This document shows, piece after piece, positions 1-64,000 of a DNA stretch of 64,000 bases (positions within the stretch are counted from its first letter, which is position 1; the number at the start of each line of letters is the position of its first letter). Source of the DNA: Blepharisma stoltei ATCC 30299 (lineage: Eukaryota; Protista; Ciliophora); contig CBFDEM010000064.1 of assembly GCA_965603825.1 (NCBI GenBank), forward strand, positions 310,001-374,000, written 5' to 3'. The notes beneath the pieces are model-generated. The model had not been told where the DNA came from. It did no database searches and worked only from the letters and a program-made list of their open reading frames with translations. Position numbers and translations under genes: made by a program.

Positions 1-1611
1 ATTTGAAGGATCATATTTATATTCATGGAGGAGCAACAGTCTTAGGAGAGCTTTTAAGATATGAAGTGCCTTCAAACAAGTTTTTCAGGATTCATTTGCA
101 AAGTGACTGTGCCGATATAGAAAGCTGCTATTGGGAATGCAGCCCAGGAACTTATAAGCACAATAATGAGTGTTTATTATGCCCGCCTGGAACTTACTCT
201 GATAGTTATGGAAACTCTGCATGCACTAATTGCTTGGAAGGATTTTTTAACCAAATTTATGGCTCTGCATCAAGAGTTCTGTGCTATCCATGTGAGGAAG
301 GGACATATAATTCTATTGAAGGAGCTGCCCTTTGTCTGAATTGCCCGCACTCTGCAGAGTGTAAAGCAGGTAGTGTTACTTTTGAAAGAGAAGTCTTTTC
401 ATTCAGTGATTTGTCTATTCAGCCTCCATTATATAAAGCTGATCAAGACAAACTCGACAGAATTATCCTCATTGTAAATTTAGTATTCGGACTATTTGGG
501 TTTCTCTTGATTATATTTATTTTGATGTTTTTTGCATCAATCTTATCAAGAATTGATATATATACCTCAAGCCACAACCATTTGCTGAACGTTTCAATGA
601 TTCTGACAAAAACAAAAATCGGAGGATTCTTTTCGATTATTTTTGGGGTCCTTGCAATTATATTGGTTTCCGATAGTATAATCACTTTTAAGCTAGACAA
701 TATCACAGAGCAGAAAAGCCTAGTTCCTCTTGTTGTGCTTTCCCAAGACATATCAAAGGTACTTTTTATTTAGTATACAGGAGATTTTGTGATCTCAACT
801 ACTTTTATCAATTATGGGGGAAACTGCTTAGTAAATCATGCTTGCTCCCCTGAAATACACATTTCATTTAGTAATATATATGGGAGTTGGTCTGAAATGA
901 GCTGCCAATTAAACAAAAGAGATTGCAACGTAATCATCAAGTGCAAAAACTGCCAAATAGAAAGCGAAGGTGAAATCTCTTATGAAATGGCATACACAAA
1001 CGCATTTTCTTCAGGGTTTATTATACAAGTTAATTCCACATCTTCAATTCCAGATGAGATAAGCAGCTATCGCACCGTTATACTTCCAAATCCAGGCTAT
1101 GTTTTTCTTGGCTTTACAGCAACAACTGTCCATTTTGCATCAATTCCTTCTGTAAACTTTAATGCAGTGATTCCAGGAATCCCATAAAGATAGGTCGTAT
1201 ACTGGCTATCATATTTCTGTGGAGCAAAGTCCAGAATATGGCTCACAATTTCACACTTATGAGTAAGTCCTATTTAGAATGGGACTCGCCTATAATTTGT
1301 ATTTGAATCTTCAGTTTAATAATGGCTTAAACGGGCTTGTTACAACAAGGAAACAGGGGCAAACATGATTAACTTTGCTTAGTGTACTATTGGGGTCTAT
1401 ATTTGGACTATTGGGAGGTGTTGGAGGAGTGATGAGTTTTATTGAAGGATGTTGAACAGAAATAGAAGATGGTTTTAGGGAAGACAATCCTTCAGCCCTT
1501 ATTGAAAAAGGCCATAAAATTAGAAATCAATTTGATTCCCATGCCAAGCTAGCAAGGTCAATGGATTCAATGTCAAAAATAAATCCTTTTTTGAAGTTCA
1601 ATTTTTTTTAA
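1..1611 (+). CDS. 5'-partial Cys-rich (GCC2/GCC3, TNFR-like CxxGxY repeats) multi-pass membrane protein; introns 759-773 (15 nt), 1152-1167 (16 nt), 1263-1277 (15 nt)
   Basis: CPPGTYS/CEEGTYN repeats then hydrophobic helices. Removing three GTA..AG micro-introns and reading TGA as Trp gives one frame to TAA at 1609-1611, with a final hydrophobic helix (TWLTLLSVLLGSIFGLLGGVGGVM). Confidence 0.8.
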
Positions 1612-2141
1612 GCGCTCAAAAATGTCATGTAATAATGATAATTTATTCTCCTCTTTATGATGCTATCTAGCTTTGGTGATTGAACTAAGAGATCATCTAA
1701 AATTTTTTTACAGTGTAAAGGATATCTAAATAAAAAATGTATAATAAAGAATATAAATTTTATAATTGCTAACCTTTTGTATTTTCTATAAAAAGAGAAG
1801 TACAAAATAATCAGGATTATATATAACATTCAACTCTAATTCTTGTCTCAAAATTTGAATTAAAATATCTGGCTAATGCAACCAAGCCCTTAAAGGCCAA
1901 ATTTAGCCTCAACTAAAAAATAATTTTATTAGTTTTGACTCAGCTCAAAAGGGTTATAAATATTCAAAGTTGCTAGTAATTTTTGTATAGCAGCAGCCCT
2001 ATGTCGGCATGCAATTTCTAAAAAAGAAAAATTAATCCTAGTATTTGAATAATTAATATAAAAAGCCTACATGATTAATAATTTATCATCGAGATCAAAT
2101 TTCCCTTTAAAATTATTTTATCAAAATCCTAAAAAATTCCA

Positions 2142-3213
2142 TTACTGCAATGAATTTAGAATATTTTTGAATCTTGAATTTAAAAATTCCTGCCCTCTCA
2201 AATAATATTCAGCACTTGTATTCATAATTTCTAATTTGCTAATCATTTCATAAGGCATTATCGTTTTCACCGTCTTTAACTCATTTTTCATCTCATATCT
2301 TGCATTATTATACCGTTCTAACCCACTTCTTCAATCTTCATAAGCCATATTTTCTATTTCTCTTTGCCTCTCCTTCAGCTCTTCAATTTCTTTTCTGCTC
2401 GCATTCGGATTTTCCACACAAATTTTTTCTAAATCTTTCACCTTTTGGAATAAAATATTATTGAATTCTTTGACTTCTTCTAATTCTCGTTTGGCTCTTC
2501 TTCATTCCTCTTCTTTGTTATTATTTTTATTTTTCTTTTGAATTAGGCTTGATTTCTGCATATTTTCAACGTTTCTAAAAAACAGTCCTTTTCCATTACT
2601 TTTAAACTCATTAAAAATTGGAGGAACCGGAAATCGGGGCCTATTTAGATTTTTACTTATAAAAGGGGTTTCCAAATATAAAAACTGCACAAATTGAATG
2701 CATTATAGGTCTTAATGATTCTGAGGATTTCAGGTTGTTTTCGGAAATGTCGAGTTCTATGATACTTAATGATGATAAAGAATGGAGAGATTCTATGCAA
2801 TTTGAAGATGCGTAACAGTATTTGAGAGAAGGCAATTGAGATAAAGCACTGATATCAATAATTCGGTTATTTGAGATAATTAATGTTTCAAGCCATGGCA
2901 TTCTTCCAAAAGAGAGTCTGCTTAAGTCATTATTTGATAAATCTAAGATCAATAAATTTAAAGGCAAAGGCCAAGTCTCTTTTAAAGGGTTGTAGGTGCA
3001 TTTAAGAGAGCTGAGAGAGTCCAGATTTAAAAGCTCAGATGGGAGTGTAATTATTTGTAATTTAGATATATCCAAATCTACCTATATGGATTTTACAAGT
3101 TTTTCAAAGCGCTTTAGAGCTGAAAATGAAGAGATTTGCTTAGACGATAAATTTAATGACGAAATTTGTAGCGGGTCTGTTACTTCAGATAGCTGGAGCA
3201 AGAAGTCATTCAT
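2142..3213 (-). CDS. Leucine-rich repeat protein with C-terminal coiled coil; introns 3082-3096 (15 nt), 2641-2656 (16 nt)
   Basis: LxxLxLxxN repeats (LILDLSNNDL, LETLIISNNRI, IELDISENNL) and a GNPF LRR cap. Three track ORFs join through two micro-introns and in-frame TGA codons, from ATG 3213 to TAA 2142-2144. Confidence 0.8.
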
Positions 3214-3331
3214 ATTTAAATTTTTAAGAATAATTTTCTGATTTATAACGAAAGAAAGTTTCTTATTACAATGAAAAAATCTATCTAAACCATTCAAATA
3301 TTGTAATTTAAGTGATATTAATTATTTTAGG

Positions 3332-5275
3332 CTATTCAAAGGTTGCGTAAATAAATCCTAAAATTGGTCCTCCAATCCTGTTATTCCCTCCATATCTAAA
3401 AGGCATTTCATACGTAGGTTCGCCGACTTCAAACAATATCCTATTTTTTTCATCAACTAGATAATCCAAAGATGCTGGCTTACCATTGAAGTATTTTCCA
3501 GGAGTGAGCACAACAGATATTGTATAATCAACATTTGGTTCCATTAAAATTTCATTTGGAAAACTAACTTCATTTACTTTATTACGGATTTTTTCCAAAA
3601 ACTCAAACAAAAAGATCAGCCCAGTTGTTGTTTTCTTCGATTTCGTAATGCTAATCTGCTTTATATAAGTTTCAGAGGAGTCACTTCTACCTCCTATTAA
3701 TAATCCATATAAAATTGCATATTTTGATGATTTAAGTGTAATAGCGTTGGCTTGATTTTCTTCAACTACCCACGATTTTAAAGAAGGCCAATACAAAGGA
3801 TAAATTTCTTTAAACCTCTCAAATGTCTTTTTAATAAGATAGTAGCTTGAGCGGGTTTTTCCAAGCCTTAAAGACTCAATGGAATCCTTTATATCAAAAA
3901 TCAATGAAAAATTGTTTGATGATAAAGACATAAGTGCTAGTGTCTTAATTTTCTCTTGAAAAGAAAGCACCTTGAAATCATTCATTTTATTTTTTAAAGC
4001 TACAAGATATGTATTGGTGAATACAGGCAATTTTTCGTAAATGCAAGAAAATGCACATTCTAGAACATCTTCAATTACTTTTAATGATCTCGTAGCTTTA
4101 CAAGGTAGTCTGTTGACCTTTCTTGCGCAGTTCTCACAAAAAAATTTTACCCCATAAGAAGAAAATGTAACAGCTTGCTCGTTGTGGTCTTCACAATTGA
4201 CTTCTATAAAGGTCAAATTATTAATCAGTTTTCAATCTAATTTGGCATTATTAAGATCAGTTCGAAAATAGCATTTATGGCATTGAAAGTCGTATGGGTT
4301 TTCTGCAGAATTCTTGCACTCAAGACATATATAATGATAACATGGGAGTTTATAGGGTTTCTTGTCTTGTGTATTGAAAAAGCAGCTTCCTTTGCAGCAT
4401 AAGGGAAAATCATATTTTTGAGGAAAATGCTCAAATATAAAGCCTGATTTATATATTTGGGAATCCAATGAGCAACATTGAAAAGATGATTCTTTAAGAC
4501 ATTCATAGCAAATAACATGCATTACATTTTCGCACGGCAGCCTTATTGGTGTTCTATTTCCAAACCCTAATTTTTTCAAGCAGTTTTGGCACCTGGAGTC
4601 TGCAGATATTTTTATTTCTGATGTATTGTAAATAATGTCCCGAACTTCTATAATCAAACTATTAAGATTTTCTATTTCTCTGGTTTTCATGAATCTCAAG
4701 ATAAATTTATTTAGGATTCCAATGTCGGAAGTCCCAATAACTTGAATAGCGGCCTTTTGAACTTCTATTTTAAAATTTTCGGAAATTGGCAAAAGATCTG
4801 GATAATCTTTTGAACAGAAGGTACAAAAAAGGGCCATTTTCCCTAAATCTATAGTTTCTGCATCAATTCAAGGATGATTGACGCATTTCAGAGTGCTTGA
4901 TGCATAAGTGTTCAACCAATGATAAACATCTAGCATTTCTTTATTTGTTTTTGATAAAGTGTGCATAATTCACTTTCTTCTCTCTGGGCATAAAGATTTT
5001 TTTTGCGAGTTAAATAAAGGAAGAATTGCTTCGTAAATTATATTATTCAAAGCTTTACTTTCTAAGTCTATAAAACCTGAAGTATTAAGTTGGGAAGAAC
5101 AGGTAATGCAATAGGCCATAAAAGTCGAGACATCAAAATACTTTCCAGGCTGGCTTTTGCAGAAGAGGCAAGTTAGGTTATCTCTTTCTTGTTTAAGCGA
5201 TTTTTCTGCTCTGCCTTGGCTATTAGATGCTATAAAATTGTTAGAGTATTTTGACATTATTCTATTATTTATCAT
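3332..5275 (-). CDS. B-box/RING zinc-finger protein with PHR-like C-terminal domain (putative E3 ligase)
   Basis: Track ORFs 4970-5275, 4232-4837 and 3332-4216 share one frame and are separated only by TGA. RING-like motifs (LPCENVMHVICYEC, LPCYHYICLEC), B-box-like motifs (CVNHP..FCTFC, CEDH..FCENC) and a PHR-like end (NAITLKSSKYAILYGLLIG, GGPILGFIY). Start could be 5275 or 5257. Confidence 0.75.
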
Positions 5276-5611
5276 ATTTACTTCAAAGAGTTCAAAAGTC
5301 GAGCTTAAGATTTAATTAAATCCTAAAGAATTAAATATCTTTACTAAGCTTATTATTTCTTAGGACATAATACAATGAAACAAATAATCTTTGAAGCAGA
5401 TATTTGACTTCATGAGTAAACAAAATGCTCTTTTTTCGCTCCATGCTTTTTAAACTTTTATAGAATCTTATGTTAAATGTTTTTCAAAAAATTCACTTAG
5501 AAAGTTTATATCTTCGAAGTTATCTTAAATTAAGTGATAATTGAATTTAAAAATCTAGTGAAATGAAAAATTTAAGATAATAATTTAATAAAGAGAATTA
5601 GTTATCCTTAC

Positions 5612-6050
5612 TTAGGCTTGATTGAATTCCAAATCAAGAGTAATTGGGAGCTGGCTTTCTGTAAGGTCTGTCTCAATAATGCACTTAGTTGCTCCTGCTT
5701 TGCATGCATTAAGCTTCCATCCAGTTGTTGTCAAAGGCATTGAAGGAGAAGCATCTGAAGAGGCCTTAATGGAAGTTATAGTTAAATCAGTACTAAGAGA
5801 GCTAGCGAAGTCGATTTCGATATTTGGTTTATCGAAGCTAAGTTGGTAGCCAATGCTATCAACTCTGCAAGTACTTCCGACTTGAACGATTGATAAAACA
5901 CATTGAAAGCACTGCGGATTTGGGCTGCAAAGAGTGCAGGAGTCAGTACAAGCTAAATAGAATTTACATATGCCTGATCCATCATCGTAAAGGAAATAGT
6001 TTGGTTCACATAGAGTACAAGCATCGCCTGATAAGGGTGAACAATCAAGG
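5612..6050 (-). pseudogene. 3'-only copy (member D) of the secreted LamG-like/Cys-rich family; keeps a 15-nt intron at 5953-5967
   Basis: Minus strand reads LDCSPLSGDACTLC...CRVDSIG...DLTESQLPITLDLEFNQA*, closely matching 10537-10987. Homology stops abruptly near 6050, with an in-frame TAA just upstream and no start. Confidence 0.8.
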
Positions 6051-6322
6051 TTCGATTAGATATAATTGTCAAGGAAATCCTTATAGCATTTCCAAAATCG
6101 CTTTTTATATCTTCCTATTATTATAAAGAACTTGAAAATTTAGCTTTATATTCTTTATTCTTTAATCGAATGCTTAGTTTTAGCAAAATAAGAGATTAAA
6201 TATAATTAATAATTATTTAGGCTTATTAATTAATTTTCACTACGTTTTCTATTTTGAGATAACAATTGTCTGTGAGAAATAGATTCAATTTAATTCTTCA
6301 TTCATTTTTGAGTTTGTATAAT

Positions 6323-6828
6323 TATATCTACTTGGCTTTAAGCGATTCTTTAACTTTATTACAATGGTGGCTTTTTCAGTGATATCAATTTAATTATTGG
6401 TTTCGTTTTGAATCATGAATTGACTTGCGTTAGCAAAAATTTTATGTTTGTTTTATATAATCATTCCTTTCTTGGGTCTTTGCATTATTGGCTGGGAATG
6501 ACAGGCATATCTTCTATACAGCAACTTCTCAATTCACATCCAGAAAAACTTGAAGCTAACAGAATCTTTTTATGCTGAATAGTGTATTCCATTATTCCCA
6601 TCTGGGACAATCAAAATTTTCTTATCAGAAGCACCATGGAATGCCTTACTAAAACATTGAGAATTGAAAGGAGCTTTCAATAATTAAAGGTTTGGCTAGT
6701 GCTATTGCTTTTTAGCCATCACTCAAATAAGTCGATTCCTTATAAAATTTCTATAGCTGTTACCCAGCCTTAAACAATTAGCATTAAGTCAAAATATTTT
6801 CAGTTTAAAAGTCTTATTTCTTAACTAA
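6323..6828. repeat. Diverged direct duplicate of 8353-8922 (probably decayed coding DNA)
   Basis: Collinear shared words, e.g. tatatctRcttggctttaag, atcatgaaYtgacttgc, agcaacttctcaatt, ttagYcatcactcaaa. Every frame examined contains stops. Confidence 0.8.
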
Positions 6829-7289
6829 TACTCACCTTATATAAAAATAATGTTTATAATTTTTGAACCTCAACAACATAAGCCTATGTATTTCTCCTTT
6901 CGAAAATGAAGAGTTTACATTCTTCGTCAGTGTAATTTTTTAATCATCCCACATTTCGTCTAAATTTTGTCTTTTCTATAGTATAATCGTTGATTTCTTG
7001 ATAATAATTATCATCATTAAGAATATGGTAATTTTTTTCAATCATAACCTTAATTTCAATAGAGTACCATGTGATAATCCTAATTGTAAACCCTTTTACT
7101 TAGAGTGTCGAATTAAATTTTCCAGAGGTCATTGAAGTAATTTTAAGTTTTTCTCTCAGCTATGACTAATTACAGTCATTTTTACACTTCATCATTGAAG
7201 CTCTCAAACGGCATGAGAATGCCCTCAAATTTCTGATGGATAAAGATCAAGCGTGACTACTACGTAGGATGATAAATTTTAACACAAAG

Positions 7290-7657
7290 TAAAGCAAAAC
7301 GACTTAAAAGTAAAATTAAATTCCGTTGAAAATAAATTGGAAGATAAATCAAACCAACAGCAAAATGATTTAAAAAATAAACGCAAAGAAGCTCTCGATG
7401 AAATTAATAAACAACTGAAAGAGACAGCTGCTGTAACCAAAGCGTTTGTAAATAAAATATAAAATCAAGAAAAAGCAATACAAAATCAAGATAAATACCT
7501 GAAAAGGATAAACAATGATGTCAGAGATATAGAAAATCAGGCTGAAAATATTGCAAAAAGAGTTAAACAGTTAGAAAAAGATATTAATGATTTATTTGTA
7601 AATTTGGGAAATGTGCAAAATAAAAGCGAAGGTGGAAAAGGCTCTGTTTCAGCATAA
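7290..7657 (+). pseudogene. Decayed coiled-coil coding fragment
   Basis: K/E/Q/N-rich frame (KVKLNSVENKLEDK...RVKQLEKDINDL) interrupted by a TAA where the adjacent internal repeat has CAA (ATA TAA AAT CAA GAA vs ATA CAA AAT CAA GAT). Confidence 0.5.
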
Positions 7658-7914
7658 AATTATCCAATTAAAAAAATCAAAAATCAAAAAATAATAGAGG
7701 AAATCAAAAAGGAATAAACAGTATCAAAATATTTCCACCAAAGGTATAAATCTTGATGAAAATCCTTATGAAAATGCCATAGGACGCAAAAGATTCAGAT
7801 AGAAGATCAGGCAATAAAAGCAATGATCCTAGTCAAGATCTTAACAAAGAAAGGAGAATTTTAACCTGAAAAAAATCAAAGCAGAAAAAAACTTGAACAG
7901 CGAGAGATATTGAT

Positions 7915-8100
7915 ATGATCCAGGCAAGAATTGATACAAATAACGACGGACTGATTGACTGGGATGAGTTTAAAAAACGATTTAAGACCCCAGAAACTGA
8001 ACATATCATTAAAGGAACTGCTCAGCAGCGATTAAACACATTAAGACAAAGCATGTACTCATATATGCTAAAAAAATTCTGTGACTTGAAAAGTTCATAA
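7915..8100 (+). pseudogene. EF-hand coding fragment
   Basis: Canonical EF loop DTNNDGLIDWDE. The fragment is isolated and flanked by broken frames, so it is probably a piece of a larger EF-hand gene. Confidence 0.55.
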
Positions 8101-8154
8101 CAATTTCAAATCATTACTGTAGCCCAGGGCCTCTTTTGGATCATCTTGATAAAA

Positions 8155-8270
8155 CTGCTTGCATAGGCAAAGCCTATAAGTAAGTGAACCATATTTGAAA
8201 TAATGGCATAATAAGCTGATCTAATGTTGTCAGAGAACTCAATTTTGCTTTTCTAATTCGGATTTTTCTT
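8155..8270. repeat. Inverted duplicate of ~15840-15950
   Basis: ctgcttgcataggcaaagcctataagtaagtgaacc...aactcaattttgc matches the reverse complement of 15840-15950. Confidence 0.75.
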
Positions 8271-8352
8271 GATTTTCTTTTAGGAATTTTATGAAAGAAT
8301 TGCTTATGAGCAATAGAATTTAATTTATTCACCCATTTTCTAGTTTTTATCC

Positions 8353-8922
8353 TATATCTGCTTGGCTTTAAGTGATTTTTAATTTATCACAATAATCGCT
8401 GTTTCAGTAATATTAATTTCACTATTGGTTTTGTTTTGGATCATGAACTGACTTGCATCAGCAAAAATTTAATGTTTTTATTTCATAATAATTCCTTATT
8501 TGATTCTTTTGATTATTGGCTGGAGCATAACAGTCATATCTTCTATAAAGCAACTTCTCAATTTCCATCCTCAAGCCTTGAAGCTAAACGAATCTTTATA
8601 TGCTGAATATTGTATTCCTCATTCCTATCTGGGATGATCAGAATTTTCTTTTCAGAAACAGCATGGCGAACTTTACGAAAAGCATTGAGGATTGATAGGA
8701 GCTATAGCACAAGAAATAATTAAAGGTAAAGAGATTAAAGCTTTTCACTAATAAAAGGTTTGATTTAGAGCTATTACTTCTTAGTCATCACTCAAAGTTA
8801 ATTGACTTCTTATTTTGAGTCTTTATACCTCTATTCGAGCCTTAAAAACAAAAAAAAAGTCAAAATATTTCAATTTTCTCAAAAAATGTTTTAAGTTTAA
8901 AAGTGGAATTTTCTTAACTAAA
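8353..8922. repeat. Diverged direct duplicate of 6323-6828
   Basis: Collinear shared sequence with small indels. Confidence 0.8.
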
Positions 8923-9582
8923 TTTGGGGAAAAAATGCTTACATCATTAAAATTTACTATTTCTTTCATATTAAAAAGCCAATATAAACTAAATGGTAAG
9001 GCATACTCGGCCCAGAGCTCTTCATTTGATTTTCTGTCTTTATTTTGGCAACGCAGCATCTTCTCCACATTCTTACTCAAAGTGCTGCATATGCAATAAA
9101 CTTTCGAACTAAAATTTCTACATCATTTCTGAAATTGCTGTTAGCGTTTGGATGCTTAAAAAAGCTTGGCAAATTGATCCAATAGCGCAGCTTGACCACG
9201 AGTGATAGGAGATCTTGGAAAAAGGAGTTAATGTCCGCTTTGTGTATCGACTAGGCTTTATTGCAGCTACCCTAAACTGATAGGCCAAAGTTTCTTCCTG
9301 CAGCAGGTTCTATCCTGATGAAAAATCGCAACACTTAGTTCTCTCCAACAGAACATAGGACATCTTCTAACCCATTGAGATCAAGTAAGAGCTTAGTAGA
9401 AATTCGACACTTTGATTTCCCAAATGATGACGGCGTCAAGGAGACAAAATCTCTAAGAAGGTTTAATTAAAATTTCTAAAATGAGCATTATAGCTATAGT
9501 CATCTAAAGTAATGCTCGCTTTTACCATTTTTATCTAGAATATTCGTTGAGATAAAATTTATTTCCATAAACCTTAATAAAT

Positions 9583-10987
9583 ATGGGCCTTTCAAGACGA
9601 ATAATTGTTTTCCTTGCTCTCTTAAAGACAATATCAGCACGGATTAGTTTTTTTGATGAATGATTAACAAACTCAGGTTACCTTAATGGAAACGATAAAA
9701 TGACTTCCAATGATAATAATGATTTGCTTGTAACTAAGCCATCAACTGATCTTACAAATAAATTTTCATGCTTCTTAATGGTCTTGAACGGTGAAACATG
9801 GGACTTAGAAGGAGATTTCTCAAGCAGAGTTTCTGGAAATGAAGTCGCAGTGGGCTATTGGGTAAAGTTTTCAAATACTGTCAGCAATAAAGTGTTCCAA
9901 TTTGGATTCAGTTCTGGCCCTCATTATATCATCTCATCAGTGAGTAATGGCGTACTAAATGGAGTATTCTACAAAGACGCCTCCACAACTGATCCTAAGA
10001 ACAATTTTTCATTTACAATTCCGATAAGTAATTTTTATGTAGATAAGTGGAATCTCGTCGTATTTTATTTTCAACAGATAAATTCAGACGTTACTTTAAA
10101 TATTCTAATTTCGAACAAAGGGAAAACATCTATAACTTCTGATGCAAGCTCATCTACACCTTTCCAGCTTCCTCAAGGCTATATGACTTTCAGTAGTTCA
10201 GTTCATGGTTTCTTATATAGCATTTTTGCGATAGCATCTGCCTATTTTGAGGGCACAGAATATAGAGAAGTTATTCTTAAAGATACTAATCTTAATGTGG
10301 GTAAACAGTCTAAAGTTTGCTCTCAGAATTGTGCAGATGATTTATGTGATGCAGAAGGAGACTGTATTTCCAGTTATAGTCAATGTCATTGCGCTACGGG
10401 AACAACAGTTTGTGATTCCTGCTCTGAGCCAGCTCGCGATTTTAGTAATTATTGTTTGAGATGCAAATATGGAAATTCATTTAAGAATCATCACTGTATT
10501 TTTTACTTTAGGCTGCTCTAACACCCTTACTAATTGTCTTGATTGTTCACCCTTATCAGCCACTGTTTGTACTTTATGTTCAACAGGCTACTTCCTCTAC
10601 AATAACGGAGCAGGCACTGTATCTTGCATCTGTAAATTATATTTAGCTTGCACTGACTCCTGCACTTCTTGCAACCCAAATCCTCAGTGTTTCGAATGTG
10701 CTTCATCAATCGTTCAAGACGGAAGTACTTGCAGAGTTGATAGCATTGGCTTCCAAATCGGCTTCAGTAAGCCAAACTTCGAAATCAACTTCGCTAGCCC
10801 TCTCACCTATGATTTGACGATCAGCTCCATTAAAGCCTTTTCAGATGCTTCTCCTTCAACGCTTTTAACAACAACTGGATGGACGCTTAATACATGCAAC
10901 TCAGGCGCATCTCAGTGCAATATTGTGACTGACCTTACAGAAAGCCAGCTCCCAATTTCTCTTGTATTGGAATTTAACCAAGCCTAA
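9583..10987 (+). CDS. Secreted LamG/ConA-like + furin-like Cys-rich protein, family member A (457 aa); introns 10496-10511 (16 nt), 10632-10646 (15 nt)
   Basis: ATG 9583 with signal-like MGLSRRIIVFLALLKTISA and TGA(W) at 9661. Beta-rich domain (AVGYWVKF, DKWNLVVF), CxxC repeats, conserved LEFNQA* end. Intron positions match the paralogs. The fold assignment is inference. Confidence 0.8.
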
Positions 10988-11099
10988 GTGCAGGTAACTA
11001 ATCCTCTTCATTAAATTATCATCTTTAAGTTTTCATTTCACTATTTTTTTAAATTCAATTATTATTTTAATTCAAGATAATTTTGATGAGAGAGCTTCT

Positions 11100-12460
11100 A
11101 ACTGACATGATCATGGATCAGGGTTGAAATCGATGGGAATAATTGTGACATGGCAAATCTTTAGCACACAAAAATCATGTGTAACACGTCTCTAGTAGTT
11201 CATAGCACAAGCTCATCAATATATGAAGGGGCCAAATCTAAGATTACTTTAAACTTTGACTATTTAACAGCATAATCCCTAAATATATCTTTAATATAGC
11301 GACTGCACAGATCCCAAGAGACGAAGGCATCCTCTTTAAGGCATCAGTTACAGGAAGCTACAGTTTTTTGGTCTCTTCTAACGACTACTGAAAGCTTTTC
11401 TTATCCACAAGTGATAATTCTACAGCTCAAGCCTAAGTCTTTAAATACCAAAGCTGAACATCTTTGAGAGATCAATTAGTAGAACTACTCTGAGTTAGAA
11501 AATAGCCTAAATGATTATATGGAACTAAGACACACTCAAGGGGATCAAATCACTTAGACGTTGGAGTCAAAATCTTGAACTTCAGTTTTCCAAATAGCCT
11601 TATATCCAGAATTTGCAGATTTTGCCTGCTGATGTAGTAGATGAGGTCCAAACCCTTATGATTGTGGGTGCAAATTCAGGACCTGCTTGTGGAAAACTTA
11701 AGCTGGTCTCTGGAACTCAAGTAAGAAACCTAATCAACTGGAGTGCAGATGCTGGGATGTGGACTCGTCCTGATATACTCAGCCAAATTATTTAGGCTTA
11801 GCACGCTCAAAATTCATGTCAAGAGTCTTGGCAAGACAACAAACGCCTTGGATTACAGTGTCACTCTTAATTATTTAGTCTCTTATAAGAAATACAAATT
11901 TTCAGCAGATACCACCCAATTCAGCCCTTAAGCATGATTTCTATTTCAAACGTAACGTGAAGTATCCAGAGTCAACCACAATAAAGGGCAGTTTAAGCTA
12001 CGCTTTAGAAATACAACTTCTCAGTGGGTTGGTATTAGCACTTCTGTTGAAAATTTGCAGTTCTATTTAGCCAGCAGGTTGAGCCTTTTGAAAACAATAA
12101 CCATTTATTGCCCTTGGAAAATCAAAGTGTCCAATTTCTGGCGAGCTCTTGACTAAAATGGAAACTTGACGCTCTGAACTTTCATATAAAGTTCAAAAGG
12201 TCAATTTCTTGGTCAGCTGCTGAATAGATGGAAATCGAAGCTCAGGTCACAGCAGGACTACGCTTTCAATTGACCTATATAAATCCTAAGACACTGCCAG
12301 CAGAGCCATTCCAACTACCTTCCGAGAGAAAACACCTGCCATGAATTGACTCTTGAAGCCTTCACCTGCACTAGTGAAGCCTAACCTGGTACGTATATCT
12401 AACGCTACGCTTCTTTCCTCAAAGTCCCGCTACCTTCTAGATCGCCAATATAAGAGTCAG
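11100..12460 (+). pseudogene. Decayed fragment of a large extracellular-type gene
   Basis: Higher GC than flanks and short coding-like pieces (GANSGPACGKLKL, LDYSVTLNY) broken by many stops and frameshifts. Family not identified. Confidence 0.35.
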
Positions 12461-12468
12461 AAGTCAGG

Positions 12469-12656
12469 CCTGTTAGTCATTTTAATCTTATCAGCTAAGT
12501 TTTAGGCTAAAGAAATAAATGAGAATCAAAAAGCATGAATTTTGGAAAGAGCTATAAAATAACCTGTTAGTCATTTTAATCTTATCAGCTAAGTTTTAGG
12601 CTAAAGAAATAAATGAGAATCAAAAAGCATGAATTTTGGAAAGAGCTATAAAATAA
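12469..12656. repeat. Perfect 94-bp tandem duplication (12469-12562, 12563-12656)
   Basis: cctgttagtcattttaatc...gagctataaaataa occurs twice head-to-tail with no mismatch seen. Confidence 0.95.
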
Positions 12657-14042
12657 AATGAAAACTCAAAACTCATATGTAATTTCTAGTGTCACGATGA
12701 GTAAGTTTCCTAAATTGCCTAGAACATCCTAAGTTGCTGCTGCGAGGATCCCTTTCAGACTTTGTGTTCCATTCCCATGAGAAAAATAACTCCCACAATT
12801 GATTCTTGGCTGATCATATTATGATTGACTGCCTTAATGCGTTTGTAAGACATTACTGGACACGCCTGCGCTTCTTTTCTCAAGTTTATCAGTCATCAGC
12901 TGAGTAGTTAAGAATTCGAAACGATTCCTGAACCGTTTTAATTTATTTATAAGCTTAATTTACAGAGTAAAGAAAATAAATCGATATCAAAACCTATTTG
13001 GTATAAGGGTGAATTGTTAATTTTCTATTAGATTAAGCCTAAAATCTTTGAAGACTGCTCTGTCAGAAAGATTTAGCAAAAGAGATATATTTTGCTTGTG
13101 TAGAAATCAGCCTAATATGTGAGATTATAAACCAATGTCATTCTATATTTGAATTAAATAATTGCCTTAATTAAAGTATTAAAGCGCTTCTTACAAAAGT
13201 TTGCTTATATTTATATTTTACAATGGTAGAGCTCGTAATAAAAAACCAATAATCAGCTAGATTAGGGCCCTGAAAAATTCTTAATAAAATTTATAATAAT
13301 ATGTTTTTAAATATCCCGTAAAAATTATTATAAAACTTTATTTAGATCTAAATTTATTCGCAGCTGTATTTTTTAACGAACCAGTTTAATTTTAGATGAA
13401 TTTGAAGCCAATTTCGTTTGACTATTAAAATTTACGGTATTTCTTCTACTCAAAGTGAAGTATTTTTTGCCTAAAGGCATCAAGTTTCTTATGTCTTTAA
13501 TTAAGGTAGCGCTATGAGACCGAATGCGATTCTTTTAGCGTCTTAGACTGAAGTATTATAAAACTAAGAATTTTTTATTGGTGAATTAAATAATCTGTTC
13601 TCAAAACATCTTCAGCAAAAAGTTATCCTTACCAAAAATATCTCAAATTGATGTTATATAATTTTACTTAGATCTAAATATTGCACTAGAAGCCATTTCT
13701 AGATTAGAAATCGAATAAATAATCTTATGGATTGTAACAAAGGGTTATAGTCGCCCCAGAAACTGCCGATTGTGATTATCCAAAATCCTTATCACTATGC
13801 TGGAACAAAAATTAGTTATAAATATAGGCCTATTTGGCATTTTCAAAGATAAGTAATTATACAGATATTTTATTTCGGATTTTAAAGCAAGACTGAAGCT
13901 GCTTTATATTAATTTATAATTTCTATTCTAGCCATCCAATTCATAAATTTGAAAAACAATAAAAGCACTTCTTGATAAAATTTACTATTAAAATTCCTTA
14001 GCAAGCATTTATAAAAGTTAGATAAAACTGTTTAAAAAAAAA
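12610..14042 (+). repeat. ~1.4-kb upstream block of family member B; inverted homologs at 55308-55598 + 56870-57801 and 62780-63990
   Basis: Shared words, e.g. gatgagtaagtttcct, ctagaacatcctaagt, tttataagcttaatt, tattagattaagcctaaaa, taagaattttttattgg, tttaaagcaagactg, reverse-complemented in the other copies. Confidence 0.85.
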
Positions 14043-15465
14043 ATGTTATATTCAGAGCCACTAAATATTCTCATCGTCCTCGCCTTCTTATCGCTTGCCC
14101 AGGGAATTGATCTATCAGGTGATTGAAAACTTACAAAATTAACAGCAGAAACGCTATCTCTTGGTTTTGCCGAAGCTCAAAGTGGCAATTCTCCTTATAT
14201 AGCTCCAGATATTTATGTGAATATAGACGCATATGTTAGCTGCAGCTCAATAAGCCTAGCCGGTGGCCAAGCCTGGAGTTTAACAGCAGATGCTACCAGC
14301 ATACTCTCTTCAACTTCAGAATACGCATTTGGATTTTGGGTAAACTTTGAATCAACTATTAGCAATAAAGTTTTTCAATTCGGGAGCTTTGGCGCACATT
14401 ATTTTGTCTCATCAACTACGGATGGCACCTTAAAAGTTTCCTTCATTTCAGCTACTAACATGCTTGATCCAGTTAATGACTTTTCCTTCACTGTCCCTTT
14501 AAGTAATTTTTATACAGACAAGTGGCTCTTTATTATGTTTCACTTTACAGATAACTCAGGCACCGTGACTTTGGAAGTTATTTTACCCGGCACGGCCCCA
14601 ATTTCTAAAACTTCAGTAAGCGCTTTTGTTGCTTTTACTATGCCTGGCGGGCAATTTTATTTTGGAATGTCAGTTAAGGGAAAGTTTTATAGGGTTGTTC
14701 TTACAAAGACGGCTATCATAAATGCATCGTATGATACAGTAACATTAGAAGATTATAGCTCAAATCAGGAAGTTCAAGCAACGCCTTGCACTGCTGGAAC
14801 TTGCATTGATGATATATGCCTTCAAGGTATGGGAAAAATATGCTTATCATCAATGCAGTATTGCACGGCTTGTGATGGCAGCGGATGCACTACTTGCGAT
14901 CCTGATTCAGCTAGAGATAAGGGAGCTTATTGCCAAAATTGCATAGATGATGGCACTACTAATGAACTTAAAAATTATCACTGTAATTTCTACTTAGGTT
15001 GCGCAATAGCCAATAAATGTGTTGAATGCTCAAAAAAAAGCACTCAATGCGATATATGTGCAGCTGGATACTTCCTTAACGATGATAGTGCCACTTCAAC
15101 ATCTTGTCTTTGTAAGATTTTATTTAGCTTGTGACAGCTCCTGCACTACTTGCCTGCCAGGTCCCAATTGCTATACTTGTGCTACAACAATAACTCAAAC
15201 AGGAACTAATTGCAGGGTTGATTCTTTCGGATTCGAAGTCAGCGTCGATCTTCCGAATATCGTGCTTGACTTTGCTCATCCGCTTAAAACTGGGCTGTCA
15301 ATAAGTTCATTTACAGCGGCTTCAGCTTCAGGCTCAAATATTCCAACAGCTACATGGACTTTGGTTGGCTGCACAGCAGGCTTGAAACAATGCAAAGTTG
15401 GAGCTCCCAATGTTCTGGAAAGTGATCTTCCAATCACACTTAACCTCGAGTTTACTCAAGCTTAA
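14043..15465 (+). CDS. Secreted LamG/ConA-like + Cys-rich protein, family member B (463 aa); introns 14983-14997 (15 nt), 15112-15127 (16 nt)
   Basis: ATG 14043 with signal-like MLYSEPLNILIVLAFLSLAQG and TGA(W) at codon 28. EYAFGFWVNF, DKWLFIMFHF, CxxC repeats, LEFTQA* end. Confidence 0.85.
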
Positions 15466-16649
15466 TCTCCTTAAGGGTAACTAACCTTTATTCAAAAACT
15501 TTAATTCTTTTTCTATTAATTTTATGAAAAGGAATCATTTATCTAGTGAATTTCTTAAACATGGTAAATTCCTTAATCTTTAAACGGAATAGAAATAAGC
15601 TATATATTTTCATAGGAGATAAATATGATTTTTGCTGATTTTAAAGCTGGTAGATATTAACAAATAATAATTACTTCAAAAGACAAAGAAATATTTTTTG
15701 AAAGAATTTTTCGCATCAGTGAGTTAATTTATCCTAGATAAAGTTTTCAAATCATTCGACACATTGATCGATTTATTGAAATTTAAATTAATAAATATGC
15801 AATTTTGTATTAGACATAAAATTCTGTGAACAAATCACGAAAAAGCAGAATTAGAAAGCAAAATCGAGTTTTTTGGCAAGATCAGATCAGCAGATTTAAA
15901 ATTATTTCAAGTAGGGTTCACTTACTTATAGGCTTTCTCTATGCAAGCAGATAGATCTAAGGCTATTTTAAAGCTGATTGCTTATTATTAGTTATGATCC
16001 ATAGTGCTTAATAGGAAATTCTTCCGTTTCTAGATGAAGCAAAAGTATTTGTTAAATTTTTGATTATATCGAATATTAGTAGAATTACCGTGCTAGAAAA
16101 CATTGCAAGCTATTTATTTCGATCGATAGGGATAGGTACTGACACTGAAAATTTAAGAAATAATTTATTATGAATAAATAATTAAATTGCTCTCACAAGA
16201 TGTTTTCAAATAGTAAATTCTAAATATCGAATTAATTATATGTTAAATACTTGCTTATTACCTATTAATATTGAATAATTTTTAATTAATAGAGCATAAT
16301 AAGAATTCAAATTATTCTACATAATTTATTGAAAAATCTAATATGGTGACAAATTTTGTGCAATTTTTACTTCAAGGATTAGTTTAGATTATATCAATTA
16401 ATAATGAAAAGATAAAGCTAAAATTATATTGAGAAACACTGTTATTTATAAGAATTAAATGGCAAGCATCTAATAGAAAGTCTACTGATATCATTCAAAA
16501 TTTTTAATATTCTAAAATTCACTTATTCCTCTGGCATTTGCTCAGCTTGCCTCTAACTCAGGCTAAGATCATGCCTTGCAGGATATTAAGTTTTTTAGCT
16601 TGCCAGATTTATTATTTAATGTCAAAATTTTCTCTAATTAAATAAGCAC

Positions 16650-19600
16650 TTAAACATTTAATTTTCTAAACAAGTATTGTGATTCTTCTCGCCCTGTATG
16701 CATAATAAAATTCCTAAATAATGAATCTTCTTTTTCTGCCAGCTCTTTGGGGGAGCCAATCTCTTTGCAAGTCCCTTCTTCCATTACAATAATCATATCG
16801 CTATCAACAATTGTCCTAAGTCTGTGTGCAATAATGAGCAAAGTGCAGTCTTTAAACTTGTTGTTTATTTTATTATGGATAATTTTATCAGTTTTATGGT
16901 CAACGTTTGAGGTAGCTTCATCCATCACCACAATTTTATTATTTCTAATAAAAACCCTTGCAAGACATACTAATTGTTTTTCTCCTTCAGAGAGACTTAC
17001 GTTATCACCTGTAAAAATAGTATTGAGACCATTAGGCAAAGAAGCTATAAGCTTAGACAAATGTGCCCTTTTACAGGCTTTTAAAACTTCTTGGTCTGAG
17101 TGCTCATGGAAGGGGTCGATGTTGTCTCGAAAGCTTGATATAAAAATGACAGGAAATTGAGGGATCACAGACATTTTGCGGCGTAAATTGTGGAGACTGA
17201 CGTTTCGGTAGTCTTGATCATCAATAAAAATGGTGCCAACAGATGGGTTTACAAGCCTAAAAAGAACTTGCATGATTGAAGTTTTTCCTGAGCCTGTCCT
17301 CCCAATAATTCCAACTTTTTGGCCCGGATTTATTAAAATATTCAAATCGTGCAAGGAATAGGGCAAATTTTCTTGGTATTTCATAGATAAATCTTTTATT
17401 TCGATTTTTCCTTTACTTATTGTAAAAGGCACATCATTTTCAAACTCCCCTTCAGGAGGTAGCTCTGCATACTCCATAAGTCTTTGAGGAGAAGCCATCA
17501 AATTGTTTGATTCGATAAGGCATTCTGACCAAAAACAATAGATGACCCAGGCAATTAGTAAGCAAATGCACATTGCAGCTAAGCTTTCGTCAACATAATC
17601 TTTGTATAGGACTATAACAAATCCATTAAGGACGCAGATGAGAGCAGCACCAAGAGCCACGTGTATTGTATAGAACCTTACTATAAGCTCGACGCTGATA
17701 TTACATCTAAGATTGTATTCAATAGCAGCTTTCATATCAGAAGTAAATTTCTTTTGAAGACTTAGGGACCTTATTGTTACAATTCCATATAAGGTAGCAT
17801 ATGCCATCGTTAGAATAGGGCTTTTTGAAGCTAGCTCAATTTCTCTAAGTGCTTTAGTAATAGGAACAAGCTTTTTAGAAAGTCATATTACGTATCATAT
17901 ATACAATAAAACGAGCCCTATATCTGGAAGTATAAAGATACTTATTATGACTAAAACAGATATAAAATCAATTGAGTCGAATAAGAATGTTGGGAAGAAA
18001 AAAGAAAAACATTCGTCCATCAGAAATGTATCTTTAGAAAAGCGATTTAGCATTCTTCCCGACGGATTTTTATCGAAATAGACTGATTCAGTCTTGGCAA
18101 TTCCTTCTAGAGCTTTATTGTGAAGTTTCTCTCCTCCTTTCGTAATCCCATAAACTAATACCCAATATCTGATATATATAAAAAGATATACCGTAAAAAC
18201 AATAGCACAAAAAATCCACAAATTTATCATTTCATCTTGATCATCGTCTGACTCTTTAGTCCATATCACAAGCCATAGCACTGGAGCTGAGCAAACAGCT
18301 TGTGTAAGAACCACAATAGCCGCTAGCAGCCCAAAGCTCCACATCGATGTAAATCCAAATTTCAAAAACTTATAATAAGTCGCAAACGTGACATCTTCTA
18401 GCGCTTTTTCATCTCCTTGCAGCACTATTGCTTTTTCTCCTTTTTCTGTGCTTTTTATCTCATCTACCCCCATTTTTCTCGAGTCTTGTTCTTTTTCATC
18501 TTTCTGTTTAAGCTCATCTATAATAAAATGCAAATCTTCTCTACTGTTGAGCTCTTCACATGCCCCGAAAAACAATTGTTTCCCTTGGTTTAGGACTAGA
18601 ATTTTATCAGCTTGAGAAATTGTGTGAACTTGGTGAGTTACCAATATGACGGTTTTTCCTTTTAAAAAGGTTTTAATGCATTGATTGAATATATGAGAGC
18701 CAACTTGTGTATCTACAGCACTTAGAGGATCATCAAGCAAAATAATGTCTTTATTAGCATATACAGCTCTTGCCAAGCTAATTCTTGCTTTTTGGCCTCC
18801 ACTTAGAGTAGCTCCATTATCACCTATAAGGGTTTCATCGCCTGATGGCAGCTGTGATAAATCCATGTCAAGTCCACAAGCTTTTACAGCTTCATTGTAA
18901 ACTTCTTCTTTATATTCGTTGTCCATCAAAATATTTTGCTTTATTGAGCCTGATATGATTCAAGGATTTTGACCTGTATAAGAAAAATTTCCTTTGTAGT
19001 TGACAATCCCGTTCAAAGGATAGATTTCGTGTAATAGTCCCAGCAAAAGGCTACTTTTTCCGCTTCCTATAGGCCCTATAACGATCATAAACTCTCCTTG
19101 TTTTAATGAAAAATTCAGGCTGCTTATAGCAATATCATCAGTTTTTTCGTCTTTTAGCAAACTTTTAGATGAATTTTCTGATTCCTCATTTTTTGGAGAT
19201 TTATTTGAATAGGAAAATGTTGCATTTTCTGCTGAGATCGCCAAGTCTTTACTATCATCAGAATTATCATAATACATTTTTTCACTTAAGAGCATAATTT
19301 TGGTGATTCTTTCCATGGTGGATTTTATCATAATTAATGTAAAAAACGACAAATCACTCATTTTGCATGATAAAAAGCAATTTAAAAGTAAAATCGTGAC
19401 AACACAAAAAAGTTTTTCAGTCTCAAGTTTATTTCCAGTGTATACATATGACGAAAAAGTCACTAAAAGTGTTAAAGCAATCCCAGTAGCTGCAATTGTA
19501 ACAATCGTTGCATAGACACCATACATATTGAACTTCTCTTGAGTTTCCCCTCTTCTTTCATCATATATAATCTTCAAGTATTGATCTTCCATCCCATATA

Positions 19601-20417
19601 GTTTGACAGCCCTTATCCCTTCAATCAAATTTGCAATCATTTTTAGCCTCCTATCAGTATGTGCCGCAACTCGACCTCGATATTTTTCAGTCCTTCTTGA
19701 ATTTAATAAAAGAATCGGAGAGTGTATAATCGCTATTACCAAGCCTAAAATACCGGTCCATCCTATCAGAAACCAAATAATTAAAAAAGATCCAATAAAA
19801 AATACAGGCGCTGCTAATATCATCATAGTTGGCACAAGCCCATGCAAAAATTCCAGCTCAGCAGCTATCAAACTTGGAACAGTGCCTTTATAGTCTCCTT
19901 GAGAAATTTCTGAAAAAGAGGTCTTTAAGACTTTTTTGTAAATTATATATGGGACAATAGCTTTGACTCGAGAAATAAGCAGGCGGACTTTGAAATGAGC
20001 CCAGTGAAAAATGTAGAAGGAAAAAAAAGTTGTGATTGCAAATAAGGAGGCAAAAATAAGCCCATCTCATACACTGGCACCATCGTCATTGATATAGTCT
20101 ACCAAGCATATTAGGATAACTGCCTGAACAAGTCCTAGGTTAAACCCAACAATACCTACAAGGCAATATCTTAAGTAGTCTCATCCTACAGCTCTTCATA
20201 AAGCTTTATAAAAGGAAGGATGCTTTAATTTTATTTCTTTTCCCCATTCAGATTCTAATTTTTCTATTGAGGTCTCAAATTTAAGCCTCGAAGGTATTTT
20301 TATAACGTTTGAAGGACTTGGGGGGTTTTTGCTCCAAAACTTAATTGGCTGGTAAGCCCATGTCATGAAAGTGTCTTCAAAAACTGTTGCTTCATCATAT
20401 GCAAACTTCTTTTCCAT
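16650..20417 (-). CDS. Full-length ABCC/MRP-type ABC transporter (TMD-NBD-TMD-NBD), 1255 aa, no intron needed
   Basis: Four track ORFs in one frame joined by TGA. Walker A GPIGSGKS and GRTGSGKT, signatures LSGGQKAR and LSEGEKQ, Walker B ILLDDPLSAVD and VVMDEATS. The conserved Q-x-P-W has TGA at 18960-18962. Confidence 0.93.
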
Positions 20418-20941
20418 ATAAAAATAATTACCGTTTTTGATAAATGCCCTTTAAAGATTCAATAAATTAAGGATATAGTTTATACTTTAGAATAAATCAT
20501 TGCTATACATTAGCAATTTTTGTTTTTTTATAACCAAATGATTTAACGAAGTTCTTTTGAAATTAATATGGCATTAATTTTTAAGTTTAAAACAATGTAT
20601 ATATGCATTTTTTCCGTTGCGATATTCAATGAAATCACAAATCAACCTATTAAATGCTATCTTATATGATATCAGAGTATATTTTAAATTTCTGAAAGAA
20701 AATTAATAAGTTAGAAACTTCATTTTTTAACGGAATTCTGAGATTATTTGAATTTTCTCTAATATTTCATTCGCATATTTAAAGAATTCATAGCTTACTT
20801 GCTTGAATCAATTTGGATTAGAAAATTCAAATTATAAAACGAGAAATAAGGAATTATAAAAATAATCCCATGCAATAAGGACTAAAATCACTAAGTTAAT
20901 TTTTTTAATTGCTAGTCAGCTAATTTCCTTAAAAAATTCTG

Positions 20942-22000
20942 ATGGATATCTATTCCCTCATAAACTCTCTGCCCAAAGCAGAAGTCCATACTCACCTCGA
21001 GATTTCTCTCACAATTGACAGAGTCTATGAAATCGCTAACAGAAACGGAATAATTCTGCCTCTCTCTCACGAAGACTGCCTCTATAAATCCTCCCACTTC
21101 AATGACTTGCCAGATTTTTTATCAGTATTGCTTACAGTCTCACAGGCCTTAAAGTTTGAGCAGGATTTCTATGAGCTAGCTTTAAGCTACTTTAAAATTT
21201 CCCATGAAAATAACATTGTTTATGCTGAGCCTCAATATCATTGCTTCAATTATACGACATATGGAATCCAACCAGAAACAATTTTAAATGGGATTTGGAG
21301 AGCTGTTCAAGAAGCTGAAACAACTTATGGGATAAAAACTAATTTATTATATGGAATTGCCAGAGAGGCCACTATTGAGGATTCCTTAAAAACAATACAT
21401 TTTGCGAAGCACCATTCTGAGAAGTTTAAAGGGATTGCATTTGCGGGGAGCGAAATGATAAATTCACCTAAGCATTATAAGCCAATTTTTGATCTTGCCT
21501 ATAATTTAGGACTTACTGGGCCTAATAATGAATATTTGGCAGTACATTCAGGTGAGGAAGCTCCTCCTGACGTAATGATTGATACTCTTCGTACACTTAA
21601 TGTCAGTAGAATTGACCATGGAGTCAGGGCTGTAGAGGATCCGTTTCTTTTGAAATTCTTAAGTCAAAATCAGGTTCCTATAGATATGTGCCCTATTTCC
21701 AACAGAGCTTTAAAAGTCCTGGATAGATTTACCAATACCGACTATATTTATAACGATTTTTTAAATAGTGGATGCTTGATCTCTATAAATACTGATGGGC
21801 CTACTTGGGGCGGAGGAGCCATGGTAGAAAATTATATTGATTTCTGCAATCATAACACTGGGTTGAGTTCCGAAGAATTAGCAAAAAAAATAATTGAGCT
21901 ATCAAAAAATTCTTTTAAGTGCACGTTTTTGGATCAAAAAATTAAGAACGATTATATAAACCAGGTAGAAAAAGCGGCAAATGATTATTTTGAAATTTAA
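20942..22000 (+). CDS. Adenosine/adenine deaminase family protein
   Basis: PKAEVHTHLE (HxH), HSGEE, RIDHGVR, MCPISN and INTDGP motifs. Confidence 0.9.
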   Translation: MDIYSLINSLPKAEVHTHLEISLTIDRVYEIANRNGIILPLSHEDCLYKSSHFNDLPDFLSVLLTVSQALKFEQDFYELALSYFKISHENNIVYAEPQYHCFNYTTYGIQPETILNGIWRAVQEAETTYGIKTNLLYGIAREATIEDSLKTIHFAKHHSEKFKGIAFAGSEMINSPKHYKPIFDLAYNLGLTGPNNEYLAVHSGEEAPPDVMIDTLRTLNVSRIDHGVRAVEDPFLLKFLSQNQVPIDMCPISNRALKVLDRFTNTDYIYNDFLNSGCLISINTDGPTWGGGAMVENYIDFCNHNTGLSSEELAKKIIELSKNSFKCTFLDQKIKNDYINQVEKAANDYFEI

Positions 22001-22389
22001 AGCTTTTAGTGAATAATAGAAATGGCTTAAAAAATATGACTTCAAATAATCTTAATGTGGGTGCTTAAAACGCTCTCATGCTTGATTTCAGAAAATAGTT
22101 GGCATGATATTTATAAAATAAAAAATAAAAATTCTTAAGCAAAATATCATCAATATATTTAGTAAAACAATTTAAAAAAAACCCCTTCAAATAGCTTAAA
22201 TTCATTATAACTTTAAGCCATCATCTATAAGATGTACACTCATAACCTACAAAGACCGTTTTCTTTATGCATCCTGCAGAAAAATATCAATGTTTTTCTT
22301 TTTTCCCGAAACCCATATTAGCTCATTCTGATAAGTTAAAAATGCCACAAGCCTATTTCATATTATCATTGCTTACTGAGTATCGTAAA

Positions 22390-22896
22390 ATGGAAATTCA
22401 ACAAGAAACTTATTCGACTACTTATGCATCCCAAGGAAGTTATTTCAGCAGCTCTCACTATCATCAAATAGAATTTCTTCATGGCCATGACTATCATCTT
22501 TCGCTAACAGTTAATTCAACCCAACTTTTAGATGGAGAAATTATTAAAAGCTCTAAAATAAAAGCTCTAATAGAAGAAATTTGTGTAGGATATGATCACA
22601 AAATTTTTATAACTGAATCAGGCGTAGGGCATGAAGTTGAAGATTTAGGCGATCATGTCGGGCTGACTGTTCGAGGACTCTCTTATGAATTTCCAAAACG
22701 TCTTTGTGTTTTTTTGCCAATTGTCTTAGGCACTTGTGAAGAGATATCTCGATATTTAAGCTTAAATATCGCTAATCGTCTCAGAAGCGAGCTTGAGATG
22801 AACCCAGGCATCTATGCTATAAATGTGAAGATTTCTGAGGTGTATAAACAGCAAGAAGCTTCCACAATTCTAGAAATAAAGGAGCATAAATTTTAA
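22390..22896 (+). CDS. 6-pyruvoyl-tetrahydropterin synthase/QueD-fold protein, ExxHGH (PTPS-III-type) motif
   Basis: FSSSHY..IEFLHGHDY, YDHK, TCEEI. Start placed at ATG 22390 by comparison with the paralog at 50142-50645. Confidence 0.8.
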   Translation: MEIQQETYSTTYASQGSYFSSSHYHQIEFLHGHDYHLSLTVNSTQLLDGEIIKSSKIKALIEEICVGYDHKIFITESGVGHEVEDLGDHVGLTVRGLSYEFPKRLCVFLPIVLGTCEEISRYLSLNIANRLRSELEMNPGIYAINVKISEVYKQQEASTILEIKEHKF

Positions 22897-23029
22897 AATT
22901 TTCATTCTTGACCCATTTTAGTTAAAAAACGGCTATAATCAACGATTAAACAAAATTTAGTTTTAAGCTATTTGCATCATAACATGCATTAATATAATCT
23001 TGTTCTAATAATTAATTCAATAAATTCTA

Positions 23030-26000
23030 TTAGTTAAGCTTTTCAATCATTCCTGAAACATGCTCCATTGCTTTCATCATGTTTTCAAACTGATTTGCAT
23101 CAACGTTTTCCACAATTTTTTCCACCCTTTTAACTCTTGCTAGCAATGACTGCAAAGTCGCAGAAGAGTCCGCATAAGCTTTAACAGGGTTTCTCTTATA
23201 AACAGGTAAAGGACTAATTCTCAGTTTCGTCTGAATGTCCCACATTGGTTCATACAATTTCAATGGTTTATCAATTGGGTATTTAATGCTCAATTTTTCG
23301 TCTTCTTTATTTTGCATCATTTTCATGTTGTCTTCTTTATACTTGGCGATTTGTGCTTCTATCATTTGTTGATGCTTGGCTGATTTCATGTTAAGTTTCT
23401 CCTGCATTCTTTCTCGCTGTCTCTGCCTTTCTCTTTCCATTGCAGCTTCCCATTCGCTGGTTTCTTGTTGATGTTTCTTGATCATTTCTTCCATTTGTTC
23501 AGGCGAGATTCCTCTTCTTTTCATTTCTTCAATCATTTGTTTTTGACGGTCTGCCATTTCTTGCCGTCTTCTGTCCATTTCAGCGAGTTCTCGTTTTTTG
23601 GCGTCAGCGTCATCAAGCTCTTTTTGCAGTGCAGAAATTTCGTTTTCTCTTTCACCTTGCATTTGATTTAGCTGAGCTTGGCGGCTATCTAGCTCCCTCA
23701 GTTTATTTTCATACTCATTTTCAGCTTGGTTTCTCAGTTTATCAGCTTCACTTTGGGCTTGTCTGAGGTGTTGGTCTAATAATGCAGGGTTTGCTGACCT
23801 CATGCTTTGGAGGATATTATAAGTGTCTTGCAAATGCTTATCAGCGAGGTCTAGAAGTTTCTGACGGAATTCGCTTTCGACTTCTCTCCAAGCTTTATCT
23901 TGTTCTTTATTCAAATTATTAATGAAATTATAGTCAGCAATAGTCATGGCGTCAGCTTCTTTTTTCTCGAGTTTGGCGAGTTCTGAGACTTTATTGTTCA
24001 TAGGAAGGCTTGATTTTTCTATTTCTGAGCGTTTTCTGTTGAATTTATTTCGGATGTCAGCAATTTCGTCAGCTTTTTGAGAAAGGGCAAGCTGAAGGAT
24101 CTCTGTTTGTTTTTCTGTGAGTTTGGCTTGCTTTTTGGCTGAAATTGCGGCGAGCTCAGTTTCATGCTTGTCGTCCATCATGTCTTTGATTTTTCTGGCG
24201 ATTTCTTCTGGGCTTGCATTGCTTCTCATGAGCTCGTCAAGCCTGTTTCTTGTGAGGTCGTCTTTTAAGTTCTCAGCTTCTTTTTCTTGTTTGTCTTCAA
24301 CTACTTTGCGCTCTTCTTCGTGCTTTCTCTTTAGTTCAGCTTCTTTTAAGGCACGAAGTCGCTTTCGTTCTTGGAGCCTTGAATCTAACTGAGAGTGCTG
24401 GTTGCTGTTATCTACTACTGAAAGGTGCTGGAATTGTTCAAGCTCTTTGAGGAGCTGCTTTCTTTCATTTTCGTTTGTGGACGATCTCAAAGCGGTTTCT
24501 AAGCGAGATTTTTCGTCTTCACGGCTTATTGGAAGTTCTTGTTCGACTTCATCTGCAATAGCTTGGAATTCTTCAGCTTGCTTTTCATACAGTATTTGCA
24601 TTTCTTCTTCTTGGCGCTTTTCGAGCTGCTCCACATGGACTTGGTCTTCTTCTTTGAAAAATGTAGGCACTAGAGAAGTTTCTGGCTGCTTTATGGTGGT
24701 CATTCTCCTTTCAAGTCTTGGTGCTACAACTTCTTCTTTAAACTTTTTATCTTTTCTTGCCCTTAGTCTAACTGCTAGCTCTGCTTCTTGTCTCTTTTTG
24801 TCTCCATTCAGTCTGTTTTCAAGCTCTTGCACATTTTCATCATATTCTTTTACAAAGGCATCAGCTTCTTTTTTATTTTTGGCAGTTTTAAGTTTTGCAT
24901 CTAAATCTTCTTTGAGTTTTCCAGCTTCTGAATTTATTTGTTTACTTGTTTTGACGTCAATCTCCTTTTTCTTTTCGAAGAATTCTTTAGCTAATTCAGG
25001 GTCTTTTTTAATGAAATCTAAGGTTTCAGCAATTTCTGACGGAGATTCTATTTGGCTTCCGGCGTTTTTCTGTCTTCGTTTAGCAGCTCTTTCCATAAGC
25101 CTTTTATTTAAGGATTCCTGAGACTTTGATTTTTCATTGTCAAGGGCAAGCTCAATTCTCTGGATATTTGCATTGAAGTCAGCGATTAAGTCTTGCTTGT
25201 CTTTTTCACTGAGTTCAGGATTATTTATAATGCTATCATAAAGAAGGTTTTTCCCAGCCTCTGTCTTGTAGTCTGCTTCTTTGATGTATTTACTTAATAA
25301 GCCATTCATAACTTTTTGCATTTCTTCTTCAGGGCTAAGTTGGAGCTGTGCAGCTTCTTCTTCTTCCTCGTTGTCACTTATATCATCCAGACCTCCAAGA
25401 GTCTCTTCAAGGTATTTCTTTAGCTTAGCAAGATTATTCAATAAATGTCTCATCGCTTCCTGCTCAGCTTCAGTCTTTTGCATAAATGCAGCTTTGGCTT
25501 GGCTATCCTGTTCAACCAGTCTATCATACATTGCCTGGAAAATAGAAGGATCAATATCATCATTTATCATTGGCTCATTGTTTTCCTCTTCCTTAATAAC
25601 TGTTTTCTTCTCAAGTCTGACGTCACTTCTTACTTCTTTCATGCTTTCTTCATCACTTGAATCTTGTTTTGGTTTTTCTGTCAAAATTGCAATATCTAAT
25701 TCATTTTGTTTATCTCTATAAGCTCTTTTTCTTTCTTTCGTGACATATTTCCATGCTTTATTGTGGAAGAAGTAAATACCTAATATCAACAAAACTACAA
25801 GACCAACCAGCCAGCATGCAGTGCCAATGATGAATGGCCAGTTAGGGTCTTGAATAATGTTAGTTTTGGTTTGTGTCCCCATAGTCAGCATAGAGCTCTT
25901 AAAACGTGGGCGGATTGGGATATCTGGGTCTAAACATTGCTGGCCTTGCCCCATAACTGAAATAATGATATGCTTAGAATCGTCAGCTGCGTCTTTGAAA

Positions 26001-29000
26001 TCGTATACTCCTTGCTCTGTAAAAGTGAAGGCAAAAGACGTGATATTGTTCAGCGGATTTTCAATCATACGTTTTAGTTCTTGGAATGCTCCATAATCAA
26101 ACCCATCATTTGTATTCAATAAAGAATCTTTGACATAAATAGGGTAGTTTTGAGCATTTGGAATGGAAAATACAAAGGTTTCTTCTATTTGTATACAAAT
26201 GGTAGGATTTGAGACTGTAGTTGAGGATTCAGCCAGATATCTTCTGGAGGTAGAATTGCTATAAAGTGAGCCGAGCTTGTTTCCTAATCCATATACTCCT
26301 AATGGGCCAGTTGTTGTCATATCAATGCTATACACATTGCAAGAGCTTGACGAGCAGCTTGTTTTTCCATAGTATCCGCTGCTGTTCACCAAATCAACAG
26401 TTGTGGTTTCACCAGTGCTTGGGTCAGTTACTGTATAAGCTCCATTCGAATAAGTCGTTTTCAGTGAGTTTTCTCTGCAGTTCTTATTGCAAATGTCATC
26501 AATTGTAGTAGTTCCGTCACATTCACAGAGTCCAACCCCACTCATTCTTTTTCCAGATCCACCGTTACATTCAGAAGAACAGCTTGAGGTAGACACACAG
26601 TTTCCGTATGAGTCTCTTATACCGCTTTCTCCACAGTAGTCATATACAATATTAAAGCAGTCAATATCAGAATCGCCTTGACTTGATGTAATTCCATCCT
26701 GTATGTAATGGTAATTAGGGTTACAGACACAGCTGCCATCAGTTTTACGGTATGAGCGGTTTTTACCATAACATAAACATGTAGTGCTTTTTACATCAGC
26801 GTAGGCATTAGAGCCACATGGCATGCATTTAGCTGAGCCAGTAGTATCTGCATAGGTGTTTTTAGGACAGTCAATGCAGGCATCGTAGCTCGTTTGAGCT
26901 GTTGTAGGGTTATAAGTAGCGGCTGGACATGCTGTAGGAGTTTTAGAGCCAACTGGGCAGTAGTAGCCTTCAGGACATTCATAGCCTCCATGATATTCTA
27001 AAGAAATAGGATTAGGTCTTGAAGCTCCAGACACACAGACATAGCCACCAAAGCAGCTCTTGCATTTAGAAAATGTCCCATCTGAATAAGTCCCTGCAGG
27101 ACAAAGCACACATTTATTGCTAGAAACATAGTATCCTTGAGTGCATTGCAAAGGTTCAAAAGAGCCTGATGGACATACATAGGTGTCAGGGCAAGACACA
27201 GGAGGTTCGTCTGAGTCTTGGTATTGGTCAAGATTGCTTTGGTCGTACTTAGGACAATAGTAGCCTGATGGACAAAGAGTAGGCGTGGCAGTATTTACTT
27301 TGCAGTAATAGCCGATAGGACACGCTTTAGAGATAGGAGAGCCTTTAGGACAATAAGTACCAGCTTCGCATGAAATAGCTGAAGAGGAAGCTCCTGGGCA
27401 ATAATATCCTCCAGGACATGCAATACAGTCATCTATAGAAGCAGCAGTAGTTGACGACGAATAAGTCCCAGGAGGGCAAGGAGTAGGCTCAGTGGCACCG
27501 ACTACACAGTAATAGCCGACTTTTCCACATGGGTACTGAGTATAATCTCCAGTTCCAGTCCTCGTGCACAAGTATCCGCCAGGGCATGCTAAACAAGCAG
27601 ATAAATCAGTAGCCCCAGCCTTGCTTCCATAAGTTCTTGTAGGGCATGGTTTTGGCTTATTGACTCCTTGAGGGCAGTAGTATCCCATAGGACAAGAAAT
27701 TGGGTTAGGGTTCCCATTGACACAATAAGACCCAGGAGGACACTGTGTGCAATCACTCGACTGTGCGCCTCCTACAAGTGTTCTAAATAGCCCTGATGGA
27801 CAAGCAGTAGAGATTAGTGCCCCTTTGGTACAGTAATTTCCTGATGGACATTGATAGCCATATGCATTGCTGCCAGTTGGCGTAGGTGTTGGAGACGCTA
27901 AAACGCATAAGTAGCCAGCCTCACATTCGTCAGAAATTCGACCATCAACACAGTAGCTACCGGCTGGACAAGAAGTACAGTCAGATGATTTGGTTAAGCC
28001 AGTAGTCGCAGAGTTATAAGTACCTGCTAGACATAGAGGAGCAACACCTGTATTTTTAGGACAATAAGAATAGATTGGACAAGTGGTGCTTGTAGAACTA
28101 GAGCCATAGTCACAGACAGAGCCTGCAGGGCAATCATCACAAGTAGAATGGCCAAGTGTTGATGCATAATATCCAGCAGGGCAAGGAAATTCAATATCAA
28201 ATCTGGTTCCAGATGGACAATAATAGCCTATAGGGCAAGCAGTTGGGACATTTGTACCACCAGAGCAGTAATTAGTTAAAGTGCACTGATCGCAAGAACT
28301 CTTAAGAGTATCAAGTTGATAATACCCCATATCACACAAAACTTCTTCAAAACTTCCTTCTTCGCAATAATGTCCAGCAGTGCAGCCATTTTGAGTAGCT
28401 ATGCTTGAACCTCCACTACAATAATACCCAGCACTGCAATCTCCAGTGACTGCTGTAAGACCATCTGTTGCACAATATTTTCCGTATGGACAGCTTGGGC
28501 AGTCGCTTGATTGTTTAAGACCTTTACTTACACTCATAGTCCCTGCCGGACAATTAGTCTGACTTGAAGCTCCGGCTGCACAGTAAGTCCCAGCGCTACA
28601 TATATTTCCTTGAGTGCCATCTAAAGGCACCGCTGTTGTTGAACTTGAACCGCACCAATAACCTTCATTGCAGGTACTAACAGGAGCTGAAAGGCCTTGC
28701 TGATTGCAATAGGACCCAGCTGTACAAGCAGTGTAGGTCCCTGATCCAGCGGCACAATAAGATCCTCTAGGGCAGATACCGCCTTGGCTTGAAGTAACTG
28801 GCCGGTCTATAACAGCTCCAGTTATGCAGTACCATCCTGCAGCACAATCGCCTGTTGGTGCTGAAAGCCCTGCTGTCTCACAATATTTACCAGCATCACA
28901 TAGTACGCAGGCATCTGACGTTGGTTGACCTGGATCTGGATTATAAGTTCCGACTGGGCATGGATATGTATATTGATAGCCAGTACCACTAGGACAATAA

Positions 29001-32000
29001 TGCCCAGCTGGACAGTCAGTTTCTGCAGTGGCTGGAGATTCACAGTATTTTCCTTCTGAGCAAGTTTTGCATGTGCTTTGCATTGTCTGATCTTGATATT
29101 GTCCATCAGGACATTTAATTGGTTCCCAACTTCCTGTCGGACAATAATATCCAGCACTGCAGAATGTGCTTGGAGTGGCTGAAGAATCACCACCTGCACA
29201 ATAGTACCCGGCTGGACACGCAGTTGGGGCATTTGCTGGGGAAGATGTAGCAGGATATGAAGTTCCTGTTTGGTCGCAATAGAATCCTGGAGGGCAACTA
29301 ATACATTCAGTTGAATCTTCAGCTCCTTTATAAGGCATATATTTCCCAGCTGGACAAGCTGCATAGGTGCTTGATCCTGCCTCACAATAATACCCTTTAG
29401 GACATATATCTCCTGCCGAAAAGGCTGAGTTCACCGAAGAGATAGGGCTTGGAGCAATAGATTGAATCGTGCAGTAGTAGCCAGCTGAACATTGAGAACC
29501 TGATGTAGACATTTGGTCTTGAGAGCAGTAATAGCCTGGATCACATTTAGTAGTCGTTGAGGATGCGGCAGGGCAGTAATATCCTCTTGTACAAATCCCT
29601 CCATATCCAGAGCCAGTCATTGGTTGCGAATAAAGTGAGCCTGAAGAGCAATAAAACCCGCCAGCACAGCTTAATGATGTAAGATCGCCTACACCATAAA
29701 CGTCACAATATTTCCCAGCAGAGCAACTTATACAGGTGGTGCTGTCAGCAGCTGACGTTGCTGTACTAAAAGTCCCTGGGGAGCATGGGTATTGCTTATC
29801 ATAAAGAGTACTTGAAGGGCAGTAGTGGCCTGCTGGGCAAGTATTGGATGTGGGGTCAGAAGTTCCTCTTGGACAATACAATCCAGCTGTACAGGCGTTG
29901 CAAGATCCTTGGCCAACTGAATTTTGATATGTCCCAGGCTCACATTTTATATGGTTTGCAGAGCCACTTGGACATCTGTATCCAGCTTCGCATTGAGTTG
30001 CTTGATCACTTGAGCTTGATTGTGGGCAGTAATAATTAACCTTACAAACTGTGTTGTCATTTACATTGGCAGTGTTAATGCATGCTCTCCCTGCCGTACA
30101 AGGGATACAGTCACTGCTTGAAGCTCCTAATGTAGAAGGGTTGAATGTCCCTGCAGGACATGGATTCGCATTTCTAGAAGTAGATCCAGCTGGGCAATAA
30201 TAACCTGCAATGCATGGACCATATTTATCAGTCGTTGTATCAACAAGATAAGGAGGTGTCTGGAATGGTGATGCAAGCTCGCAGAAATACCCTGCACTGC
30301 ATTGGCCACTTTCAGCTGATAAGCCATAGCCAGCACAATAATATCCAGCTGTGCATGGGGTGCACTCTGATAATTGAGTAGCCCCAGTTGTGGCTCGGAA
30401 AGTCCCAGGAGGGCATGGTATTGGGTCAATAGTTCCTGACGGGCAATAATGGCCTGTAGTGCAAGTAGTTGTGGAAGTTAGCCCAGTAGTTTGGCAATAA
30501 GCTCCTGCATCACATGTTTGACAACTTCCTTGCCCGGCAGCAGAATTATAAGTCCCTCTTGGACAATTAATAGAGGCATAGCTCCCGGCAGGTGCATAAG
30601 TTCCTGCAGGTGTTTCCTTTCCAGATGGGGTACTTGATGTTTCTTTTGTGCCACACAAATAGCCAGCACTGCATTGTCCAGTAGGTTCTGCAGAAGTTGT
30701 GCTGGAGCAATAAAAGCCTTTAGGACAGTCAATACAGTCACTGCTGGACGTTGCACCTTGGTAGTTATTGAAAGTTCCACTAGGGCATGGCTGAAGAGTT
30801 GCAGTTCCTGTAGGGCAATATGACCCAGCAGGACAAATATATCCATAAGATTGGCCAACTGGAGTAGCTGTTATTGATTTTCCAGCGCAATAAAAGCCAG
30901 CCTTGCATTCTCCTGCAGTTTCAGTACTGCCTGGTTGATCACAATATCATCCTGCATCACAGCTTGTGCAATCAGAAAGTTTAGTTAAATAAGTACTTCC
31001 GCTGTTGGCGTGGTAAGTTCCTGCTGGGCATTTAACTGGGGTGATGGTGCCTTTAACACAGTATTTTCCCGCAAGACAGTCGCTAGGAGATCAGGTGGCT
31101 TCATATGGACAGTATTTTCCTTCAGGGCATACTACGCAATCAGTTGAGGCTGATGCACCATCTGATGGGTTATAAGTTCCCGCTGGGCAAGGGATAGGAT
31201 CGCTAGTACCTGTTGGGCAATAGTAGCCTTTTGGGCACGTAGTCCCACTTCCGGTATTTGCAAAAGTATCAAGGTACTTTCCTGATGTTGATAATGTTGA
31301 GCAGTCACTAAGTGCCGTGGCGCCAACAGTGCTTCTATAAGTTCCTGGTGGGCATGGATAAGCGACCAAAGTACCAGACGGGCAGTAAAAGCCCTCTTTG
31401 CATTTTGTAGAGTCTGAAGAAGAACCCCAAGGGCATAAGGATCCTGCTGTGCAAGGAGCTGCATACATTGCTGTGCCAGTTGTTGTAATACTCGAGCATA
31501 TGTAACCAGGAAGGCATAGAAGAGGCGCTGTTGCTCCTGCATTGCAGTAATAGCCTAAATCACAAACTGTTGCTGCTGTATTTACAGTTGATGAAGGATC
31601 TGGACAATAATACCCTGCAGTACAAGTGGTGCAAGATGCCAGACTTCCTGCACCAGTAGATGCCATAAAAGTCCCGGGAGGGCACTTATATTGTTTAGTT
31701 GCCCCAGATGGACAATAATACCCTGCTGCACATTCTCCAGTGTATGATATCGATGTTGAAGAACAATCAGATGCTTGCGTTAAAGAAGTGCTTGAAGAAT
31801 AGGTCCCAGCTGGACATGCAAATTGGTCAGGCCTTTCTGTGCCATCAGGGCAAAAACTCCCAGCTGCGCAGTCACCATTACTATTGGAGAGGTCAAATGT
31901 CCCTGTCATACAAGCTTTTCCTGCAGTGCATTGAGTACAGTCTGAGCTATCAGTATTTGCAGTAGAAGATGAGTAGTATCCTGGAGGGCATGCGAAATAA

Positions 32001-35000
32001 TTACTCATAGGTGTTCCAATAAGACAGTAAAATCCAGCAGAGCATGAAGCCCCTGTCGAGCTTGTACTTTTGGCTGCACAATAGGTTCCTGCAGTACATT
32101 CTAAGCAATCTGCAACACTTGCAGAGCTTGTAGAGGTTGCAGATAAACTATAATAACCAGCATCGCAAGAATATTGGTCAATTGTATATGACCCATAAGG
32201 ACAGAAATACCCTGCACTGCATGAAATTGCGCTTGATGGATCATAACTAGAAGCAGGACAAACAGCAGCTGAGCTTGAAATCCCACAAATTTCACATAAA
32301 GACGACGTAGTTTTGGCAGTAAATCCTAAATAGCATAAGGCTGGTGATGGGAATCCATTGCCGCAGAATGTATAAGTAGAGCAGGTACTGCAGCTAGAAA
32401 TGCTTGTTTGACCTGTATTGCTGTTATAAGTGCCTATAGGGCATAATATTTCAGATTTAAAGTCCTGAGAAAAGCGGCCTGCGGATGTTGAAGAAGGGGT
32501 TGCTGATGTTCCTTCAGGACAGAGCTGTCCTGCTGTACAAGCAGTGCAATCAGCTCCAGTCGCTCTTGGAATAATATCATCCGAATAAGTCCCAAATGGA
32601 CAATTAAAAGTTTCTGAGTCACTCGCTCCGTTAGCTGCAAACTGACCTTTATTAGAAGTAATACATTTAGGACTCCCTGACCCTCCATCATTAGAGCAGC
32701 TCCCACTTGCTGGTATAGCATCAGTATAAGTTGGACAGGCAAATCCAGGCAGACATAATTTGCACATAGAAATATCTATAATTCCTGAATTCTCATTATA
32801 AGTTCTTGCAAGACAGTATATAGCTGTCGTCGTAAGAGGATTTAGGACTTGTGAAGAAGATGACATGTCAGCTAATGGAGTTGATGCCCCTGAGTTACAA
32901 AAACAGCCAGGCGAGCAGCCATAGCAAAGGTCAAACCTTCCAGGCGAAAAAGTTCCTTGTGAGCAGGCAGTTTGGCTTGTTGTAGATGTATATTTATAAG
33001 AAGAGTCTATATAACTACAAGTGCCACTCGCATACATTGGAAACATACAAGTTAAGCACACAGGACCCCATGGATACGAAGGGCTTGCACATGAAGTTGT
33101 CCCGCTTGTCCAGCACCCAGTTGTGGTAGAACACTCTGTACAACTATTTGAGCTATAAGTAGTCCCTGAAGGACAAGTATAAGGGTTGAAATTGAATCTT
33201 ACACTGCAGACTTGACTAGAAGGACAATTAGTGACTGCATTTGAAGAAATATATTTCCCTTCTACTGCTAAAGAGACCGAATAAGTACTACAAGCTGCAC
33301 TATAAGGGCAGGATTCACAAGTATTGTACCCTGAAGGCGAATAGTCATAGGTTCCTGAACATGTGGTAGGAGAGGACTCATAATTGCAGTATTTTCCTGC
33401 TGTACAAGTAGTGCAAGAAGTCTGGGAAGTTGAGGAGGAATAGGAGCCTAATGGGCATTTTAGCTCTTCTTGGATGTTTGTTTGAGGACACATGTCGCCC
33501 GCTTTGCAAGAAGTTGCGGAAGAGCTGCCTGATAAAGAATAGGAACCTGAGGATACAGCTGTAGGGGATGTAGAAGAAGAGTCAAAAACGTAGCCTTCAG
33601 CGACTTTAGTGCAGGAGGTCTTGCCTGTAGCAGTTTGATAATGCCCAGATGGGCAAGAATATTCATTAACCCCATCAGGACAGTAGTAGCCAATAGGGCA
33701 GGTAACGCATGAGCCTGAGCTATAATAAGTCCCTGGAGAACAAGGTACTGGAACTCCGCTCGACACATCAAAATTCGTAATAGTGACTGAACAAGTTGTA
33801 GTAGCTGTCCAGTCATAAGCAGCTGGTGTACACAAGTTTACAACGTCAACTGTTGTTGAAGCTGATAAGCCGTTATAATTGTTATCATAAGAAGATGTTG
33901 TGTGAGAAATTGAGACTGTATAGTAAAGATTTGTCATAGAGCTAGGAACGCTATTTACAGTCACTGTCACTGTTTGTGCAGTCGCGTAGTTAGAATTAGT
34001 AAACGTCAATGGTGTTGGTGAGACTCCAACATTGCTATTTCCTGATGAAATCGAGACAGTTACATCATCTGAGGGCTGGCTTCCTAGCCAAACTGTATAT
34101 GTCCCAGACTGTGATTCTGATAAATCTAGGAAGTTGTTTGAGAGTTTTAAGGATCCATATGAGCTTTGTATTACAGTCACAATAGTTTCAAAAGTAGATG
34201 GCATTTTTATTGCATTAGTCCAAGCTGTGTCAGCGTTTAAGGAGTAAGTAAGTGTATAAGAAGTAGAACCAACAATGGTAGAGGAGCTTACAGATTTTAC
34301 AGTAAAAGTCTCTGAAGACCATGAGCTTGATGTAAAGGTCACTGTGGCTGGAGATACAGTGATATCAGAACTCGATGCAGATACACCAATTTCCACATTA
34401 TTTATTGGCTGCATGCTGAGAGAAACCTGATAAGTAGCAGTTCCTCCTTGGGAAACCACAACGGAGTCTTCAACAGTGATTACAGGGTCTTGGTCATATA
34501 TATACAGCGTAGCTAATCCAGAGGGGTAAAAGCTGGAATCATAAATAACATTTGCACTATTTCATGTGGTATCTGAGCTTGATAGCGAGTGTGAGAGCAC
34601 TATAGAGTAATCTAATGAAGACGTATAATAATAAGGAAGGTCAATTGTAACAGATTGATAAGTGTTATAATTTCCATTCGTAAAAGTAAGGCTTGCAGTG
34701 TTCACTACAAGCTCGCTTGATGATGTTGTTGTAGAAATGGTTACTGTTACATCAGAAGTTGGAGCAGTTCCACTCAATTTAATTTGATAAGTCTGAGATG
34801 TAGCACCTTCATGGATATAAGTTGGGAAATTGATTAGTATAGCATTTACGTTAGAAATTGTCACTGACGCTGAAGATGAGGCAGTGCAGCCTGTGCAAGT
34901 GATGTCTAAAGAGTAAGATCCTTGGGTTGATATGCTAGCTGAAACTGCCCAAGTGCCACTTCCTTGATTTGTATAAGTAGCTGAAGATAATGCTGACCCT

Positions 35001-36607
35001 GAATGATAAGTTAAAGAAAGCCCTGCAACTGGACCCAAATAGGCGTCACTATCTGTATCTGTTACTGATACGTATAGAGTAAAAGTTGCTCCAGGAGAGG
35101 CTGTTAGTGAAGTGGTTGTAAAAGTAGCTGTGCTTATAGTTTGAGTCACTGAAAAGGAATTGCTGAGACAATTTTTGCCTGATGAGTCAGAAGCTTCTAG
35201 CTTAAATGCTGTATCAGTTCCAAGGATTTTGCAGGTACTCCAAGAGCTAGCGACACCAGATGATAAAGATCCAGTTACTGTAGTAGACTTAAATTTCCCG
35301 ACTTGTCCTGATGTAGTTGCAAATGCAATTAGGGTGATGGTGCCAGAGGCTGAAGTTGCGATATTTCCATATTGATCGTATGCAGTTACTGCTGCACCAC
35401 TACATGCATTACCTGAAGGCTGACCTGTAAATGCAATATAAGAAAAGGTATCTTCAGTGATAGTGATGCTTATTGAATCTTTGGTAAAACCAACACAGTG
35501 AGCTTCTATAGTAAAAGTGCCGACCTATATTAATTTTACCTTAGTTATGGATACAGAAGTAGAGCCACTGGAAGAAGAAGAATAAGAGATTGATAAGGTT
35601 CCGAATAGATTTGCTGTTGAGTCAGTTGAAAAGAGGTAGACATTGCTGCTATCTGAAGTTGTGAGAGTATCTGTATAAGTGTATTTTTCGACTGTTACCG
35701 ATATAGTGGCGCCAGCTGCATAGGTGCCTGATCCGGAAGTGATTTTTAAATAATTTCTGCAGCCACTGATATGGCATTGAATGCATGCATTGGATGAATC
35801 GACGTAATACCCTGAAACACAAGCAGTGCAAATGCTTTGGTCTGATCCATCACACTTTTTGCAATGTGTTGGGTCTGTGCATGCCTGGCATACTCCACCC
35901 GAATCAGCACCATAATAATCGGCACAAGTAGTGCAAGTTCCAGGGTTTGATCCATCGCAGGTTTTGCAATATGTTGAGTCTGTGCATGCCTGACATACTC
36001 CACCCGAATCAACACCATAATGATCAACACAAGTAGTGCAAGTGCCGGGGTTTGATCCATCACAAGTTTTACAATATGTTGAGTCTGTGCATGCATGGCA
36101 TGCTCCACCCGAATCAACACCATAATGATCAACACAAGTAGTGCAAGTGCCAGGGTTTGATCCATCACAGATTTTACAATATGTTGAGTCTGTGCATACC
36201 TGACATACTCCACCCGAATCAACACCATAATGATCAACACAAGCAGTGCATGTGCTTTGGCTTGATCCATCACAGGTTTTGCAATATGTTGAGTCTGTAC
36301 ATGCTTTGCATACTCCATTTGAATTTACCCCATAATAGTCAGCGCAAGTAGAGCATGTTGGATCCGAAGGGCAACTAATGCAATTTATATCTGTACACAC
36401 ACTCAAGATTCTTTTCTTGCCTGATCAATTATTTTCTTCTTTAGGCAGTTTTTGAGTAGCTGGAATACTTTTGGGTGATGATGTATTGTTAGCATTTAGG
36501 ACTCCGAAGTCCAAACTTGAGTTCAGAGTATTTGATCCCATCACTTGATCGTTGAGAAAGGCTAGAAGCAGCCAAGCAATGATCATCTTTAACATTTTAT
36601 AAATCAT
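23030..36607 (-). CDS. Giant (~4,520 aa) single-pass membrane protein: signal, furin-like Cys repeats, Ser/Thr-rich beta-sandwich repeats, long GCC2/GCC3-type CPxGxYC array, TM helix, ~900-aa cytoplasmic coiled coil; one 15-nt intron at 35525-35539
   Basis: Track ORFs 36425-36607, 35525-36406, 34562-35149, 31091-34459 and 23030-30658 are in one frame, joined by TGA(W) (e.g. CDAG-TGA-YC) and the intron gtaaaattaatatag. TM is WPFIIGTACWLVGLVVLLILGIYFF. Confidence 0.88.
35800..36345 (-). repeat. Coding tandem repeat, 105-bp (35-aa) unit, ~5 copies
   Basis: ACTDSTYCKTCDGSNPGTCTTCVDHYGVDSGGVCQ units; atgttgagtctgt recurs every 105 bp (35971, 36076, 36181, 36286). Confidence 0.9.
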
Positions 36608-37199
36608 CCCATTTTGTTTAAGAAAAGTTTAAATTACTAGCTTGTTCGGTTACCTTTTCCACTTTTCTACTATTATGACAGAATTATATATTCTCTTAAT
36701 CTGAGCTTAATATTTAAATATACCCATCTATCCAATTTTTTGGGATGTTCAATTACAGGGAATTTTCTATACTTACTGATAATAAAAGTCGTTCGCACAG
36801 AAACTCAAGCCAAATAATTTTTAGTGACCAGATTTAATTTATCATAATGTTTATATATGCTTGCCTTTTTATTATTTATCTTACCAAATTCGCAAATCCA
36901 TCTGCCAATGCATATTGGCCGATTTATACAATAATTTTTTACTTTGATTGTATTTCGAGCATATATAAAATGACGACAAGGCGCACCCAATTTCTTGATG
37001 CAATTTCTCAGCCTCATGTCCACAGCGAATTCGGCAAGAAAACATTAAAGAGTAAAATATCATAACTAATAACTTTGAAAAATTTTTGATTTCATTAGCA
37101 CATAGGACTGTATTTTGCTTTAAACTAGAGAGAAAATAGTCTATTTTTGCTATGAGAGTTTAAATTTGGGTTCAGAATCTAATTATTTAAATGATAAGG

Positions 37200-37690
37200 C
37201 ATACTTTGAATTTGTTCTAATTTTTGCTTTTATCTATTTTCTTTTTGCTCTCACCCATGGCATTGTGCTTCCTCTCAATCTTAGATTCTTCAATCATATT
37301 TCCATCATGTTCGCTTCTACAGCTGTCAGCACTTCCATATAAGCTACTAAGGTGTAATCGACAGGTTCGCCATAAACAGATTCTGCATGGTCTTGGTAAA
37401 CTTTAAGGAGATGTAATATTCATTGATAAGCTGACTTCTAAGAAGAAAACGAGATGCTTAGATGGCAGGGTCTATGTAATCTTGACGAGAGTAGTAGGAG
37501 TCTGTAGTTTCGAGAAGAAAAAAAGCTTCATTTCAGGGATCTCGGGAGAGGAAATTGTAGATTTGACGATGAAAGAAGAGAGAACCTTGGAGTGAGCTTT
37601 CGAGGTCAGGGATGTTTGGAAAAGAAATGGATTTGATAGTGGGATAGAACTGATTTTTGTTTTTCTAGCACAGAGTAATGCCTTATTTTA
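37200..37690 (-). pseudogene. Possible decayed gene divergent from the Myb gene
   Basis: Coding-like composition, C-rich at its 5' end like neighbouring genes, but no continuous frame even allowing TGA=Trp and 15-16-nt introns. Confidence 0.3.
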
Positions 37691-38222
37691 CATTCTATTT
37701 TGTGATTTTATGTATTGTTTAAATGGAAATTATCTGGTATAATAAATATTTTGTTGCCTTTTAATCAATTAATAAATCCTTTGAGATCTTTTGATATTTA
37801 AAAATGCATCGTTTCAAAATTTTAAGCTAATTTTAATTAATTCAATTTTCTATTATATATAGCTATTTCGAGAAAAGCAGTTATTTTCAAATTTTTTTGT
37901 TGCAAAAATTACTAAATTCTACACAAATCATTCTGACCTATATCAAACACTGGATAAGGCCATAATCAAATATAATTCAATAATCAATATAAAAAACTTC
38001 ACTTTCCTATCATACCCAAAACTCCTATTTCAAATAAAAAAAGTTACACAACTCCACATCTTTTACCCTCAATCCCACTCTTTTACCTCTATTTCCTTAT
38101 CCTAACCCCCTTCTCTCCTCTCCAAAATCCTCCCTTTCTTTTTCCTCTTTTTCTCTTTTCCCTTTCTCACTTTATTTTCCTCGCATTCTCTCTTTAACGA
38201 TTGGAAATTCGTTAAAAATTTA

Positions 38223-39077
38223 ATGAAGATGGCAAACATTCCTCAAGATCCGGCGGGACTGCAAAATCTCGAAGACAGCTTTTGCACTCCTCAAAAGCCT
38301 AAAAAACAGCGGTGAACCTCCGAAGAAGACAAAACCCTCCAAGAACTCGTTCAAACCTATGGTCCCAAAAATTGGAAAACCATAGCGCAGTGCCTAAAAA
38401 ATCGAACAGACGTCCAGTGCCTCCATCGATGGCAAAAAGTCCTTAACCCCGAGCTCATCAAAGGCCCATGGACCCCCGAAGAAGACGAAATTGTCATTAG
38501 GCTCGTTAAAAAATACGGACCCAAAAATTGGAGCGCAATTGCGAGCAATCTCCCTGGGCGAATTGGAAAACAATGCCGAGAACGATGGCATAATCACCTT
38601 AACCCTCATATCAGAAGAGAGTCTTGAACTCCCGAAGAAGACATAGAAATCCTTAAAGCGCATATGGAATTAGGAAATCGGTGGGCAGAAATCGCAAAAA
38701 AGCTGCCTGGGAGGACAGATAATGCGATCAAAAACCATTGGAACTCGACGCTGAAGAGGAAAATGAAGCTTGTGAAAAAGGAGTATTTGGTGACTGTGAA
38801 AAATAATGAACAAGCAGACCCTGTATGCGAATATATGATAGAACATATCAAAAAATATGGGGATGAAATTTTTGATGACGGAAAAGAAGAGGACTCATAC
38901 TCAACCCCTGAAAAGACAAAAGAAAACATAAGTGAAGAAAGCACCCCAGAAAAAACCTGCGTTTTATATTATGTCTCCCCAGACTACCAAAACCTCACAA
39001 CAGACGGCTCCATTACAGCAAGAAAAATAATCCAAAGCATCGAAAAACAAGCGAGCGTAATAATTAAAAATGACTAA
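38223..39077 (+). CDS. R1R2R3 (3R) Myb transcription factor
   Basis: QR(TGA)TSEED...[28 protein letters not shown]...[17 protein letters not shown]...ES(TGA)TPEED...[30 protein letters not shown] at 38313 and 38625 occupy invariant Trp positions. Confidence 0.95.
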
Positions 39078-39094
39078 ATTAATGACTAAATTTT

Positions 39095-40909
39095 ATGAAT
39101 AAGTATTCTCATAATGAACATACCAGCAGTTTCTGGCTTCAGCAGAACCTAGATTGTTACGCTGCCTTTATCACCGATAAAGAAATCGCTAAAGTACTTC
39201 CAGTTATGAGGAGGACTTTCTCAACGGTAAAGTTTGACACTACATTGACTGATAAAAGAGGCGATGAAGTAAGCAGTCTTTCACAGATAGAAAACAGAAG
39301 GGTCAAGAAGAAAAGCGAAAGCATTGGAAGAATGGGCTCACGAAGTAGCAGAGATATAAGAAGTATGGCTTCAACAGCGCTGGAGTTCAATAAAATTATA
39401 AAAGAGTTAGATAAAGTTATAAGCAATGAAAACTATGGGCAGAAAAGAGTGATACTTGAAGAAGGGCCTGCTGTTATTATTCATTTAGAAGAAGGAGAGT
39501 CACAGTTGTTTACAATTGTCACTGCCAAAAAGCCGATACCGCTAAAAGTTAAACTTGAAAGGAAAATAGGCAGGAAAGCATTGACGACATATATGTCAAG
39601 AAGGGTGATTGTGCCGAATTTAGATCAGCATGAAACTATTTATAATAGGGATGAGTTTGATATTGGAGATATTGGCTTACGAGAACAGAGTTTTCTGACT
39701 CAGAAAATTTATTTAAATGTTATTGCAAGTGAAAAGTGCAGCTTTGCGATTGGAATTAATTTTGGAAGAATAATCTCAAAGGATGCTTCTGAAATTTTTC
39801 AATTTAGAAAAAAACAAAAAGGGACTGAGGAAGAATTGCTTGATCAAAGCATCAAAAAGGAGCCTGTTAATCTAGAAGAAGACTCCCTAGACCAAAAATA
39901 CAAAAAAGAAGAAGAAATCTCCCATTCAACGGATTTTATCAAAAGAAACGTGAAAAGAGCTAGATCCTGCATAAAGCTTCAGGACTATTTATCAGAAAAA
40001 AGAGACTCTTCAGAGCTAAGAAGACAAAATGTCATCACAAAGCATAAAGAAATATTAACTGAGCATAGACTTAAAGGAGAAATTAAAATAAGAAAAAGCG
40101 AAATAAAAAAAACACTTTATACGCAGGCAGAAAAAGTATATAAACTTTACAATGCCAAATGCGAATTTGAAAAAAAGTGGTTCAGTTTTATGTATTTTTG
40201 CAAATCTGTTATAAGTTTGAAGGAAAATTTGGAAAAACGGAAAATGATTGCAAAAAAGAATTTACAGTCATTATTTGGTGCAATGGTTTTTCAGAATGCA
40301 TGGAAAAAGTATATAAAAAAAGTATCATTTAAAGAGCTTAATATGGCAAGAGCAAGGGATTTACTGAAATTTTACCGGTTCCATGCAAAAAAGGTGATTG
40401 TCTCTAAAGCAAAGCATCAGCTGCTGATGGCAGTCAGCCACAGTAAAAATCATTTTAAAATTCCAACTTTTTTTTCTAGCTACACCACCAAAGTTTTGTT
40501 GATACAAAGCACGTGAAAGGCTTACCAAAAAGCAAAAGAGTACAGATTTAAGCAGGTGAATCAGCTTTGAAACCATACAGTTGATGATATTGTAAATAAA
40601 ACTATGAATCGGAAACGGAAATCCAAAAGATATAAAACAATTGTCAGCAAAATTGTAAATATCCCATATGAGCACAAAAAATCTACGATTTCCACTTACC
40701 TTCAAGACTGCATGATAAATTATTTAAAAGCTGGGAGAGAGCCGCCTAGCGAAGAGACTCTTGCTGTTTCTGAAAGCACCCCAGAGTTCCGGACAAGGTC
40801 TTCTTCAAGATATGGGACTTTCGTAAATCTTAATTATATCCCAAACCAAGAAACAGTGATTGATATGATAAAAACAGCTGCTGATATAGAAAGCCCATTG
40901 AAAATCTAA
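39095..40909 (+). CDS. Basic protein with IQ-like motifs (604 aa)
   Basis: ORFs 39095-40516 and 40604-40909 are in frame through two TGA codons. FQNAWKKY and IQST(W)KAY resemble IQ motifs. Confidence 0.7.
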
Positions 40910-40964
40910 TTATGCTTTATTTATAAAGAGATTAAAATGTTAATATAAGCCTTACGCTTAATAA

Positions 40965-42509
40965 TTATTGTCTTATACGATTTTGAATTACATGAGCTGC
41001 TTCAATAACCGTCTTTTCTACTTGTTCTACAGGAGGTCTGTTTAATTGGATTCTATTGTTGATCACCAATAGTGGGTTAGGAGCAGCCATCACATCTTCA
41101 TTAACAGAGACACCATCAAGGTATTGTTTCAATAAACTCTTGAAGAACAAGTTATCTTTTTCCAGCTGTTTTTTCTGCTTGTCAATTGCCAATTTATCAA
41201 GCAGTACCTTATTAAATCTTTTATAAAAATTTTCCAATGCTACAAATTCATCATATGCATACTCAGGGTTCAAAAATTGTAAAATTTCTCTATTGTTTTC
41301 TTCCATTGCCGTTCTTAATTCTTGATCAATCGGAGCATTTCTATCATTATTCAGCATATCCTGGGCATTTTCTACAGCTTCAGGGTCAGATGTGAAAAAT
41401 GGGACAACTTTTTCTTTTTCAGTTTCCAGTTTTCTGCATAGCTCAGCAAGTTTGAGTATTTTTTCGCCAAGGTTGACTTGATCTGTCAGCTTGCTAGAAG
41501 TGTCTCTAGAGTTGTTTATAAGCTGGGTAAGCCTTTTGACCTCTTCTTCTCTGAATTGGACCATTTTTCTCTTAAGTTCATGATAATGCTGCGTAACAGT
41601 GTCGAGCTCGTTTTTCAAAGCTTGGTTTCTTGCTTCGCACTCTTTTTCAGTTTTGCTGGCTTCTGATTTTAATTTTTCTATAGCGTCCTTATATGCCTCA
41701 ACCCTTCTATGCAGTCTTTCAATCTTTTTCTGGTCTTCTTTATTTTGGTTCATCAGCTTAAAAAAGTTGGTATTAAAATCCTTGCTCCCCTGCTGATAAT
41801 TCGTAAAATTCATATCTAGCTCCCTCTTCAAGTCATTTGTCTTGCTTTCCAGAATTCTCTGCAAAATCGACGTCTCCTCGTTTCTTTTGCTTCCCTCAAG
41901 ATTTGTCTCGTGTCTTGACTTTATCTGATCCTGCTTCCTTTTTTCTTCTTCCTGTACCGCATTTATTACATCCTGCAGCTCCTTTTTTTCCTGTTTATGA
42001 TTTTCCACGATTTCTTTTCTTTCCAGCATAAATTCATCCTCCAAAATTTTCAAATCACGCTTGAATTCTTCTTCTAGCCCTTGGAGTCTGGAATCTTGTA
42101 AGGCTAATAAGCGGTCGACATGGATCATAAAATTCCTGAGGGCAGTCTGGTATTGTTCTTCAGCTTCTTCTAGGTCACGGTCTAGCATTTGCATGACAGC
42201 GTCTTTGGAATCGACCTCACGCTCGTGATTTTGAGAATAAATTTCAATTTCACGCTTGAGCTCGTCTGTTTTGGCCATTCTCATGATTTTGCGCCACTCT
42301 GTGACGATTTTCTTTTTATTGAAATTTGTGATCTTTTGTTCTTCTTGGATGGTGTTGCGCAGGTGCTCACGCTTTTTCTTGTGAAATTCTTCTTCGTTTT
42401 TGAGGTCTTCCGCTTGGATTTGCATGTGGACTTGGCGGATGCGGACGCCGCGAAGATCTTTTGGAGCTCGGGTGGAGCGACCTTTTAACAGTTTCCCTAA
42501 TAAAACCAT
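40965..42509 (-). CDS. DRC2: Dynein regulatory complex subunit 2 (CCDC65)
   Basis: WRKIMRMAKTDELKREIEIYSQNHEREVDSKDA..LDRDLEEAEEQYQ, ILKLAELCRKLETEKEKVVPF, ENFYKRFNKVLLDKLA, LKQYLDGVSV..NPLLVIN. Confidence 0.9.
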   Translation of the reverse strand: MVLLGKLLKGRSTRAPKDLRGVRIRQVHMQIQAEDLKNEEEFHKKKREHLRNTIQEEQKITNFNKKKIVTEWRKIMRMAKTDELKREIEIYSQNHEREVDSKDAVMQMLDRDLEEAEEQYQTALRNFMIHVDRLLALQDSRLQGLEEEFKRDLKILEDEFMLERKEIVENHKQEKKELQDVINAVQEEEKRKQDQIKSRHETNLEGSKRNEETSILQRILESKTNDLKRELDMNFTNYQQGSKDFNTNFFKLMNQNKEDQKKIERLHRRVEAYKDAIEKLKSEASKTEKECEARNQALKNELDTVTQHYHELKRKMVQFREEEVKRLTQLINNSRDTSSKLTDQVNLGEKILKLAELCRKLETEKEKVVPFFTSDPEAVENAQDMLNNDRNAPIDQELRTAMEENNREILQFLNPEYAYDEFVALENFYKRFNKVLLDKLAIDKQKKQLEKDNLFFKSLLKQYLDGVSVNEDVMAAPNPLLVINNRIQLNRPPVEQVEKTVIEAAHVIQNRIRQ

Positions 42510-43101
42510 TTATAAGAGGAAGATGAGGAATACTTGGAAAAAAAGGAAGAGGTTGAGGAGCAGATGATATTAAAAATATATATAATAGTTTGGGAATATT
42601 GGAAGAGGAAAAAGATCTTTGATTTTATATTTGGAGGTGATGTTGGAATTGATTAAATTCTACTTCTTAAATGATATAGAAAACTTAATTGTGCTTTATA
42701 TTTTCATATATATTTTTAAAATTTGAATTTTTTGATTTATTAAATTGTCAAAGATAATAAAATTTTCATTTTAAATTACTTAGTCCCAATTTCTTCTGGT
42801 ATGAGATTTATTTGTTTATCAAATAGTAAATTTGAATCAATGCTGAAAAAATGCATCTAATTTAAATAGGCTGATCTTCCTGATAATTATAATATTATTT
42901 TTCAACAATTCAGAAGAAAATGTAATGCCACTTAAAATAAATCTAATAAAGAAGATAAACAAATTTTTATACCAATCTTTCCCTCTTCACCTAGACTAAA
43001 TACTCCTCAGTTTCGGCAAGTGCCACAAATGCGTTACAATTTATATCACAAATATTTTTTTACTTTAAAAATTCTAAGTCTTATCTAAAATTAGCATTTA
43101 T

Positions 43102-43674
43102 TTAATAATAATCTTCATCCTCCTCTTCAGGAATTTCTGAATTCTTTTGTGAAAATCTTGAAGAGTTGTAATTAGTGAAAAATGAATACTGATAAACCAA
43201 ATGGGGAATTGAAGGCTTAAAAGCTTGTCTTTTTACCTTCAACAACTCATCCAGCATTGGAGCATTTTCATCAACAGAGCTCACAATGATCTTTCCCCCG
43301 TCTTTAAGTAGGAATTTCACTGCTCTAGAATACTTCTCCCATACTTCACGTGTAATAAAGGGAGGATCGACTACTACAACGTCAAAGGATTTTTCAAGGG
43401 CTGGGTCAAGCTCCTCGCTATGATTAAAATCATAGAAAACAAACCCTTTGTCTCTTTGAAACGACCGGTCGATTTCAAAAAGACGCGAGTTTTCCTTAGA
43501 CTTTTCAGTCAGTGAAAAGTACAGTGAAGGTGTCGACAGGCAGGCGATTTTTGTAAAACCTTGTAAATGTAGGTCTTCAGTCTCGTCTACAAGGGCGTTG
43601 ATGGTCCTGGATGAGTACCAGAACTGATTGAACTCTTCTTTCTCTCTGTGTTGCTGAAGAAAGGTGTTTTCCAT
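43102..43674 (-). CDS. EEF1AKMT1: EEF1A lysine methyltransferase 1-like (N6AMT2/Efm5 family)
   Basis: EEFNQFWYS, IACLSTPSLY, LFEIDRSF, FYDFN and VVVDPPF motifs. Confidence 0.8.
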   Translation of the reverse strand: MENTFLQQHREKEEFNQFWYSSRTINALVDETEDLHLQGFTKIACLSTPSLYFSLTEKSKENSRLFEIDRSFQRDKGFVFYDFNHSEELDPALEKSFDVVVVDPPFITREVWEKYSRAVKFLLKDGGKIIVSSVDENAPMLDELLKVKRQAFKPSIPHLVYQYSFFTNYNSSRFSQKNSEIPEEEDEDYY

Positions 43675-46653
43675 GTTATTCTATTTATTATTAGTATTGG
43701 AAATTTTAATGTTATTATGTCCAGCTAATCGGTTACAAAATTCAGAAGTTAGGCAGATAGGAAGGATTTGAGGTCGTGATGGGTTATTTCAGGTGTCCTG
43801 GGAGTTCTGAGCATATAATTAATATTATAAGACTAATATTTCTTTGATTCGGTAGAGTGAGATTTTATAAATTTATCTATAAGAGGAGGTTCTTCCATTA
43901 TAGCGATTTTACAATGATTGCTGTATATAATAGAAGTGTCCAGAGCTGTATTAAGACTGTATATCTGGGATAGTTTATAATTTCTTTCTTTTTGATTAAG
44001 AATATAGTCATATGTAGTTACTCCTAGGCATCTGAGATAAAGATGAAAAATTAAAAAATGAGCTAAAAAAATGCTTGCAATAAACCTTAGCAGGGATGTG
44101 GCTAAAACTAAAAAAATTAAGATGAATTTTCCTAATTCATATAAACTGTGCCAATCTGTAATTATTTCCGAGGAGTCTTGATTCTGAAAAACGTCAATAA
44201 AAATGTAAACAGCAGCTCATGTTTGAATAAATAATACTGCCTTAAAGGAAAGAAATACCAAAAAAATCATTTATATACCTCAAAATATAAATACTTAACT
44301 GTATTTAATACATCTAGTTTGGATGCCAATTAGCAGGAGGGTAAGTATTCTGAGTTTCTCACTGTTTGCTGCCTAGAACAAAATGGATTTAAATCCCCAT
44401 ATTTTAAAGTTATCCTCCTAATGCTGATAATTGGCAAATAAGTTTTATCGTTTACTCTACAACTTTAATTGCAACCTACACATAGGTTCAGAGAAAATCA
44501 GTTTTATATGTCATTAAGCATCATAGATCTTAAAATTTCCTGCTAGCTATGGATTGAAGTCATAAGAATTCTAAGAGCTGCTCATATGATGACTCAAAAT
44601 AGACCTAATATGCATTGATTATAAAAAAAGTTCAAGCTTTTAGTGATATTTAAAAGTAAATAAATCTCTTCAATTCAAGCATCAATTTTCACTCTTAATA
44701 ATATTTTGCACTCTAAAAGCTTCTGTGCAAACCTATTATTTGAATAAATAATTTATATTTTCTAATTGTTAGCAGATTATAATTGAAGATTATTTTTTGC
44801 CATTATAATAGATAAAATGAGCTTCTAGAGTATTTTTTAAAACCTTAGTATTCAAAATATTTTCATGAAGGCAGAAACTGCATCTAATTCAAATATAGAT
44901 CTCAAAAAGTATGACGATTACGAATTTAAACGCTTTGCAGCTGTTATGGAGATTAATAAATACAAAAAGTAGTTTAAGCGATTCTGATGTGCAAACAATC
45001 GCAGAAGACATCTTGCGAAAGAATCTAGAGAAATTTATTTTGGATCTAATATGCTTAATGAAGAATTCAGGAAAATAAATAAGGTCTGCTATTGCAAGAT
45101 AGCAGAGTCAGAGAAATATTTTTTAATGTATTTGTGAAACTCGGGGGGCTATTCATGATTAAAGGGTTGTGTGAAATAGAAATCTAATATAAAGCTGGCT
45201 AATTCACAAGCTAACTTGTTAAGTCTTTCGGTTATAAAACAGCATTATGGAAGCCCAATTAAAAATAATTTCTAATTTCTTATCAAGCTTTGAGGTTTCA
45301 TATATTAATTTGTTTTTATTATAGAATTTGCAATTTCAAAAGCTGCACTTGTAATTATGATTCTATCCAAACTATTTACCCTATCAATATATTAAATTGA
45401 CTCTGTATTATGCAATAAGATTTCCAAGAATGCTTTTACATGCCCTTTAATAGCTTGACTTATTAAGAATTTCTTGAGATTAATCATTTATTGCCAGTTC
45501 AGTACGAATTAAGTATTAAATAATTGAATCCATAGTAATTTTTATTTTTAAACAAAAAATGACCTGCAGGATACAATGTTTCCAAATCATCTAAATGTGC
45601 ATAGATATCTTGGCGATGCTAAAATTATTAGAATCTATATCGTCCCTTGCAATTTATAGATCTTTCGGCATGTTTTGGAGCAATCCTATGTATGAAGCAT
45701 CTCTTTTATTTGTATATGCTTAGCTACTGCATTAAGTGAGCAATATCCTTTTTTAGTTTTATATAAGAAGATCCATACTGGCATCGTTGGACACCAAATA
45801 TTCCCAGTTAAGAGGATTGACTATAAAACCTCATTACCAGAATTGCACTTAATTTGAAAATATCTGCTCTTTATTAAGCATTAATGCTTGCTTTAACTAT
45901 GCCTGATTATCTTCATTTAGCTTATTTCATAGCACAAATAGGCATTATCAATAAAAAAGCCTTGAGCTTGATTTATCATATCTGCAAATTCAATCTAGAT
46001 TTGGATCTATATAAATTATTTAGTGATAATTTGTGATATATTTTATTTTGTAGGGCTACTCAATTATATCTAAATTCATTTTTATAATTCCTATATCAAT
46101 AAAAAACCTTAGTGAATATTCAATACCTTCTCTAATTTTTGCTGTATTTAATAACTATCCTTATTTCTAAGTCTATTTAGTACAAAAACGAGAATAAATC
46201 ATCCTTGCAATTAAAAAGCTGATTAACTCCCCAGATTGGCTCTTTAATTCGAGTTTATAACAGATATTGCATTTGAAATGCGCTGAGCTGACTCAAAAAT
46301 TTGAGTTGGATAACTCGGGAGTTTCCAAGCCATTTCATAGCCCAGGATAGGCTATTCTCGTTTACAGGGGCTATACGTTAAAAGCACAAAGCACAATTTC
46401 AGACTAAGAATGTTCAAAAATCTTCGAATTTTATTATTTCCCCTTTTTTCTATCCCTTCTAGCATCCTATTCAGGACTCTCCCTACTTCTATTTCCATCA
46501 ATCTTAAAAATTTCATTTCCTTCTCATCCTCAATAATTTTCCCCAAAATCCTCCTATCTTTCTAGTTCTCCAATATTTCCCTATCCATTTCTCATTTCCC
46601 TTCAAAGTCTCTTAATCTTCAATTTCTTCTTTACTTGGTGAACATATTATAAA

Positions 46654-47982
46654 ATGTGGGTTTATCTGTTTCTTCTTGGACTCGCCTTTGGAGCACCTTT
46701 TCAAGATCTCGTTATAAATCAGCCTCAGCTTCCAGATGTGCCAAATTTTGACACCTATTCCGGCTACCTCGATATACCAAACTCAGGTGGGAAATCCCTT
46801 CACTATATCCTTGTTACAAGCCAAAGCAACCCAGCAACAGATCCTTTGATCCTCTGGCTAAATGGGGGTCCAGGGTGTTCTTCATTAGATGGCTTCTTTT
46901 ATGAGCATGGACCTTATCTCTTTCCTGAAGATGGGACTGAATTGGTAAGGAATCAATATGCTTGGAATACTAATGCCTCGGTGCTTTATATTGAAGCTCC
47001 AGCTGGAGTTGGGTTTTCTATCTTAGGAAATGAGGCTAATAACTCAACTGATGATGAGCTTACAGCGCATGACAACTTGTTAGCAGTTCTCCAGTTTTTC
47101 AGGAAGTTTCCAGAGTATCGTAATCATGATTTTTACATTACAGGGGAAAGCTATGCTGGAATTTATGTCCCAACTCTAGTAAACAATATTCTTATGTATA
47201 ACTCTTATACTCCTTATAACCGCATCAACATTGTTGGTTTTGCTGTCGGTAATGGCGTCACAGACTGGAACTATGACACTACCCCTGCCTTTATGAGAAT
47301 GGCTTGGTACTACGGTCTCATTGGCTTCAACATGTACAACAAACTCGTCCAAGACTGCAACAACCTCAATGACTGGAATTCTGAAAACTGCCAAAACGAT
47401 ACTGAATATATCTATGATAGTGTCCTGCCGAATATCAACATCTACGATATATACGGCCAATGCATTTATCATGAAAACGCTCTAGAAGATACCAAGCTCA
47501 GGTTTAAATATTTATACGACATGAATCCTAACCTTGGGATCATCCCTCCTTGTGTAGGATGGGTCGGCGCTTACACCTACCTTCGTAATGACACTGTAAG
47601 GGCTGCATTCAACATCCCAACTTCTGTACAAGAATGGAAACTGTGCTCTAGCTTAAATTATCTCAGCGACTACATCCATGGCTCTTATTATCTGTACCCA
47701 AGTCTTATAAGAGCTGGGCTTAAAATTTTAATTTATTCAGGAGATGTAGACGGAGCTGTCCCTCTGATAGGAACCAGGATGTGGCTCCAGAACTTAAACT
47801 TGCAGATGATTACACCTTACTCGTCGTGGTACGTTGATGAACAAGTCGCTGGGTTCCAAATTGAGTATCAAGGGCTTAAATTGGTGACTGTCAAAGGTGC
47901 AGGACATATGGTTCCTCAATGGAAGCCAGCCCAAGCTTGGCATATGCTTTATGATTTCATTAATGGAAGCCAGATTATATAA
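46654..47982 (+). CDS. Serine carboxypeptidase, family S10 (cathepsin A-like), secreted/lysosomal
   Basis: Signal peptide; WLNGGPGCSS, ITGESYAG (catalytic Ser), YSGDVD, TVKGAGHMVP. Confidence 0.95.
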   Translation: MWVYLFLLGLAFGAPFQDLVINQPQLPDVPNFDTYSGYLDIPNSGGKSLHYILVTSQSNPATDPLILWLNGGPGCSSLDGFFYEHGPYLFPEDGTELVRNQYAWNTNASVLYIEAPAGVGFSILGNEANNSTDDELTAHDNLLAVLQFFRKFPEYRNHDFYITGESYAGIYVPTLVNNILMYNSYTPYNRINIVGFAVGNGVTDWNYDTTPAFMRMAWYYGLIGFNMYNKLVQDCNNLNDWNSENCQNDTEYIYDSVLPNINIYDIYGQCIYHENALEDTKLRFKYLYDMNPNLGIIPPCVGWVGAYTYLRNDTVRAAFNIPTSVQEWKLCSSLNYLSDYIHGSYYLYPSLIRAGLKILIYSGDVDGAVPLIGTRMWLQNLNLQMITPYSSWYVDEQVAGFQIEYQGLKLVTVKGAGHMVPQWKPAQAWHMLYDFINGSQII

Positions 47983-48020
47983 GATTAATTGAGATGCGAA
48001 TTTTCTCAAAATGGTTAATA

Positions 48021-49739
48021 TTAATATTTCCAAGGAGTTTTATTGCTGGAAACGCTTAATCTTGATATGCTGAAAGGGGAGGAGTATCTGGTTGTGACAG
48101 CTTCTTCTGGGGTGTTGCTCCTGGATTTATTTATCTTCCGGACTGGGGAACTGGTGTTAGAGTTGTTTGGGCTGGAAGTAAAAATAGGGGTTTTTAAGGA
48201 GTATTTTTTTATCACTTCGCTGCAAGGCCTGAATCTGTTTTCATTTTCGTCAGCTAGCTTATCTTTGGACTCTTCAAGAGTGCTTAAATGAGAATTATGC
48301 TCATTTAAGTCATTTTTGGCTGCTTTTAGCTTGCTTTGGGTGCTTGATAACTGTTTTTCAAGCCATATATTTTGCTCTTCTAGTCTTTGATACTTATCAA
48401 GTAGCCTTTCATATTTTTCATTTAAAGGGTCATTTGAAAAAAGTGGGCTATCTTTAGCTGAAATTAATGGCTGGTCAGTTTCTCTGACTAAGTTTTTAAT
48501 AAGCCCAGAAAGACTGTCTGTAGAGATTGAAGGCCTATATCGCTCTGTTTTTCTTTTTTCGTTTTCATAGTCAGAAACTTTAATTTCCAGCTTCAGCAAA
48601 GCTTCATCTTTTTGCTTTATTATTGATTGAAACCTTTTTATATCATTGTAAGCTTTTTTAAGCTCAGCTTCAAGCTCGGTGTTTTTCTTTTGCAGCTTTA
48701 TTGAGTCATCAATAGAAAAAGAAAGCTCTGAGGCACTTCTGATGCTTTTTCTCTGGCTTTCCACAAATTTTGTGCAGTCAATTTCTAAGTCATTTACTTT
48801 AATACTCAACTCTTGGTTCATTTTTGCTAAAATTTCTCTTTCATCTGTCAGCACTTTATTTTGGACTTTTAGCCTATTGATTTGTTCTTTAAAAATTGCT
48901 GCACTTCTTTGCTCACTTGCAAGCTGCTGCTGTTGGTCTTCAATTCTAATAAAAGCTTCTTTTAGCTTATCCTGAGTGCTTTTTAGCTCAATTTTGGTAA
49001 AGCTCAGCTCATCCTCTAGCTCTTTATTTTTTACCCTTGATTTTTCTTCACCCTTAGTCCTATTTACTAAATTGGTCCATTTTTCAGTGATTTTTTTTCT
49101 TTCACTTTCCAAAATTTTGTTTTTTTCTTCAAGCTCTTTTTTCTCATCAAGAACAGTTTCTAGTTTTCTTTGTAAAAGTATAAATCTTTTATTCGAAGAT
49201 TTAACTTGTTCGTTTTTCTTTAAAAGCTGGTACTCGATATCTCCAAATTCGCCTTTGAGAGCGGCTTGTTGGCATTTTAAGTTGTTATCGTTAGTTTCCA
49301 GCTGGTTTTTTAATGATGAGAATTCTTCAGATAAAGACCCGAATTTAAGCTTGTAGTGTTCAGCGTCTTCTTGGGCTCTGATTCTATCTTTTTCTATTTC
49401 CCGCAGCTTTTCACGGAGCTCACTGTATTCATTGTTAGGGAAGTTTTGACAATTTGCTAATGATTTTCAATAGTCTCTTTCGTGCTGAAGCTGCTCTTGG
49501 GAATTTTCATAAGTTCGAAGAGCATCCCCAAGCTCTGATAACTCTGCTTCATATTCTTTTATGATTTTATCTTTAAGTTTAGTATCTTCTCTGGTTATTT
49601 TTAAAGAGTTTTTAACTTCTTTCTATATGAAGTTTACGAGTTCGCTCAAAATTTCTGATTCATCGTCGTGTTTGAATCTTCTTATGATTTCTTCGGCAAT
49701 TGCAAGTTTATTTTTCAGAGAATAGAGTTCACCTTTCAT
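48021..49739 (-). CDS. Long coiled-coil protein with Ser-rich tail; 15-nt intron 49623-49637; possible upstream extension to ATG 49850
   Basis: The frame of ORF 48021-49112 continues upstream through one TGA and the intron gtaaacttcatatag to ATG 49739. Confidence 0.75.
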
Positions 49740-50141
49740 TGACTTAATAATAATTTCGTATTCTTTTGAAGTTTCAGATTGATCAATATCATCTCCTTTG
49801 TAATTTTCTTACTGTGTAATTCGGGTTATATTCAAATCAAAGTCAGACATTTTTGTTATGAATTGACTAATTATTCGATTTATGATTTTTGTAACATTTT
49901 ATACACAAAATTAATTTGGCACCTGAATAAAATATGTAAATTAGAGAATAATATTAATTTTCTTATTTAAAATTATAGATATTGCCTTCTACTTCTGATA
50001 TGTGGAAAATCGAAACGAAACCAATTATGCTCATTTTATGATTTTGGTGATGCAAAAAGGGTCTGAATTCTTAAAATTTTAATCTAAAAATGAAATTATT
50101 GCAGCCTTTTTATTCTAAAAAAATATATTTATTAGTCAATA

Positions 50142-50645
50142 TTAATTGGACCCTCCAAAGCATACGTTAGTTGAACCTTCTTGCTGCTGATAAAGTTCTG
50201 ATAAAGATACTTTAAGGTTTTGTATACTTATACTGCATTTAAATCCCAGAGAAAGTTTCTCTAATATTAAAGAATTTATATACTTTGACAGCTCTTCACA
50301 GGTTGTGTTTGAGATAGGCAAGACTATGCAATTTCTCTTAGGGAATTCAAAATGAATACTTCTGAAATTTACTCTGAAGTGGCCATCTAGATCTTCAAAA
50401 GGGAACTCTTTTGAGTGCTCTGGAATCATAATTTTTTTATCAAAGCTACTGCAAATTTCTAATAGTAAAGTTCTAATGTAGTCTTTGTTTATAGGTAAAA
50501 AATTGCAAGGTCCACATCATTCCAATGATATTGATAAATGATACTCGTGGCCGTGCAACAGTTCGCAATCTGAAATATAATGAGAGCTGCTGAATGTAGC
50601 TTCTTGAAAGGAAAATGTGTTTGAATAGACTTCACCAATGATCAT
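50142..50645 (-). CDS. PTPS/QueD-fold protein, CExxHGH (PTPS-I/III-type) motif
   Basis: ATG 50645: MIIGEVYSNTFSFQEATFSSSHYISDCELLHGHEYHLSISLE(TGA)CG...FDKK...TCEELS. Paralog of 22390-22896. Confidence 0.82.
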
Positions 50646-50973
50646 TTTTTATTTCTACCATACCATTCTGACTGATATTTTAATGTTAAAAACTGTGGAA
50701 ATTATGTTATATTACTGAACTTTTTCTAATTTGAGCCGGCAATCATTTTTATTTTAAATTCTAAAAAAGAATTGATATTAGACACATTTAAGCCTATAAA
50801 CCGATTTTATTTATTTAAAAAAAGGTAAATAAATGTTTTGGATTTTTCTTATGATTTTTTTTAAATAAGCAGCAAAGATAAAATATTTAAGCAAAACTGG
50901 CATAAGAATCCTGCCTTAATTGTAAAAAACCAAGGCAAGAGTTTCCATATTTTTATATTTATTACTAAATTAT

Positions 50974-51633
50974 ATGATAAGGACTCTTTTCAGAAGCTTC
51001 GCACGAAAAGTTGCTAAAGAGACAGCACTTCCTCCAGGCACCGAGAAAAATGAGTTGACAAAAGCTCTTGATTCATTTATCGGAGAAAAACTCAAAGAAG
51101 GAAAAAGTCCAGAAGAAGTCCTAAACTATATGTTTGGTAAAGCTGCCATTAATAGGGTACACGAAGCTATCAACACACGACAGAAAATGGATTTCGACGA
51201 CGTCGAGATAAAAATCTCTGATGAATTAATGCAAAGAATTAAGCCTTTTATGCCAAAAGATAGTGATATTACAAACTTGAAAAATATCATCCAACAAAAG
51301 GAGCTGGAAGAGAGAGAACAAGCAGAAAAATCGGCAAAAGAAAGCAATATAGAAGAGAAAAAAAATATTAGTAAAGAAGAAATTAAAGCAAATAAGGAGA
51401 TAATAAATGAAAATGACACAACTAAAATAAACGACCCTATTGGAAGGAGAGCGAGCCATTTAAGAAATAGAAGAAAGGAAAAATTATCAAAAATAAATGT
51501 TGAAGAGGAGAAGAAAAATAATAAGAAAGGAGAAGTACAAAAAGAAGTAAATAAAACAAGTAAAAATTCTTCTCCTGGAGGAGATATTGAAAAGAGACTT
51601 GAGCAATTGAGAAGTAATAGAAACAGACCATAA
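50974..51633 (+). CDS. Hypothetical charged protein, possible mitochondrial targeting peptide
   Basis: 219-aa ORF; the N-terminus MIRTLFRSFARK is Arg/Ser-rich and acid-free. Confidence 0.65.
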   Translation: MIRTLFRSFARKVAKETALPPGTEKNELTKALDSFIGEKLKEGKSPEEVLNYMFGKAAINRVHEAINTRQKMDFDDVEIKISDELMQRIKPFMPKDSDITNLKNIIQQKELEEREQAEKSAKESNIEEKKNISKEEIKANKEIINENDTTKINDPIGRRASHLRNRRKEKLSKINVEEEKKNNKKGEVQKEVNKTSKNSSPGGDIEKRLEQLRSNRNRP

Positions 51634-51899
51634 AAGCGAATTATACTTAATAATGATTTATTTAAAAATAAGTTTAGTCTAGAAAGATAAGCAATTTGTA
51701 TAAGATGTACTAAAACATATTGTCTTAAAAAGGATAATTAGCGAGATAGCCGAGCTGTCTTTATTTAATTATTTATGCGTGTTCATTTAATTTATATCGT
51801 TATTTAACTTAAACAAGAAAGCTCATTTATAGCAATACCCTCATAATTTGATTTAAAAATTTGTTTTGTTATTTAATTTCAGGCTCAGTTAAACTGATT

Positions 51900-52286
51900 T
51901 TATAGCGCACACTCCTTTGGCAAGGCATCTCTAAAGTACATTTGCTGACTCACACTATTTTCATATAGATACCAAAAAGATTTGTAAAAGCTTTCAGCAA
52001 AGTTCAAGTCGATCTGGCAAGGCTGATAAGCTTGATATGGGTTTTCAAGTTCATACTGAGTCTCAGCGTCTCTCCTATATAATTTTTACACTGCCTTCCT
52101 GCATCCTTTAAAAATCTTCTCTGCAGGCTGTTTCTTCATTTTCTGATGATGTGACCTACACTGCTGTATAGTCCTAGTCTCTACTAGCTTGGCAATCTTT
52201 TTCCAGTCCAGGCTTCTTTTTAGCCCTTCTCTATACTTCTCATGCTCGGATTCGCTCCATCTACCGTGGTTTATAATTTTAGTCAT
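51900..52286 (-). CDS. Single-repeat SANT/Myb (SHAQKY-like) protein; 15-nt intron 52075-52089
   Basis: GRWSESEHEKY..DWKKIAKLVETRTIQQCRSHHQK. Removing the intron gtaaaaattatatag removes the stop and extends the frame to TAA 51900-51902. Confidence 0.85.
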
Positions 52287-52324
52287 TTTTATTATATCTA
52301 CTTAAGATATAGGATTTTAGTAAA
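52287..52324. promoter_or_regulatory. 38-bp head-to-head intergenic region (putative bidirectional promoter/overlapping 5' UTRs)
   Basis: Lies between ATG 52286 (-) and ATG 52325 (+). Confidence 0.55.
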
Positions 52325-53317
52325 ATGGAAGCAGAAAGAAGGATTGAGCACGAAAGGACAATCATGGACCCAAATGTAGAAATCCTCACAGTTAGATGAA
52401 ATCCTGATGACTCTCATATCGCCTCCGCCTGCAGTGACGGCACTGTCAAAATTTACTCATCAGTAAGTGGAAGCTTTATAAGGACTTTGAACTGTAGAGT
52501 CGGGACTGGGCCAGTCCCTATTACAGGGATCCGCTGGAGACCTTCTGCTTCCTTTGGAAAAACCAAAAACATCTTAATCGCCCTGACTGTAGAAGGAACT
52601 ATCATGCATTGGCATGCGACATCTGGAAAAACGCTTAACACTATCAAGCTAGACTGCCAAACCTTAAGCTTAGACTACGACTATGAAGGAAAACGCTTCG
52701 CTGTCGGCTGCTCTGATATGAACATAAGGATTTACGACGAGTCTACTAAAGAAGTCATCTCTAATTTAGTCCCAGGAATGGGTGAACTGCTTGGCCATGT
52801 AAACCGCATTCATTCGGTAAAGTTTCTCAGCGACAATATGATAGTCAGTGGAGGGTGGGATAATAACATTTTACTATGGGATATCCGAAGTGGAGCTGTA
52901 GCAAGAGGAATGTATGGCCCTCAGATAGCTGGAGATTCAATAGACTCGACCTCAAACTTGATTTTGACTGGCGGGTATCAGATTTCTGATCAATTGCAGC
53001 TTTGGAGAGTTGATGATGCGTCTTTGGCGTATTCAGAGACTTTGAGGTCAAGTGAAAGAGCTTGTATGGTTTATTCGGCGCAGTTTAGTAAGCATGACTG
53101 TGGAGCTATTTTTGCACTTGGCGGGGCTGGGTGTGATGAAGCTTATTTCTATGAGACAGCGTCTAGAAGACGGTTCGCTGTTTTAAATAACTTGGTAAAG
53201 CCTATTTATTCTATTGATTTTGCAAATTATTCCAACAGGGTTGCAGTTGGAAGTGGAGATGGAAGCTTGAGGATGCTCAGTGTTTTAGAGCCAACAGTAG
53301 TTGATCAAGAAATATAA
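52325..53317 (+). CDS. WD40-repeat protein
   Basis: ATG 52325; TVR(TGA)NPD..ASACSDGTVKIY, GHVNRIHSVKF..VSGGWDNNILLWDIR, AVGSGDGSLRM. Confidence 0.9.
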
Positions 53318-53370
53318 ACAAAGAATAAATTAGTTATATTGACTTATCTAATATTTGCATATATAATTTA

Positions 53371-53715
53371 TTATTTTCTTGTTAATTTTTGTATGATTTC
53401 TTGAGAAATTTTACTTGGTTTCTTCTTTTTAAGCCTTTCTAAGTTTTGTTCATATAGCGCTTTCGGGTCTACTGAGATGTCACTTTCTTCAATTCTCTCC
53501 AATTTACTTTTAAACTGCTTTGGCATTTTCTCGACTTTTTTGTGCTTTCTCTTTTTAATTTGTTTTTCAGGCCTCAAAATCTGCTTGTCTTTTTCCTTTT
53601 GTAAGAGCTCAGCATAGATCTCTTCAAATGTCCTTTTCCTTTTAACAGGAATTTCACCAGCACTTGGCTCGTCTTCTTCCTTTGCCAGATATTTTCTTAA
53701 AAGTGTGATGGACAT
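53371..53715 (-). CDS. Small Lys/Glu-rich hypothetical protein
   Basis: 114-aa ATG-to-TAA ORF in a tightly packed gene row, with NLS-like basic clusters. Confidence 0.6.
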   Translation of the reverse strand: MSITLLRKYLAKEEDEPSAGEIPVKRKRTFEEIYAELLQKEKDKQILRPEKQIKKRKHKKVEKMPKQFKSKLERIEESDISVDPKALYEQNLERLKKKKPSKISQEIIQKLTRK

Positions 53716-53737
53716 TTCTTTATATTATGTTTATTAC

Positions 53738-53995
53738 TTAATAGGAATGCTTGGCTTTTTGTCGCAGAGAATTTTTCTTTTGCTTTTTTAAGTACTTGTT
53801 TTCGATCATATTATCTCTGTCTTTTCCTTTTCTGAGCATCCTTGACTTCTTGCCTACGATTGCTTTGGATTTGATTGGGATTTCAGATTTATCAATGCCG
53901 CTTCTGGTGATGGTTTTGGCTTCTTTTACCTTTTCTTGGATTGATACAGGCTCTGCGTCGCTGTCTTCGTCGAGTATCTTGAAGATGTTGTCCAT
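53738..53995 (-). CDS. Small basic hypothetical protein (gene X)
   Basis: 85-aa ORF. A partial inverted copy at 56729-56870 carries a frameshift, which suggests this is the functional copy. Confidence 0.6.
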   Translation of the reverse strand: MDNIFKILDEDSDAEPVSIQEKVKEAKTITRSGIDKSEIPIKSKAIVGKKSRMLRKGKDRDNMIENKYLKKQKKNSLRQKAKHSY

Positions 53996-54017
53996 ATTAT
54001 ATATGGACTTCTTTGAC

Positions 54018-54884
54018 TAATAATTTCGAGACCAATTTAATTAATATTAGCCACTTTTGATTTAGATATTTTCTATTCTATTTACAAGATAAATAAAATA
54101 TATCTGTTATAATCAAAGAATATATATTTACTTAGAAAATTATCCAGAACCGCATTGAAGTTACTGATTTATATGATTATCTCTCTTTTACAAAAATAAA
54201 ACATATAAGAATATTGAGGATTATTGATCTGCTCATTTAAAAGTTGACTTTTAAAATTTATATAAAATAGAATAATTCTAAAAATTTCAAAAATATTAAA
54301 AAATTATCCTAATTACTATTGCTTATCTTCATGACCGGGTTTATAAGCTTCCCAATTCAAATACACAAGCGGGAAAGTAAAGCTCAAACTAAACAAAACA
54401 ACTTAGCAGCTACATAATAAGTTTCCCAATTTTAGCAAAAATAAAATCACCTAGATATAATTTACATAAAAATAAATCAATATTGCTCACGTCAAAATCG
54501 CTAAATGTGTCGCCAATCTATGATAAAACCAAAAGAAAATAAAATACCTGAATATCCCTTGTATAAAAGGAATGACTTTGATCTTAATTGATAACTTCTT
54601 GTAAATCTTCCACGAATAATAAGAGCCAGCGAGGCTATTACCCAATCAAGTAATGCTGAATCCAAAGTAATGCATACTCCCTAGGAGTGTAAGATTTCAG
54701 CCGCAGGCCAAAAAATTGCAATTGCTTTGACTATTAATTACGGCACCCAAGAAAGGGAGATAATTTTGGAAAATGACCTTTTAGATTTTAGGGAAGATAT
54801 GACGAAATGAAGATAGCTTTGGGATAAGTTGACAAGTAGGCGATGACTAATTATAAAAATCAGTCTCCCTGCAATAGACTTTGT
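54018..54884. repeat. Direct duplicate of ~58121-59010
   Basis: Collinear shared words: agaccaatttaattaa, tatatgattatctctcttttt, ttattgatctgctcattt, acgtcaaaatcgctaaa, actattaattacggc, aatagactttgta. Confidence 0.88.
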
Positions 54885-55307
54885 ATTAGTGGTTGTCGCG
54901 TCTGAAAAGTAAGAAACTTTTAAGGTGCCATCCTTAGTTGATGAGACAATATAATGTGCGCCAGTGTCAGATCCGAATTGAAAAATTTTGTCACTAATAG
55001 TTTTTTCAAAGCTTACCCAAAATCCAAATGCGTATTCTGAAGGAGTGATTAAACTGGATGTGTCTGTTGTTAAGCTCCAGGTTTGAGCACCGTCCAGGCT
55101 TGCTGAATAGCAGCTAACATATGGATCTAGACTACTACCATCATCTGCAGTTATATAAGGAGAATTGCTATCTACAGTAGCAATGCCAGTAGGTAGAGTA
55201 TCTTCTGTTGCTTTCAAAAGATACCAAGATGCTGATTGAGTAAATCCCTTGTCAAATAAAAAGAGAGCGAGGACGACGAGGATATTTAGCGGCTTTGAAT
55301 AAACCAT
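54885..55307 (-). pseudogene. 5' half (141 codons) of family member C, on the minus strand
   Basis: MVYSKPLNILVVLAL...EYAFGFWVSF...SDATTTN is collinear with member B. Homology ends at AAT 54885-54887, and the ORF runs on into unrelated sequence to 54738. Confidence 0.85.
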
Positions 55308-55595
55308 TTTTTTTATAAGCAGTTTTATCTAACTTTTAGAAATACTTGTTAAGAATTTTAATAGTAAATTTTATTAAGAAATGCTTTGATTTTTTTTCAA
55401 GTTAATGAATTGGAAAGCTAGGAAAGAAATTATAAATTACTATAATGCAGCTCCAGTCTTGCTTTAAAATTAAATAAAATATCTGTAATATTACTTAGCT
55501 TTGAAAACGCCACAAATGCCTATATTTAAAACTAATTTTTTGCTTAAAGATAGTGACAAGGATTTGGATATTCAATTTCTTGTCCCTTTTGAACG

Positions 55596-56589
55596 AATCC
55601 AGCTAATGACATTTCCTTCACTGTCCCTTTAAGTAATTTCTATACAGACAAGTTTTTCCTTATTGTGTTTCACTTTAAAGATAGCTCAGGCACCGTTACT
55701 TTAGAGGTTATATTGCCTGGCAAACCCCGAATTCCCAAAACTTCAGGAAGCTCAACTCCTGCTTTTGCGATGCCTGGTGGGGTATTTTATTTTGGAAAGT
55801 CAGTTAAGGGAAAGTTCGTTAGCATTCTTCTTGCAAAGAGCGCTACCATAGATGATACCTTTAATACAATAACATTAGATGATGGCTCAAATCCTTATGA
55901 TATAGCAGTGCCTTGCACTTCTGATGTAACTTGCATTGATAGTGTATGTCTTAATATGGGCTCAGAAAATGTATGCTTATCATCAATGCAGTATTGCGCT
56001 GTTTGTACAGCCACCGAGTGCACTACTTGTGAACCTGATTCAGCTAGAGATGAGGATACTTTTTGCACAACTTGTAAGACTACTAATGAAATTAAAAATG
56101 GGCACTGTAATTTCTACATAGGTTGCGCCATAGCCAACAATTGTGCTGAATGCTCAGCAAAAAGCACTCAATGCGATGTATGTGAGGCTGAATACTTCCT
56201 TTATGACGATAGTGCTACTTCAACATCTTGTCTTTGTAAGATTTTATTTAGCTTGTACTGACTCCTGCACTAGTTGTGAGCCAGGTCCTGATTGCTATAC
56301 TTGTGCTACAACAATAACTCAAACAGGAACTACTTGCCGAGTCGATTCTATTGGATACCAGGTGAGCGCTGATCTTCCGAATATCGTATTTGACTTTGCT
56401 CATCCTCTTTCAACTGGACTGTCGAAAAGTTCATTTAAAGCTACTTCAAACTCAGGTGCAGATATCCCAACAACTGGATGGACTATAACTGGCTGCACAG
56501 CAAGCTTGAAACAATGCAAAGTTAATGCTCCTAATGTTCAAGAAAGCGATTTCCCAATAACACTTGACGTTGAGTTTATTCAAGCCTAG
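55596..56589 (+). pseudogene. 3' half of family member C, on the plus strand; introns 56107-56121 (15 nt), 56236-56251 (16 nt)
   Basis: NPANDISFTVPLSNFYTDK...LDVEFIQA* is collinear with member B from the exact point where the minus-strand half stops. No internal lesions. Confidence 0.85.
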
Positions 56590-56728
56590 TCTCTTTTAGG
56601 GTAACTAACCTTTTCTCAAAAACCATTAAACCTTCTATTAATTTATGTCAAGGATTATAATATAAGCATTCAATGTATACAAAATTCTTGGAAAAGCAAA
56701 ATAATAACCTAAGAAGTCCATATATAAT

Positions 56729-56870
56729 ATGGACAATATCTTCAAGATCCTCGACGAAGACAGCGATGCAGAACCTGTGTCAATCCAAGAAAAGGCAAAA
56801 GACGCCAAAAGAATCACCAGAAGCGGCATTGATAAATCTAAATCCCAATTAAATCAAAAGCAATAGTATT
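56729..56870 (+). pseudogene. Truncated inverted copy of gene X (53738-53995)
   Basis: MDNIFKILDEDSDAEPVSIQEK... then a 1-nt deletion (aaatct-aaatccc) and truncation. Confidence 0.85.
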
Positions 56871-57801
56871 AAAGATATTTTTTGGTGGGGATTTTGCGAA
56901 AGACTATGTAAAAATATTATTTAATTCACCAATAATAAATTCTTAATTTTATAACACTTCAGTCTAAGACACCAAAAATTTCCCAGCACTATCTTAATTA
57001 AAGCAAAAATTATTATAATTTAAGAACATCTACTTTACTAGTTAGATTAAAAAATAGTTCAGCTTTGAATAGAAGAAATACCGTAAATTTAATAGTCAAA
57101 CGTAATTGGCTTTAAATTCATCTAAAATAATCTGGCTAATTATTGAATTTTTATTACGAGCTCTACCATTTAAAATATAACTATATGTAAATGGTGCAAG
57201 AAGCGTTTTAATAGTTTAATTAAGGATAATTATTTAGATTCAAATATATTATGACATTGGTTTATAATCTCACACATTAGGTGATTTTTGCACAAGCAAA
57301 ATATATTTCTTTTGCCAATCTTTCTGACAGAGCTGCCTTCAAAAATTTTAGGCTTAATCTAATAGAAAATTAAAAATTGAGCCTTATACCAAATAGGCTA
57401 GATTTAATTTTGATATCGATTTATTTTCTTTAGTCTAAGAATTAAGCTTATAAATAAATTAAAACGGTGCAGGAATCGTTCCGACCTCTTAACTGCTCAG
57501 CTAATGATGGAAAGTGGCTGAGAACCTTGACAAAAGAAGCGCAGCGTTAACACGCATATCCAATAACGTCGTACAGACGTAGTAAGGCAGAAATCATGAT
57601 AAGATCAGCGAGGAATCAATTGTTGGAGTTATTTTTTTTTCATGGGTGGTGGAGCATAAAGTTTAAAAAGGATTCTCATAGCAGTAACTTAGGATGTTCT
57701 AGATCATTCAGGAAACTTACTCATCGTGATACATTGCATATTTGTTTTGAGTTTTTTTGTTAGTTAGCAGCTTATTCAAAAATTCATGCTTTTTGATTCT
57801 C
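56870..57801 (-). repeat. Distal part of the family upstream block (homolog of ~12610-13640)
   Basis: Reverse-complement match to the block upstream of member B; same-strand match to ~63130-63990. Confidence 0.82.
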
Positions 57802-58120
57802 TGCAGAAGGCGACCTTGCTGATGTGAAGTGATAGGGCGTAAACTAGCTGAATTCTGGAAGCGAGTGCTGTCCTTCTTCAGGAAGAGGTATTACAGTGCA
57901 AGGCTTGTGCGGACTGACTTAATAGTTGCAGGTCTTTATGAATAGGAATAAGAACCTTTGGACCAGTGTGCTTTTAAATAATTTAAATTTAGCTAATTGA
58001 AGAAAAATAATTAAACTCTTAGCCTTTTTCAAGCGAGCTTAAACACCTCTTTTATGTTCGAAAATCGCATTAGAATTTTGGCATCAAGAGTATTTGGGTG
58101 AAATTATTAGTCCAAAGAAA

Positions 58121-59010
58121 TAATAATTTCAAGACCAATTTAATTAAAATTACAATTAAAAATCCGATAAGGATTATATTTTCTATACTATTTACAAATA
58201 AGTAAAATATATCTTTTATAGTGTTAGAATATATATTTAGGAAATTATGCAGAGCCTTATAGAAAATTTTGATATATATGATTATCTCTCTTTTTTCAAA
58301 AAAAGCATAAGATATTGAGGGTTATTGATCTGCTCATTTGAAAGTTATATCGTCAAATTAATTGACTTTTAAAGTTTAATATAATTTTAAAAATTCAATA
58401 AAATTTTAATAAATTGTAAATTTTTAATCCTAATTACTCTTTCTCATCTTCAGGATGGGACTTATAAGCTTCTCAATATTCAAATACACGAGCGGAAAAA
58501 TAAAGCACAAACTAAACAAAACAACTCCGAAGCTGCATAATAAAGTTTCCCGATTGTAGAAAAAATAAAATCACTAGATATAATTTACATAAAGAAAAAT
58601 CAATATTTGCTTACGTCAAAATCGCTAAAAGGTGTCACCAATCTTTGATAAAACCAAAAGAAATGAAATCCCTGAGTACCCCTTGCATAAAGTAATGCTC
58701 TCAATTTAAGTGATAACTTCTTGCAAATCTGCCACAAATAATAAGATCCAGCGAAGTTATACCCAAGCCAAATAATGTTGAATCAAGAGCAATGCATATT
58801 CCCCAGGAATGAAAAATTTCCAGCAGCAGGAAAAAAATTTGCAATTTTTCCAACTATTAATTACGGCGCCTAAGAAAGGGAGACAATTTTGGTAAAATAG
58901 CCTTTCAGATTTTAGAGAATAGGCGATGAAAAGAAGGTAGCATTGGGCTTAGGTGGCAAGTGAGCAAGGACTAATTATAAAAATCAGCCTCTTTGTAATA
59001 GACTTTGTAA
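58121..59010. repeat. Direct duplicate of 54018-54884
   Basis: Collinear with indels. Confidence 0.88.
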
Positions 59011-59149
59011 TAAGTTGGCAGAGGATTATCAGTATGTGGCAAAAACCGAGGATTTTTTCGACCAAATATGGACTTTGAAGGTTTCTAGGGATTCCTGCTA
59101 AAAATGATATCTTTTACAGCATGGCAGTGATGGCTCTGCCACAATTTAC

Positions 59150-59920
59150 TCATGACTTTGAAATTTAGAGTCGGGACTGGGCCAATCCTTATTGCCAAGG
59201 ATCCGCTGTGATCTTCTGCTTCCTTTGGAAAAACCAAAAAGATCTTAATCGCCCTGACTGTAGAAGGAACTATCATGAATTGGCATGGGACATCTGGAAA
59301 AATGCTCAATACAATTAAGTTAGACTGCCAGACTTTAAGCCTAAACTACGAATATGAAGGAAACGCTTCGCTGCTATAGCGAGTCTACTAACGACGCAAT
59401 CTTTAATTGGTTCCAGGAATAGGCAAACAGCTTGCCTATGTGAGCCACATTCATTTGGAGAAGTTTCTCAGTGGCATTATGATAGTCAGTGGAGGATGGG
59501 ATAGTAGCATTTACTATGGGATATCCTAAGTGGAGCTGTAGCAAGAAGGAATGTATTGCCTCAGATAGCTGGAGACCAAATAGACTCAACCTTAAACTTG
59601 ATATTGATATGCGAGGGTCAGATTTCTGATCAATTTGCAGCTTTTGAGGGCTCACGATGCGTCATTGATATATTCAGAGACTATGAGGTCAAGTGAGAAA
59701 GCTTGCATGGTTTATTCGACGCATTTCAGTAATCATGACTGTGTAGATATTTTTGCATTTGGTGGGGGGGTGTGATGAAACTTATTTCTATGAGGCAGGA
59801 TCCAGAAGATGGTTGGCTTATTGATTAACTTTGTAAGGCCTATTTATTCTATTGATTTTGCAAATTATTCCAACAGGGCTGCAGTTGGAAGTGGAGATGG
59901 AAGCTTAAGAATGCTAAGTG
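59150..59920 (+). pseudogene. Degenerate copy of the WD40 gene (52480-53280)
   Basis: Near-identical stretches (agagtcgggactgggcca, cttaatcgccctgactgtagaaggaactatcatg, gcagttggaagtggagatggaagc) with multiple indels and stops. Confidence 0.92.
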
Positions 59921-59999
59921 AAATAAGGTAAAGATGAACAGGTAGATTTCTATAATCCTATTAGATTAGCTTAAAAAACTATATGTTTTGATAGTTCCT

Positions 60000-62450
60000 A
60001 TTTCCTTCACGCCATATGCTCTACAGTTAGTGCGAAGCAATCCTTTAAGCAGCTTGAGCTATGGATCAGTAAATCTAGAAGAATTGTCTCTCAAATCCGA
60101 ATTATAAAGGAATTTTCATTTTCAATCCAAGCGTCAAGATTATTCAATACTACTTATTATATAGGAAGTTACCTTTAATATTCCGATTCTTTAGGCAACA
60201 ATAATTTGCAATTGGAAACTAAATGCTGATTTGCTTTACCAAGGAGTTTTTATTGCCCAAAGAATCGAACTATTTTTTTAACTTGGTGTATGCAAGCATA
60301 GGAGCCATATGCAGGCATGCACATGGGCTGCTCTGTTTGCGCAGCTTTGGATATTATAAATTCTCAATTGCAGGATGGTAATTCAACAAAAGGAGTAGGA
60401 GCTATATATTCAAGTCGGAGTACCATTTACCTTCAATCTTCGTTCTTTAGTTAACTCATTTTCCCTCTGGAGCTTCATCAATGCAGCATATGACAGCAAT
60501 TTAGAAATTAATGACTGTCAGTTTCTAAACATCTTTTTTTTAGATAGGATCATCTATGCATATCAAGCCTCAATCTTAATAGAATTCTCATTTTAATAGA
60601 TTTACAGATTCTGGTAGATATACCAGCCAGCTAGCAAGCCTATAAATAAGAGACTCCCATTTCAATGAGGAAATGGGGCTCTGGCAGGGGTCTATTTACT
60701 GTTTAAATTTTGAGTCAACTTACCTTGAAGATTGATCCTTTACAGAAAATTATGTGGGGCCTTTAGGTGAGGCATTATACACAACAACAAATAATAATAG
60801 AAATGCGAATGAAGCAACTGCCTATTTTTACTTAATACTGGAGGAGCAGGAGTGGCTATCTATGCAAATGATATCACTTTTGCGATTACTTCATCTCAAT
60901 TTGCTGGTAATAAAGCTGACGTTTTATGCTCGGAAGCAAAAAAACTATGGGGGCCTGGAGGAGTTTATATGAGCTGTTCAAATGCGAATACAGCTTGGAC
61001 TCAAACTTAGGCTGCATGCTTGACTGGTTCTGCTGTAGCTATGTGTCATAGGAGCTATAGAATATCTCAAAAGCCAGGGTATTGAAGAGATAGCCCATAC
61101 ACAGATCAGCTCTGGGTATGTCCTAACCCTTATGCTTATCTTGGATCCTTTGATGCAAATAATGTCTCCTATACTGTGATTTCAGCAAAACTGCAAACGC
61201 AACAAATACCAAGAAAATTACTCTAGATCATTAAGCAGTAAGCGTATAAAATACGCGTGCTTAGCATTCAAAATCGTTATAATAATTTCAATTTTTTGCT
61301 TGCTCATCATTTAAGCTTTCTCACTAGAGATCCATAATCAATTCAGCCTTAAAACCGGCAGCTCTAGTGTCAGTATACCTGAAAATCTTTTTGAATTGCA
61401 TACAATTGGTAAATATTGCTTCCACTTTTGACTTAAGCTGGCCCTCAGAACTGAAGGAAATATTTTACATCCAAAATGGAGTAGACTATGTTTATCAACA
61501 AGTCTATTCTTTTGAGTGTTGCTTGAAAGAAGATACTGAAAGCGATGCCTGCTTCAAAGCGTTGATAATTATCGCAGCATTTCCAGCAATTGCTTTTTCA
61601 TAGACTTTATTATATGAATGTTTATTAAAGCCATTCAGAAATCACATAAAAACTTTTGAGATGATTTTATATCAACCTGTATCATTATTTTGTTCCTTAT
61701 ACACCCAGCATTCATAAAAAACTGCTTGGCTTCTTAACTGCACAGAAATTAACCTGGAGAATTTTAACTCAAGGAAGATCTTTACATAAGATGCTGAGAG
61801 GTAAGAAACGTCTTTTATAGTTTAGCTGCTACCTTTCCTACTTTAATAGTATTAGTATTTTTTTTCCTTGTAAAATGTCTATAAGCATTATAAGGCAGAG
61901 AAAAATGGTGGAAAATATCAATGTCAAGCTAAGATACGGATTTCTTTTAGTAGATTTAAGTCAAAACAATATTTTCGGGAATTTGTTATTTTATATAACA
62001 AGCTCTCTTAGTTTGATGCTCAGTTTTTCTGACGGTTTTAAATATAAATATCCGTGCACTAATTGCTGCAGCCTTATTGCTATTATTTTGGGATCTCTAA
62101 TTTGAAAGCAAGCCCTTATATTGAAGATAACTAAATAATATAGAGCTAGCCGAAAAAAGCAGTTTGCATGGTCACAATCCGCAGTGGATTATTTTATTTA
62201 ACCAGCTCTGGGATATAGCGAAAATCATTTTATTAATTTTTATATTTATCGCAAATATATATTTTGTGACTTATTGATTCTTCAATTTATTTAGCTTTAG
62301 CCTGCTAAATCGATTTAAAAACATAAAGAAGTTATTTAAAGGCGCTAAGGTCATGCCTACTTCAAATCCTGAAGTTATTAGCCAGCCAGATGCTTTTAAA
62401 AATGGCAGAAGAAATAATTTTTTTTCATCTCTTTAATTGAAAGCTTGAGC
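60000..62450 (+). pseudogene. Decayed large ciliate membrane protein gene (GGA-repeat extracellular region, Cys motif, multi-pass TM)
   Basis: Fragments GGAGVAIY, KPGY(TGA)RDSP..CPNP, KIFLNCIQLV..FDLSWP, KLRYGFL, with many TAA/TAG stops and frameshifts. Confidence 0.65.
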
Positions 62451-62779
62451 TTAAGACCTATATGTGCATTTTGCAAGAGAGTTTGAAATCTTACCAGAAA
62501 ATTTTGATCAATAAAGACCCTTTAAAAGTGCTTTGACTCTCGACCAAAGCCATGGAGAACTTGTTGATTTCTCAAATGCTGAATGCTTTTATGTTAACCC
62601 CAGGAGCTCAGGAGTGATTTACATTGACAACAATTGCTCTCAGCTATCATTAATTAGCTGCAGCTTTATTGAAAGCATCACCGGCTTAGTTGGGCGTTAT
62701 ATTTTTTAGGCTAGTATTGTCAATTGAGTCTATTGCTTTTGATTCAAATATTTTCCTTTTCTTTTAGGAGGAGCTAAGG

Positions 62780-63990
62780 AAATTTTAGAAGCAAATTTTA
62801 TCAAGAAATTCTTTGACTGTTTTTCAAATTTATGAATTGGATAGAAATTATAAATTACTATAATGCAGCCTCAGCCTTGCTTTAAAATCCTAAATAAAAA
62901 ATCTTAATGATGCTTATCTTTGACAAAAATAAAGTTGGGCTATATTTAGAACTAATTTTTGGGTTTGAGTGTAGGGATAAAGGATTTCGGATAATCAAAA
63001 TTGCTAGTGCCTTTTGGACGAATATAACCCTTTATTACAGCCCACGCCAATATTCAATTTCTAATAAAGAAATGGCTTCTAATGCAATATTTAATCCTAA
63101 GCGATATTTATAAATCTTAATTTGAGATAATTTTGGAGAGGATAGCTTTTTTGCCGAGAAAGATGCTACGAGGACAATTTTTTTTATTCGCCAATAATAA
63201 ATTCTTAATTTTATAATAATTCAATCTAAGATGCTAAAAGAATCAGCATCCAGTCTCCTAATGCTGTCTTAATTAAACCAAAAACTTAGGAAAATCTAGT
63301 TCTACTAGCTATAGGACATAGGAAACTTAGTGTTTTTTAGATTAAAAATGCATTAGCTTTGAATAGAAGAATACCCCTAAATTTAATATCAAATCCGTAA
63401 TATTTTAAGTTTATCTGAAATTAAAAAAATGCAGCTGCGAATAAATTTAGATTCAAATATATCCTTACAATTAGTTTAAAGTCCCACATATTAGACAGAC
63501 TTTTTTACAAGTAAAATTCATTTCTTTTGTCAAATCTATCAGAGAGAGCTGTCTTTAAAGATTTTAGGCTTAATCTAATAAAAATTAAAAATTCAGCATT
63601 ACTGGTCCCAAATAATCTAGCTTTAATAAATTCCAAGTTTTGATAAAGATTTATTTTATTAGGTCTGCAAATTAAGCTTATAAATTCATTAAAACGGTAT
63701 GGGAATCGTTCCTAACTCTCAATTTCTGCAGCTGATGACTGAAAATGGTCTGGATACTTTGAAAAAATAGCGACGTGTTGATATATGTATCCAGAAAAGC
63801 CAAGAATCAATGTGGGAGTATTTTCTTAATGGGAAGGAGAGCAAAAAGTTTGAAAAGAATTCTCACAGCAGTGACTTAGGATGTTTCTAGGTCATTCAGG
63901 AAACTTACTCATCTTGATGCTAGACATTGCAGTTTTAAGCTTTCATTTTATTTAGTAGCGGGTTCAAAAATTCGAGCATTTTGACTCTCC
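62780..63990 (-). repeat. Orphan copy of the family upstream block with no family CDS attached
   Basis: Matches 55340-55598 and 56870-57800 on the same strand and 12610-14000 as reverse complement. The sequence where the ATG should be (~62750) is unrelated. Confidence 0.82.
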
Positions 63991-64000
63991 ATTTAAGGCG

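Follow-up and report, generated by a model that had tools for sequence, protein, structure and literature searches.

One paralog of a secreted-protein gene family in the ciliate Blepharisma stoltei was most probably killed by a recent, germline-fixed, multi-break rearrangement, which left a young dead copy and not a gene that is unscrambled; we would put the probability of this reading at about 0.85. The copy survives as two halves on opposite strands, each of them intact, and the sections below consider how they came apart, whether they are ever rejoined, and what the locus now produces.

Sequence and data

The window (64,000 nucleotides, C64:310001-374000; the telomere tract starts ~23 kb away) is sequence of the B. 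stoltei somatic (MAC) assembly, which comprises 41.46 Mb in 64 contigs, ends in CCCTAACA telomeres and is read with TGA as Trp. The somatic assembly of ATCC 30299 is virtually homozygous, with introns of 15-16 nt (PMC9942806). Positions below are those of the window unless a contig is named.

Assembled contigs from four public runs, coded X2, X5, X8 and X12 and with their identities inferred, were aligned to 54100-57500 at 90% identity or more, a threshold that lets contigs of paralogs align to the split locus too. X2 and X5 are DNA runs and X8 is an RNA run; X12 is probably strain HT-IV, 4-9% divergent at the locus. Contigs lose rare variants, and the absence of a branch in them is therefore sensitive to common states only. 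IESs, the excision of which has been described for B. stoltei (PMC9942856), were mapped with the published MAC+IES hybrid assembly, which places them near the locus at 54681, 54953, 55471, 56700 and 56869; the surroundings resemble the published description in carrying ~1 IES per kb, with TA/TAT repeats. Two of these elements deserve a line each:

54949-54953, no strand: 1874-bp IES with 186-bp terminal inverted repeats (90% identical), inside the 5' half and 68 nt from the junction J1
55461-55471, no strand: 562-bp IES with an 11-bp direct repeat and 38% GC, into which X5 reads

The first has an ATATA direct repeat and no long ORF, and comparison of its ends with the Bogo and BstTc1 repeats gave no match. 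Since the hybrid assembly takes its order from the MAC, it cannot reveal a different germline order, and X5 thus becomes the independent test. Contigs of X5 stop at or enter the listed IESs: one begins at 54949, and another, of 1161 nt, is made up of 523 + 562 + 76 nt. Its entry into the 55471 element, together with a contig that begins at the 54949 one, identifies this run as germline-dominated. IESs of 250-570 bp with direct repeats of 10-16 bp instead of TA are found at 55471 and at C64:293431, 305808, 326077 and 329375.

Two intact halves on opposite strands

54885-55307, minus strand: 5' half of the secreted-protein gene, 141 codons, from the ATG at 55307 to the AAT at 54885
55308-55598, minus strand: proximal upstream or promoter block, still joined to the 5' half
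55596-56589, plus strand: 3' half, 314 codons after the AAT, stop at 56587-56589

The 5' half encodes a hydrophobic N-terminus and the first half of a predicted LamG/ConA-like β-sandwich, and the homology of its upstream block to the upstream regions of paralogs ends exactly at 55598. The 3' half has neither promoter nor signal peptide, and public annotation treats it as a separate gene of 267 aa starting from an ATG at 55770. The first-pass annotation had described two intact halves, and comparison with six intact paralogs bears this out in full: the coordinates stand, the halves are in exact codon register without gain or loss, stops and frameshifts number zero in both, and all 26 of 26 Cys are kept. 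Its mention of 'both micro-introns' was correct as to their presence and wrong as to their number, for the 3' half holds three (55633-55647, 56107-56121 and 56236-56251). The one that had been overlooked, at 55633-55647, is an in-frame 15-nt intron that is removed in all five annotated paralogs, and the rejoined protein had consequently been given as 460 aa; with this intron removed the pieces, which we analysed separately, total 455 aa as a piecewise sum (141 + 314). Flipping 54885-55598 would, as had been proposed, yield an open frame, but it would not restore the ancestral locus, because a third junction exists. The description of nearby duplicates as decayed also agrees with what we find, the neighbours carrying multiple frame-breaking indels.

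The gene family and its predicted fold

The family has about ten copies, of which at least eight besides the split one are near full length, all near contig ends; both halves share 76-85% DNA identity with at least eight paralogs. Frames are open in the six modelled paralogs and in a more distant copy at 9.5 kb of the window, and are shifted in the paralogs at C64:384k and on C52. The B. stoltei relatives bear the UniRef names 'TNFR-Cys domain-containing' and 'Lectin', and a Pfam search with each half, and with the read-through tail alone, gave no match. In a weak structure model of a paralog (mean pLDDT 47), residues ~52-240 form a LamG/ConA-like sandwich, for which the best structural match, with this low-confidence model as the query, was to LamG domains (Z 11.7, rmsd 3.1, 140 aligned). 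According to this model the break, at residue ~141-142, bisects the predicted domain; a cut at residue 141 is what distinguishes the split copy from the other secreted B. stoltei proteins of this LamG/ConA-like, Cys-rich type. We set aside structural matches to neurotoxin binding domains, as they reflect the common ConA-like fold at 7-11% identity and are uninformative on toxicity.

The dN/dS of the split copy is 0.81, against 0.63-0.93 for live paralogs, and neither this ratio nor counts of conserved sites tell it from them; at 0.7-0.9 across the whole family, dN/dS cannot date the death of the split copy. Elsewhere in the window, 62773-63995 holds just the promoter of another family copy; it stops at an IES of 101 bp (62776), one side of which, and not the other, has a C-rich end resembling Bogo. 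Loose ends of X8 RNA at 55037 and 55677 belong to family members absent from the paralogs of the assembly, which may be alleles of another strain or unassembled copies.

Ancestral order and three junctions

The paralog at C64:301516-303945 gives the ancestral order as distal upstream block, proximal upstream block, gene, and a neighbour, G2, which is already frameshifted. Written on the plus strand, an ancestral A..b-C-D-e-F has become A-D-inverted C-F, where C is the 3' half with the start of G2, D the 5' half with its promoter, and F the distal upstream block. Measured against the paralog order there are three new junctions (54885, 55596-55598 and ~56868), not two, with microhomologies of 1-3 nt:

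54018-54884, minus strand: decayed TMEM164-family duplicate and the flank 3' of it, the frame broken by 9 indels within 580 nt
54884-54887, no strand: J1, the end of the 5' half joined to the decayed TMEM164 copy, ~1 nt of microhomology, no IES
55596-55598, no strand: J2, the promoter block joined to the start of the 3' half, AAT microhomology, no IES
56590-56868, plus strand: 3' flank and first 45 codons of G2, displaced along with the 3' half and in the same order in C64:301516-303945
56867-56871, no strand: J3, the start of G2 joined to the distal upstream block, an IES site
56870-57801, minus strand: distal upstream block, collinear with the 5' half

The MAC lacks ~80-100 nt between the proximal and the distal upstream block. 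Homology confirms the earlier observation that the upstream block resumes near 56870, and the third junction near 56868, together with the paralog order, supports the preference for a complex event over a clean inversion. What does not hold is the AAT as a duplicated pointer, for the upstream block had its ancestral end in this AAT (55596-55598) as well: the promoters of four of five paralogs already read ATT at this point, so that the AAT at J2 needs no duplication. A microhomology of at least 3 nt has a ~7% chance per junction. Among the possibilities first listed, a very recent microhomology-mediated rearrangement is the one that fits, given the 3-nt AAT microhomology, the three junctions and the lesion-free halves.

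A TA is found at or next to each of the four break ends; this pattern has a 1-3% chance and was noticed post hoc. It is a weak hint at a TA-cutting excisase, and J1 and J2 are not TA-to-TA joins. A target-site duplication (TAA) of the Bogo transposon was considered and rejected, because the 3' half begins G-AAT and no TAA is kept. In the paralogs at C64:301k, 297k and 324k, no IES was found at the homologous break site.

An IES at the third junction

The published IES at 56869 measures 50 nt, of which 28 nt continue G2 and 22 nt continue the upstream block, the two meeting at TA. Two somatic forms of J3 exist, 5 nt apart, that of X2 being 5 nt longer than the assembly, and only excision between two TAT repeats accounts for the difference. 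A 4423-nt contig of X5 departs at 56869, and this run has no coverage of 56871. The somatic J3 is made in development, by excising germline-limited DNA with variable ends; at this point the germline contains either 50 nt or over 4 kb. Among the IESs of B. stoltei (PMC9942856) J3 is entered as one of 50 bp, and it differs from an ordinary one in consisting of two formerly MAC-destined flanks at a rearrangement junction, in having at least two somatic end forms, and in that it may conceal more than 4 kb. Here, then, formerly somatic sequence is excised as an IES at a rearrangement junction.

At 57127-57131, X2 and X5 carry differing single-base differences at low depth, and paralogs have ~117 extra bases there; this is possibly another variable excision, or a small deletion. 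At 54019 a 126-bp chimeric IES sits on an older rearrangement junction, with 36 nt that correspond to the end of the IES upstream of G2 and a remaining ~90 nt that are kept in the MAC at three paralogous places. That older junctions coincide with IESs (54019, 56869, 62776) carries no weight for us, as this is expected where IESs make up 24% of germline DNA.

The split state in DNA and RNA

J1 is bridged with zero differences by contigs of X2 (54100-54947, depth 88) and X5 (54678-54947, depth 131) and by X8 RNA (54486-55280, depth 6.4). The junction is exact in three runs from three studies, with both halves at single-copy depth, and as the germline-dominated X5 bridges it, J1 is a germline junction. 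The published MAC+IES assembly has no IES at J1 or J2, and contigs of X2, X5 and X8 show no branch toward the joined form at 54885-54917. Those of X2 and X5 end at 54947, as predicted by the 30-mers shared with the paralog at C64:375k; since they reach 54947 and do not stop at ~54914, a joined form of the split locus is not common. In X12, a 95%-identical copy of the left partner departs at 54881 into other sequence, and not into the 5' half. No contig bridges J2 among the contigs listed for 54100-57500; we infer this junction from the long-read assembly and from J1 and J3, which leave just two free ends. It had been suggested that finding only the split state and no junction transcripts would mark a fixed recent pseudogene, and that outcome is seen in the assembled contigs. 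Contigs of X2 and X5 both break at 55547, where the 30-mer is unique in the assembly, possibly owing to an unassembled paralog.

Is the gene rejoined?

Joints between opposite strands at 54888/55596 do occur among the aligned contigs, in both DNA and RNA. The two joined DNA contigs have an average single-copy depth and match two paralogs that lie 1-2 mismatches from the junction 24-mer. The joined RNA joint has a depth of 251; the sole RNA with at least 90% identity over 55126-55239 has a depth of 6.4 and enters the TMEM164 copy, and so the depth-251 RNA does not come from the split locus. We therefore rejected the joined contigs as a second state of the locus: they derive from the paralogs at C64:375k and on C11, and contigs of the locus itself are unbranched. 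The junction sequence first proposed as an RNA probe would return false positives, since it is one mismatch from C64:375682 and two from C11:9652.

These data bear directly on the idea of a nascent scrambled locus, split in the germline, in which the AAT would serve as a 'pointer' for an occasional inversion of 54885-55598 that rebuilds the gene in new macronuclei, for example with an intact parental macronuclear template. [quoted passage not shown] However, the MAC assembly, the X2 DNA and the X8 RNA are all split and unbranched, J1 and J2 have no IES, the AAT is explained by promoter ancestry, and the joined contigs fit the two paralogs, no highly expressed RNA reaching 90% identity over 55126-55239 (depth 6.4). 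We consider this very unlikely.

Scrambled genes require a difference between germline and soma and a joined somatic copy (PMC9797194). J1 is identical in X5, X2 and the MAC assembly; the locus's own RNA crosses J1 into the TMEM164 pseudogene; and where a pointer would be found twice in the germline and once in the soma, at MDS-IES borders, the AAT stands twice in both. The candidate loci of B. americanum consist of two large pieces on opposite strands (PMC6101598), and our locus shares with them, and with the scrambled genes of Oxytricha, Tetmemena and Euplotes woodruffi (PMC9797194), two large opposite-strand pieces, a short shared sequence and local paralogs. It differs from all of these in that the somatic copy is also split, the gene junctions have no IES, and no joined product of the locus is present among the contigs.

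A second possibility moves the event into the soma: breaks from IES excision in the developing macronucleus would have been mis-joined and somatically inherited, with the germline gene intact. The TA at or beside the four break ends, for what a post hoc pattern is worth, and J3, as a developmental join with variable ends, would suit such an origin. Against it, the germline-dominated X5 bridges J1 exactly and unbranched at depth 131, yet follows true IESs nearby, and neither J1 nor J2 joins TA to TA; we find it no more credible than nascent scrambling.

The read-through product

54738-54884, minus strand: read-through tail, 48 aa in the former TMEM164 frame, with its stop at 54738-54740

As the locus stands, a read-through ORF from 55307 to 54738 encodes 189 aa. 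The ORF behind the truncated product foreseen by the first-pass annotation is thereby substantiated, and it equals the public gene model. Its stop sits inside a 15-nt intron with a mutated acceptor, unspliced in the RNA contig 54486-55280. The partner has an apparently intact TMEM164-family relative at C64:386779-387447. With the 5' half joined to the TMEM164 duplicate in sense and in its old frame, X8 shows weak transcription of the 5' half into this dead copy.

Could this 189-aa chimera of LamG half and TMEM164 tail, or the 267-aa 3' half, be a retained functional new gene? Besides the sense and frame of the fusion, both pieces have RNA contigs and public gene models. A fusion in sense and in frame is, however, a 1 in 6 chance, the partner already had its nine frame-breaking indels, the cut bisects the predicted fold, and RNA depth is 4-6 against hundreds for the paralogs (contig depth being a poor measure). 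A new gene thus seems less probable still than either of the preceding ideas. Judged from the modelled fold, the 189-aa product, cut in the middle of the β-sandwich, is probably non-functional, with the intact paralogs supplying the protein.

A reversible two-state switch by inversion of 54885-55598, akin to phase variation, is scarcely believable. The segment does hold a promoter and the 5' half between ATT and AAT, as such a switch might; yet inverted identity at its ends is just 3 nt, against ~10 bp or more for recombination sites, DNA and RNA runs show one orientation, and a flip would leave the ancestral flanks unrestored at the third junction. Both this switch and scrambling, which the first-pass annotation had entertained, fall on the same facts: germline-enriched and somatic DNA share the split state, there is no joined branch, and the locus's own RNA enters the wrong partner. 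Misassembly into a chimeric contig, to which the lack of a J2-bridging contig among those listed and the 5 nt between assembly and X2 at J3 might point, is just as hard to believe: three runs, each from a different study, agree exactly on J1, X2 bridges J3 apart from those 5 nt (themselves explained by the TAT-bounded excision), and the halves are at single-copy depth.

Age, mechanism and meaning

Dead neighbours of the locus give a rate of decay. Their frameshifts number 3 in 1.4 kb (11.8% pairwise divergence), 5 in 535 nt (4.9%), 11 in 780 nt (14.5%) and 9 in 580 nt (12.9%), which amounts to ~0.5-2.5 indels that break the ORF for every 1% of divergence, per gene length. At this rate, zero lesions make the break younger, by our own estimate, than ~1-6% divergence, and such youth is enough to explain the intact halves.

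We picture the rearrangement in a telomere-proximal family of secreted, LamG-like, Cys-rich proteins that turns over fast, by birth and death. Both break ends at the AAT codon survive without loss, joined to different partners, and this suggests a real, physical double-strand break in that codon; at least two other breaks would also have been made, and end joining would have re-assembled the fragments in the wrong order. A single multi-break event or two overlapping inversions with a deletion might equally have produced the present arrangement, the two being indistinguishable, and the halves would be intact since too little time has elapsed. Microhomology end joining with deletion and inverted re-insertion, yielding a pseudogene in a birth-and-death family, is a known kind of event. 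The locus resembles such complex end-joining rearrangements in its three junctions with 1-3 nt microhomologies, its small losses, the retention of both break ends and the decayed duplicates around it; it differs in being in a ciliate, where one of the junctions falls within germline-limited DNA and is cut anew whenever a macronucleus forms.

As it stands, then, the locus would be an ordinary young pseudogene, and one negative data point on unscrambling in heterotrichs: the soma does not correct an inversion that the germline carries, even though the 3-mer there resembles a pointer. When transcripts from intact paralogs are mapped to such a dead copy, they mimic 'two large segments on opposite strands', a pattern reported as scrambling in B. 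americanum, and this may bear on those candidates (PMC6101598). Perhaps, as a long shot, the locus is proto-scrambled, with a TA-cutting domesticated excisase having made the germline breaks and new macronuclei rebuilding the gene at low frequency, by a 714-bp inversion, when given a parental template, as in crosses with an intact strain. Were the locus indeed to re-join in crosses, heterotrich unscrambling would have its first direct evidence.

Three further features of the window were recorded. An intact WD40 gene at 52313-53314 has a decayed duplicate at 59154-59920 with 11 frame-breaking indels. A perfect 94-bp tandem duplication, 100% identical, occupies 12469-12656, and a minus-strand ORF of more than 4100 aa (TGA = Trp) runs over 23033-36628, with a 105-bp tandem repeat upstream at 35816-36445.
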